A stretch of 64,000 nucleotides of DNA. Origin: Cirrosporium novae-zelandiae. Lineage: Eukaryota. The stretch is taken from the NCBI GenBank assembly GCA_026023565.1, contig JAPETS010000024.1, forward strand, positions 1 through 64,000, written 5' to 3'. The notes beneath the pieces were generated by a model. That model searched no databases and had not been told where the DNA came from. It saw nothing but the letters and a program-made list of their open reading frames with translations. Of this stretch, positions 1 to 64,000 are shown piece by piece (position 1 is the first letter of the stretch; each line of letters starts with the position of its first letter). Made by a program: the position numbers and the translations under genes.

Positions 1-219
1 TTGAGGGAGAAAAACGATTATTGCATGCCTACAAATGGTTTCAATAATTATATACATCAAGTTTGATTAATACAGAAACTGTTTCCTTTGTACAGCTGTT
101 TTGTCCACTGTTAGTCGATGGAGCAAACATTTTTGATCATCTTCTTTATCCTCGGCTTTCCTCCCGTTCGGCCCGAGGGCGAGTCGCACGTTTGATCCTC
201 CAATGTCGTGAGTGCACAT

Positions 220-990
220 TCAAACATGCGACTCACCCTCGGCCTTTGCTGCACACGTCCTGGCCATCCTGCAGAGCCTTGTTAAAATATTTTTGTTCCT
301 TGTAATCGGATCTTGCTTATCCGTAGCAAAATCAACACTTAGAGACCATCTTTTTGACGAGGCAGCCTTAAACGATGTTGAAGAAGCTAACAATCTCTGA
401 ATTCGCCAGTACTGCCGATCTTGAAGCTGAGGTTGTAGGTGTCCCGCTGCAGCCATAAAAATTTGTAAGGGAATTTTATTCTCGAAATCTCGAGCGTTGG
501 TATCAGCCCCATCATAGTGAGCCATCTGTATAACCACGAAAGCGGCATACCTTGCTGCCACATGCAAAGGTGTTCGGCTATTAATATCCTTGCCTTTGAA
601 TAGCTTCTTTCGGCAACTGGGTGTTAATTCTCGGCAGACGCGGAGAAAACATAGAGTTTGTTTGACCAGTTTGGGGTCGTATCGACTCGCTTTCATTACA
701 GCTAAGTAATGAAATATATTCTGCCCATATTCATTGGTGACCATATTATCCCCTCGATTCAGATTGTCTAATATATCTTGATAGTTTTTGCGTTTACAGG
801 CACAAAGCAAGGGGTGACGGCTATCCGGCTGAAACTGAAGAGGTGGAAATGATTTTTCGAAAGAATTGATGATTTGCTTGACCACAGGAGGATGTCCTTT
901 GGTGTTTTCATGGTTGGTCAATGACTTTGGTTGAGAGGCTAGCGCGTGGTTGTCAACATTGGACATAATGATTGAGATAAAAAAAACCAT
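220..990 (-). CDS. Ankyrin-repeat protein (orphan)
   Basis: 256-aa ORF with ANK-type motifs NEYGQNIFHYLA, DINSRTPLHVAARY and DTNARDFENKIPLQ. Confidence 0.7.
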   Translation of the reverse strand: MVFFISIIMSNVDNHALASQPKSLTNHENTKGHPPVVKQIINSFEKSFPPLQFQPDSRHPLLCACKRKNYQDILDNLNRGDNMVTNEYGQNIFHYLAVMKASRYDPKLVKQTLCFLRVCRELTPSCRKKLFKGKDINSRTPLHVAARYAAFVVIQMAHYDGADTNARDFENKIPLQIFMAAAGHLQPQLQDRQYWRIQRLLASSTSFKAASSKRWSLSVDFATDKQDPITRNKNILTRLCRMARTCAAKAEGESHV

Positions 991-1305
991 GAAAGAATAC
1001 CAGGTAAATGAACAAAATAGAAAGACGTTGATATATTTATGATACCTTTGAACTGGCTAGTGACCTATTTGTGAGCCATTTTCGAGGTATACTATGTGTC
1101 GCCTCCTTATAATTTCTAATACGATGAAGAAGCTACATAAGATCATATGAGTTGGTGAAGTGCTAAATTTTAGATCTCTTTCAACTCACTGCCCCAGACC
1201 CTTGAGCTATCTATAGATACCATTCGGAAGCAGACCCGCAATCCAATTTCTGTGAACAGGAAGAACAATATCATATCAAGCCAGCCATTCAACATCTAAA
1301 ATAAA

Positions 1306-1709
1306 TCAATCTAATCTTCTCTTTTCAATCTTTTCGAGTGTAGAAGCATTGGTTTTGTTATCATCTTCGAGCTCCCTATTTCTTTCAAGGGCTTGATCAA
1401 GCTTTTCTCGTATTTCGTTCCCCGTTTTCCTCAAATAAGCTTTGTACTCTATAGATTCTCTGTTAAGAGGTTATTGTTCTATAATTTTCAAAATAAGATT
1501 ATTGATACATACCGGTTTGTTCTAGATATAAGGTTTTCGATATCCTTTGGATTTTTGGCTGGGCTCCAACCACGTGCATCATTTGGAGTATAATTCGCAT
1601 CACTTTTGTCAAGTTCGATTCGATTAGAATCTCGAGGGACGATAATTGATCTTTCGGGCTTCTTCTGAGAACGGTCTCGCTCCACGTTGTCAGGGGTATT
1701 CGAGGACAT
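1306..1709 (-). CDS. Short coiled-coil protein, diverged DUF2205/SCOC-like
   Basis: Exon 1 1709-1513, GTATGT..TTAACAG intron 1512-1460, exon 2 to TGA at 1306. The ~116-aa product has RSIIVPRD..YTPNDARGWSP followed by heptad-like EIREKLDQALERNRELEDDNK; family recalled from memory. Confidence 0.55.
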
Positions 1710-1843
1710 GGAAGATATAAAGTTGTCAAATCGAAGTTTATATGGATCAAGTTAGTAAAATTAATAATGAAGGTCAGGCTAAAAGCACGGTCTATATAGA
1801 TCTATTTTCAATTATTTTTTTTCAAGATTTTTAGATCTACAGC

Positions 1844-1995
1844 CAGTGAAGGGAATAGACCAGACCAGACCGGTCTGAAGGTGATTGTTACTGCAGCAAC
1901 AGTCGTGAACGTTCTTACTGCTGGTCCGTGTCATCCCAACATGAGGTTATTTTGACTATGTCAGACCGGCCTGGTCTGGTCTATTCCCTTCACTG
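1844..1995. mobile_element. Non-autonomous hAT-type MITE
   Basis: 35-bp TIRs (1844-1878 and 1961-1995, one mismatch, beginning CAGTG), perfect 8-bp TSD TCTACAGC (1836-1843, 1996-2003), 152 bp, non-coding. Confidence 0.9.
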
Positions 1996-2446
1996 TCTAC
2001 AGCAATCAATCTCAATCCTAATAAAATCATCAAGTATACGGATGAAGCAAAACATGATATTTAAAATAGGAAGGAATTAGGGCCTGCATACATTTATGCT
2101 TGACGGAAGGAAAAAATACCATGCATATACCAAATTACGAAATTTCAGTCCAGAGCATTATAGAGCTATTGGTTTCGCTACACTACGAATTTTTTGGCAT
2201 CTTTGGAGCACAATCTAGTCAAACTACAAGCGAGGAAAAAAGCTTCAGGGATCACAAACTGCTCCTAGAATTGTTAAAGCGCTGTTGAAAATCAGGCACT
2301 AGGGAGTGATTGATTGGCTAAAGTATTCCTATCTTTGGTAAATTTCATTGGCCTAAGGAAGGTTTGAGCTAGACGCATTGACCAATGACATCCCCGAATC
2401 TGTTCCCACCCTAATTGGCACGATAGATAGACCTATTGGCTATTGG

Positions 2447-2908
2447 TTAGCGAATATAAATATACTGCATATCGAACAGCTGTTCATACTCCAGATAAAT
2501 ACTCTCAGACCAAATACGGTCAATTTCCCATCCTCTTGGCTTCAAGGTAGTTCCGTAGTAGAACCCAATCCCGAAAACATATGAGCCGTAGGGAACTTGT
2601 ACCGTAATAATAAAATCAAGTTTCTTAGTTTGTGTTGTATCGATATTTGTAGTTTTACCGAGTTTAACGGAGGGCTTGAAACATTTCTGGAACTTATTTC
2701 GAGGAGGTGTATTCTTCAAACAGACAATATAAAACTCGTACAAATTGCTTCCCTTCTGAATTGAGCACCATTGACCTTCGTCGGGGATTTTAGGACGGTC
2801 TTCTAATTTTGTGTTGATATCCGGAATCCCTGTCGAGTTTGTCGAAATTTCCCAACGTTGCCTCCATGACGAACAGTTCTCGGATTCGACTGCACTAGAG
2901 GAATTCAT
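2447..2908 (-). CDS. Hypothetical small beta-strand-rich protein
   Basis: 153-aa ATG-initiated ORF in AT-rich context; no recognised motif. Confidence 0.45.
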   Translation of the reverse strand: MNSSSAVESENCSSWRQRWEISTNSTGIPDINTKLEDRPKIPDEGQWCSIQKGSNLYEFYIVCLKNTPPRNKFQKCFKPSVKLGKTTNIDTTQTKKLDFIITVQVPYGSYVFGIGFYYGTTLKPRGWEIDRIWSESIYLEYEQLFDMQYIYIR

Positions 2909-3554
2909 ATCGTAAAATAAGAAATCTGTAATTATGTATTAAGTTGGTTCTGAAAAGTATTATGGAAGGAGGTATGATTGACCTATCAGTTGGAAACACG
3001 GAACGTAGATGTGTCTGTTTCAAAGGATGAAAGTAAGATATTTATATTAGAAGAGAGAAGCTACGACATCGATCTGCTACTACAGTAGTTGAATTATAGT
3101 CCCTCTTCAATAAAGGAACACTTGGAGTTAATGAATTTGCCGCAATTGCAAAAAGCTAGTCTGATTATTGCATTGTCGAAAATATTAGGTCCAGGCCATG
3201 GAAAGACTTGATTACAGGAGATCACATGTGAGGAGGCATCAAAGAAAGATTAACAATGGCTTGTAGGGGGATGGGAAATGTTAATCAAAATTTCGGGCAT
3301 AACATGATAATATCTAAGCTCCTCTAGATAGAAGACACAATCATGTATTCGGACTAACAATCTCGGATAGTGAAAGGAGGAAGATCATAGGAGATATCAG
3401 CTCCAAAGAAGCAAATGGAAGCCCAGCTCGGCTGTAGTTTCTGGGAGATTGAGATAGCAATTGATATCAGGGTCTGAAATTATAAAATAGTGCTACAAAA
3501 GTGAAGACATTGTTCTACTTCGATAGAATACATATTGATATAGCTCATAAACCA

Positions 3555-4054
3555 ATGATGGTATCTCTCAATCTTGGGTCTTCTGGTATGAATGGTTTTG
3601 AAAGCTTCTTTAGCATCCACTTACACTTGCAGATAAGTTCAAACGCTGTCCAAGGCGTGTGCTGTCACCCACCTTAAGACGTGCCCTGCTAGGTTTTCCA
3701 CAGCCCCAGCGCCCACTTGCCCAAATTCCTACAGGCCCCACACTATACGCAATCAACTTACCCGAGGAAATTACTGTTGGAAAGGAAGTCGAGGTCACCA
3801 TCGGTGTTTCGGGCTTTAAGGATAATGAAGATGCAGCGGACTTCTGGATTAAAATATCACCAAAGGGAAAGTCTGAGTCAAAGAAACGATGTGATAGTAT
3901 TGATCCAAACGCGAATGGAGGTCGACAGGTAACAGTATGGTTCAAACTATTGAAAGTGGGCCTTATTACCATTGAGGCAGCATTGTTCTACGGGAAGAAA
4001 ACATTGGTTTGCCAAACGATTGGTACAGTCCGTGTGTTGGAATTTAGGAACTGA
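3555..4054 (+). CDS. Hypothetical small beta-sandwich-like protein
   Basis: ATG at 3555; GTATGA..TTGCAG intron 3586-3632 joins in frame to the 3659-4054 ORF; alternating hydrophobic pattern (VEVTIGV, VTVWFKL, ITIEAALFY). Confidence 0.5.
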
Positions 4055-4276
4055 ATATGTGAATTCACAAGAATAGGTGGTCTTGTACACAGAATATCAG
4101 ATAATCGAAGAAAACACTAGAGAATAGAAAGTTTGTAGAAAACATGAACCACGAGTCTCCTTTGTGAATGGGGTCAGAGAATAAAGATGAAATTTGGGCT
4201 CTGATTTATGGACCACCGAAATACATCGGTCTCAATGTGCTCTAAGATATTTGATCTGGATTGTGGACTTTCGTTT

Positions 4277-5620
4277 TTAGACAAAACCCATGTTAGAGTC
4301 ACCAACACTTTCCAACTTAGCCAATTCCACCTCATCATCAAGTTTTTGTGATGTAGGCAATCCCTTACACCAGAAATCGAAGCCACCACGCTTCTTGGTT
4401 TTCGCCTTGAGCTTGTAAAAAGGCCAGCGAACAGCACATATACTAGCGCATATGAGGAGGATCTATAATAACGGTTTCAATATTCTATTCGGATCTCCGA
4501 TCTAGTCTCGAGCTTACCAAAAGAGATGACTGTATTCCACCATCAATTTGGCCTCCCCAGCACAGCCCTAAAAACATTCCTGATAGGCAAGCCACTAACA
4601 GAAATAGACAGGCGCTCCATCGATATACTGAAAGAGCATCATGATTTTGGGAAGAAATCTTCAAAGAAACCAGAAAATACCCAATACTAGTGGAGGTATA
4701 TGCACTGCAATCAACAAGGACCGTTATTTTGAAAGCGATCCTTGGTTGGATAAATGCAATACTATATATGGTAAATGTCATCCATGATTAAGTTGGTTCG
4801 GATGAACGTACCCGAAAGCAATAACCTCAAGAAAGACCATTAGACCCAATAATATGAAAACGGCTAACAGTTTTTTGTTGAGGGATTGGTAAGTGATATC
4901 CGAAAACATTTTAACCTATCGAATTATTAGGCTTAGTAGGTCACCAATGATGAGGGAGTTCCATACTTCATAGATTAATAGTAATGGTGCATAAAGCAGT
5001 AACAGCAAAGAGTAGCCGCGTTGAATCCTTTCATCGTCTATTCAATTAGAAGGTTATCACCATAGGAAAGGAATTGCCTTGCCATTTCCGTTTTTCCCAA
5101 GTAGTAGTTCGCTCAAGACGATCAGTCCAATAGCACCAAGAACGAGGATTATGCACAACAAGCATTCTAGCATTCGGCGTTGTTGCTGCAGTTGATGCTG
5201 CGGTTGTACAGCACCGACTAGGAGGATGAATGTGCATAAGAAGATAATGAAATGGGTGTGGCTCATGTAAGGCATGCTGTTCCAGAGCCCTCTACCAAAG
5301 GATGAGAGTGCGGTGAGCGATAAGAAAAGAAGGCAGAAAGGAGTAGGCAACGCATAGAAACCGGGCAACACGGCCAATCTAAAGAGAAATAGTGAATGGC
5401 AGCCTTGTTGTTCAAAGCCTGCATATATAGAAAAGAGAGAAGATAAACAGTCATTACAATCGACGCAATAGTCTTTTGCTAATTTGAGATCTTAACCATT
5501 CCATCCTAGTTGGTCTTGAGCATTCCCAGGTAGAGGATTGTTCGAAATGGACTCTTACCTCCTTCATTTGGGTTGCTAAAGTTAGAGTCAAGGATCTGAT
5601 CTCAAGAGGCACGTTCTAGC
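4277..5620 (-). CDS. Multi-exon polytopic (about 7 TM) membrane protein; 5' end uncertain
   Basis: Successive phase-compatible introns (GC-AG 5082-5038, GTATGG.., GTACGT.., GTAAGC..) join hydrophobic exons into one frame ending ..GDSNMGFV* at 4277. Confidence 0.55.
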
Positions 5621-6180
5621 TATTGATATGAGAATCTTGTTTCGACGCAAAGTCCTTCCGCAAGGTATTGGCTTGTTCGAAATAACCTATTGACCTGCAA
5701 CTATTAGTTGACCAGGCTGCCCTAGGCCAGGGATACTACTGCCCCTACTCTGTCTGGCCGAAGCGACACGGTTGCTGGTGCTGCAGCAACAGCTAGATCA
5801 TTGAACTGGTTTGAACTGGTGCATGGAGCCTGAAAAAGAGGAAAGGAAGCAAATAATCATTGCAATCTGGTACAAAAGGCCTTGGCAAAAATTAAGATCT
5901 CGATTAGAGTGATGGCATTGTTGTAGTTGGTCGTGGCGTGTCGAGAACGCTATCAAATGCTTTCAGGTGGAGTATCATTTTCAGACCCAAGTGAATGCGG
6001 AAACAGGGATCTAGTCTCAGTTATAGAAGGAAGTAACCCGTTTTATGCTAGCGCGCGGAACACGGGCTAGAATTTGGAGGGCCACTCGAGTGGCCCTCCA
6101 AATTCGGTTCTAGCCTTTCTCCAGCTCTTTGGCAAGTTATACAATCATTCACTTGGATTCATACCATCGAATACCTCTTC

Positions 6181-8383
6181 ATGTACAGCAGAATGGTCAG
6201 GGAGCGACACTATGAATTTTCAGGCAGCGATGCCGAGTATATACTCTTCCTTGAAAGCAAACTTAAAGAAATACATAGTTTTCTTCACCTACGAGGAATA
6301 TCGCAAAACGATCTTTTTCTGACGCCAACTCCCCCACTTTCCCTGCTTCCACAAACCGCACTTCACCAGCCTTTACGACGAGATGGACCTCTTATGTCTT
6401 CATCGGACCAACTTAGTCCATGTCCTTTACCACCTTCTGCCTACTCAAGAATCGAACATAATGAGGCTCAGAGTCAGCTACAATTGGTTGTTTGTGACCC
6501 TTCTGATACTGTGTGTCCACATAACAATGAAAAACCTCGCTGGAAGCAGGATATAGATAAACTTTTGGCTGAAATTCCAGATATGAGCGACTGGATTTCA
6601 AGGAGAAAAGAGATGATGCTTGTTTCTGCCAAGGACAACCGGAACGCCATAAATTTCCTGCTCAAGAAATCCATGCCTTTAATAGATATGTCTGGCCTTC
6701 TCAATGATCAATCGAAGGAAACGCCCAAAGACCCATCAAAGGAAATTTATATGCTTGAAATCGCAAACAGCTATGCTTCTTTCACTAGGAACACACTGGC
6801 GCAAGGAAAGCTCATCACAAGGCTAGGGCTCTTCCAGGCACTCATCTTCGTATCCCTGTGTGCAGTACTGGCAAAAATTGGGATCTCATCAAAAGCCGTT
6901 CACTCTGTGATGCGGGTCTGCATCACTAATTCTGAAGACAAGTATTTACGTCGTCTTCGTCGAGGGAGTATTTGGGTGAATCGATGTATTTCGGAGTTAT
7001 CCAAAACATACTGGAGTGATAGGAGCTCAGAGATATTCCTCATTTGTAAGTCTAGGTCTTTTCTCGTTCTAGCTACATTTGAATATTTCCACTAAGACAT
7101 TCAGGCGGCCAATCACTCAGCTATTATGGGCGATATGCCGATGCTTCCGAGAGTCTTTCATATTTTACAGACCGTCTGAAAAACCGAAAATACGCAAATC
7201 CAGTATCAGAGCTATCTGGATGGATACCATTCTCTATTCCTTGTATCATAAAATCTCTGATTGGTGATTCAATAATGTATAGTATTCTGACAAATAACTA
7301 GCCCAGGTCTTGGTATTTTCTGACAATCTCCAGGTTGTCACAGATATGTGATATTCTTCATTATGATCTCCAGTCCACCTCGAAATGTTATGAAGCCTTT
7401 TGTAACATCTCATCGCATCTTGGATCTCTCGGGAAGCACTCGTTAGATATTTCTTTAATAGAACAACAATTTCACAAGCGTACTTGTCCGAATCCAAAAA
7501 CGTCATCTTCCGAAAACACCGATGTACTCGAAAAAGGTCAACATCCACCACCTTCTCCCTCACAATTTAGTTCTACTGGATCTGATGGGCAACTGGATGA
7601 TTCAAACAATATTTACCTATCTTCATCTGATAAGGAGCAATGGGGCCCAGCCTTTGTCCAACGGCCACTGCCTTCCGATAACAGGCAAGAAATCCTTCAG
7701 AATAGCAACAATTACCAATTTACAGAGTCTGGAGCCGAATACAGGGGTGACAATAACGATTCTGTATCTGCAAATGTCCCTTGCAGTGATTCACATACTT
7801 CGGGGCCAATAGCCTTGCTAGTAGCTGCCGAAATGATGTTAGGTTGCGATAATACGCAAAGCGCTGGTACACAATTATGTAATGTTGGGAGCCGTCTCGA
7901 TCATCAAGTTAGCCCACTTTCACGAAGAGTGAATACGTCTGATATAGATAACTTAATCAATCCGAGGTATCTAGAAAACTTAGAGGGAACGGTTTCTAGT
8001 TCAAATGGGGAAAATTTTTCAATTCAGGGCCAAACATTGCATGAAACCCTGAACAGAGCAGCCCAATCTACTGCAGAATGTAAGTTAAGAAATTTAAAGC
8101 TAAAGTACGTCTAGATAAATATCATTGACAACAAATAGGTAATAACAGTTATACAATCAGAACAAACGATTTCACATCAAACGGGATCGATCATTTTCTA
8201 CCTCCACTAAATATTGATGAAGTGGAACTCCTGCCACCACTGGATGTTGATAAAGCGGAACTTCTACCACCTCTAGATATTGATGAAGCGGGACTTCCAC
8301 CACTTCTAGGTGTTGATGATGCGGAATTCCTCCCACCTCTAGACACCGACGAAACGGAACCTCCTACTACTGTTGGATATTGA
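6181..8383 (+). CDS. Large fungal orphan protein with C-terminal acidic repeat
   Basis: ORFs 6181-7095 and 7335-8114 joined by canonical introns (GTAAGT ~7046, GTATAG ~7277, GTAAGT 8080-8138); motifs YEFSGSDAEYILFLE, FQALIFVSLCAVL, LRRGSIWVNRCI, PFSIPCIIKSLIG. Confidence 0.7.
8195..8359 (+). repeat. Coding tandem repeat, 5 x 33 bp (xLPPLDxDExE)
   Basis: FLPPLNIDEVE LLPPLDVDKAE LLPPLDIDEAG LPPLLGVDDAE FLPPLDTDETE. Confidence 0.85.
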
Positions 8384-8393
8384 TAATTTAGAA

Positions 8394-8941
8394 CTATGGT
8401 GTTGCCTTGGTAGTTGGTGAAAGACTAGTTATTCCAAGGCTATCGTTACCCCTCAGCTTGACTGTAGCGAGATCCCCCCCTGAAAGAGTGAGGAAGTCCA
8501 ATCCAGGGCTAATGTAACTAAGCTCTGTGATGGTGATAGAGTATCCAACTTCTAAAGGGACCTTTTTAATATTTTGGCCTTTTTCTCCAATATCGGGAAC
8601 TTTTATTCCATGAAGTCGAAGGGGATATAGAAATAGACAGCCACCGGAAGCAAATAACGTAGGATACTTAGGTCCTGACGCTCGGAAGAGACGTTGACGG
8701 GTCGATGAAACTCCCTGTAATACATCGTTAGTTGCAGATCTAGCATCGTAATGTCTACACTTACCAAAGCCTCAAGGAGAGGTTTAAGCTTTTGATTTTT
8801 TTCTTCCTCGTCACCATACTCATAAAAGCCACCTTCTTTATGAACAAATTTTGTATTATTGGTAAGCCATTCCTCCAGATCTTGTATCGCTATAACGGCG
8901 GGGGGTGACAACTTTGTTCGCTGGAGGTGATCCGACTCCAT
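8394..8941 (-). CDS. Hypothetical protein (~165 aa, two exons)
   Basis: GTAAGT..ACTAAC..TACAG intron 8764-8715 opens a 107-codon second exon ending TAG at 8394. Confidence 0.6.
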
Positions 8942-9527
8942 GATGTCAGTTATGTCGCGGTAGAGGGGTTAAAATCTATGCTTGTAGAACATGGGTCAAC
9001 ACTCGCACTAAAGTGTTCACAAAGAAAAGCCGTTACCCACCCTTTATTATTTTCTTTCTTATGATTTCACTAGATCCAGTCTCTCCCAAATAAAGTTTCT
9101 GGTCCCTTTATCGCCTTTGTGCCCTAAGATCAGCTGCGGGGAGCAGAGGCCAGAAGAAAAAAAAGTTGTGAGGATAAGCATCTTTTAGAAAGTGGGCTGG
9201 AGGGGCAACCAGAATCAAAGCCGAGCACGTGATTGTTGAAATTTGTTTTCTAGGGGTTTACAGAAAATTCCGTACATAACGACACATAAGAAAGTATCGT
9301 CAACTCCTGATCGTTCATTTTTTTCCCCAGTGAACTTACGGGGTAATCATATCTCAGCTTTCTTTATTTTCTATTCTCCAGCTTTACACCATCTCAACTC
9401 ACTGTAACCAATATTTTTACCACCGGTCAAAGTAGCATTTACTTCAATCTTCGTGGAAGAATTAATTGTATCAGTCGCTTATACACATCATATAACACTC
9501 ATTCTCAAAACGGTTGTATCTATCCTC

Positions 9528-9779
9528 TTATACCAACCTCCTTTTTTTGTTCTTTCTGATTTCCTCTTCCCCCGTTGTATTCATTCCTTTCTCTCTTTGC
9601 CCACCACCAGATACCACCTTCTCCATGAGTTTACCGATGACCATACTCTGCTGCGGCGTCACTTCATCCCGATGATGTTGAAAGAACGCTATTAGTGTGT
9701 TGAAGGCTTGAAGCGTCTCATCTCTAGTTGGTGAAAGTGTACCCGGATTAATAACATCGCCCTTTATTATAGCATCCAT
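9528..9779 (-). CDS. 83-aa protein resembling the C-terminal helical domain of fungal CENP-B-like proteins, with basic NLS
   Basis: PTRDETLQAFNTLIAFFQHH..VTPQQSMVIGKLMEKV followed by RKNKKRRLV; similarity recalled, not computed. Confidence 0.5.
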   Translation of the reverse strand: MDAIIKGDVINPGTLSPTRDETLQAFNTLIAFFQHHRDEVTPQQSMVIGKLMEKVVSGGGQREKGMNTTGEEEIRKNKKRRLV

Positions 9780-10684
9780 AATAATTTATCCTTATATAGT
9801 AAGGTTAGATAGCGGATGACTGCCAAGCGCAGTAGCAAGTTTCAACCAGGGCATCTTGACCGAGAATATTGAGGAGTTTGGAGCCTGCCTATGCTCATTG
9901 AAGGATGAGCAGATGAAAGGATAAATTGGTCACAAGTACCCCGTTGTGACATTCATCTTCTAACTCAACTTATTTATATAATGTAGGTAATAGGTGGATA
10001 GGAAAGCCAACACTACAACTAGTTGCCATCTACTGATATAGTCGCTATACTATGGCGATAGAATGCACTTGTCGCCGTCACTAGTCCGGGGATGTTTCCC
10101 TATATGCTGTGATAAGTTTTAGTAATAGAGGGTTCAAAAGAAAAAATATATGAGAATAAGCTTGTTTTGAAGATGGGTTAGAAGGGCAGCTAAAGTGGCA
10201 GCCGAGAACGTGATTCTACGCTGCTCGACGAATACTGTATCGCTGAATACAGACCTTGTCATTCTTTCGCATCTACCATAACCACTCCCGCTTGGCGTAC
10301 TTGTCGAGGAGGCTTCAACTGCGAGGGTGGTAGACTAAGAGAATGATGCATTTGTCCATACTTGATGCATATAAAAGATTTCCGGGAAAGGCTTCCTATC
10401 TAGCTTGCCACGTTGCTAGAGTGTACAGCCAAAGTCCTTTAGAAATCCAATACAACGAAGCTGGTTAGAATTTATTTCAACTTGGGGTGTTGTCAATATC
10501 CACAGTCAACTCTTGACTGCTTTGCAATATCTTTATTGCTTTCCGTGAGCCCTAAGCTCGAGTTCTCTCCTCCGTAACAATCCACTCACAGCGACTAGAA
10601 ATATCAGGTTTATGCCCTATCTTTGGAACAGGCTTGCTATACTTTTGTCGACTCGCTCAGCATTGGAAAGCTGCCATTTGAATC

Positions 10685-11074
10685 ATGCCAAATCTATATG
10701 TTGCAATGTATCAACCGACAGAAGGCAACTACGAGCACTGGGCTTTGTATCTGGAAAACGGCCCGGAACATACTATTTATGAAATAGTCGGCGAGTGGCC
10801 TTCATTCCGCCCCAATGTAAAACTCGCCCGGCCGTCCAATACCAATCGTCACAAACGAAGCATCTTGGTTTATTCAATTGGTTTAAGTGACATTGTGGCT
10901 TTTCAGGGTGCCGTCGCTTCCGTGCGGCTAGACAACTTAGCATCTGAATGGAATTGCCAGGATTATGTGATTGAATGCCTTGATAAGTTGGAGGAGGGAT
11001 GTATTATCGATGGCAATGATGAAGAATACATCAAGGCCAAGGAGCAAGTCAAAGAATATTTCGGGCCGCTTTGA
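10685..11074 (+). CDS. Permuted papain-fold-like protein (DUF6540-like)
   Basis: 129-aa ORF with HWALY and WNCQDYV motifs. Confidence 0.75.
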   Translation: MPNLYVAMYQPTEGNYEHWALYLENGPEHTIYEIVGEWPSFRPNVKLARPSNTNRHKRSILVYSIGLSDIVAFQGAVASVRLDNLASEWNCQDYVIECLDKLEEGCIIDGNDEEYIKAKEQVKEYFGPL

Positions 11075-11500
11075 TTCCGGCGGGTCTGAACAGTGTATGT
11101 TTTCACGTAAAGATTCTTCGGTACTCTCGTTAACGTTCTAGGGTATAGTGAACGAATAGTGCAAAGTTAGTCTCTATGGAGACCGAATATGATGTGGTGC
11201 ATTCTCAATTCTGGTCAATTCAATTCTACTTGACTGCTTCTATACATCTTTCACACTTGCGCTATTTCTTCGAAGTCTAATTTTCGATTGGAGGAGCATT
11301 CTTGAATTAACAGAGGAAGTCTATCGCTATGTATGGTATTCACTCTTTTAGGCCACACAGCAAACCAATTGATTTATTGAAGCAAGAAAACTGTTGGGTA
11401 CGGTATATCAAACAGTCTGGAAATAGCGTCTGCTGTGTTCCGTGATAGTATTATTCGTTATTAAAAGATTCTGCTGATAGTTGTAATGTGAAATCCCAGC

Positions 11501-12737
11501 TCATGCAACATGCTTGTCCCAAAGCCGGTCCAATAGCCACTCTGAAGGATACATAGGCGGCGCTATACAAGTCGGTAGATGTAAGAACCAATCGTTCGAC
11601 TCCATTGTCGACATAGCACTAGTTGCCTTTATACACTCAAAATATTCTGGATAGAACCCACTTTTCTCCCAATCAAGAAGCCCGGTCGGAAAACAGCTTC
11701 CATCTTCTCTAAATCCGACCATGATATTTTCTAGTCGTAAATCTCCGTGTGAGAAGACAATGCTGGAGAGACGAGTCTCTGATAGGCATCGTAATAGTGT
11801 GATGTATACAGAACCCCCGAAATGGGGATTTGAAAAAATAAAATTGTCGAAATCTATGCCGTTTTGGATAGGTTGATTGCTGGTCCGTATACCTCGCCGA
11901 GTGTCTTTACATCCTTCCCCACCAACACCGCCCAGGGGAATGCCATCTGGCCAGGGGATTTTTCTCAATTTAAGCAACAAATCATTTAGTTGGTGACTAA
12001 TAGCTATCTTTTGTTCTTCGACCAGCTGTGGCCAAACTTTGTCCAAAGTCCTGCCTGGTATGAAAGTCATGAAGATGTACGATGTTCTATCAATTTTCAC
12101 AAGGCCAAGAGGTCTGGGTGCAGGTATTTCTGGGATAACGTTCTCAAGATACTGCATAGTGGTGAATTCAGTAAAATCTTCCAATAATGGAACGATCTTC
12201 ACAACCACATTAGCATCACATTTTACCACTGAAGTCCCATGGCATGTTTCGGATTGCCAGAGAACGTCACCGGCTTGTATTATCGCCGCAATAAATCTTG
12301 GAATATCTTTGTCCAAGCAAGTTGATCGGTAGGAATCTTCTTTCTGAGAAGCTAAAAGGGATATGACATTGTCCGCAAGAGGATATTCAATAATAGCGGC
12401 AGAGGACGTAGCCCTGAGAGAACTGATATTATTCTCAACCGAGGACGGTGGATTTGATATAACTTTGGGCAAACTAAGCGACGTTCTTTTGGTGTTTAGC
12501 ACTGGAAGAAAAGTTAGTTCTAATCGTGTTATATTTTTGATTAACAATTATACCAGCATCCTTTTTCAAGTCATTTAAACGAGTAGAGTATTCATTTGGA
12601 AATTTCGATAGCAAATCAGTTTCTGGATTATTCTCAAGCTCTCTCTGTAGCTTTCTCAAAACTATAGAGTTGAATTTGGAAGCAGCGGACGCTGTAAAGT
12701 GGTAGTGATCGTGGCTATTACTGCGGGATCTCTTCAT
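11501..12737 (-). CDS. APH/phosphotransferase (kinase-like) protein
   Basis: ATG 12737; intron 12553-12502 (GTATAA..ACTAAC..TTCCAG); VVVKIV, FSHGDLRLENIMV and LLDWEKSGFYPEYFE motifs. Confidence 0.85.
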
Positions 12738-13181
12738 AATGATGAAAGGAAGAAGTAAACTGGATGAACGAGAGCAAAAAGAAAGGTGTTGACGTTCACG
12801 AGGAAAAGGTTGCAAAAAATATTAGGGGAGGGGGTAGTAGTTCCTACAAAACCTTGGCATGCCATTCGGATTCTCATTTGTGGGTTTGTGGTTTTCAGCA
12901 AGGATTATATGATGTTCCGGGAAGTTCCGTACCAAGATTAGATAGTACAATTAGCATATTTTTCATAGATAAAATTCTACATCCATACACAAAATAACAC
13001 AGGCATAGTTGAATCGAAATCAGCTCCGTGTTTTATAATCACAACACAGTCTGAAGGCCCTTCCCCTCCCAACCCTTTTGAGCTTCACGTATTTATTCCA
13101 TGGAACTAGTTTCACCCCCTTTGGAAAGTGATGACTATTTGAATTTCAGATCTGGTAAGAGATAGTATTGAGACTATTGAA

Positions 13182-15600
13182 TTGACTAACTCATTGGAAG
13201 ATTATAATGATTTTCTGAATTTCATATCAAACCCAATACGTATTCTTATTCGGCTTGCTAAAAATTTGTCAGCCAATCCTGAGAGGCCTGTATGGCTTGC
13301 AACTTCAGACCCATCCTCATTCCCTAATCAAAAAAAAAGGCAACGATTGATCCTAAAATTCTGTAATACCAGATATGGTGATGAAGTGATTCAACGCCTC
13401 CAAAATAATATTAATGTCTGTCAAAACATTGGTGGATATACAAAATTACTATATACCCCGGCGTTACAGCAAAGCTTGCTTTCAAGGGAACCTTTGCATT
13501 GTGTTGGGATTTGAGGAGGGCATGAATCTATATTATGATGATTTGGACACTCTTTACTTAGATAGGACCAGAAAGAAAGAGAGTCTTTAGCAATAGGGCA
13601 AAACGCGTATGTATTAAAATTACCAGAAGGGGAGGCCCACTTACATAAGGGACTACTACGCTCAAGCCTATCCTCTTGTGCCTTACTGGGCCACATAGGG
13701 GCTTGAATATTGTTCTGGGGAAGTCAGAGATGATACAAGCATGAGAAAAACATACACACAATAGCATAGGTCACCTCAACATTCATACGTACTGCATGCA
13801 CCAGCTCGCCCAACAGAATGGCTATAAAGGGACCCCTAAAGAGCGGAGCACCCCCGAGATAAGGAGCAGGACTACTGCGGGAGGAATACACAGAAGAAGT
13901 GACTGATGCAGTAGCGACAGGAGCAACATTGTGCATGCGATAATCAAGCTCCTCAGCCAAGTTAAGCACGAGCCTCTCTCGCTCATCAACAGGGTCAGCC
14001 ACGTACTCCTTACTCCTAGCAATGAGACTGAAGACAGCGCTTGACAACGCAGCAGGGACCTAAAAGAATTGAATTGATCATAAGAAACGCAGGATAAGCG
14101 GAAGCCGCTACCCACCAGCAGGCAGTTATGTTTCAAGCATGCACAGTAGTTCCACCTACGACGGCTAGGGAAGGGACGACACCAAGTACGCTTACGTGTG
14201 CGTTTCACCTCAGAGACACGGCAGCCACCTTCTGGCAAGTTTCTAGGACGGGAAAGAGATTTTCCCCCACCACCTGCAGTTCACATGCTCCCCACAAGAG
14301 GACGGGCGACAAAAGGAGCTCTCACCCCAGTAGATATAATGAGGTGAGAAATTAAAGAATGCAAAGCAAGTAACAAGAGGTTCTGGTGCGCGAAACAGGG
14401 GAATACATGAAAAGAAATGGTTAAGCAAAGCTAGAGAGCATGAAATAAGGTATAAAAGGAAGGGAGAGTGGAGGTGGAAGAAGAAAACAAATACTGGTTA
14501 TTCAAACACACCGAAATTTCTCTTTAAGAGTTAAGTTATCGCCGCTTTCCATGTTCTTCTATTGTTGGCTCGTTTCAACCCTCCCACTGCTGCACTATGG
14601 CCGAAAATAATTGAGATAGGCGTAGCTTGTTGAAAGCACAGACTACCCTAGAAACTGTCGTGGAGGCCGGAGGTTGATACATAATGATGGAATTCATGGT
14701 ATATAACTGATGATAATCACACACTGATTTGCATAGAAAAATGAGATCTACTATAGTGTGAGTTTGGAGCAACAGGAGGCTTTTATAGATATCAGTGAGT
14801 GGCACTATTCACCGAATGGCGTTTTGCGCACTGACTTATAACTGTGATGCATGAAGCCTTCTCCTGATCGATTAGCCACGTAATCCCAGCTAATGTCTGC
14901 ATGTGACAGATATTAAACCTGTCGAAAGCTGAGATATTTCGACTGCCTTATCTTGCCGCCCAATCTTGCAATCATACTAGCATATGAGTGCCCCCTGGTG
15001 ATTGACTGGTTTACATCCCCGTCAAAATAATATTGAGAGGTTTCAGTTGATCTCGATTCTCTCCTTAACCTTGCAAAACAGAACTTCGAAGGATTGATCT
15101 AATGTCAGCGTTTTCTGCCGTTCAGGGGTATAAATGATATGCTGTCGTATTCGGGCAATACCACCTCCCCAGTTTGGCGTGACGACGTAAGAGAATGTTG
15201 GTACTCTCACCTCCGATGAGCTGATCTCGATACCGATGATGTTTCCTAGTTACTTTTCCCTATAGCCCGTTCACCCGATCGCCTGACACATGCTGGAGCT
15301 CCTTCGCGGCGCAGCAAACACGGCAGTATTCTTGATCTCTATCCTGAGGCATTTTTATGATTGGTCTTCTTGTACAGGAGATGGAGACAGCCTCTTTAGA
15401 CCCTCATTATCACAGCTTTCAGGGTTTTCTATTGGAGGTTTAGGAGAGAGCCTTGCGAGGATACCGGATGATAGGATCAAGACCTTGATCATTGGAGGCA
15501 GAAACAGGACACCAGAACAACAGGTAAACGATAAAGAAATTGTATGATGTCTCATGAGGTCGTAGAGCAAGACTGAAGGAAAGATATAAGCCAAATGTGA
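13182..15600. pseudogene. Decayed coding relics (kinase-like fragment on +; Cys-rich spliced fragment and a further relic on -)
   Basis: Short broken frames such as RPVWLAT..LILKFCNTRYGDEV and WNYCACLKHNCLL|VPAAL with intron-like signals, interrupted by stops and frameshifts. Confidence 0.3.
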
Positions 15601-16286
15601 ATTGAAAGATAAACTAGAAAGACAGATGCCAAATAGTGAGAATGTTCAATATTTATATGGGAACAAGTAATCCTTTACGCAGACTTGCCTGTCCGCGTTG
15701 TTGTTGGTCTGGGCCAACGGATAGGCCAGTGAAGAAGGATTGTTAATTTCCTAAATATATGATGATGATACTATACGATAGCTAAGCGTAACGCAATGTG
15801 TGCCCTGCCAAGCAGTAAAGTGGAGCCAGGTGTTGAAGCCAGAACAAGGGGGAACTGAGAAATACTCTGCATCACCCTCGGCTCACCCGTCAACTCACCC
15901 ACCATCGCGCGGTCGCGCGAGATCAGGGCGGCGAAACTCACCTACTAGAACGGGACAGGAAAGCGCAAAATCGCCGTAAATATTTGTTCGGTAGGTAGGT
16001 AAAGTTGTTTTGACCTTGCGTCTTATGCTTTATATTTCTAAAAAAAAAAAAAAAAAACAGAAGAGTTATTTTTAATATTTCTCTTTTTTTCTTTCTCTAT
16101 ATATCTATATTTTTTATAAAAAAAAAATGACAAACAAGCCTGAGGTTCCCTCATCTCAAAGCCTTCAATATGTGTTCATTTATATTGATAGGGAGGTAGG
16201 GGAGGTAGGTTGTTATTTTATCTTGTGTGTATATTTTCTAACATTCCATTTATACATATATATCCCATCTCATCCTCATCCTCATC

Positions 16287-17392
16287 TCAAAGCCTAAATA
16301 TCCTCCTTCTCCCCCCCTCCACCCCATCCATCCCCCCATCCACATCCACTCTCTCAACCCCCCCTCGAAAAAAATCCCTAATAACCCTCCCCCCCAAAAT
16401 AGTCTCCCTCACAATTCCCTCCACATGTCTCGGCTCCACCCTTCCATACCAAATCCCTTTTCCCTCCAATCCCGATGATGGTACTCCACTTTCATCTCCA
16501 AGCAGTCGTTGGGACCCAAATCCGGGGGGTATGTAAATGATGATGTTTCCGGCGAATTTGTGACCACCGATGTGGCTTATTAGGCCTATTCGTGCTGTTG
16601 CTTTTGTGGTTGGGGTGGTCGAGGTGGAGGAGGGGGGATCTTGGAAAGGATGGGTTAAGATGCCATTACGATTCAAGTATTCGTGAAACTCGTCGCGGAG
16701 GGGTGGGGCGATGATGCCGCAGCGGGAATCTCGGCTTCCGTGGCCGCAGATTAAGATTATTAGTTCTGTGACGGGGCGGGAGGGAAAGTGTTTTGAGGTG
16801 GGTTGTTCTTCGCCGGGGATGGCGGAGCCGGTAAACGCAGCAACGTCGTCGGTCGTGGAGGGGATTTCTGGAAAGTATTGGAATGAGGGGAAGAGGTATA
16901 CGGAGGTTTTGTTTGGACCGATGTTGGGTTCGGGGGGAAAATCGGAATGGGTTATCATGACATTTTTGCCGGTTGCTACATGCGAGCCCGCGCGCGCGGA
17001 GAAGGTTAGGTTCATGGTCTTTGTTTTTTGAGAAACTGGGGGGATGGAGTTTGAAATTTACCAACATTGCTGTATTTGCCTCTTCTTCCCACCAGGGTTT
17101 TCAATTCGCGGGTAAATGGTGTGCTCTCGTCGTCTTCGATGCGACTGGGCCAGCCGGAGTGGCCCGTAGAAACCAGGACTTGCTGATAGTAAGCAGCCAT
17201 TGTCCCGTCAAGAGGTAATCGGCGCTCGATATCCAGGTCCGGGGGCGTCGGCCTGCAGCTACATGTTGGAGCTGGACAGGTCTCGACTATAGAGAATGGG
17301 GATGGTTGCCTCCATCTGGGGGCTGTTTGATGGAGGGCTCTCGTCTGGTTATTCCATGAGGACCTCTGAATGACTCGTCGCAGTACTGTCAT
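16287..17392 (-). CDS. Sucrase/ferredoxin-like (Apd1/Aim32 family) thioredoxin-like 2Fe-2S protein
   Basis: ILICGHGSRDSRCG, ISHIGGHKFAGNIIIY and WYGRVEPRHV motifs; two exons; N-terminus resembles a mitochondrial presequence. Confidence 0.9.
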
Positions 17393-17716
17393 ATCTTCCG
17401 ACTACTGTACCGCAAAGGAGAGGAGATGGGTGTGGATTCGACATTGGGGAGAAGGAATGAGGAGATTCTTATGTTAAAAAGCAAGTTGTTTAAAGCCGAG
17501 GGGTGGGCAGCTTCTGTCCTTCGGTGTTGTCGGATATCGAGGTCCAAAAATATCCCGAATTCACCGTGCTGTGTTTAGTCAGGGCGAATGTCCGAAGCAA
17601 ACATTGGATGCAAACGACGCACGGGCCACTGGGGCTAGTCCCTTAGCGCCCTTCCACTGCCTATAAATTTCTTCTCATTTGCTTTCCCTTCCTCTTCTTT
17701 TTCTCTTTTCTTCTTC

Positions 17717-17861
17717 ATACTTACCTTGAGTCGAAAACCGTGATCAAGACTGCGGTTCTTCAAGGGTAGAACCCTGCATTGCACAGCGCGGCGGTGATGC
17801 CTTTCGAGTAGTCTTCGGGCTCCTCGGACTCGCAATTTTTGATGGCTTCCCTATAAGGGCT
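17717..17861 (+). ncRNA. U1: U1 spliceosomal snRNA
   Basis: 5' ATACTTACCT; helix GAGTC(17728-32)/GACTC(17827-31); SL1 AACCGT-GATCAAGACT-GCGGTT (U1-70K loop); ATTGCAC U1A site 17778-84; SL3 with CTTCGG; Sm site AATTTTTG 17834-41; 3' hairpin. Confidence 0.93.
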
Positions 17862-18155
17862 TCTTTTCATCATGCCTTTCGCTTTATGTGAGAGTTTGAA
17901 GAAGAGATGTAGATAGTTCTTGTAGACCTACCTGTGGGATACTTCATCCCGATGGTGCTGGCCTGTTGTGTATGAGGTTATTGACTCGTACTAACATCGT
18001 CGACTGTGTAGATATCTGCTCTTCAACTACCTGGATGAAAGTGAGGTCAGTGAAGATCTTAGAGATGCATCTTTATTGGGCCAATCTCACAGTGCTGTTA
18101 GTCTTATACAAGAGAGTTGACATTGTCCAACTCAATCTCACCTTTCACTAGATAG

Positions 18156-19308
18156 ATGCCTCGTCTGGCTAATTCTCTTCTTCGGCGAGCTCGGAAGATC
18201 AATCCGCTTTTGCTTTTGCTTCTACGCCCATGTCGAGATTTACAGTCCGCAAAGAATGAGCTTCGATGGCTAAGAGAGTATGCTGTTGAGAATACATCAT
18301 CTCTAACTGATCGTGGACGAGAAATACCTCTTAAGCTATCTCGATATTGCCGACAGCGAGCAAGGGGTATTCCATTACAGTATATCCTCAAGTCCCAGCC
18401 TTTTGGTGGCTTGGACATACGGTGCAAACCTAAAGTATTAATTCCGAGGTAACCGCCCATATACCTATGTTAGTTTCTCACTAATCGTTTGATATAGATT
18501 GGAGACGGAATCCTACACTTGCACATTCGCCGAACGACTGCTTAGAGACCCTAATAAACAAGACTCTACTCCTTCGAAACGCTCTCTTCGAATACTGGAT
18601 CTATGCACCGGAACGGGTTGCATACCACTCCTACTGCACTCACTCCTATCAGATCAGATCCAGGATATTAAGATCCTTGGCATCGACTTGTCTTCGACAG
18701 CTGTTTCATTAGCAAAGGAAAATCTGCATTACAATATTCAAAATCATTGCTTGAAGCCTTCGGCGATTGAACAGGTACATTTCAAGCATGGAGATGTACT
18801 CCAGCAAAAGTTTGTGGGTGGAGGAACCAGTGGAACTCCCTACATAGAGGAAGTCATAGCATCTACGCATCCTTGGGATATTCTTATTTCGAACCCACCT
18901 TACATATCTCGTCATCACTTTGCGACCAGAACATCGAGATCGGTCCGGAACTGGGAACCTAGGCTAGCTCTTGTCCCGCCAGATACTTTGGGCTTCCCTG
19001 GATCCAACGAAATTGACAGGTCTGGAGATGTGTTCTATCCTCGCCTGCTTGGTCTCTGTGAGACTGCCGAGGTCAAAACGGCCTTGTTCGAAGTTGGCGA
19101 TATGGATCAAGCCATGCGAGTTGCAGAGATGGCAATTAAATCACATGCCTGGTGTCCTAGTGAAATCGAGATATGGCGGGATTGGGTTTCCACACCTTGG
19201 CTAAATAATTGCCCCGAACATGTCTTCATTGAAGGACATTCTGTAGCGGTTCGTGGAGAAGGCCATGGACGAGCAGTCGTCCTTCGTAAAGGAGGTTGGT
19301 CGGATTAA
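18156..19308 (+). CDS. MTQ1: HemK/PrmC family release-factor glutamine methyltransferase (mitochondrial type)
   Basis: RARGIPLQYIL..KVLIPR|ETE, LDLCTGTGCI and ISNPPYI motifs; one intron ~18449-18498. Confidence 0.88.
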
Positions 19309-20588
19309 CTTCCAAATTGTCCGTTCAAAAATGAGTTCCTGTTATCGGCATGCTCACCAGGTAGAGTGCTTGCCGAGAGTCTTTCGAAAGATTGATTCTT
19401 TTGCATAACTAGCTTGCTCGGTGATCATGTCACTGTGGTTCGTTTTCTCGGAACTTCTATACCAGCGATAACCAACCCTTAAGGATTACTCTCAAACACA
19501 AAGGGCGGTAACCACTTTGGCACCTCTCAGCTACGGTTCCTTGAATCTGACATTGAAGGTCTGCGACATAACCTCTGCTATTAAAGAGATTTGTATATAT
19601 ACTTACTGGTACAACACAAAGTAACGGATAGCTATCCTCCTATGAATGTGCGACCTGTTACGACAAATAGTTTAACATGTTGCTTCTGAACGTTGTCTTT
19701 ACTGTAAAACCCTGCCAACCACCGCCAAATCTATCCAAACAGAAGCTCAAACAATGAAACTAGAAAGCACTAAGGCCGAGGAGGTTAATAGCGAAGATTG
19801 TATTAGACAAATACCGAAAAGTGTTTGCGATAATTTTAGATATTCACCCACAAGGGCTCCAAACGTGTTGCAGATTCTGAATGGCAGTAAAGACCATAAA
19901 ATTTCAGCCTCAGTGCTCCACTAGTGTTCTTCTTTATCGGCTCATCGTCCTATTCCGATCTATCCAGCTATCTGTCCGTGACCACTTCAGCAGCATAAGG
20001 GATATGGCACATTCCTCACTATGGACGAAACCAACGGCATTCTGGAGGCTGGAAGGTCGAGCACGCCCAATCATCCAATACCAATTTCAATGGGAAATAG
20101 CCATCTAGTAAGCATATCCCTATTCCTTAGATACCTTGAGGTAAGAAAAAGATGTGGCAATAATGCAAAATAAATATGGTTCCGAAGGTTTATTAATCCA
20201 TCGCGATGAATCAACCATTCGAGCTTCGAAAGCGTACATTAGCGTTATTAGTAACATCAAACTCCAAATTGTTTCGGATTCATAGCAACTTTACTGTTTA
20301 TCTCCACCAAAAAGCATTGTGCAGAGCTCAAAATTATCGATAGTTGATGTTATCTAATGGAGTTAAAGAGTGGGGTTAACGTACCCCCGCCATCTGCTTA
20401 TAAACGGACCTTTGCGAAAAAAAAGATAAAGGAACCCGATAAGAGCATTTGAGGCGGAATTTAATTGCTTTTTTTCTACAAACAATTTTCTTTTTTTATT
20501 TCCATTGACCTTCATACATATTCTTTGCACTCTAACTGGGCTAGACAAGACTGCAGATTACCAACAAACCCCCAATCAAGAAACAAAC

Positions 20589-21713
20589 ATGCGCGTTCTT
20601 CTCACTGGTGGGAGCGGTTTCATCGCTGCCCATGTTTTAGACACGTTACTCCAGCGTGGGTAAGTATTCAATTAATCCAATTGAAGAATTTTCAAGCACC
20701 AAAAAAGGAATCAATACTAACCCCCCTCCGGCAGACACTCAGTCGTAACGTCGGTGCGATCCCTAGAAAAAGCCAAGCAGATTCAAGCAGCCCACCCAGA
20801 TATACCAAAGAGCAAGCTAGATTTCGCCATCGTTGAGGATATTGCTCAGCCGGGGGCTTTCGACGAGGCCGTCAAGTCGGATCCACACGGCATCGCCGTT
20901 CCATTTCAATATCACGGATGTGAAGAAGGACCTGCTAGACCCAGCCATCATGGGAACCACGGGAATATTAAAGGCAATTAAAGCGAACGCGCCAACAGTA
21001 AAAAGAGTGGTACGAACATACTTCCCCCCCCAAACCAACCCTCCACTAACGAACCCCCACAGGTAATAACCTCCTCCTTTGCAGCGATGCTCGACTCCTC
21101 CAAAGGCCACTGGCCCACCCACACCTACAACGAATCCTCCTGGAACCCCGTAACGATATCCGACGCCAGCAAAGACCCCGCAACGGGCTACCGAGCGAGC
21201 AAAACGCACGCCGAAAAAGCCGCCTGGGACTTTGTTGCTACCTCCCAACCCAACTTCACCCTCGCGACCATCAACCCCCCCATGGTCTTCGGCCCCATAA
21301 TCCACAACCTCTCCACCCTCACCACCCTCAACACCTCAAACCAGCTCTTCCGCGACCTAATTCAAGGCGTCCACAAGAACGGCCCTATCCCCCCTAACGG
21401 AACCTTCATCTGGGTTGACGTGCGGGACGTCGCCCTCGCGCACGTGCGCGCCATGGAGGTGCCCGAAGCAGGGGGGAAACGCTTCTTCGCCACCGCAGGC
21501 CACTACAGCAACAAAGAAATCGTGGAGATTATTCGGCAGGATTTCCCACAATTTGCGGATGGGTTGCCGGGGAAGGAGATGGAGGGGAATTTTCCAGAGG
21601 AGATTTATAAGGTTGATATGGAGAGGGTTCGGGGGGTATTGGGGATTGAGTTTCGGGATTTGAGGTCGACGGTTGTGGATACGGTGAGGAGTTTGGAGGC
21701 GGTAGGGGTGTAG
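20589..21713 (+). pseudogene. GRE2-like NADPH ketoreductase (extended SDR) with frameshift at ~20880
   Basis: MRVLLTGGSGFIA, HTASPF, YRASK, INPPMVFGP and VDVRDVA motifs; the frame changes between KSDP and IHTASPF with no intron. Confidence 0.75.
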
Positions 21714-21958
21714 GGTGTGAGAGGGGGGGGGGGGGATTATAATAGCAATAGATCAATATGACAGTATTATTGATCCCTATACATATATACTATAGACTAT
21801 ACCTACCGTAGATATATATCATAAAAGAGTAAATCCGAATAAAAATTATCATCATCATTCATGCAGATACGGGAAAAGGAAAATAGTTTAAGAGGGTTCC
21901 ACTGACTTGGACCGACCAGACCAGACCAGATCAGATCAGATCAGGCCAGGCCGACCTG

Positions 21959-21959
<1 letters not shown>

Positions 21960-22009
<50 letters not shown>
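21960..22009 (+). repeat. Poly-C tract (~50 nt)
   Basis: Directly visible homopolymer. Confidence 0.9.
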
Positions 22010-22860
22010 ATTCCTCCTGCTCATCCACCACCACTAAACTTCCAACCTATCCTAATCCCAATCTATCCCATCCGCATTTAAACCCCTATCAACAAAAATT
22101 CAAAAACCAAAAACCAAAAAATCAAGATATAGAGTTAGTCAACATCTAACATCCCTTATATATCCCTAATCCCTAACCAATCAATATCAATATCAATATC
22201 AATATCAATATAATACAAGTTATACCAAAACCCCCAAAAAAGTCCAACATACATACATAACTCTAGAGTACATACATATATAAAAAACGGCCGCCAGAGG
22301 GGCCACCCCCTAGGAGGAGGGAAGGGAAGTCAAAGTTAAAGGGGCTAAGCCTGAAGAAAAGGGAAAAACACGCCACACAAGCCCCCCCCCCCCAACATGC
22401 TCACCCCATCAATAGATAAACAAAATCAACGGATACTTAGTAAGGAAGCTAGCCTAAGGACCCCTGTTACCTTGATCCAAAAAATAAAAAAATCAGGAAC
22501 ATTAGACTAAGGTTTTATTTTTAATAAGTCCGGGGAGGGAAGATGTAATTGGGATGTGGGATGTGGGACTTTGCGTGGAAGGGGTGCCGAGTCATTAGCT
22601 CCGGGATCAAGGTCTAGGCCAGGAGTTTGGAATGGGAAAGGGTTGGAGATTTAGGGATTTGGCTGAGGTCAGCATTGCCATGTTATGGAGTTTACTATGG
22701 GTGCCTAGGGGGAAGTTTGGAATTGATGGTGATGAGGGTTTGGTGGGTGCATATATATATATCAATGAATAGTCATAGACCTAGACTTTTTTTTTAGAAC
22801 AAAGGCAGAGAGAAATTTTTTCCAAGCCCATTTCTTGAAACAAGTTTTTGAGTGATTAAG

Positions 22861-24142
22861 ATGGCAAGCATTTTCCTGTATGTGGACCTATGTGTATGTA
22901 AAATTGGCGTATAATAATATACTGACATGCTATGATGATGAATAAACAGGACCGGCGCAACGGGATTTATTGGCGGTGCCATTCTTCAGGCTATTTCTCA
23001 GGAGCTTGTTGAAAGGAAAGGGGAGGGGGGGAGGAATATGAATACCCTGGTTTGATGGTGGTGAAGGTGAAGGTATTGGTTCGCGATAACGAGAAGGCCG
23101 AGAAGCTGAAGGCTCTGTATCCATTTGTGATACCTATTATTGGGAGTTTGGATGATGTTGGGGTGATTGAGGCGGTGGCGGGGGAGGTGGGGGTTGTTGT
23201 TAGTGAGTATTTTTTTCTTTTTTCTTTCCTTTACTAAATGATTAATTAATTAGATGCCGCGGATTGTGATCATATTGGGGCCATATCAGCCATCATCCGA
23301 GGACTCAACAAGCATCCCGAGAATGCTTTTTTTATTCACACTTCTGGGGTGGCTTCGATTCTTGATAGCGCGGCGGGCGCGTTCATGGGCGAGAAGATCT
23401 GGGATGATGTGACGGATATTGAGGAACTTACGGCTCTGCCAGGGGGGACAATACATTATGAAAGTGACAAGGTAGGTTTGTGGTGACTCGAGTTATCTAT
23501 CTAGATGCTTTCACTAGAAAGTTTCGCCGTTGCTGATGATATATATTTTCTTATTAGCTCGTTCGCTCCGCTTGTTCGACGATTAAAGTTGCCATTGTTA
23601 GTCCTCCTGCTGCATACGGGGTTAGCCCGTCCCCATGGCATCCCACATGGCTTGCGCTGCCTTTGCTCTTGTCAGTCGCTCGAGGTTTGTCTTCTGGGTT
23701 TACTGTATCCATTGGAGCCAATATTACGTCATATGTTCATGTGAAAGATCTGGCACAGCTTTACGTCCGTCTCCTATCCTATGCCGTTGGATCAAACAAA
23801 GACAGGTCTCAAGTGGGGGACCTCGACGTTTGGGGTCCTCAAGCGTACTATCTTGCTTTCAGCGAAGAGGTTTCTTTCGCCGAGTCGATGGCTTCCCTGG
23901 TGCCTGTTCTAAAGCAAAAAGGTGTTATTCAAGATGAGAGTATAAAACAATTGAGTGCCGAGGATGTTGCTGGGTTGGATGGATCTGGAATGTTAGGGAT
24001 CGCGTTCGGAACGAATGAGAGAGTCAGAAGTACTCGCGCCAAAATCCTAGGATGGAAACCACAGCAGCCTGATGTTAGAAGTACGTGGGCGGAAGTTATT
24101 ACCAGGTACCTTGAAGAGGAGCAACGGCGGAAAATAGAATGA
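22861..24142 (+). CDS. NAD-dependent epimerase/dehydratase-like SDR; apparent 1-nt frameshift in G run ~23020-23031
   Basis: MASIFL|TGATGFIGG, NAADCDH, FIHTSG and YVHVKDLAQLY motifs; three canonical introns. Confidence 0.75.
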
Positions 24143-25052
24143 AAAGAAGGTTAGCCTAAATTGATGTTGAGGATATATTTAGGAGATGAGATAGGAGGTT
24201 TATAACCAAAGAATTTCTTTAATTTCCCCCTCATGCGGGTCTCAAAATAAGCAGCACTCATACCCAAAAGTAGAATTAGAAAAATGGTTATGGGGAGGCC
24301 TTCAAAATGAATATAAGTCCCGCTTATTTCAAGGCCGTCGTCAGAGACCGGTTTAAGTTGTTTGCTGTATGTGATGGACTGGTCTAAATTGTTTGTTGTG
24401 TTTTTGTTGTACGTCGAGGACCAGTCCAAGTCATCATTAAAGGCCGGTCACGTGATCCGTATGGCCTAAGGTGTCGTTTTAAGTAGGGGTCATAACAATA
24501 ACTCCTCTTCCTACTCCACGTCAACATCCATCATACCTTTATAGCAAATTGATATTTCCCCAAAAAGCTTCAAAACGTCCTCATCGGATTCACCCATGAA
24601 AAATGTATTATTGGCGTCTAAGATAGATGATTAGATAAACAGAGGTACCTTTTCCCCCCAAGATTCTCGGACGCCCCTTTTTCTAAAATCTTCATCACAT
24701 TTCTTTATCAATTTCAATTTCCCAAAAATTTCCAATTTAGTTTTTCATCCATCTCTCCATCTCGTTCCTTAAGATCCATCTAGGATGATAGCACAATGTG
24801 CTCTGAGAGACCGCTCTAAAGATTGAGTACTCGTGTAAAAGAGAAAGAAAAAGAAAAAATTAGAGACCGTTTTTTAAAAAGGAAAGTTGCTGTAACGACC
24901 GGATACGAATATAAGGCGAAAGCCTCCAATGCGTTGCTCTGTTCATGTAGGTATGCTGTGTCTCTCTGCTGTCGTTTATACCAGTTGGGTTTCTTGGTGT
25001 TATAATGTGCCTAGGCATTTTCATGTCAGAGAGATAGTCGAGTATCTCTCGT

Positions 25053-26286
25053 TCAAAGACCCAATGATAGAGCGGGTAGAGTGATGCTAGCGGCTGACGC
25101 TGATGGCAGTTGAATTGATATGCTAGGGAAAGAAAGGCTAGAGACGCCCACCGATAGGCTGGGTATTGATGTACTTAGACCCGAGAGAGTAGGAACGGGC
25201 ACGCTGAGTCCCGAGACGCTCAAGCCAGATATAGTAGGAATTGGTAAAGATACCAACACACTTAACCCAGAGATGCTGGGAAGGGAGACGCTGGGAAGGC
25301 TAACGCTTGGGAGTGACACCGGCAGTGTGGGGAGGAGCTGACCCATGCTCGGTGCAGGGCCTGCGACAGATCCAACTTGACAAAAGCCACGTGTAGGGTC
25401 CATAATGCAATCAGTCTAGAAGGAATTAGCAATCGTCGTCAAGAGAGGAGCGTCGAGGCATCAATCTTACGAGGTTGGCGGCACCCGTGCAACCGGTGCA
25501 GCATTCAGTTTGGACCTGGCTAAGCATAGACATCGTTGGGCACATATTAAGGCCTGAAGGGAAGAATAGCGATTCTCTTGCAATGGAGGAAATACCTACG
25601 GATCTGTTAACTAATTGTATTTTTCTTTCTTTTTTACCGTCGGGAGGTCTTCCAAACTGGAATAGCCCGGACAAACCGCAAGTCAGCGAAGGATCCTAAT
25701 ACTTACAGAAATTGAGCAGACCAAGACCAAGATCAAAGCCACCGACTGTGGCAGCACCAAGGGCCTGATCGGCGCTATAGCAGCAATATGGAACTGTGTT
25801 GGCGGGACAGGTGAACAGGGTGAATGGCGACACTGGACCAAGACTCGCTAGGCCCGCGAGCAGGCCTCCAGATGTACTTCCCATATTCGGAAGTGCACTG
25901 ATAGCAGGGATGGGGGCTGAACTTAAAACATCAGAGGTTGGATCAGGAAGACCAGAAGGATCAAGAGCATCAGGAGTAGTAGAAGGGTCAGAATTCAAGA
26001 GGTTAGAAACATTAGGAGTATCAAGAATATTTGGAGGAGTGGTATTCAAGGTATCAGAATCAGAATCAGAATCAGAATCAGAATCATCCTGACCAGGAAA
26101 AAGATCTGTGAGAGGAATCGGTGGAGAATTCAAATTTGGAAGAAAGAATGGCAAAAGATTATTAGGGAGCGCACCGGACAACTGAGGTTGAGCCTCTGGT
26201 TCTGCGTTACGATACCGGAAAATATTGGGCGCAGCCACGGCAAGGCTGGCCAGAAGCGACGTGGCAATGGGAAGTGAGACGATCAT
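25053..26286 (-). CDS. Secreted hydrophobin-like Cys-containing protein with low-complexity extensions
   Basis: Signal peptide, AEPEAQP pro-region, two C..CC motifs across four exons (three introns), Ser/Leu/Pro repeat tail. Confidence 0.65.
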
Positions 26287-27201
26287 CTTTGGTAGAGGAA
26301 CTTTTAGTCAAACGAATGAATAAATTGTTGTCGGTAGGCTGGATATATAAAAAAACGGCTCACGAGTTCTCAAAAGAAGGTGGTGGCCTCTGGGATACAG
26401 TATCTCGAACCAAGAATGACAGGCACCATGCTGGTTCTTATAAGAGGGCTCTGCCGGATGGAGTTGGTATGCAATCTGATACCAAGGCTGGTTGCTCTGC
26501 GGCTATGGTAAGTTCCTCCTTGGATTTAGGTTTAGTTCAATGTGCATGTCGCCAACCAACAGCTGAGAAATGTTGTACCTTGCATTTGACATGGTCTAGA
26601 AATTGCTATGAAAAATGTTGGAATGGCGTGAGCAATCTATAAATTCGATATCCATTCCAAAGACATTTGTCGATCAATAATATTGACATTCCTTAGGTAA
26701 AGCTCGTGGGGGAGGTCAATGGACAAGATGCAAGGACATCTAGGTTGATGAATAGATCAATCTCGAGAAATTGTACATGAAAGTATTCATTCTCTGTCTA
26801 GATGGAAAATAAGAAGCCCAAGTGCTAGACATAAACAAACTTTGACCACTCAAAATCATATCACAGAAGGGGAAATCTCAAGTCGAGATATTGACAAGCA
26901 ATTTATCCATTTATTTGCGTGTCTGCTAACATCCACGGGATTATATATAGCGCCTTAAGCCCAACTCCTGCTTTATAACCAAACTCCTAACCTGAAACAC
27001 CTTGTCATGTACACCGTCATCAGTCTTATGCCAATGCTTTATCAACATCCATGGGAATGCCAAGCAATACTCAGAACGCCACGCTAACATAATTAGAAAA
27101 GAAGAATGTGAACAATTTTTAGCCCTCTAGTAATAAACTGGACTTTTCAAGACTGGCTTATCATATGCTTCATCAATAAAAAAACCCATATCATGAATCC
27201 T

Positions 27202-28994
27202 TTAAACCCCCATATCTTCAGTCACAGAAATATGCACCACATCTTTTATTTCGGGATCATTTTGAGGAGCAACGCATGTCACGACAGATTTAACCGTAGC
27301 TGATTGATGCCTGTCGCGTTTCACCCATAGCAACTGAATAGCACCGACAATAGCAATGATACCACTCCCGTACCATGCAAGTCCGGTAAAGTCGATATTG
27401 GTTCCAATACCGTAAAGAAGCCCCGCAACAGGAGGAGCGATAGTTCGAGCAGCCGCTCCAGCGGAAGCAGCAAAGCCGTTGATAGCTCCAAGAACATGGT
27501 TTGATGGGCTTGCTTGCTTGATCAAAATTAGAAGAACCGGATATGCCAGGATGGAGAAGAAATTCCGAATAGTCAAGCAGGCGTATATACCGGTGTATAA
27601 CATATCCCCAGGCAAATATGCTAGGTAAGGAACGATGAAATAAGCGATGGGGTGAAGTATCGTCACCATCAGGAACACATGCCAGACTCCAAGTCGTTCA
27701 GCACAGAAGGGAAACACGATTGCCTGAATGAAGAGGGCGATAAGGCCATTAATGGACATGATGAAGCCAACGGTTTGGGTTGAAAGACCTAGGCCACCTG
27801 GAATATGGAAAAGATCAGGATATTTCCTAGTTAGGGCTGAAAGGTCATCCGCACGCTCATCCTGAAGGAAGATAGGTAAAAGATGATCGTACGTCATGGA
27901 ATGGTATGAGAAAATTCCAAGAGCTAGGACCAACATGACTACCTGTTTGGTGAAAACCTTTCCTTTCTCTTGGGAAGAGACCGAGGCAGGTCTGGAGGTG
28001 CCATCTAAATTGACATTCCATTGTTCTTCTTCGTGTATGTCGACGGAATTGAAAGTACCGTAAGAAGCACCGCGGAGATCGACTCCAGAATGTGCAGTGG
28101 ATCCAGCGGTGGCCATGAGAGCTTGCTCGGCCCCAGTAGTTTCCAGATCTTTTCTGGTGCTCCATGGTTGAAGATCCGGGTGAGTTTCTAACAAAAGGAA
28201 ATGCCCGACTACAATTGCAATGAGAAGCATAACAGCGCAAATGAGGTTTGGAAGGAGATATGGAAATCTGCCGAAAAGGCCATCAGGAGAAAAGAATCCT
28301 GGAAAAAACACTGCTGGTCTTACGAATGTTCCGCCAATGACGGGACCAATGATGGTTCTGGTTCAGGTCAGTACAAGCCAAAAAATATATTGGCATCCGA
28401 ATACTTACCCAATTGACCAAACGAATGGCATGACAGCATATGCTCGAGCTTAAAGAAACGTTAGTCGAGGAAAGGACAACAGTTTTAGAGAGGGGTCTTA
28501 CGCTCATGTTCGGGCCTTTTTACTAGCTCTCCAACCATCGTTTGGATGACCCCAATGTTGCCGTTGAGCAGTCCTCCAAGGGACCTACCCAAGAGGGCCA
28601 CCCAGAAGTTTCTAGCAAAACCAACAACTAACAGAGAAATTGTTGTCCCCACCATGCCTAGTAGGAGGATAGGTTTTCGCCCATAGCGATCGGATAATCC
28701 TCCCCAAGAGAGGCCGGTTAGTGCTTCGGAAAGGGCGAATGCGGAAATAAGAACACCGGCGTAGAAGGATGCGCTGGATCTGTCGCCGACTTCGAAGTCT
28801 TGGACCATCACCCAAGCATATGGGAAAATGGATGTGAGTGCGATAGGCTCCGCAACTCGACATATGGCTAAGTTGGAGTCAGTAAGAAGTGAAGAACTAA
28901 GCTAGAGGGGCAATATAATACCAAGAATAAAGAGTTGAGCGGCTGGAAAGCTGTCATCGTAACGTTGAGGTCTTGGGTGAAGTGTTAATGTCAT
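27202..28994 (-). CDS. MFS transporter (ZIFL/YCR023C-like)
   Basis: FPAAQLFIL, RVAEPIALTSIFPY, WGGLSDRYGRKPILL (motif A), GLLNGNIGVIQTMVGE; many TM segments; three introns. Confidence 0.92.
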
Positions 28995-31900
28995 CTCTCT
29001 TGAAACCGATATGACTCTTACGGCTGCCCGCCACCACTTTCACTAACACAAGCTACAGAGACTCGATCTTTAAAGAATAGAGCTCAGACTCGTGTCGAAA
29101 TAACTTAAACAAAGACACGAATTTCTCGTACGAATAAAGGATAGTAGGTAGGTATTTATGGGCGAAGGTTTTCTGGTGAATTGGTAGGGAGAGAAAAGAA
29201 GAAGCAGAAGTGGAAGTGGATGGTGGGTGGGAAGTCGTGGGAATTAAAAAGGATGTGGTTGTGCGCAGAGGGTAGAATGATTGATGGTAGTAGAGTATGA
29301 AGTAAACAGATGTATTATCAAATACATAGATTACGGGTCTGGTAAGTTTAAAAAGGTGTGAAGAGGTCCAAGAGCCCACATAATTCTAGTTGGATTGGTA
29401 AAGTGGGGTTCTGAACGAAACCATGACTGACTTAGTCGATGGAATTCAATTGGACCAGCTGACGTCTTATCTGGAGAAATTCGACTCAATTCCATCAGCC
29501 GGGTTCTGGATGAATCGATAGCTGTCTGCTTTGACTGTTCTTTTCATTACCTAGGTAGGTATTCCAATGTTTCACTTGTCAAATTTTGCATTATTACCGT
29601 TGGATCTGTGGAACAGTGCATGAATTTCTTCCGATCGCTCCTTGATGTAATATAGATCACCACATATAATCAGGGTATATCTTCCTGCAACAAGCGGCTC
29701 TCACCTCGAATCGAGATCTATTGCCACAAGGGTTTGAGTCTTGTGTATGGCAAATATTTTCTTCTAGCATATTCATCCATTGAACACCATTAAACACCCC
29801 CCCTCTCACTCTCTCCACATCTATCCACAGAGACTCGTATCTTAGCGGTGTGAGCATGGAAACGATCCTTCCGTATCCCTCGGCTGTGTGGATGAAAAAG
29901 TATACAGAAACGAGGACAGTTTCCTGTTCTGCTGGACTCAAGTTCCAACTAAAGGGACCCCCAGACCATCGGGTGATCAGAGTTAGCGTCCAGAGTAAGA
30001 GTAACTTTTCACACTGGCGGCGCTGTGCATTTGATCAAGCCATTTGAATTTTAGTCTTGGACTGTTTGGGAGAGTTTTAGGCCTTTCTACCCTTTCTACA
30101 CCAAAACCAGCTGCAGCTTACCGTATTGGAGACCCCGGAAATGCACGAGTTTTCTGTATTTTATGCCTCAACCGAGTTTAGCGACTTTCATCGTTCAAAG
30201 CGAAATTCTCGGATCTCGCCAGTCATTCGTCCTCTCTCAAAATCTCGAATCTATCCTCCAATCAAACCAGAATCATCCCAGAGTCGGCGTATGAAATCAA
30301 TTTTCATCTGAAAGTTAACCTGAACCTCCTCTAAATACTTTGCCAACCGACCCAAAAAAACAAAAAAAAAATCCAATTGCTTTTTGTTTTTACTACCGAA
30401 TGTCCGTCATCAACTCTGGGAGTATATAATGGCAATTTCAAATCCAGGAATCTTTTAGAATATCAGCTGGACATTTGTCTTTTGTCTCAGCTTTTTTCGT
30501 CGTTCGTTGACTGTTTTTTTGGTGCGACAGTACCAGGAAACATCCACCACCCCCGCATCCTGATCCACTCTCACCATTCACTGACTGCAGTGTGCTTCCG
30601 GAATTTCAGTGGACTGGACCATGTTACAATGACCAATAGTTTTGTATGGCTTGAGGTATGCTTATGCCTCAGTTACCATCAACACCCTTCGGCCGCACAT
30701 CATTAAACTGGAAAGAGTCAAAGATCTCTCTTATCTTAGCATCTGCCCCACTAGGAGCCCTAGCTCGGACTTCTTCCTCCAATCCCACCTTGACATCAGG
30801 AACAAATGGATTGCGTTGACCCTCCACATAGCAATGACCTGTGAGTAGTATATATATCAAAAACCAGAGTCCATGGTTCCTTTTCTTTTTCATCTCTTGT
30901 GCTAGCATTTTTTCATGCCGGATGAATCATTTTTAGGCGATTCTAACCACCGCAATAACCGGCAACTGGTAACTACAGCAGCTTTGTAGTCCATAATTCT
31001 TACCGCTTTCAATCGGTCAGACCATAAGAGGCCTCCTATCCTAAATATTTGATTAATACCCAATGTATGCTTTTGGGTCACCACTATCACAATGAGGAAT
31101 TATGACCCGTTGTTGCCATACTAGATCATTAATATTTGACTTTCTCTTAGACCTGGACATCTAGAATAGTAAAAATGTCAAACTCCGCAGTATTCACCAA
31201 TTTATATCAGGGAGTCCTTTCTGTAAGATGGAGTTGTAATCAAAACCAATCTGGACCCAGCTCGATTTTTGCATTTGCGAAGCTTGAAGAGGCCTCTAGG
31301 TTGAATGAGAACCAACTAATCTACCCGAGAGTTAAATACCAATGGTTTAGGCTTGTATTGTCAATTTCCAAGGTGGCAAAAAAACAAAAACACAAAAAAA
31401 CAGATGGCAGTTCGTCTCCACCGATAGGGTATAAAATGTATCATCATACTGAGCCACTTTCCATGATCAACAATGAACATACCACTTATAACTAGTTTAT
31501 CTATCTTGCTCACTCATTCTAGAATTGGGAATTGCACGGAGAATCTCATGTCAGACTTCAAAACATTACTTGCTGCTATCAATTTCCTTTAAAAGGCAAA
31601 CTTGCAAGCAAGTATATTATGCATCAATGGCTGACATTGATGATTATGGTAAGGGCATTCATTCTTGATCGCATACCTTCAGTCTACTGTAGAGTGAGTT
31701 GTTCCACATCGGTCGACAGCATCTGCTGTACTGTACTGTACTGTACAGTACATGTACTATGATAATTTCCACCACCACACAAAGGTGGCAATTTTCTTAT
31801 TTTCTTACAAAATACACAGCAGCAATTATTCTATTATTACAGGTGGGGGCATTAATTATATATACCTAGGTATATTTGAAATTTCTTTTCATTAGGATTG

Positions 31901-32801
31901 TTCATGACGATGTGCTACTGAGGGGAAATATAAAATACATGATCCCTTGATTTATACAGCTATTACAGTGAGTGAGTGCATAACGGCATACCGAAGTCCA
32001 CTGGGATTTTGTAGTTCTGTAGAGACATGAATCAATTGGTTGATTGTAGATTGTATTAATTATGGAAGTTCACGCATAGATGCACAAAATGCTACCTAAG
32101 CATAGCTTCCGTAGAAAGTACCTTCAGTGCTAGCCCTACCGGGTTGTTTTGTGACACGCCGGCATTAAGAAAGCTCCGTACGGCCGATGATGAGGACGAA
32201 GCCGATGAATGATGAAGATGGGGGCCGAATGCAGGAGGGAATTAGGTCATGCCGCGGCTGATAAGTATGCCGATAGCTGGCACCAAAATTGCGATATCTA
32301 TCAAATTCGTCGCTTAAAGCCAAAACGTGGTGCATTCTTTAGCTTTGTTTTGTCATCGCAATCATTTCTTCGTGTCCCAAGTAACCAGGCCAAGTCGATT
32401 TCCGATACTTCTTGCCGGATTTTGGCTTTTTGTACCTGCCTGGAACCATCCATGGATCAAGTGCCAGGCTCCCACAGGCCTGAATCGGCCTCCTATACCA
32501 TGGACTTTTTTCTTTTACATCATTGATTAAAAATCCATTCTTCCCTCCCTTCATCATTTAACAATCTTTTGTCAAGTCGCAACCCAATATATCTAATACG
32601 ATTCATCGTTATGGACATTCATTAAACCTTCACTTGGTAAGAGAGACACCTCAAGATGCGCGCTAGTGCTAATGGCATTATTTCTTTCTTTGTAGTCGCA
32701 TCACCATTCTCTAGCCGACCGTCCTTTGGTACAACTTCACTCTCAAACCCCTAGATTTCCTACCTACCTAGGTATCCTTAAGGTTATCGCAAATTTGCGA
32801 T

Positions 32802-34094
32802 ATGACCCGAACAGACCCTCCGCTTTCTTCCGTGTTGCCCCCGCTCATCTGCGGGACCGCAACCTTCAATTCACAATACAATCGCGATCCGTATGCGCTC
32901 CCGACTACAGGAATTGTTCATCAAGCGCTGTCACTAGGTGTTCGAGCCTTTGATACATCTCCTTACTATGGTCCAGCTGAAAACTTGCTTGGTCAAGCAC
33001 TAGACACACCATTTGTCAGAGATAATTTCCCGAGAGACGAATACTACCTTCTTACCAAAGTGGGTAGAATCTCATCCGAAGAATTTGACTACTCCCCAAG
33101 CTGGGTTCGTTATAGCGTGCAACGAAGCCTCCGTCGTCTGAAAACAGATTATCTTGACGTTGTGTATTGCCATGACGTCGAGTTTGTCTCCCCAGAAGAG
33201 GTCCTTGCTGCTATTGTCGAGCTTCGTCGGCTGCGAGATGATCTCGGTGTGATCAAATATGTGGGTATATCTGGGTATCCAGTTGATCGTCTTTGTGACC
33301 TGGCGGAACTTGTCTTGGAAAAGACAGGGGAACCGTTGGATGCCGTCATGTCTTACGCAAATTTCACATTGCAAAACAACCGGCTAAAATCCCATGGTAT
33401 CTCTCGCCTTCAAGCAGCTGGTGTCGATGTTGTCCCGAATGCTTCGCCTCTTGGAATGGGGTTGCTTAGACGAGGTGGTGTGCCTATTGGCAGTCAAGGC
33501 GACTTTCATCCAGCTGGTGATGGACTTCGGGCTGCTGTCCACAGAGCAAGCGAATGGACTGATGCACGTGGAGAGAAACTCGAGGTTGTTGCTATTCGCT
33601 ATGCACTTGAAACATGGATCTGCGAAGGTAGCTCCGTTGGCTCTAAAGGTGACCCAGCCTCCGGGGTCTCATGGCAACGAGAAACGATAGAAGATGTTGG
33701 CGGGAAGAAGCTTGGCGTCAATGTAATGGGGGTCAGCAACATTGAGGAATTGCATGAAACTATGAGAGTTTGGCGAAGCATTCTCGATGGTATGGAGGAT
33801 GGGAAGGAGACCGCGATCAAAGCTGGAAGAGCTGTTAGCGACCATAATTGGAGTTTGCAGAGAAAGAAGCAGATCCAAGATCTTACTGTTGGGGCCAGGA
33901 AAATTTTAGGCAAGTACGTTGATTTTGCCTGGGACAGCCCAGGGGGGGGTTTTGTGAATAAGAGGAAGAAGGACGACATAGGAAGACCTGTGAAGGAGTC
34001 ACTACTGGCAGGTGAATCATTTGCGGAACCCTTGGGTATCAGCGTGCGACCGGATGGGGCTGTGAAGGAGGCTCAGAAGAGCAGTCGACTATAA
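32802..34094 (+). CDS. Aldo-keto reductase, D-arabinose/L-galactose dehydrogenase-like (Ara2-like)
   Basis: AFDTSPYYGPAE, LTKVGR, LDVVYCHDVEF and VGISGYP motifs. Confidence 0.88.
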   Translation: MTRTDPPLSSVLPPLICGTATFNSQYNRDPYALPTTGIVHQALSLGVRAFDTSPYYGPAENLLGQALDTPFVRDNFPRDEYYLLTKVGRISSEEFDYSPSWVRYSVQRSLRRLKTDYLDVVYCHDVEFVSPEEVLAAIVELRRLRDDLGVIKYVGISGYPVDRLCDLAELVLEKTGEPLDAVMSYANFTLQNNRLKSHGISRLQAAGVDVVPNASPLGMGLLRRGGVPIGSQGDFHPAGDGLRAAVHRASEWTDARGEKLEVVAIRYALETWICEGSSVGSKGDPASGVSWQRETIEDVGGKKLGVNVMGVSNIEELHETMRVWRSILDGMEDGKETAIKAGRAVSDHNWSLQRKKQIQDLTVGARKILGKYVDFAWDSPGGGFVNKRKKDDIGRPVKESLLAGESFAEPLGISVRPDGAVKEAQKSSRL

Positions 34095-35540
34095 TATCTG
34101 ACCTCAAATGTGTTTCGTTAAGAATGGGCCAATTTTTAGGTTTAGTTCAGGAGGTTAGATTTATCTGTTACATAGAGAAAAGAGTAGAAGGGCTAAGGCA
34201 ACTAGGCTATTATGAGGACGAACTACACATGCGTAATCCACCAGTATCACCGGTAGAGGCTTGTTAAAGGATTAAAGGAGGGGAGATTTCTCTATGGACT
34301 AGTTTCATAGCGCAGTTCCTAGTAAGATGCACGGCGTGTAGGTACGGCGGCGAAATGATTAGTTCATTCATTATTAGCCCTAGTTATATTCCAATTGTAT
34401 ACATCTATGCTCGAGATAGGAATATGAATGGACAATCAGTCAAGAAGGGAAAAAAGAAGGTTAAATTTGGTCTTCGGTTTGGACCTGCATCTGGGTATCC
34501 GTCTTGGCTGCTCCTTTGGTTTCCGGGTAGTGAATGTTTCGACCCGAGGCCGTTGGCAAACCTGTGCAAGCGAAGGGAGGATTATTGAAGATCCGTGCCT
34601 CTTGTGTTCGGTTTCATAAAATGAGGAATTATGTCACTTACCCGAATACGAGTACGACATGCATAAATAATGAACATTGTTTCCAAGCTGATCTCACGGT
34701 TGGTCGTTGACCCGGTGAATTATGAGAAACTCTCGAGATTAAGATCTTATCAAGGAAAAAAACCCAATTGCTCTGTTCTCATTCATTACCACATTCAGCA
34801 ATTAGTATCCCCACTAATTACTTTTGTAGCATGCATCGTATTATCACCCTTACCCAGTCGTTGCCTTGTGTGCCGTCTGTGTGCTGTCTGTGCCTTGAGA
34901 GAGTATTTGACGCGTCTATTAACAAATCAGATATTTACTTGAAAATGCCATGTCGTCAGGATTAACCAAATCTTTGGGGTTATCCACTATTCCTGACTAG
35001 TAGGGATGGAAATATCTCCCTTATGCTAGACCGTTGCTATTTGGGACAACGCCACGCTAATTTCCATATGATGCTTGACATAACCAAGTAAGTGGCTTTA
35101 AATATCTATCCGCGCTGAACACATGGCGATGGCTGATGATTGGACCATTCGCATCAGATTCCTATCATATCCCTAGTCCGATCGGGCATAATTCCGGTTA
35201 TGCTAATTTTTTATGAAATGATAAAATGTTGACCACTCTCGGTTCGGTGCTAGGTCTCCCGGTCCGCTTTTTAGGGCTCCGTTGAAATATGTCCCAATGT
35301 CCCAAGACTTCCCGATCGGATACAAATCCACCAGACCTATCCGGCTTTCAGCCTATGGGGTTGATTAGCTCCCTGATGCTTGTAGACCATGAAGGAACAT
35401 AATACTTCATATATTAGCCATCCTTCCTTGATTCTTTTTTATTAAGCCTATGTTCCAACTACATTTCCCTTCTTTCTGGCTTATTATTCTTCTATCCCCC
35501 CAGACCTTGTCTGGTTTTTCATCTTGATTGAGCCCCGCTT

Positions 35541-38500
35541 ATGTCTTCTTCAATCCCAACAGCGCCCTTCGGGTCAGCTGAAAATACTGAAGAGTTGGGA
35601 CAGCAAGTAGCAGAAGCTATTAGAAACATGCATGACAACGAGAAGGAAGACGGCAAGGACGCAGATCAAATTAGCTCAACAGCACATTCACACTCAAGAG
35701 ATACAAGTTCTACTAGCTCAGCGACAGCAGGTAAAGAAAACTACGATGTCATTTCGAGGGAAGGCGAGGCACGTGTCGCCCATTTAGCCCGGCAGATGTC
35801 AATGCTATCGAGGAAGAGTACCGACTATGGCGCCCAGGGTTCTCCCAATCCATTTACCGATGCCTCGAGTGACCCTGAATTGGATCCCTTATCTCCGGAG
35901 TTTCGTCCACAGAAGTGGATGAAAGCCCTTCTTCATATCTATTCCCGCGACCCCGAACGGTATCCGCAACGTACGGCTGGCGTTTCTTTTAGCAATCTTA
36001 ATGTTTATGGTTATGGATCCGCGGTCGATTACCAAGACGACGTTGGCAACGTGTGGGCCAAGGGACTTAATATGGCCAAAAGTCTTATTGGTTCCGGCGA
36101 GAAGAGGCGTATCGATATTCTACGTAATTTTGAAGGGTTGGTCAAGAGTGGAGAGATGCTAGTAGTTCTAGGTCGGCCTGGCAGGTAGGTGTCTTTCCCA
36201 CCCAATCTACCAAGGTTGAACTATGATGGCTATCATATACTGACTTCTGGTAGTGGCTGTTCGACCTTTTTAAAGACAATCGCAGGTGAAACCCATGGCC
36301 TCTATCTTGACGAGGGGCATAATATTCAATACCAAGGCATCTCGGCACAACAGATGCACAGCAACTTCCGGGGAGAAGTTGTCTATCAAGCAGAGACGGA
36401 ACAGCACTTCCCTCAATTAACAGTGGGTGAGACCCTTATGTTTGCTGCAAAAGCTCGCGCCCCTCGAAATCGAATTCCAGGTATAACCCGTAACCAATAT
36501 GCCGAGGTTAGGCGTGACGTGGTCATGGCAACCTTTGGGCTCTCGCACACTGTTAATACCAAAATTGGCAATGACTTAATTCGAGGAGTATCTGGCGGGG
36601 AACGCAAGCGTGTTTCTATCGCCGAGGTTGCCTTGACAGGCAGTCCACTGCAATGCTGGGATAACAGTACTCGAGGATTGGATAGCGCTACAGCTCTAGA
36701 GTTTGTCAAGTCCTTGCGACTATCCACGCAATATAGTGGTTCAACAGCTGTTGTCTCAATCTATCAAGCTGGTCAGGCAATTTATGATGTAAGTTCCGCC
36801 TACAACCCTACTTGGTGTGGCAGGAGGTGTTAACATATTATAGTTATTTGATAAGGTCGTCGTCCTTTACGAAGGACGGGAAATCTACTTTGGTCCCATC
36901 CAGGAAGCCCGAGGCTTTTTCGTTGACATGGGATTTGAATGCCCTGATCGACAAACAACGGCAGATTTCCTGACATCGCTCACCAGCCCGGTTGAACGTC
37001 GTGTAAGACCGGGCTGGGAAGACAAAGTCCCTCGAACTCCAGACGAATTTGTGGCCCGATGGACAGCCAGTGCGGATCGCAAGGCCTTGTTGCAGGATAT
37101 CGAAGCCTACGAAAGGGAATTTCCTTTAGGAGGTCAGCAACTTCAGCTCTTCACAGAATCTCGAGCCGCCGAGAAAGCTAAACGTACTCGGATGGAATCT
37201 CCCTATACCTTGTCTTACCCTATGCAGATAAGACTATGTATAGAGCGAGGCTTCCAGCGACTTCATGGCAATATGGGAATGACCCTAGCCACAGTTATTG
37301 GTAATAATATTATGGCTTTGGTCATTGCAAGTGTCTTCTATAATCTATCCGACGATACTTCAAGTTTATATAGCAGAGGAGCCTTGCTTTTCTTTGCCAT
37401 CCTGATGAATGCCTTCTCTAGTGCGTTGGAAATTCTAACTCTTTACGAACAACGTCCAATTGTCGAGAAACACGCCAAATATGCCTTGTACCATCCTTCT
37501 GCCGAAGCTTTGAGTTCCATGATTGTGGATATGCCGGCTAAAATTATCGTTGCCATCATCTTCAACGTGATCATCTACTTCATGCCTAATCTACGGCGCA
37601 CCGCGGGTCATTTCTTCATCTTCCTATTGTTCTCCTTTGCAACAACGCTTACAATGTCAAACATATTCCGAACCATTGGTGCTGCATCACGATCTCTCTC
37701 CCAGGCCATGGTTCCATCAGCCATATTTATCCTAGCATTGGTTACTTATACTGGTTTCAGTATTCCAACTCGGGATATGCATCCCTGGTTCCGTTGGATC
37801 AATTACGTAGACCCCATTGGGTATGGTTTTGAAGCTCTGATGATTAATGAGTTTCATGATAGAGAAATTCCTTGTTCAGTCTACATTCCTACCGGTCCCG
37901 GTTATGAAGACATTACCAATGCGAACCGAATTTGCACTGTTACCGGTGCCAAAGCTGGATTATCTATGGTCAGCGGCGATGATTATATTAATACTGGATT
38001 TGAATATTACGCCAATCATCTTTGGAGGAACTTTGGAATCATTATTGGGTTCTTTGTCTTCTTTTTGATTACCTATCTAATGGCCAGTGAATACATTACA
38101 GCCAAGCCATCCAAGGGAGAGATTCTTGTTTTCCAGAAGGGGCGCATCCCCGCGTTCATGAAGAAGAATAAAGGAACAGACATCGAGGGTGGAGAAATGG
38201 ACGAAAAGGTCCAGTCTGACAATGGCAGTGATACACCAAACCTACAAAAACAAACTGCTATCTTCCAATGGAAAGATGTCTGCTATGATATAAAGATCAA
38301 AGGCCAAACAAGACGGATTCTGGATCACGTTGATGGCTGGGTCAAACCAGGTACATTAACAGCACTCATGGGTGTCTCTGGGGCTGGCAAGACTACCTTG
38401 TTGGATGTTCTTGCTGATCGAGTGACTATGGGTATCGTGACTGGTGAAATGATGGTCGACGGTCGTCTACGCGACGCTTCATTCCAGCGTAAAACGGGCT

Positions 38501-40206
38501 ATGTTCAACAACAGGATTTGCATCTGGAGACCAGTACTGTTCGAGAGGCTCTCATATTCAGCGCTGAACTTCGTCAACCCCCTTCAATTCCTCGAGAAGA
38601 GAAGATCGCCTATGTAGAAGAAGTGATCAAGATGCTTGGAATGGAAGAGTATGCGGAAGCTGTTGTTGGAATCTTAGGTGAAGGCCTGAACGTTGACCAA
38701 CGAAAACGTCTTACTATCGGTGTGGAAATTGCCGCGAAACCCGACCTCCTTCTTTTCTTTGATGAACCTACATCCGGTTTGGACAGCCAGACTGCTTGGT
38801 CCATTTGCTCTTTGATGCGTAAGCTTGCGGACCATGGTCAGGCTATTCTTTGCACCATTCATCAACCATCTGCCATGCTGATGCAGCAATTCGATCGCCT
38901 TCTCTTTTTGGCCAAAGGTGGACGGACGGTCTACTTTGGAGATCTGGGAAACAATATGGAGACTCTCATTAAGTATTTTGAAAAAAACTGCACAGAAAGA
39001 TGTCCTTCTACTGCTAATCCGGCGGAATGGATGCTTGAAGTCATTGGCGCAGCGCCTGGGTCTCATACTGATCATGATTGGCCTGAGGTCTGGAAAGCAA
39101 GTCCAGAAAGAGCTGCTGTGCGAGAGGAACTTGACCAAATGAAAGCAGAACTATCCCAACACCCCATCCGTGAGAGTGAAGCTGGCTACGGAGAATTTGC
39201 TATGCCTCTGTGGTATCAATACTTGGTTATCCAAAAACGTGTTTTCCAGCAATATTGGCGTAGCCCTACCTATATTTACGCAAAATTCGCCCTTTGCTTC
39301 GTCCCACCTCTATTCATTGGATTCTCATTCTACAACTCGCCCAGATCTATACAAGGTCTTCAAAACCAAATGTTCTCAATCTTCATGCTGCTCACCATTC
39401 TCCCCCAACTGGTCCAACAGTCGATGCCATATTTCGTTACCCAGCGCGCGCTATACGAGGCCCGTGAGCGTCCTTCCAAGGCTTACTCTTGGAAGGCTTT
39501 CATGATATCATCCATTATCGTTGAGATTCCATGGAACACGCTGATGTCCGTTTTTGTCTTTGTCACCTGGTATTATCCAATCGGACTGCAAAAGAATGCT
39601 GAATTTACAGATTCGGTAGCCTCACGTGGCGGACTCATGTTCTTACTCATATGGCAATTTCTGATGTTTACAACTACCTTGTCATCTATGGTTATAGCTG
39701 GAATGGAAAAGGCCGAAACTGGCGGCAATATTGCATCGCTCATGTTCTCCATGACATTGATTTTCTGTGGTGTCTTGGCAACTCCTGATGCCCTTCCAAG
39801 GTTTTGGATTTTCATGTATCGCGTCTCTCCTTTCACATATCTTGTCTCTGCTGTCCTTTCTACCGGTCTCGCCAATGCCCCCATCGAATGTTCCAGCATT
39901 GAATTTCTCACCATCCAACCGCCATCAGGCCAGACCTGTCAACAATACCTCTCCGACTACCTGTCATTTGCTGGTGGCAAGCTCACAAATGGAAACGCCA
40001 CTAGCGATTGTCAGTTGTGCTCGATGGCTACGACAAATGCGTACTTGTCTGAGGTCGATATCTCTTTTGACGATCGGTACCGCAATGTGGGCATTTTGTT
40101 TGCATATATTATATTCAACTTTGGTGGTGCACTGTTCTTCTACTGGCTTGCCCGGGTGCCCAAGCATGAGCTCAAGAAGGCCGAGAAAGAGAATAAGCAG
40201 GCGTGA
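35541..40206 (+). CDS. Full-size PDR-type (ABCG) multidrug ABC transporter
   Basis: [40 protein letters not shown] and [14 protein letters not shown] motifs; two introns (~36185-36253, ~36789-36843). Confidence 0.96.
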
Positions 40207-40989
40207 TTTTTTATTTTTTATTTTCGGCAGGATATTTTGTTGTTGTAATAGTATATATACATTCTTTCGTTCTGATATTTTGAAGTCGACTTTACTAAAG
40301 TAGTTGGCTGTCTGGCCTTATAGACTTAAGAACATTACAGTGTTTCCATAGTTTTGGATAATTTATAGAAATAGAATTAAGTGCTCCAAAACACAGATGA
40401 CCAACCTATATATAGCTTCGTGATGCAGGGGTTTCCCCGTGAGTTTTTAGGTATGTGGAGCCTGAGGAAGATAGATGCACGGTTATATCACTTTTATGGA
40501 AAAACCAGGTGATGATGTTGGATATAGGTGACTGGTACTTATCATTGCTCATTATTGCATCGGAGCTCCCGTTATCGTTAAAGTGACAGGTACCTTGTAA
40601 TTGATAACCGAGGTCTTTCTATCATTGTCCCTCCCATCATAAAAAGGACCGTTAACCCTCCAAAACATCTTGAATTTTACTCTAATCGGGGTATTTTGAT
40701 CGCCTGACAGGTCTTTCTGTTAAAGGGGGGCTGAATATTCACTTTTCTGTGAGGCTGTTTGGTAACAACACCCCAGAAGCTCACTATCTCTACATGCTCT
40801 TATCTTCTCTATCACTTCCACCTCCACAACAGACAGAACTATAGTTATCAAATCGATCACGAGGGAATTTAATGTCTGTCACGAGCTCCACCTTCTTAAA
40901 GGCCAATACTTCCATCGGTTCTATATCAATTGGTTATTTTCCAACCCTACCCGCTCTACTCTACAATTAAATTCGAAACATAGCTCACC

Positions 40990-41733
40990 ATGACAACCAA
41001 CACACTCCCTCACGTACCTCAGGTCGATCCTCTCCCTCCATACTCTAGCAATGACCCCGAGACTTGTTCCGTTCGCTCTGCAGCTCCATCATATCGTTCC
41101 TTAGCACCTTCCTATCGTACAGCCATCGACCGTACACAGCAGCGGCCTTTTCCCAGTATCGAAGCCCCCGTGGAAAATACCATCCCTCGCGGTCTCCCAT
41201 CTCCCACTTTCGCCCCTGGCTTTCGATGCCGCAATGGCAAATTCGGTTCCATGGAAAACATGTACAACGTCTCTTCATGGAGCAATGCAACAATGAGCAA
41301 TCCACAAGCCCGCCAATACAGGAATGTCGCCCACCGACGAGTAGCCCGAGCGACTTTCCAAGAAGACACCACCAAGATCCCAGCCACCGCACTCAGCGGT
41401 TCCCTATCTCCTCTCGTAAACGCCTCCACCACCACCGATCCAACCCACCTAAACCAGAAAACAGAAGAAGAACCGCTTAGCCCCCACGAGGATCCAGATC
41501 TCGTGGGCGAGGTTGCAGCCGCAAGGGCAAAGTCACAGAGACTTTACATGCAGAATTGGAATCAGGAGGAGATGCTACGGCAGGAGGGTCATACGTGGGA
41601 CTTCTTTTTGACGCAGATGGCGGATTGGGAGGAACGGGATAAGAGCTGGAAGAAGTTCAGGAGTGAGGTGGAACGGGGTGGGATGCTTGGGAGGAGAATT
41701 GGTCTTGGGAGACCTGGTAGAAAGAGGAGGTAA
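40990..41733 (+). CDS. Conserved fungal hypothetical protein
   Basis: 247-aa ORF with SVRSAAPSY, NPQARQYRNVAHRR, PHEDPDLVGE and MADWEERDKSW motifs. Confidence 0.75.
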   Translation: MTTNTLPHVPQVDPLPPYSSNDPETCSVRSAAPSYRSLAPSYRTAIDRTQQRPFPSIEAPVENTIPRGLPSPTFAPGFRCRNGKFGSMENMYNVSSWSNATMSNPQARQYRNVAHRRVARATFQEDTTKIPATALSGSLSPLVNASTTTDPTHLNQKTEEEPLSPHEDPDLVGEVAAARAKSQRLYMQNWNQEEMLRQEGHTWDFFLTQMADWEERDKSWKKFRSEVERGGMLGRRIGLGRPGRKRR

Positions 41734-42239
41734 ATGTAAGAGGAGGGAAGGGGAGATGGGCTGGCTGGTTAGGGTGGATGGGCATATATGATTATGATTT
41801 CATGGTTTGGATGATGATGATGATGATGATGAATGACTCTCGTCACGAAGGAAGAGGAAAAAAAGTTATGAATTATGAATTATGAACACAGCGGGGCAGG
41901 GTGGAGCGGCCTTTATTTATGAATTACACTACACACACGAGCTTGAATACATATATTATGGTGTTTGGTGAGTTAAGGGAGGGATAGGGGAGGGATTAGG
42001 GGGATTATGGAGTATGTAAATACATATAATAGCAACGGAATCAATATACGAATGGACTTAAAGGACCTTTTTGTTGTCTTTAATAATGAGGATTCTAGGA
42101 TCAATTATCTAATTTATATCTTGGGACATTTTTTGGTATATAAATAACCCCTAGGCTACTCTAGCCTTTCTTCTTCTTCTTCTTCTTCTTCTTCTTCTAT
42201 TTCTTTCAAATAATCCCCACAAGGATAATAAATAAATAA

Positions 42240-42447
42240 GTACATGTACTATACAAGTAATTATTTAAGAGATATCTAGTCTAATGACATTTACTTCTAG
42301 ATAAATTCGTTAGAGTAATTAGACTAATTAGAGCCTTGGTCCTATTTACTTACCTGATTCGTGTAATTTACAAGATAATATAGGAATGAAATATGACCAC
42401 CAGAATGAATGAATGAATGAAACACAACTGATAATTATATACCAGCC

Positions 42448-42506
<59 letters not shown>

Positions 42507-42660
42507 CCAAATCAACTAATTAATTAGCACCTCTCTTAAGAAAAATCTAAATATTAATCCAAATCTAATCTCAGGAGCTTACAGTAATTACGGTACTGGC
42601 GCTTACTTTGCTACTAATTAGGGCCTAGGATTCAAGTGGTGAAAATAGGGCATACGTTTC
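42240..42660 (+). repeat. Degenerate dispersed repeat, copy A (contains (AG)n(TG)n at 42451-42504)
   Basis: Colinear blocks shared with the reverse complement of 52080-52305. Confidence 0.6.
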
Positions 42661-42978
42661 CATCCCCCCCCCCTAAATATCGAATTCAAAATAGAACTTT
42701 TATATAACAAAAAGAGGGGGTAAGGTAAAACCAATATATACAAAGCAACCCTACATTTCCACACACACTGGCTAGGGGATGAATTTCATCAAAGAGGGAC
42801 TAATTAATTAAAACCCATCCAAATTTTTTTTTTTCATTTCCAATTTCCTGAATTCCCGTTTTCATCGTTCATCGTCGTCGTTCATTTGTCATCATTTGTC
42901 AAATATCAGTTATATCCAGTTAGTTTATAAATGATATAGTACTCGTCCCCCTTTACTTGCTAATAGTATTGGTCCCAT

Positions 42979-43945
42979 CTAGCAGCTCTTGGTAGACACA
43001 GAAGAGGTAACGCAATAAGTTCCATCAGGCTTGGAAGCAACCTTGGTGGGCTCATCCCCATCATCGTTTCCATCATAAAGCCAGCAGATGGAAGAGTCGA
43101 GGATGCACGAGTTCTTGATAACCGTGGTATCGCCGTAGTTCTCGTTGATTCCGGCCACGACCGAGGCTCCGTTGACGCGGATGTTGGTGAAGGTCGATTT
43201 GCGCTTGTATTGGGTGTCGCAGTTTCCGCAGCTGCGGTATACTTTCCCGACATCTTCGGCCTGAAAAAAAAAGGTATGATGTTAGTTTTTGATAATGATG
43301 ATAAGGGAATCGTCAATGAGAAGATAATATTTACGTAGAAATTCTTGACAGCAAGAGTTCCGCCGCCATTATGTTGTAGGACCTTGTCGTCGGCTGAAAA
43401 GGCTCCTCCGCCGTTGACATAGGATGTACCGGAGGTCTGCTTGAGGGTGAGAGCATCCTCACAAACGTTGGACCACCAGACGTTGTTCAACGTGCAGGTT
43501 CCCTTGCAGTGAACACCTGTACACTCAATTAGAAAAGACGACTACGAAAACATGGACTTGGAAAACCTACCCTCGCCGTTGTTCGGGCCAATGATACAGT
43601 TGCTGAGTGTTGCGCCAGCCTTCAGAATGAAGACGGCATCAGCATCGCCACCTTCGGATTGATCCTCGCATGTCGAAGCTATTGAAAAGTTTAGTGCCTG
43701 GAGACAAGCCTGCATTCATGGCTAGTGACTGGCATTAGAAGATACTTACGGCTTCTATCGAATTTCTTCATGCCACAGTCGAAGGAAACACCGGCTGCGA
43801 TAGTCTTTGCGGCGGATAGGGCACTGGTGCCGCTGGACTTGGGAAGAGAAGTTTGAAGGGCCGTGTTGGTAGTGGCTCGTTCCGCGAGCTCTGCAGCAGA
43901 TACGCCGCTAATAGCTGCAAGCACAGCGATAGCGTTGAACTTCAT
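42979..43945 (-). CDS. Pectate lyase, PL3 family, secreted
   Basis: Signal peptide; [56 protein letters not shown] and GINENYGDT motifs; three introns. Confidence 0.93.
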
Positions 43946-45968
43946 CTTGATAAGAAGGAGAGCTGTAGCTAGGAAACTCAGGTGAGTAGTATATAAAACA
44001 GCCGATGATGCGATGAGCGAGATGGTGAAAGAAGGAGAATCAAAAGGGACGACAAGGCCATATTTATACAGCGTAGGCTCATAACGTTAAGCTGTTTTTC
44101 GGCACAAAGCCTTGACTGAGAACGAGAAGCAGTATAGCTCACCACGGCAAACATATTGGCGGTGATGAACGAAGCAAGTGTAGGAGAGTGCCAGAACAGC
44201 AAGGTAGCAATGACCACGGAGTTGACTTCGAGAAAACGGATGAAGATATTCCCTCGATGATAGGAATAATGTTTTAGGCCATGTAACTTAGGTGCCAAGT
44301 CCAGAACTGACTCCCAAGCTTTACTTGGACCCTTCTCGACCGCATTTGATCCCTGCGATTGAGCTTTTCCGCTGTGGTTCCTGACAAGCACACCGGGGTG
44401 GAGATTAAGAACGGTCCAGGATCACTTGAAGATCCCTGACGCCAAGCCTCCGCCAAGCCGCTGATATCTCTCCTTGTCGGAGGGGATACCTTATCCTTCC
44501 TTCTGCCGTGTACCGTCACGCTTGTTAATGCCAGGTTCATGCCAGGTCCTACGACAAGACTTAGCACTGCCACAATCGTTGCCCCATCCATCATCAGTTG
44601 AGGTGCCAGCGTTTCCTTTTCAGGAAGGATGTTGGTCACCGTGCGATGGTGGACAACAACTGTTGGCTTGGACATCTCCTACCCATCCATCATGAGCTTG
44701 TCCCAGTAATTGCTATGACTTGTGTCAGGCACAGTTGACCACGGAAGCAGAATGCAAGTCAATGTAAATAATAACAATTAATATCGAGACGGGAAAATAT
44801 GATCGGCCTCCCCCAGCAGCAATACCAGCTTCCTCTGTTGAATGCCGAGCTATCAATCACGAGAGAAAGCTGGAAGCGACAATAAAGATGATTGACCAAA
44901 TAGAACATAAACACCTAATAGAATAAATACTGTATAGCACCGTTAAAGATATAGTATAACTGTATAAGGAATCTCGTAGAAAAGCATTTTCTCTAGGTTG
45001 TTAGTTGCCATTCGGGTATTTCGTGGGTCAAAATCTTGACCTTATTCTTCAAGATTCAAATCGAGAATTTTCCGCTCCCCACGACCCCGCATATGAATGC
45101 AGTCCAGTCAGAATTGGGCGTGTCCTGACTCCTGCCACCCTAGAAAATTATAAGAGGCTTGGCAAACTCGGCGGAAACCAACCTCCGAGTGCCAAGCGGA
45201 TATTTTGCGGGAAATTTCTTCTTAGCATAGACGAGGCGGAAAGCACGGCTTGATAGGCTGTATACCAAAACCATTGAGAATATTTGATATGTGTAGTTAG
45301 CTATCGTAAATGTTGGATGGCTGGAACTGGACGTCTAAAGGCTTTTAGCACAAAAGACAATCACACTTCCAATAATGAAACTTGGAGGTTCCTCAACATT
45401 ACAAATAAAATAATTTCAGATACACTGCAAAAGAAAGTGGCCCTACTGTCATCTAGGCACACCTGTAACCATCCATAACCACGTTGGACACGCGTAAACG
45501 ATAAAATAGAGCACGCTAAGAAATGTTCCCACAGACTCCGCCCCTAACATAGGCTGGTCTAACTCATTAATACACTAGCTTGGTAGACGGCGTGTTCAAG
45601 AAGCATTTTAGCATAAGGGAAACCGTTGCTACCTACCATCTGCCCAAGCCTGCATTGTTCTTATACAACGCAGAGGGTATTGCCACCAAGCATATTCGGT
45701 GCCAGCGTTGCAGAGTATCTATTGTCACACATACTCCGACAGAGTTAAATATTTATCGCCGGTGGAATGGAGTTTCATACCAACGGCCAGTTGTTGCAGT
45801 CAATTTGGCCAAGATGTTGATTGGGCAACATGAATAGACCAACTGTTGTGAAGGAAGCCTCTTGTGGACTTACCTAAATAAGCTTCAAAATTCGCGACCT
45901 GGGATAGCGAAGTGCATCTGCTGAATTCAATACTGCCCGATCAATCGAAAGCGTTCAACCAGGGCTCT

Positions 45969-47471
45969 TCAGGATTTTAAATCAAGACAAAGCGATACCG
46001 CTGAAGTTGGCTCTTGACCAGATTCTCGTCTCGACCGTGTTTGATACTTAGGGCTCGGCGGCATATCCCACGTTTGACCCTTCAGATCCCTAGGACCCTC
46101 GAATGTCATTGTGACAGGAGCTCTTGCAACTGGCCTAGACGAAGATTCCCTTGAAGTTTGTTTGAGACTCAAGCAAGTAAGTCCTTTTTGCTTCCGAGAG
46201 CGAGGTAACCTATCTTTCACCTTCATTGGATTCCATGACCATTGGAACATCTTCCGAGAAGCTTCGCCTGGTATTGATATGCTTAATATCTCGGTTTCGT
46301 TTGGATCTATCGGATCAGAGGAAATTTCGAAAATTGTAGTACTGGTTTTTCGGCTTCGTTTCACGGTTGAGTCTGTGGAACATACAGCAGCGGCCTGAGC
46401 ATGGGTTGAACCCACCTCATCGACTTGAGAGGAACTTTCGCGATCCCAATTCGGTTGATCCTCCCATATGATTTCGTGAACGCTCTTACGGGAAACAATA
46501 CACGTACTGCTCTGTCGTCGTTTCGGGAGGATAATAGAATCAGAGAGAGGTGTCTTATGGATTCCTTGATCTTCTTTACGCACAAATTCAGCTTGAACAT
46601 CAGAAAATGTTAGAGCTGAATCGGGTCCTGAAGGGAATTCTAAATATTGTTGCCCCTGGCCAATGGCACTTGATCGCTGAGGAAAAGTTGTTGCGAAGAT
46701 ACTAGATGAGGCGACCGGATCAGTAGAATTCCCGTGCATACTAATCCCAATTGGAGGTATGATTTTCTCTGTGGCTTTTCTCAACGTAATTGTAGAGGGC
46801 ATTGATTTATCTTTCATTGGTAGTAGGCCTTTCACGGTATGGCCATCATTCGATCTGGCTTGATGGCTGCGAAAGGTCGAGGTCATATCTATGATACTAC
46901 TTTTGACCGCAGTCTCGTGGCGAGAATCAACTGCTGGAACTAGAGATTGAGACCGAGACGTCGTGGGCCGAGTAACTTGCCATGAACCATCTGAATAGGC
47001 AACACGATGATGTGTCAAGTCTCTATTGGAAATATGTGATTTCATAAGAGGTGTACTACCCACATGTTTCCGAACCACCAATGGTGTACTTTTTGTGCTC
47101 TGGGTGTCAGAAAATACACTCTCATGTGGTTTATTTGCTTCAACGCCGCTGTTTTGGCGGCTCTTCATTTGCCTAGATGGTTCCACCATGTTTAGTGAGA
47201 TATGATCATCCGAGCTAGGTCTAAAAGGAGGCAAGTCATCTAAGGACGTTATGGGGGGACTGAGGAACAAGCTATTGGTCCTTCCATCGGAATATGAAGG
47301 ACGATGCATAGTGCTCGACTGAGACCTCAAAAGCGGGGAGGAACTCAATGAGTCCATGATAGGGAGACTTTGTTGTGATGCATTGGTAGGAATCGCACAC
47401 GGCTCTTTGAGAAAATCTAGGGCCGATTGACGAGATAGGTTGCTAATTTGTTCGGATCGTGAGATAGCCAT
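45969..47471 (-). CDS. Ser/Pro-rich hypothetical protein
   Basis: 500-aa uninterrupted ORF, likely disordered; no domain recognised. Confidence 0.55.
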   Translation of the reverse strand: MAISRSEQISNLSRQSALDFLKEPCAIPTNASQQSLPIMDSLSSSPLLRSQSSTMHRPSYSDGRTNSLFLSPPITSLDDLPPFRPSSDDHISLNMVEPSRQMKSRQNSGVEANKPHESVFSDTQSTKSTPLVVRKHVGSTPLMKSHISNRDLTHHRVAYSDGSWQVTRPTTSRSQSLVPAVDSRHETAVKSSIIDMTSTFRSHQARSNDGHTVKGLLPMKDKSMPSTITLRKATEKIIPPIGISMHGNSTDPVASSSIFATTFPQRSSAIGQGQQYLEFPSGPDSALTFSDVQAEFVRKEDQGIHKTPLSDSIILPKRRQSSTCIVSRKSVHEIIWEDQPNWDRESSSQVDEVGSTHAQAAAVCSTDSTVKRSRKTSTTIFEISSDPIDPNETEILSISIPGEASRKMFQWSWNPMKVKDRLPRSRKQKGLTCLSLKQTSRESSSRPVARAPVTMTFEGPRDLKGQTWDMPPSPKYQTRSRRESGQEPTSAVSLCLDLKS

Positions 47472-49786
47472 TCGCAGTTAATGGTATCGTCTGTTGAGTC
47501 GAGTGGACTTGAAGGCCTGCTTCAAAGTGAAAATAACAATTATAGGAGAAAAATCTGTGACCATATCAATGAGAAGTACATTTATTTAGGTGATATAGAT
47601 AGGTAGTAAAAAGGAACCTATATCTGCGAAGCCCTCATTCAGACACTGCCACCTTAACAAGATGAGTTGAATCATGCACGTGACCGCTGGCGCGACCCTC
47701 CTTCTTTTCCCATCCTTTTTTTTTTACATCACCCTTCCGCACTTCCTCCCAATGCTCACGCCAACTCTTAAAGATCGACACCCCATACTTTTTATGATAG
47801 AGACCACAGCGGAAGAGATTTAACGACTGTTCACCGAAGCCGGTAATTTATTTAATTTAATTAAAATTAGGATTTGTTTTTAGATAGCTACCTGTTTATC
47901 TACTGGGTAAGAATGCAATAAACTCTATCATCGTCACGTATTTACGAACAACAAACTGCGATATGTTATTACATTGCATTTGTCTCAATATTGTATATCA
48001 ATTTCTAGAAACTTTCAACTATTTAAATGGACATATTTTATAATTATTCTAAAATTTACAGCCTCTTCCAACAATGTGAGGGTGCATGGCGACGGAATTT
48101 GCGACCTGAGGCTGCGGGTTGCGGCTGAAAATTGCCGCAAGTTGGGGTTGCGGCAAATTAACGACTTGTGCCTTAATAAAAACTTCAGTCGGCGTCTGGA
48201 GGGAAACATTAGTCAATTGCTACAGTATAGTTTCATTACGTTATTATCGTAAAAAGTTTTACTCAATTGCTTTCTGAGCCAGGCTCCTTTGACTCTGGCC
48301 CACCTATCTCCATCGTAACGAACAGCACCTTGTAACAAACGAAGAGCACTTCGTAACGAACGGAAAGCACTTCGTAGCACCTCGTAACGAAAAGCATTTC
48401 ACGGGACTCAGCTTGCCCCAGTCTACACGTAATGGCCCGGCTAAGTTCAACAGCTCATCCACACGCGTTTCATTCTCTACAAAGCTAGGAGCCATCATTG
48501 AGTTCGGCGGAGCTGCTTCTTCCTAACGGCTAGGCCGAGCGGTGAAGGAAATAGGGACAAATTTGGGGGTGTAGGAAATAAGGACCAGCTTCTGGTGAAG
48601 GGAATAAGGGACGGATTGGTGATGAAGGAAATGAAGATGAACTTGTAGAAGGAGTTATGGACGAGTTAGGAATAAGGACGAACTTTGTGGTGAAGGGAAT
48701 AACGAAGAAGGGAATAAGGGCAGAGGGACTAAGGCCGAACTTGTGGTGAAAATAAGCATACTCTACATACTCTACTTGGCTGAAGGATGCAGAATGCCTG
48801 CCACCCCAACCAACATTACACCACAATTCACCGTAATTAAACATTTATTTCAACGTTAACATAGTCTTTTTTTCTATTTTTTTTTTATAAAATCTAATCT
48901 TGATGATAAGATCAATATATATAATTATATATATTGATCATTATATCTTGGAAATCGAGTTATCTACGCTACTGCAGATTTTCATTCCCTAATCCGTCTC
49001 CTCATCTAACATTTGGTGTAAATATAATATTCCGCAACCTCCAAGCAAAACCCATTGATTGATCTATGCCGTTTGAAACATCATTTTCGGACTTTAGTGT
49101 TTTGAAAGTCTAGACCTGCTATACTTTATGCACTTGACTAGGATATGAATTTTCGCCGTCTCCTCTCTTGCTGTCGAGTGACGCGTCACTGTCTACCAAT
49201 GTTTATCACCTATGTTCATCGTCCTTTCACATGGCCAAAGTGACGCGTTTATGGAGGTCTAATTCCACAGCTTGCCAGGCTGTTGGCATTCACTTGGCTC
49301 AATATCAGCTTGATTAAGCTATTATATATATGATAGTCTTCATACGTCACCCTCAATTCCGGCTGCTAGCCCTGAATTGTTTCAATTTGAGGGTAATTAT
49401 TGACGCAGGTACCACAGCGCCTTGCTGTGCTGCCATGTTGGCATGCATTGTAGGTGGCTGAGTTGTACCTGCTACAACAATTTGGGATTGAACAAGTACG
49501 TATTAGATATATACTGTAATGTGACCTAGCATTGTGACTGACTCGATTTGGTAGTCGGTCTATGATTGTGGTATTCTGGAGTCGAGGGATGGATGCTCCC
49601 ACTCGGGCCCTGAGAAACCTTGTACGGTTATCGTCATGGGTTATATGTTATATATAAGGCTTGTAATCCTCATAACAGATGGCCTACTCCCAGGTCTTGT
49701 CTCTCCATTCGTCATTACTATCCAACGAAACCAAACGCTCGTTTGATACGCTCGCGCTTGACTTCTTGATTTAGTTTAACCCAAAC

Positions 49787-51654
49787 ATGCGTCAATCCTC
49801 GCGTGTAGTTGTTGCCGCTCTTGCGGCGACAGCAAGCGCTACATCCCTCGCCGATGTCTGTACTGTATCGAACGTGCAGGCGGCGCTACCCGCAAATGGG
49901 ACCTTGCTTGGCATTGCATTGATCCCGTCGTCTGTGACGGCAAACACAGTCTCTTCTACTTACGACTACTGCAACGTGACAGCTACCTACACACACCCTG
50001 GCAAGGATGACTCTGTGATCGTCTGGTACTCTTTCCCAAGCCCCGACAGCTTCAAAAATCGTTTCTATGTCGGTGGTGGAGGAGGCTACACCCTCAACAG
50101 TGATGCGACCGGAGGCCTCTCGTATGGCGCTGCTTCTGGCGTCACCAATGCAGGCTATGATGGCTTCAGCTACAGTTATGACGAGGTGGTCCTTCTTGGA
50201 AACGGGTCGATCAACTACGATGCTACGTACATGTTTGGATATAAGGCACTAGGCGAGATGACAGTCGTTGGAAAGGCCCTTGCGAAAGGATTCTACAGCT
50301 TGTCTACTGACACCAAGATCTACACCTATTTCGAAGGATGCTCCGACGGTGGACGAGAAGGTTGGAGTCAAGTCCAGCGCTGGGGTGAAGAGTATGACGG
50401 TGTGATCGCCGGTGCTCCAGCCTTCCGTTACGCGCATCAGCAAGTTGTAAGTAACCCTCGCTGTCTATAATATCCCTTTATGCTGTATTAGGAGTCAAAA
50501 GCCGTTTTGGAACTCTCAAGACAATGGCCATGACCCACTCAGCCCCCCCGCCTAATAAAAAAACACACACTAACCTCCCACAGAACCACCTCTTCTCCAA
50601 CGTCGTTGAAAAAACCCTAGACTACTACCCCCCACCCTGCGAGCTTGATAAAATCGTGAACCTCACCATCGCAGCCTGTGACCCACTCGATGGGCGAACC
50701 GACAGCGTAGTCTCTCGAACCGACCTCTGCAAGCTCAACTTCAACATCAGCTCTACAATCGGATCATCCTACTACTGCGCGGCCGAGAACAGCACCTCGC
50801 TAGGCTTCAACTTCGGCCAAAGGAAAAACAAGCGCTCATCGTCTTCAACAACAAGCTACCAACCCGCCCAAAGTGGCACCGTCTCCGCCAAAGGCGCCGC
50901 GGTCGCCCAAGCCATCTATGACGGTCTGCTAACCTCCAACGGCACCCGAGGCTACCTCGGATACCAACCCGCGTGCTCCTTCGAAGACGCCACAACCTCC
51001 TACGACTCATCCACCGACAGCTGGGAACTCGACATCACCTCCACCGGCGGCGAATACGTCATGAAATTCGTCTCCGAACTCGACGCCGACAACCTCTCGA
51101 CTCTCGACAACGTGACCTACGACACCCTTGTAGAATGGATGAACACAGCCATGATCCGCTACCTCGACAGCCTGCAAACTACGCTTCCAGACCTGACTCC
51201 CTTTGTGAATTCCGGCGGAAAGGTTCTACACTACCACGGCGAATCCGACGACAGCATTCCCACGGGCTCGTCGGTCCACTACTACGACTCCGTGCGCACC
51301 ATCATGTACCCCGACCTCTCCTACAACGAGAGCGTCGACGCCCTCGGGGACTGGTACCGTCTTTTCTTGGTCCCCGGAGCCGCGCATTGCGGGACCAATA
51401 CCCTCCAGCCGGGTCCATATCCCGAAGATAACATGGAGATTATGATTGACTGGGTGGAGAACGGCGTGGTACCGACGAGGCTCAACGCGACTGTCTCTTC
51501 GGGTACCTATTCGGGCGAGACACAAATGCTTTGCCCATGGCCGTTGAGGCCTTACTGGCCTAACAATGGCACCACTATGAATTGTCAATACGATCAAGAA
51601 TCGATTGATAGTTGGACGTATACATTTGATGCGTTCAAGCTACCAGTGTATTAG
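49787..51654 (+). CDS. Tannase / feruloyl esterase family protein, secreted
   Basis: Signal peptide; EGCSDGGREG, YHGESDDSIP and LVPGAAHC (CS-D-HC motif); intron 50447-50583. Confidence 0.95.
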
Positions 51655-52079
51655 AGTGTTTGTGTGTTGTGTGTGTGTTTTTGGAAAATAAATTCTATGG
51701 GATATTCCCTGTGGGGGGGGCTGGGCTATACGAGGAAATTTTTGATCTTGATGTCTAGCCTGAGTTTTTTTTTTTTAAAATTCACATGACCTGGTCTTCC
51801 ATTTCCGCGGGGATATATCTTTCAATTTTTTCGTGCGGTGTACATATATATACATAACATATATATTACCTCTTCTTCATAACCTTTATGGTTATCTCTG
51901 AATATATATATATACATAAGAAAACAAAAATGGAAACATTACATATAGTCTATCTAGCTATATCTAGAGTATTAAGTAAGATTACCTCAGGAGAAGGGTC
52001 GGGGGGGGGAGCCTCCCATGTGAGAAATCATGATACCCAGCCCCTTCCCTTTTTCCTTTTTTTTTCTCTCGAAAAAATT

Positions 52080-52305
52080 CAAACATATGCCCAGGGTGTT
52101 TGTTTTGACCAGCTAATTAGCTAGCTCCTGAGATCAGATTAGATATTCCTAAAGAGCGCTAATTAGTGAATTTGGTCACACACGCTAGACTACTGGTTAT
52201 TAGTGTTTTTTTTGTAGAATAATTAAAACCCTAATTAATGGATTTATTACCCATTTAAGTATCCAGTTATTTCTGAATACAGTAATTACTTAGTGTCCAT
52301 GTGGT
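52080..52305 (-). repeat. Degenerate dispersed repeat, copy B (inverted relative to copy A)
   Basis: e.g. AGCTCCTGAGATCAGATT vs AATCTAATCTCAGGAGCT; TTTGGTCACACAC vs GTGTGAACCAAA. Confidence 0.6.
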
Positions 52306-52341
52306 GGCTAGTGGTTGGTGCCCCTTTATTCTTACCCTTAC

Positions 52342-52656
52342 TGTCAAGGTTGGGGCTCTGATAGTGTAGGTAGCGAGGCGGATAGGTAGTGTGTCCATAT
52401 CGTAGTAATATTTAAATAATAGTACTCCTGTATAATACAAGACTGAAAGCTGGCCTTTCCCAGCTTTCTTTCTATCTTCTTATATAAGTTTTTCTATTTG
52501 ACGTCTTCTCGGTAACCTATCGGCGCCACGTAACGCCACTTCCCCGTTTTCATCCCGCCTTTGGTCCCCAGACGTAGCGACCCCTTCTAGTACTCCATTT
52601 CCCCTCCTTTGTGACAGAACCCCTTTTTAGTATTCTACTTCTCTTCCTTTGTGACA
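52342..52656 (-). mobile_element. Solo LTR (315 bp)
   Basis: TGTCA...TGACA termini, perfect 5-bp TSD CTTAC (52337-41, 52657-61), internal TATATAA; orientation tentative. Confidence 0.85.
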
Positions 52657-54080
52657 CTTACCTCGTCATAGTATAGAATATATTTCCATAACCTAGTTAG
52701 CAGCAGCAGTAGCAGCAGCAATAAAAAAAAAACTCCTTACGACAAGGAAAACCATTAATTGAATATACAAAATGACTAACGACTCCAAAGAGAAAGAAAA
52801 AAAAGGAAAGAAAAAAAGGAAAGAAAAAAATACTATATAGTAAGTATTCTATATTATGACATAACATAACATTGATATACAACCATAAGACCTGTACTGT
52901 ACTGTAGTAAAGTAACATAAAACCTCAAGCTTCCCTCTCGCTCCCGCTTATAACACAACATCCCCACACCTCTCAACTTATCTCACATCCTCATTTCATC
53001 TCATCTACATCTTTATCTTATCTCATCTTATCTTATTCTCAGCCTCATTCTCAAAGCATCCTATCCCATTCATTCTTCTATACCCCTGGGTCGTTTATCC
53101 GTGAACCATACATGCAAGCATCTGTCCTAGGTAATATAATTCCATATTATTTTATTACCTTACCTTACTTTACCTTCGAACTCTTCTTCGTTAAGATAAG
53201 ATAAAAACCATTTATAACAGGTGGACAAACGAACATTGGATCGGAGGGAATAAATAAATGTCATTCCTTCCTTACCTATCCACTTACCTATCCACCTACC
53301 TACTTGCCGTTCCCCGTGCTAATGTCAATGTCAATGCTAGTGCCAATATCAATACCCGGCCTCCTTCCCCGTCGTAACTAACCTGTCCTGAGTCCTGACG
53401 TTATACAAGCAACGAAGATTTATAATCAATCAACTCATCTATCAACCCATCAATCAACCCATCCGACGTTACAGTATATATATACATGGAACACAAGATT
53501 TATAATCAACCATCCAACCATCTATCCATTCAATCAAACTTCGGTAATATTAATTATTAATTATCCCGAAATCCTCATAAGGATCATCATTATTTTTTTG
53601 GGAGGGGGGTTACGGCCATTTCGGAGTTAAGAATATCTCTAAGGCTTTAAGGGCTTATCTACCAAGTATGACATGCATAGTAGAGAGTTGATTGGGGCTG
53701 GGGGCTGGAGGATGGGTTTCTGTAAATGATTGGTGGGTTATCGGTGGTATTGTATCCTATCCCGTTTTGAGGGATTGTCGTACTTTACTTTCTTTACAAG
53801 ATGAGATGGGAATGAGGGTGGATGAGTAAGTGGGGTATCATGGAAGGAAGGAAGGAAGTTCCGTTAATTAACTAACCATACCCAACTAAACTATCCGACT
53901 CCGCATAGATACAAATACGTAGGCAGGTAAGGTATCTTAAGATGCCTTGGATATATAAATAACGAGAGGTAATAAGCACCATACCCTTTTCTTGTTGGAA
54001 TATCTATCTAATACTTTATATAAAAGAAGACCTCCCCCCCCCAAAAAAACTCATTATTATCTTGTTATTTTGTTTATCCA

Positions 54081-54129
<49 letters not shown>

Positions 54130-54143
54130 CACGTCCCAAAAAA

Positions 54144-55031
54144 ATGGCAGTCCGAATGACCCTCCTATTAAAAAAACTAGATTCCATTTCAGATGAAGAG
54201 TTTCATAAATAATAAGCTCCCCTTCCCTCCTCCCCCTTTCCCTATCCATCTTACTCCTTACCCTCTACTAATACCCATCTACCTGGTCCGGCCCACACGC
54301 AGAATTTTTCCTAAACGTTCCAATTGTCAAAGAAAAGATTCTTAAGTTTTCGCAGGTTGGTTTTTGGTCCTTAGTCTTAGCCCTAGTAGTCCCTCTGATC
54401 CGCTCGTGTTTTTTTTTTTTTTCTTGGTGGGTATTGTTGAGTTGAGCGAGTGAGGGAATGAAGGTTCTATTCACCACGAAGAGGGTATTATATATATATA
54501 TATATAAACAAGGGGGGGTTGCTTATCTACCTACCTATCCAATCCCACTCACACACACACACTCTCTCTCTCTGGATCAATCCCCCCTTCACTTTGAAAC
54601 AAAATCCCTAATAATTATATTATACATATATATATAGTTCCACGTCGACAAAACCCTCTCCAACGGACTTTCCCAAATGGGATTTCCCATACTCGAATAT
54701 GATGGCATGGTTAGCGTTTGGGCTGCCTCAATGGAAGATTTGATGGCTGTAAGTTGAGAGATATTTATTTCTATTATACTCCACTCATTCACTCCTTGTA
54801 TGTGTGTGTGATATGCGCCCATGGCTAATGCTGGGTAATTAGGTACTTCAAGATGCGGAATACCAACGGGTTGTTGTGCCGGATGCCAAGGTTTTTTCGA
54901 AAACGGATGAGAGTAAGGTCATGATTGGGTATGATAAGGATTTTGTGGTTGAGGGGGGGAAGAAGGGGTTGTGGATAGATGTAGATGCGATGGCGATGGC
55001 GACGGGTATTAGGGACGGAATAAATCGGTAG
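54144..55031 (+). CDS. EthD-domain (dimeric alpha-beta barrel) protein, four exons, absent from ORF track
   Basis: Exons 54144-54211, 54283-54355, 54638-54748 and 54843-55031 give MAVRMTLLLKKLDSISDEEFHKYWSGPHAEFFLNVPIVKEKILKFSQFH..EYDGMVSVWAASMEDLMAVLQDAEYQRVVVPDAKVF. Confidence 0.85.
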
Positions 55032-55732
55032 TGATATTGGTGTTGTATAAAAGAGAGATGTATGTATGTATGTATGTATGTATGTATATTTCATCTATCA
55101 TTTATAGAAATCGAGTTGTCATGTTGCAGCACTTGTGGGCAAGAGACTACGTGATATAGGGATGAGTGGTATTATGAACCTATGTAACTAAAAAAAATGT
55201 TAGCTTTCAACAACTTCTTTTCAACTGCTTTGCTATTAATATTTTCCATTGACACGACTCTATATAGCACGCGCATCCAGCAACCATTCATTATTAACAT
55301 ATTCCCATTTCGCCACGTACGTCGCTCAGCATGTTCTAGCCCTAAGTTCCTAATTTACATGAGTGATGAACCCCCGTACACAATCAATCAATCATGCATC
55401 AGTGTCCATACAAGTCCTTATCCAGTCCAGATCATAAACAAAAATTCACCCAAAAGCAATCCAATTAATTCACCACAATCTTTGGAGAAAAACAAGATGC
55501 AACGAAGAAGGGTGGCCGGCCAGTCAAATTCACTCACCCCTCAACTTTTCTTCAGTTCCAAAAAAATAAAAAAATAGAAACGCCTACCGTGGAAATAAAA
55601 AGAAACAATGCATCTCAACGTATCAATCAGTAACATCTTATAGTCAGGTTATTCTCGATCAACCGACAACCACGTACGTACGTAACCATGCCATCGTACA
55701 TCAACATCATTAAGAATCAACCATAAAAAGAT

Positions 55733-58700
55733 CTATGTTTGCTGTCTCCCCGCACTAGCTGCTGCTAGGTGGCCTTTGAGACCCATTCTGGAGCTTCCTG
55801 GAACCCAAGCCGGCATCATCGTTCCAATTTTGAATGTCATTTCGTGAAACCAAGTTGGCATTCTCAGTCCTCTTGTGCTAACCTTGACCTTGCCTTCGGC
55901 TATACTCTGGATCATGTTGAGGACGCCGAATGCGCTACTGCCAATCGCACGGAATAGGGCTAAACATGCCACACTCCATAGAATAAAGGTGAGATACCAG
56001 TTGCTGGAAATGTTGGTTCCACTGTATGCTTCTGAGACGGCCATCGCCAGAGTTGCGTTAGAGACCATCCAGGCAATGACCATATAAGTTCGGACAGCTC
56101 GGTAGTAGTCTTCCTGCTGTTGAGCTTCACTGGGCCCTGGGTCGGGAACCTCGAGGCGGTCACGGAGGTTTCGGAGAGCCTCATCATAGCCAGAATCAAT
56201 ATCAAGTTGCTCACTAGGCATTTCGACTTCGACGGTATTTCCTTTGCCATGTGCAGCTCCGAGATCGGTATGGATGGCATTGTCTCCCTTTGTTCCCCAT
56301 GTAACGTCGTGGGTGTTACAGAATGCATATATCTGCAAGGTGCAGAGATAGCTGGGAAGGAGAGCAAAGTATTGCCCAGCAGAAGTAAACATATGCCATG
56401 GATCCAGATAGAGGAAAGACATTAGAAAATACAGACCAACAGTTGATAATGTGGAGACAATCACGTTCCTAAAGAGAGAGTTGCTCATATTCAACTTCAC
56501 GTCGTCTCCGGTCAGCTGGTCAACTATAATATATATCGATGCGGCGGTAGTATAGGCCATGATGATGGCATAGACTATCATAGACCCCATGAACATCTTC
56601 TTGGCACTAAAAATAACCAAACAAATATTAGTCATACATAATTAGAAGGGATGCGATTAATGATTATAACGTACCCTTGAGGACGATTACCCATAGATAG
56701 AATGAACTGCATGCATATGAGAAGCACGCATGAATAGCGAAGCAATATGAATATGTAATTTCCAATGTTGTGTCCAAATGGGTCGAGTGTCTCGTCGGCA
56801 AGAGAACCCGCAATGAAATAAAACGTCAGGTAGAAATTGGCCTGTCTTTAAATCAGTTATTGCAATTGTTGATTTGTGTAATAAAATCTTACCAGAGAGA
56901 AGTAGGTGAAGATCAGTTGGATGAATTGGTATACAAACTCTATATGCAACAAGATCTTGCGTATAAGAGTATGATCGGTTTTCCAGACTTGCCTGAAATG
57001 AATCAAGGAGTAGACTGCAGCGAAGAAAGCTCCATTCAACCATCGTCGGCGCTGAGAGATGAATTCGGGTACAGCGTCTAAAAGACATTAGCAAAACCCA
57101 GTGATTTTTAGCTTGTTTACTTACCAGGCACATCTGTTTCTCCCGTTGCACTCTTGACATATTTTAGAACCCACCTTTCATCTCTTTTCGCAACCAGTTC
57201 CCAGCAGAGAATACGATCTTCAGCAAGGTACATGTTTGCAGTGAAGACGTCGGCATCTTTCCCGTGAAGTGTTTCACCCTTGAAATATTGACTGAGCGGG
57301 CCATGTCCAGTACTATCATTTTGCAAAGCATAGTATCTATACGCACTCAATGCACCGGGAAGCACGGTGATATAGCCAAATACGGATTCCAACGGTTTAT
57401 CCAAAATGTTTGACATCTTGTACTCAAAATTCTGGGATGCCACCAAGGGATTAAGGAGACCCAGCCATCCCTTTCCTTTCGCAGCCTTGATTTCACCACA
57501 AGCACCAGCCACATTTGAATCTGTGTCGAATGCTTTCCATAAATGATAGAGGGATTTCGGACCGGGCTTGGTTCCGACATCAAGAAGGATGCATACATTA
57601 GGACTAAGAGCCTTTCCGAAAGCATTGAAAAACCAACGATGGGAATTCAACTTCTTCGAGTTTTTCTCTTTCAAGCAGAAAATCATCTGGCAAGGGACAA
57701 TGCCCTTTTCAGCGCCTTTGAATTTAAGATCGGCATCTAAAGAGACCTGAGTCGTATATTCGTAAACGTGTGCTGTGACTTCTCGCTGGTTCACCAAATT
57801 CTTGGCGATTCCATCCTGATAAATGCCCATAGCTGCTAGAGCATCCAAGGTTCGCGGGTGGACCTTTTGACGTCCATCAGAAACAATGCATATGACAATC
57901 TTTTGCCAACCGTCTTTCCCCCAAGTCCTCGATTTCGTTCGTGAACAAAAGTGTGCAATGTTTCTCATAACACCGTGCATTGTTCTCGTAAAGTCAATCT
58001 CGTTTTCGTTGTACATCGTGATGCAGATAAATAGCTCCGTCTCTCGGGCAGTAGGTCCGATGTTCTGTCGCAGCTTATACCCTCTGTCTACAAAATCATC
58101 TGGATCACAGGTGACGGCCGTATATCGCATGTGAGTGAACTCGACCTCATCCCTCCGTGGCAGGAAACTGTGCAAGATTGTTGGGATCTTACATTCCAAT
58201 ATGAGTTCACCATTAATCAGCTTAACTTCCTTCTTCGTCACCTGCGCTTGTCTAGCTCCTCGTCTGTCCTGACGCCCGACAGGAGCTGGCCCAATATGGT
58301 ATTCTTGTTGTTTTTCGTCTATTTCTTCTGCTGTAAAAGTATCTTCAGACTGAAAAGAATCATAAGATCTAAGGCTGGCACGATGATCTGCCCTAGCGTC
58401 TCCAAATACATCATCATCATCATCGTCACTTATAGGAATCCTTGCATCGTCTGTTAGATCTTGTGATGTTCGAGTCGGACCCTCATATAGTGGAGCCCGC
58501 GGTAAAGGCCGTCTAGGACTTCCTCCATATTGTGAGGAGGGAGTTCCAGGACGTGGGCTGCCGTTCAAATCTTCTGGCTCATAAGCTATACTTTGCGGAT
58601 GTCTAGATGACCAAACCGAGGATGTTCTAGATGGAGTCATCGGTCGTAGAGGAGATGAGCGGACGGAGCGAGTAGGCGAGGGAGGTCTGTAAGAGAGAGG

Positions 58701-59264
58701 TATATCTGTCGATATCGGCGGCGGCATATTAGGTGTAGGACCTAATGATGATGTTGGACGAGAAGGAGAATAATTGGAGCTAACGGAAGGTTGGTATGTC
58801 CGTCGTGAAGGGCTAGATCTATAGGATTGGGGACTTTGCCTAAATAAACGACGAAGTGGTGAGCCTTTCTTCTTTAGAGTAACACGAGCCTTTATATTTG
58901 GGTGTTGTGTAGAGAAAATACGAGAATATGCATAGTCTTGTGCAATTTGCTCATTGGTTTGGGCTTCCACGTTTTGCTTGGGTAATGCTTTTCTTGGAAT
59001 AGATGGGGGAATGCTTTGATCTTTGTTCTCTTCCACAGGTTTTATCCGCGATGAATGGGTTCGAAGTGCTGCAGGAATGAGAGATGGTACATACGGACGA
59101 GGTTCTACGTCGTCAAGAGAGGGTAGCAAACGTAGAGTAGAGGCAGCGGCAGCCTCAAGTGCTGGATTAGGAAATGAGGTGATGTCGTCTGTTGAGTCTT
59201 CAAAATATGGAGGAGGTCCTCCATAAACTGGAGGACCTCGAGGTGGAGTCGGTGAACGATCCAT
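55733..59264 (-). CDS. Chitin synthase, division 1, probably class II (ChsA/Chs2-like)
   Basis: [42 protein letters not shown] and [10 protein letters not shown] motifs; several introns. Confidence 0.95.
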
Positions 59265-60020
59265 ATTGCGATGAATCAATTATATCAGTAAAGTCGCGGT
59301 GTGCGCCTTGAGACTGGAATCAGTAATTTCTATCAGGTGCAATTGGCCATGAATCCGGTCAAGTTGGACAAGCTCGAACAAAGAGTAGCTATGAAGGCGA
59401 AGATCAACTATCGGAATTGAATTGTTAATACCTGAGAACTGGGCATGGAGCGGTCTTGTAGTGTGCCACATAGGTGGTGGATTTGTTGTCTAGTATTTGT
59501 TCAGTTGCTGGGGGCAACTCGGGAGTGATCCTTGCTTTGCATCCGATCTCGGTTCCGGATCCGTACCTTGCTCAACCCTGTTCAACCCTGCATCTGAAAC
59601 CCACACATCCTGTCATCACGAATCAGATTACTCTGTTTGAATCTTTTGGGAATCAATAACTAATTAACGCGCGGTGAATTATTCCTTACTTCTTGCTTAC
59701 CTAGATACACGAGAATCAGTGCCACTAACTGCGATTCCTGTTATTAAGTTTGGAACCCTGGTAGCTCTGTTTCATGCATTTCTTGTTGTCCTTTTATACC
59801 AGACAAATGTCATCAATGATAGCTTCGTGATAGTACCTCTCATACGGAGTAGGCATTCGAACGCGACACCGTGACCAGAAGGACTTGTCAATTTGCGCCT
59901 CTTCACCAGTTTGGTATAAGTAATCTTGTAATAATAACCCATGAAATGCAAACCGTCATTCCTCATGAAACCCGAGTCATCAAACACCAGCCCCAAAGAC
60001 TATATATGTAGTCACTACTC

Positions 60021-62958
60021 CTAAGCTATCCCCAGATTCCCCCCACCACCACCCATCCCCTCACTTGCAGTGCTCAGCCTTGCACACAATCCTAGCAGTA
60101 CTACCGTTTCGGTTGCTGCATAATAATTCAACACGTCCAGCAAGATCCTTAAGTGTCTGCTGAAATTATCTTCATACTTGCTCAGGGTGTCCTCCATCTT
60201 CGCAAGGCGACCTGGGTCGTATTTCTGAAGAGAGTCGGGAATGGAATGATGACGTGATCCCGAGGAAATGGACGTGAAGTATGCTTGCGCAAGAGGCCCG
60301 GCGGCAAGGGAAGAATCTGCTGTATAGAGGGAGCGAGTAAAGGTACTAGTATAGGTCGCGAAAAGATGGCAAGTATTTGTTAATTTAGAATGTATCTATT
60401 GAATAATTAGTCCAAACCATTCGACCCAAGAATGATTTGACAAAAGGAAGATAAAATGGAGTGTCAAAAGTTAGTCTAGCTAGGATAGATAAGTCACCAT
60501 GAGCCGAAGCTGCTGGAGAATAGGGCTATAAGAAGCATGCATGATATGAATTGACCAAACGTATAATAATAAGAAGATAGAGACTCACCCTTAGTAATCG
60601 TGACTGGGTTAGCATACACTCCTTAAGGCAAGTATCCAGAAAGTCAACATGATCCTGCATCAACTCGTCTACCGTCCTCATCACTTGCACACCGCCATCA
60701 CGCCCCTTTTCTCCATTCACTTTAGCCATCAGATTCTGCCAGTTCGGCTCGATCACCTCTGCTGTACAGAAGTACAGTAACTGTTGGACAAACACAAGCA
60801 TTCTTGCCCGTAAAGTCCAGATGCGTCGTTTCCACATCTCGATTTTACGGTCGGGCGATTTGTGAGTCCACGACGAGATCTTGGAGTGATCTGACCAGGA
60901 GTTGACCAGAAGGGTTTCAAGATGGCGTAGTGAAAGAAGGTATCGGAAGAGAAATTGGTATCGGGCAATAGTTTTTCGGCTAATGACCAGAGAGAGAGGA
61001 AAGGGAACGGAGTAATCGAGCTCAAGAGCATCGAAACCGATGATTGGTTTCTCGTCATTAGCTTGCTCTTGGGATGCGGAGGCTTGATAGCTTTCAAGAC
61101 CCCGCTCAACAGCATCTTGGTCGATACCTCGGACATTTACAACGCGCATAAGCGATTTGGTGAGACTGGTTTCGTTCATCTTGATCTTGACATCTTCTTT
61201 GAAGGGGTCTTGAGCAGCGATACTACCAGGTTGACGAAGAACGAGATCCAGCAATGATTGAATTTTGTTGATATTGACATTGACAGCAGGTTTCTTGAGT
61301 TCGGAAGCACTGAGTTCGAGAAAATAGGAGAAGAAATCGGAACGATCGAGGAAAAAGTAGTGTTTCAGAGACCGGAATCTCGCTGGGAGGCTATGTGTGG
61401 AAATAAGAAGTTCGAGGAGGGATTGATTTGCGTAGGCGTATGCTCCATTAACATTTTCGAGGAATCGTGGGTCATCAATTGTTTTAGGAGCGTCTTTGAC
61501 TTCCTTGGTGGTGTCAACCCCACCGCATTCGCGAACAACATTGAGATATTTTCCTGCTAGAAGTACCTTTTCTTTGACACTTTCTAATTGTGGAGGTACC
61601 TCACTGTCTCGTATCGTGTATCGTTTCTCCCAATATTCATCTGTATAGTCTTCTTCCAGTCTTTCTCGTTTAATGCCCTTTTGCTCCTTAATGAGAAATT
61701 CGGCATGAGGGTCCTTGATTCCTCCATGATGTAGCCATTCGTTTAGCATAGTCATGTAGGGTCTACTGGCTTCTCGAAGTAGTCTTTCTAGGAGCACCCT
61801 CGCATCTGGATCGCCAGACAAGGAAGCCAATCGCTGCGTCAAGACACCGAGAACGTTCCCGCCTTTACATATCTTCTTCCCAGACATGCTTCCCGGAACC
61901 AAGTCACCACCTTCTCTTAATCGCTCTAAGATGTTATCTACGTCATCTAGATCATCAATCGAATCTTCCAGGTCCTCTTCTAGTAGAGAGTTCTTTCTCA
62001 ACAGTTCTTGGGCAACATGATAGAGCTCCATGAGAGTATGCGTGTATGGCATAGTATCGATATGCATTTGCAGCAGCGTAAAGTCGGGGTTATTTATCGT
62101 CTGTTCCTCTAACTGTGACACCAGTATGAGATAGCGATCCAACTCCTTCCTCATCGCCGCACAAAGAGCATGGTTAACAGCACCAAACTCCTCCCTCCCC
62201 TGGACCTCAATAAAGGCATCCACTGCGCAGTAATGCGTCGCCATTGTCAGCATAGAAGCAATCAGATCTCGTAAATCAGAAGCCAATCCTGGCAGAACTT
62301 GAAAAATGGGCCCAGCTAGCCTGTTTTTCTCCTCTCCTGGATTATATGGTTCTTTGAAATGAATGTATTGTCCTTCAAACCCCATGAAAACAAACAATAA
62401 ATCATTCATGATCAGTGTTTCTTGCTCCTCCTTTGGCAGCCCTTTCAAATCAGGCGCCTGCAGTTTCTCCGGCACCTGAGACGCTAATGGAGGAAATGAA
62501 ATTCTTCTTGCCAGCGGCGCAGTAGTGTGAGGAATTATATTGGCTTGCGGCATCCACGGAGTCTCCATCTTAACCTCCTCTTTTCCTTTACTCTTCGGCT
62601 CGCTTGTCGACTTTGTATGTCTTGTAGATATAGGCGGGCTCCTCATCCTGGTATTAATGTGCAACTTCTCCGTTGTCGTAGTGGTGGTTCTCTCCTTGCG
62701 TCTCTCGGAAAATGTAGTGCCAGTCTGATAGTCTTGACTTTTTTTTTTGGATCCAGAGCCGTTCAAGCTCCCCACCATCTCCTCCATCTTCTCGGCTTGT
62801 GTTGCGGGAAACCCGTCTCTATGTCTCGCCGATGACCTCCCATCCTCGTCTCTCCCGCTCCCAACTCGGCTTGTAGCGACGCGGGGTCTGTGGCTTGCGG
62901 CAGTGGATGTGCGATCATGCTGATTGGTGGTGCTGCGAACGTTTGAGGTTCCTGACAT
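60021..62958 (-). CDS. SPC97: Gamma-tubulin complex component GCP2 (Spc97/Alp4)
   Basis: DLLFVFMGFEGQYI, YTDEYWEKRYTI, KVLLAGKYLNVVRECG and DHVDFLDTCLKECML motifs; last exon after intron ~60589-60397. Confidence 0.92.
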
Positions 62959-63352
62959 CTCTCATGTCCAAGTTTTTCTAGGCTGGTAAAAATTATTATC
63001 AATTAATCGACCAGAGAATTTTCGCATTGTGCAGGGAAATAAGATAAGCTCAGGATCTGGATCTATTGAGCGGACGCGAACCTCTGGGCAGAAGCGCGTA
63101 ATGAGCTTGAGATGGAGATTACTATGATGGGGCTAGCGTAGTTCAGCCCTATGAATGGCGGCCTGCGTAGACCTCTGCGGTTCTGGATACCTAGATATGA
63201 AGAGCTTCTGATTGTAGCTTCATACTCCCCCAACCATCTCACTCTTCTAGTTCTCCCATAGTAGTATCCTACGCTTCTCAAAGCAGGTCCACTATATACA
63301 TTAACAACTTGACCTTTTACTCCATCCTAACTAACAACCAAGCTTCCTCAAG

Positions 63353-64000
63353 ATGTTTATTGCACGATCAGAATATGGTAAGCTCCCACACCTATTCAAT
63401 CCTCATAAACATATACTCATAGACATATATACTAATTGAATCATAGATCGTGGGATCAAGTAAGACCACAATGCCGATCATTATAAATTACAGCCTTGGA
63501 TTAACCACTCCCCAGCACCTTTTCACCAGAAGGCCGTCTCTTCCAAGTCGAATATTCTCTTGAAGCCATAAAGCTTGGTTCAACAGCAATAGGTGTACGT
63601 ACGATACCTCTGGAATCTACATCCAACTCCAACTATTCTACCCCAAGTTTACTCCTCAAAAAAAATATACTAACCCTCACCCAGATTGCCACCTCAGATG
63701 GCATAATTCTCGGCGTTGAAAAACGTGTGACCTCCACCCTCCTCGAAGCGTCCTCTGTTGAAAAAATAGTCGAAATCGACTCACACATCGGGTGCGCAAT
63801 GTCTGGGCTTCAAGCTGATGCCCGCAGCATGATTGAGCATGCCCGGGTTGAGTCCCAGAACCATCGGTTCCACTATAACGAACCGCTGAGGGTCGAGAGC
63901 TGTACGCAGAGTATTTGCGATTTAGCGCTAAGGTTCGGGGAGGGTGCAGATGGTGAGGAGAGTGTGATGAGCAGGCCGTTTGGGGTGGCATTGCTGATTG
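63353..64000 (+). CDS. PUP2: 20S proteasome alpha-5 subunit (runs off window)
   Basis: [60 protein letters not shown] across short introns. Confidence 0.95.

Follow-up and report, generated by a model that had tools for sequence, protein, structure and literature searches.

Introduction

U2-type introns that begin with AT and end with AC, also referred to as type II AT-AC introns, are rare, having been described in animals and proposed in fungi. A survey of five species assigned 24 of about 610,000 introns to this class, with 15 of them found in human, 6 in mouse and 3 in fly (PMC1557818). Among the cases listed in that source are introns of the human SCN4A and SCN5A genes, which were shown to use the major spliceosome, and an intron of TAF2 that is common to human and fly; it also mentions type II AT-AC introns that were proposed for xylanase genes in filamentous fungi. 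The two terminal changes are known to compensate for each other, since in yeast and human pre-mRNAs a G-to-A change of the first intron base (G1>A) is rescued, at lower efficiency, by a G-to-C change of the last base (PMC1557818, section 20). Likewise, an engineered AT-AC intron is spliced in yeast in vivo, and one endogenous AT-AC intron, in RPL30, is reported for Saccharomyces cerevisiae, with an atypical donor (PMC5029451).

In filamentous fungi, AT-AC ends were recorded among the 0.31% of 'other' splice sites of 2604 Fusarium graminearum introns (PMC3577648), at 69 of 14305 junctions in Trichoderma longibrachiatum, where the aligner permitted AT-AC (PMC4324775), and at a frequency of 0.03% in SnowyOwl gene models (PMC4084796). 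They are also reported at low frequency in fungal annotations (PMC7072748). As for the minor spliceosome, neither Ascomycota nor Basidiomycota are reported to have convincing minor introns (PMC10639083), and the same source describes Ascomycota as devoid of most minor snRNAs.

Here, we analysed a stretch of DNA of 64,000 nucleotides (the window), in which the first intron of an EthD-like gene has AT-AC ends. It resembles the type II introns named above, as these are described, in its termini, in a major-type donor (/ATAAGT there, ATAAGC here), in an ordinary branch site and in being free of U12 signals. However, for the animal introns U2 dependence was shown and the AT-AC ends are conserved among orthologs, whereas the window intron is known from DNA alone; the sole orthologous intron that we found is GT-AG, so that the window intron looks like a lineage-specific conversion. 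Another parallel is offered by the engineered A1/C-last mutants (Parker and Siliciano 1993; Chanfreau et al. 1994; Scadden and Smith 1995; as cited in PMC1557818 and PMC5029451), which combine the same G1>A and last G>C changes in a U2-type intron and, in the case of the yeast double mutants, do so in an organism without a minor spliceosome, as the host of the window probably is too. These mutants, however, are laboratory constructs spliced at reduced efficiency, whereas the window intron occupies a natural locus and is apparently fixed in the genome. The AT-AC junctions detected by RNA-seq in Pezizomycotina share both the subphylum and the terminal dinucleotides with it, but the fungal surveys are bulk counts, some of them based on AT-AC-permitting aligners and most of them presented without orthology or donor analysis.

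Results

Gene model and relationship to the EthD family

The EthD-like gene is composed of four exons and, once the three introns listed in Table 1 are excised, has an open frame of 146 codons; the 146-aa product requires the removal of the AT-AC segment along with the other two introns. The exons contain no stop or frameshift, and introns 2 and 3 are GT-AG. Translation of exon 1 gives MAVRMTLLLKKLDSISDEEFHK, which matches the N-termini of two fungal relatives (P0010 and P0004, see below) and of the metagenome ortholog L001.

Table 1. Positions of the EthD-like gene, its splicing signals and the neighbouring genes in the window
Feature	Position	Strand	Description
Tannase/feruloyl esterase gene	49775-51651		45-nt intron 50447-50491
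EthD-like gene	54144-55031	+	Four exons, 146-aa protein
Exon 1	54144-54211	+	ATG at 54144; 3' end GAG TTT CAT AAA TA, the final TA being the first two bases of a Tyr codon
Stops in retained intron 1	54210-54215	+	In-frame TAA 54210-54212 and TAA 54213-54215
Intron 1	54212-54282	+	71 nt, AT..AC ends, phase 2, 80% pyrimidine
5' splice site ATAAGCT	54212-54218	+	U2-type donor with G1>A
Branch site TACTAAT	54266-54272	+	Predicted branch A 54271, 11 nt from 3' end
3' splice site TAC	54280-54282	+	AC replaces AG; first usably spaced AC past the branch A
Exon 2	54283-54355	+	C followed by WSGPHAEFFLNVPIVKEKILKFSQ; opens C TGG TCC GGC CCA CAC GCA
Intron 2	54356-54637	+	282 nt, GTTGGT..TAG
Exon 3	54638-54748	+	Weak direct Pfam EthD match
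Intron 3	54749-54842	+	94 nt, GTAAGT..TAG, branch GCTAAT
Exon 4	54843-55031	+	Stop TAG 55029-55031
Class 2 chitin synthase gene	55739-59279	-	Introns of 47 and 68 nt
Gamma-tubulin complex component gene	60529-62961	-	
Proteasome alpha subunit gene	63505-63999		

A full HMMER search with exon 4 as the query, carried out against 1.84 billion representatives, returned nine proteins at E up to 0.001. The relatives considered here are a 125-aa EthD domain-containing protein of Naematelia encephala (P0004), an 80-aa protein of Lachnellula willkommii with the source name 'Dehydratase' (P0002), and a 132-aa EthD domain-containing protein of Lachnellula cervina (P0010), which belongs to the cluster of P0002. 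With Pfam EthD (PF07110, cut-off 22), P0004 scored 52.4 bits and spanned profile positions 3-93, and P0002 scored 31.6 bits. When the exons of the window gene were scanned singly, exon 3 gave a weak EthD match below the cut-off (13.7 bits, E 0.14), and Pfam detected no EthD match in exon 1, 2 or 4. The conceptual product is, however, alignable with its relatives over its length: identity to the N. encephala protein amounts to 57.4% over 122 columns with zero gaps, and identity to the L. cervina protein to 64.3% over 129 columns, the sole gap being a 7-residue insert of the latter at the join of exons 2 and 3. Exons 3 and 4 are 67% identical to the L. willkommii protein. By full-length homology to proteins that pass the Pfam threshold, the window gene is thus a predicted member of the EthD family.

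Across the intron 1 join, the L. cervina protein reads EEFHNYWEGPHA and the N. encephala protein EEFHAYWEGTHA, both without a gap. Because the relatives align gap-free at this point, homology identifies the 71-nt segment as an intron. The join of exons 2 and 3 is likewise crossed by the N. encephala protein without a gap (KFSQ|FHVDK).

Word-index protein searches were less productive, with no match of exon 4 among longer proteins and with P0004 matching itself alone. N. encephala, the source of the closest full-length relative that the HMMER search retrieved besides those of Lachnellula, is a basidiomycete jelly fungus, and the EthD subfamily of the window gene seems, from the homologs retrieved, to be rare and patchily distributed. 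Two other proteins, of 2324 aa (P0003) and 508 aa (P0005), matched exon 4 in six to seven separate stretches at 35-36% identity, which may be a repeat or low-complexity effect.

The intron 1 junction is unique

To place the junction, we enumerated all deletions with the first removed base at 54151-54212 and the last at 54212-54328 that let the frame set by the ATG run on into exon 2. Among the 1222 frame-keeping, stop-free deletions, none had GT-AG and none GC-AG ends; 12 were AT-AC, three AT-AG and one GT-AC. The EthD motif EEFHKYWSGPHA was produced by a single deletion out of the 1222, namely that of 54212-54282, which creates a Tyr codon from TA and C, yielding MAVRMTLLLKKLDSISDEEFHKYWSGPHAEFF (across the join, EEFHKYWSGPHAEFF). 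If the same 71-nt cut is moved by 1 or 2 nt, this residue is replaced and KSW or KTW results, and the junction is thus unambiguous. There is a single GT within reach of it, at 54200, and the only AGs are those at 54215 and 54301.

Several alternative ways of reading the segment were considered and rejected. The GT-AC deletion 54200-54282 would remove the conserved EFHKY and pair G1 with C, and the three AT-AG deletions lose the WSGPHA motif. A nested twin intron is incompatible with the total lack of GT from 54201 to 54285. A-to-I editing of the first A, which would then mimic G, leaves the 3' AC unmended; reading through both TAA codons brings exon 2 out of frame; and on the minus strand the segment becomes GT..AT, which is likewise non-canonical.

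The sequence pattern itself is a poor guide to such introns. Counting both strands, the window has four starts of ATAAGY..CTAAY..AC, and the three besides intron 1 are devoid of flanking coding frames. As the bare pattern arises by chance, the signal lies in its position, exactly where homology needs a join, and not in the motif.

The core of this gene model had been put forward in a first-pass annotation of the same DNA, and our analysis upholds it. The AT..AC segment was found as described there, with the letters of the exon 1 end, ATAAGC, TACTAAT and C TGG TCC all present; its removal restores the EthD motif, with both full-length fungal orthologs aligning gap-free across the join; the unspliced frame does run into TAA, twice in succession; and the enumeration confirmed that no GT-AG pair would preserve the motif.

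Splicing signals of intron 1

Intron 1 begins with ATAAGCTC (in a longer read from 54212, ATAAGCTCCCC) and ends with CCCATCTAC, the last base being 54282. Its donor, ATAAGC, agrees at five of six positions with the U2-type AT-AC consensus /ATAAGT and lacks the TCC core of the U12 donor consensus /ATATCCTT (both consensus sequences as quoted in PMC5029451). Positions +2 to +7 of the donor are identical to those of the GTAAGCT donor in the L001 ortholog, so that the two heptamers differ at position 1 alone.

For the branch site, we compared intron 1 with five canonical introns of the window, two from the EthD-like gene, two from the chitin synthase gene and one from the tannase gene. CTAAT is located 10-26 nt from the 3' end in four of the five, and both the branch motif of intron 1 and its distance from the 3' end agree with these ordinary introns of the same organism. 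The sole AC between the branch A and the 3' splice site, at 54273-54274, is 3 nt past the branch A, and its use would break the frame.

The U12 branch-site consensus is TCCTTAAC, and TCCTTACC at 54255-54262, whose A lies 22 nt before the end of the intron, resembles it. As 80% of the intron is pyrimidine, such a TCCTT-like run is unremarkable, and we judged it to be a chance resemblance. By its ends, donor, branch site and the coding sequence restored upon its removal, the segment 54212-54282 is a predicted U2-type AT-AC (type II) intron.

A GT-AG intron at the same position in a metagenome ortholog

Metagenome scans returned a single orthologous locus, the 3654-base contig L001; another metagenome scan produced 384 pattern matches, none of which was confirmed. 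Using tblastn with the window product, P0010 and P0004, we located exon 1 of the L001 gene at 1940-2007 and the start of exon 2 at 2090. The intervening intron (2008-2089) is GT-AG and interrupts the same codon in the same phase as intron 1 of the window gene. The L001 junction reads TGC AAA TA|GTAAGCTAAATAAG...TTGACTAATATTTGGAGATGCAG|T TGG GAA GGC CCT CAT, and the two loci can be compared directly as AAA TA|GTAAGCT...GACTAAT..GCAG|T TGG in L001 versus AAA TA|ATAAGCT...TACTAAT..CTAC|C TGG in the window. The branch motif of the L001 intron, ACTAAT, lies 15 nt from its 3' end, and the interiors of the two introns are unalignable. With this one relative available for comparison, the simplest history suggested by the alignment would be that the intron was GT-AG in the ancestor and underwent the G1>A and last G>C changes in the lineage of the window.

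The L001 copy is itself damaged. In place of the window's CAG at the exon 2 end, it has an in-frame TAG (2160-2162), and a 1-nt deletion near 2453-2457 causes a frameshift in exon 4; this ortholog (1940-2510) therefore looks either decayed or badly assembled. Two of the L001 differences are of the C>T type (CAG>TAG and CGC>TGC). The damage indicates that the gene can be dispensed with and that some lineages have lost it, making decay more likely a priori in the window as well.

Host lineage and genomic neighbourhood

The best named matches of the adjacent chitin synthase come from lichen-forming and allied Pezizomycotina, with 99% of the query aligned at 67-71% identity. Their genera include Sarea, Acarospora, Mycoblastus, Caloplaca and Xylographa, and no match exceeded this level of identity, which indicates that the host is an ascomycete (Pezizomycotina) of a poorly sampled lineage. 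Rfam, queried with 52000-57000 (E up to 0.1), returned no match.

Several further propositions of the first-pass annotation fit these data. It had read the donor as GTAAGC with G1>A rather than as a U12 site, in agreement with its match to the U2-type consensus and with the L001 donor, and had called the branch site U2-type, as borne out by a CTAAT-type motif spaced like those in the organism's ordinary introns. Its statement that G1>A and the last G>C suppress each other in yeast is correct according to PMC1557818 (section 20), and the Pezizomycotina background that it assumed is corroborated by the chitin synthase matches and by the report that Ascomycota have no convincing minor introns (PMC10639083). 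Finally, it had proposed inspecting the orthologous intron in a relative, and L001 supplied a GT-AG intron with the donor GTAAGCT at the same codon position.

With regard to function, AurZ, the aurofusarin dehydratase of F. graminearum, is described as an EthD-domain protein (PMC5635595), and the orthologs of the window gene are EthD proteins as well. In contrast to EthD systems such as AurZ, the window gene has no polyketide synthase or other cluster gene beside it. The adjoining genes encode the tannase/feruloyl esterase and the class 2 chitin synthase, and none of the neighbouring genes in the window (49775-63999) points to a secondary-metabolite or other biosynthetic cluster.

Features outside intron 1

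Intron 2 has an unusual GTTGGT donor and is full of T-runs and TA/CA/CT microsatellites. Its L001 counterpart is just 70 nt long (GTTAGT..TAG), and the window intron seems, by this comparison, to have grown through microsatellite expansion. Another microsatellite, (CA)n(TA)n at 54075-54137, is situated just upstream of the gene, within about 10 bases of the ATG. At the other end, the product is longer than its relatives by about 21 residues: at 54965-55031 the window reads EGGKKGLW followed by about 21 more residues, and the relatives end with DGK(V/R/A)(V/L)-stop. This C-terminus looks like a stop-loss extension.

Accuracy of the letters

A search over 50500-58500 returned three runs (X1 to X3), all of DNA and none of RNA, of which X2 and X3 come from other organisms of the same study. 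From X1, a Logan contig of 984 nt with a word depth of 320.9 matched 54138-54478 and 54579-55046 without a single mismatch or gap; the comparison skips the repeat between 54478 and 54579 as well as the microsatellite upstream of the ATG, and covers both ends of intron 1. In X2 and X3, nothing aligned to the EthD-like gene at 80% likeness. X1 may be the source sample of the window, and its contig therefore excludes a slip of assembly or polishing but does not amount to an independent sample.

Discussion

Terminal G1>A and last G>C changes within an otherwise ordinary intron, placed exactly where homology demands a join, lead us to consider it probable that intron 1 of the EthD-like gene is a functional, compensated AT-AC intron handled by the major (U2-dependent) spliceosome. 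Its splicing at the RNA level, and the engagement of the major spliceosome in it, are likely on the strength of the splicing signals and of the intact frame around them. According to this scenario, an ordinary GT-AG intron inserted in the Tyr codon of EEFxxYW would have changed at both ends. The donor, (A)TAAGC, being otherwise intact, would still be recognised by U1 and U6, and U2 would pair with TACTAAT, so that A 54271 could serve as the branch nucleotide of the first step. For the second step, an A-C contact would take the place of the non-Watson-Crick one normally formed by the two terminal Gs; the first AC to lie far enough from the branch A (at 11 nt) would be used as the 3' splice site, and TA|C would be joined into the Tyr codon. 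The efficiency of splicing is probably below that of the GT-AG ancestor.

The state of the coding sequence is relevant to the alternative that the gene is a young pseudogene, in which one or both terminal changes killed the splicing of intron 1 and further lesions are yet to accumulate. Loss of this gene does occur, as the L001 ortholog is visibly decayed by a stop and a frameshift; the missing family stop, with some 21 residues added, can be taken as a mild sign of drift; and, in yeast work cited in PMC1557818, G1>A on its own blocks the second step of splicing. Yet the terminal Gs carry exactly the mutually suppressing pair of changes, and the donor from +2 to +7, the branch site, the two other introns, the start codon and all 146 codons are intact. 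Of the 56 residues shared without exception by P0010, P0004 and L001, the window product keeps 51 (with T>S, L>I, E>S, T>S and K>G at the other five), which is no worse than the 82-98% obtained by the same measure for those relatives. Moreover, by a rough estimate, once an initial mutation had abolished splicing, the specific G>C change would have to compete with some 50-70 disabling site-equivalents, and neutral decay would be expected to give such a pattern well under 1% of the time. We thus regard a pseudogene as unlikely, although it has to be weighed seriously.

It is also conceivable that the gene is real but is expressed by another path, be it through different non-canonical boundaries, a route that avoids the A1-C contact, or a truncated product initiated at a later start. 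The mechanism by which the AT-AC intron of yeast RPL30 is spliced is left open in PMC5029451, and the L. willkommii model begins at exon 3, as a truncated product would. However, the conserved Tyr is obtained from 54212-54282 alone, with the adjacent cuts giving KSW or KTW, the boundaries match those of the GT-AG intron in L001, and a product starting from exon 3 would miss the conserved N-terminal half of the EthD domain, all of which makes this possibility very slight.

Still less weight can be given to an error in the sequence or assembly behind which the true letters would be GT and AG. The window stems from a single assembly and microsatellites flank the gene, but the X1 contig is identical to it across both ends of intron 1 at a depth of 320.9, and two independent errors would have been needed exactly at the two terminal Gs, giving by coincidence a compensating pair. 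Finally, that intron 1 is of the U12 type and excised by a minor spliceosome, as its AT-AC ends and the TCCTTACC run might hint, is barely credible given a donor without the ATATCCTT core, the plain GTAAGC donor of the ortholog, and the description of Ascomycota as having no convincing minor introns and lacking most minor snRNAs (PMC10639083).

Returning to the compensated intron that we favour, one may go further and propose that the locus represents a natural, lineage-specific conversion from GT-AG to AT-AC, working without a minor spliceosome, in which a poor second step would act as a throttle or a condition-dependent gate on the EthD enzyme. We consider this extension quite improbable on present sequence evidence. 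In a stronger version of it, the little-sampled lineage may tolerate AT-AC ends unusually well and carry many of them.

The window intron is a further case of a known, very rare kind, and its particular merit lies in the GT-AG ortholog with the same donor. Within the literature searched, EthD is a new gene family for U2-type AT-AC introns. Should RNA confirm the junction, the locus would be a clean equivalent, found in nature, of the classic suppression experiment in yeast, in an organism confined to the major spliceosome and with the GT-AG ancestor state kept in a relative. For splicing biology, it opens no new question. For annotation, the consequence is practical: gene finders restricted to GT-AG and GC-AG introns will miss or truncate the window gene. 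The deposited models of its relatives look unreliable at the first two introns, given the exon 3 start of the L. willkommii protein (P0002) and the 7-residue insert in that of L. cervina (P0010), and these oddities hint at an annotation failure of just this sort.
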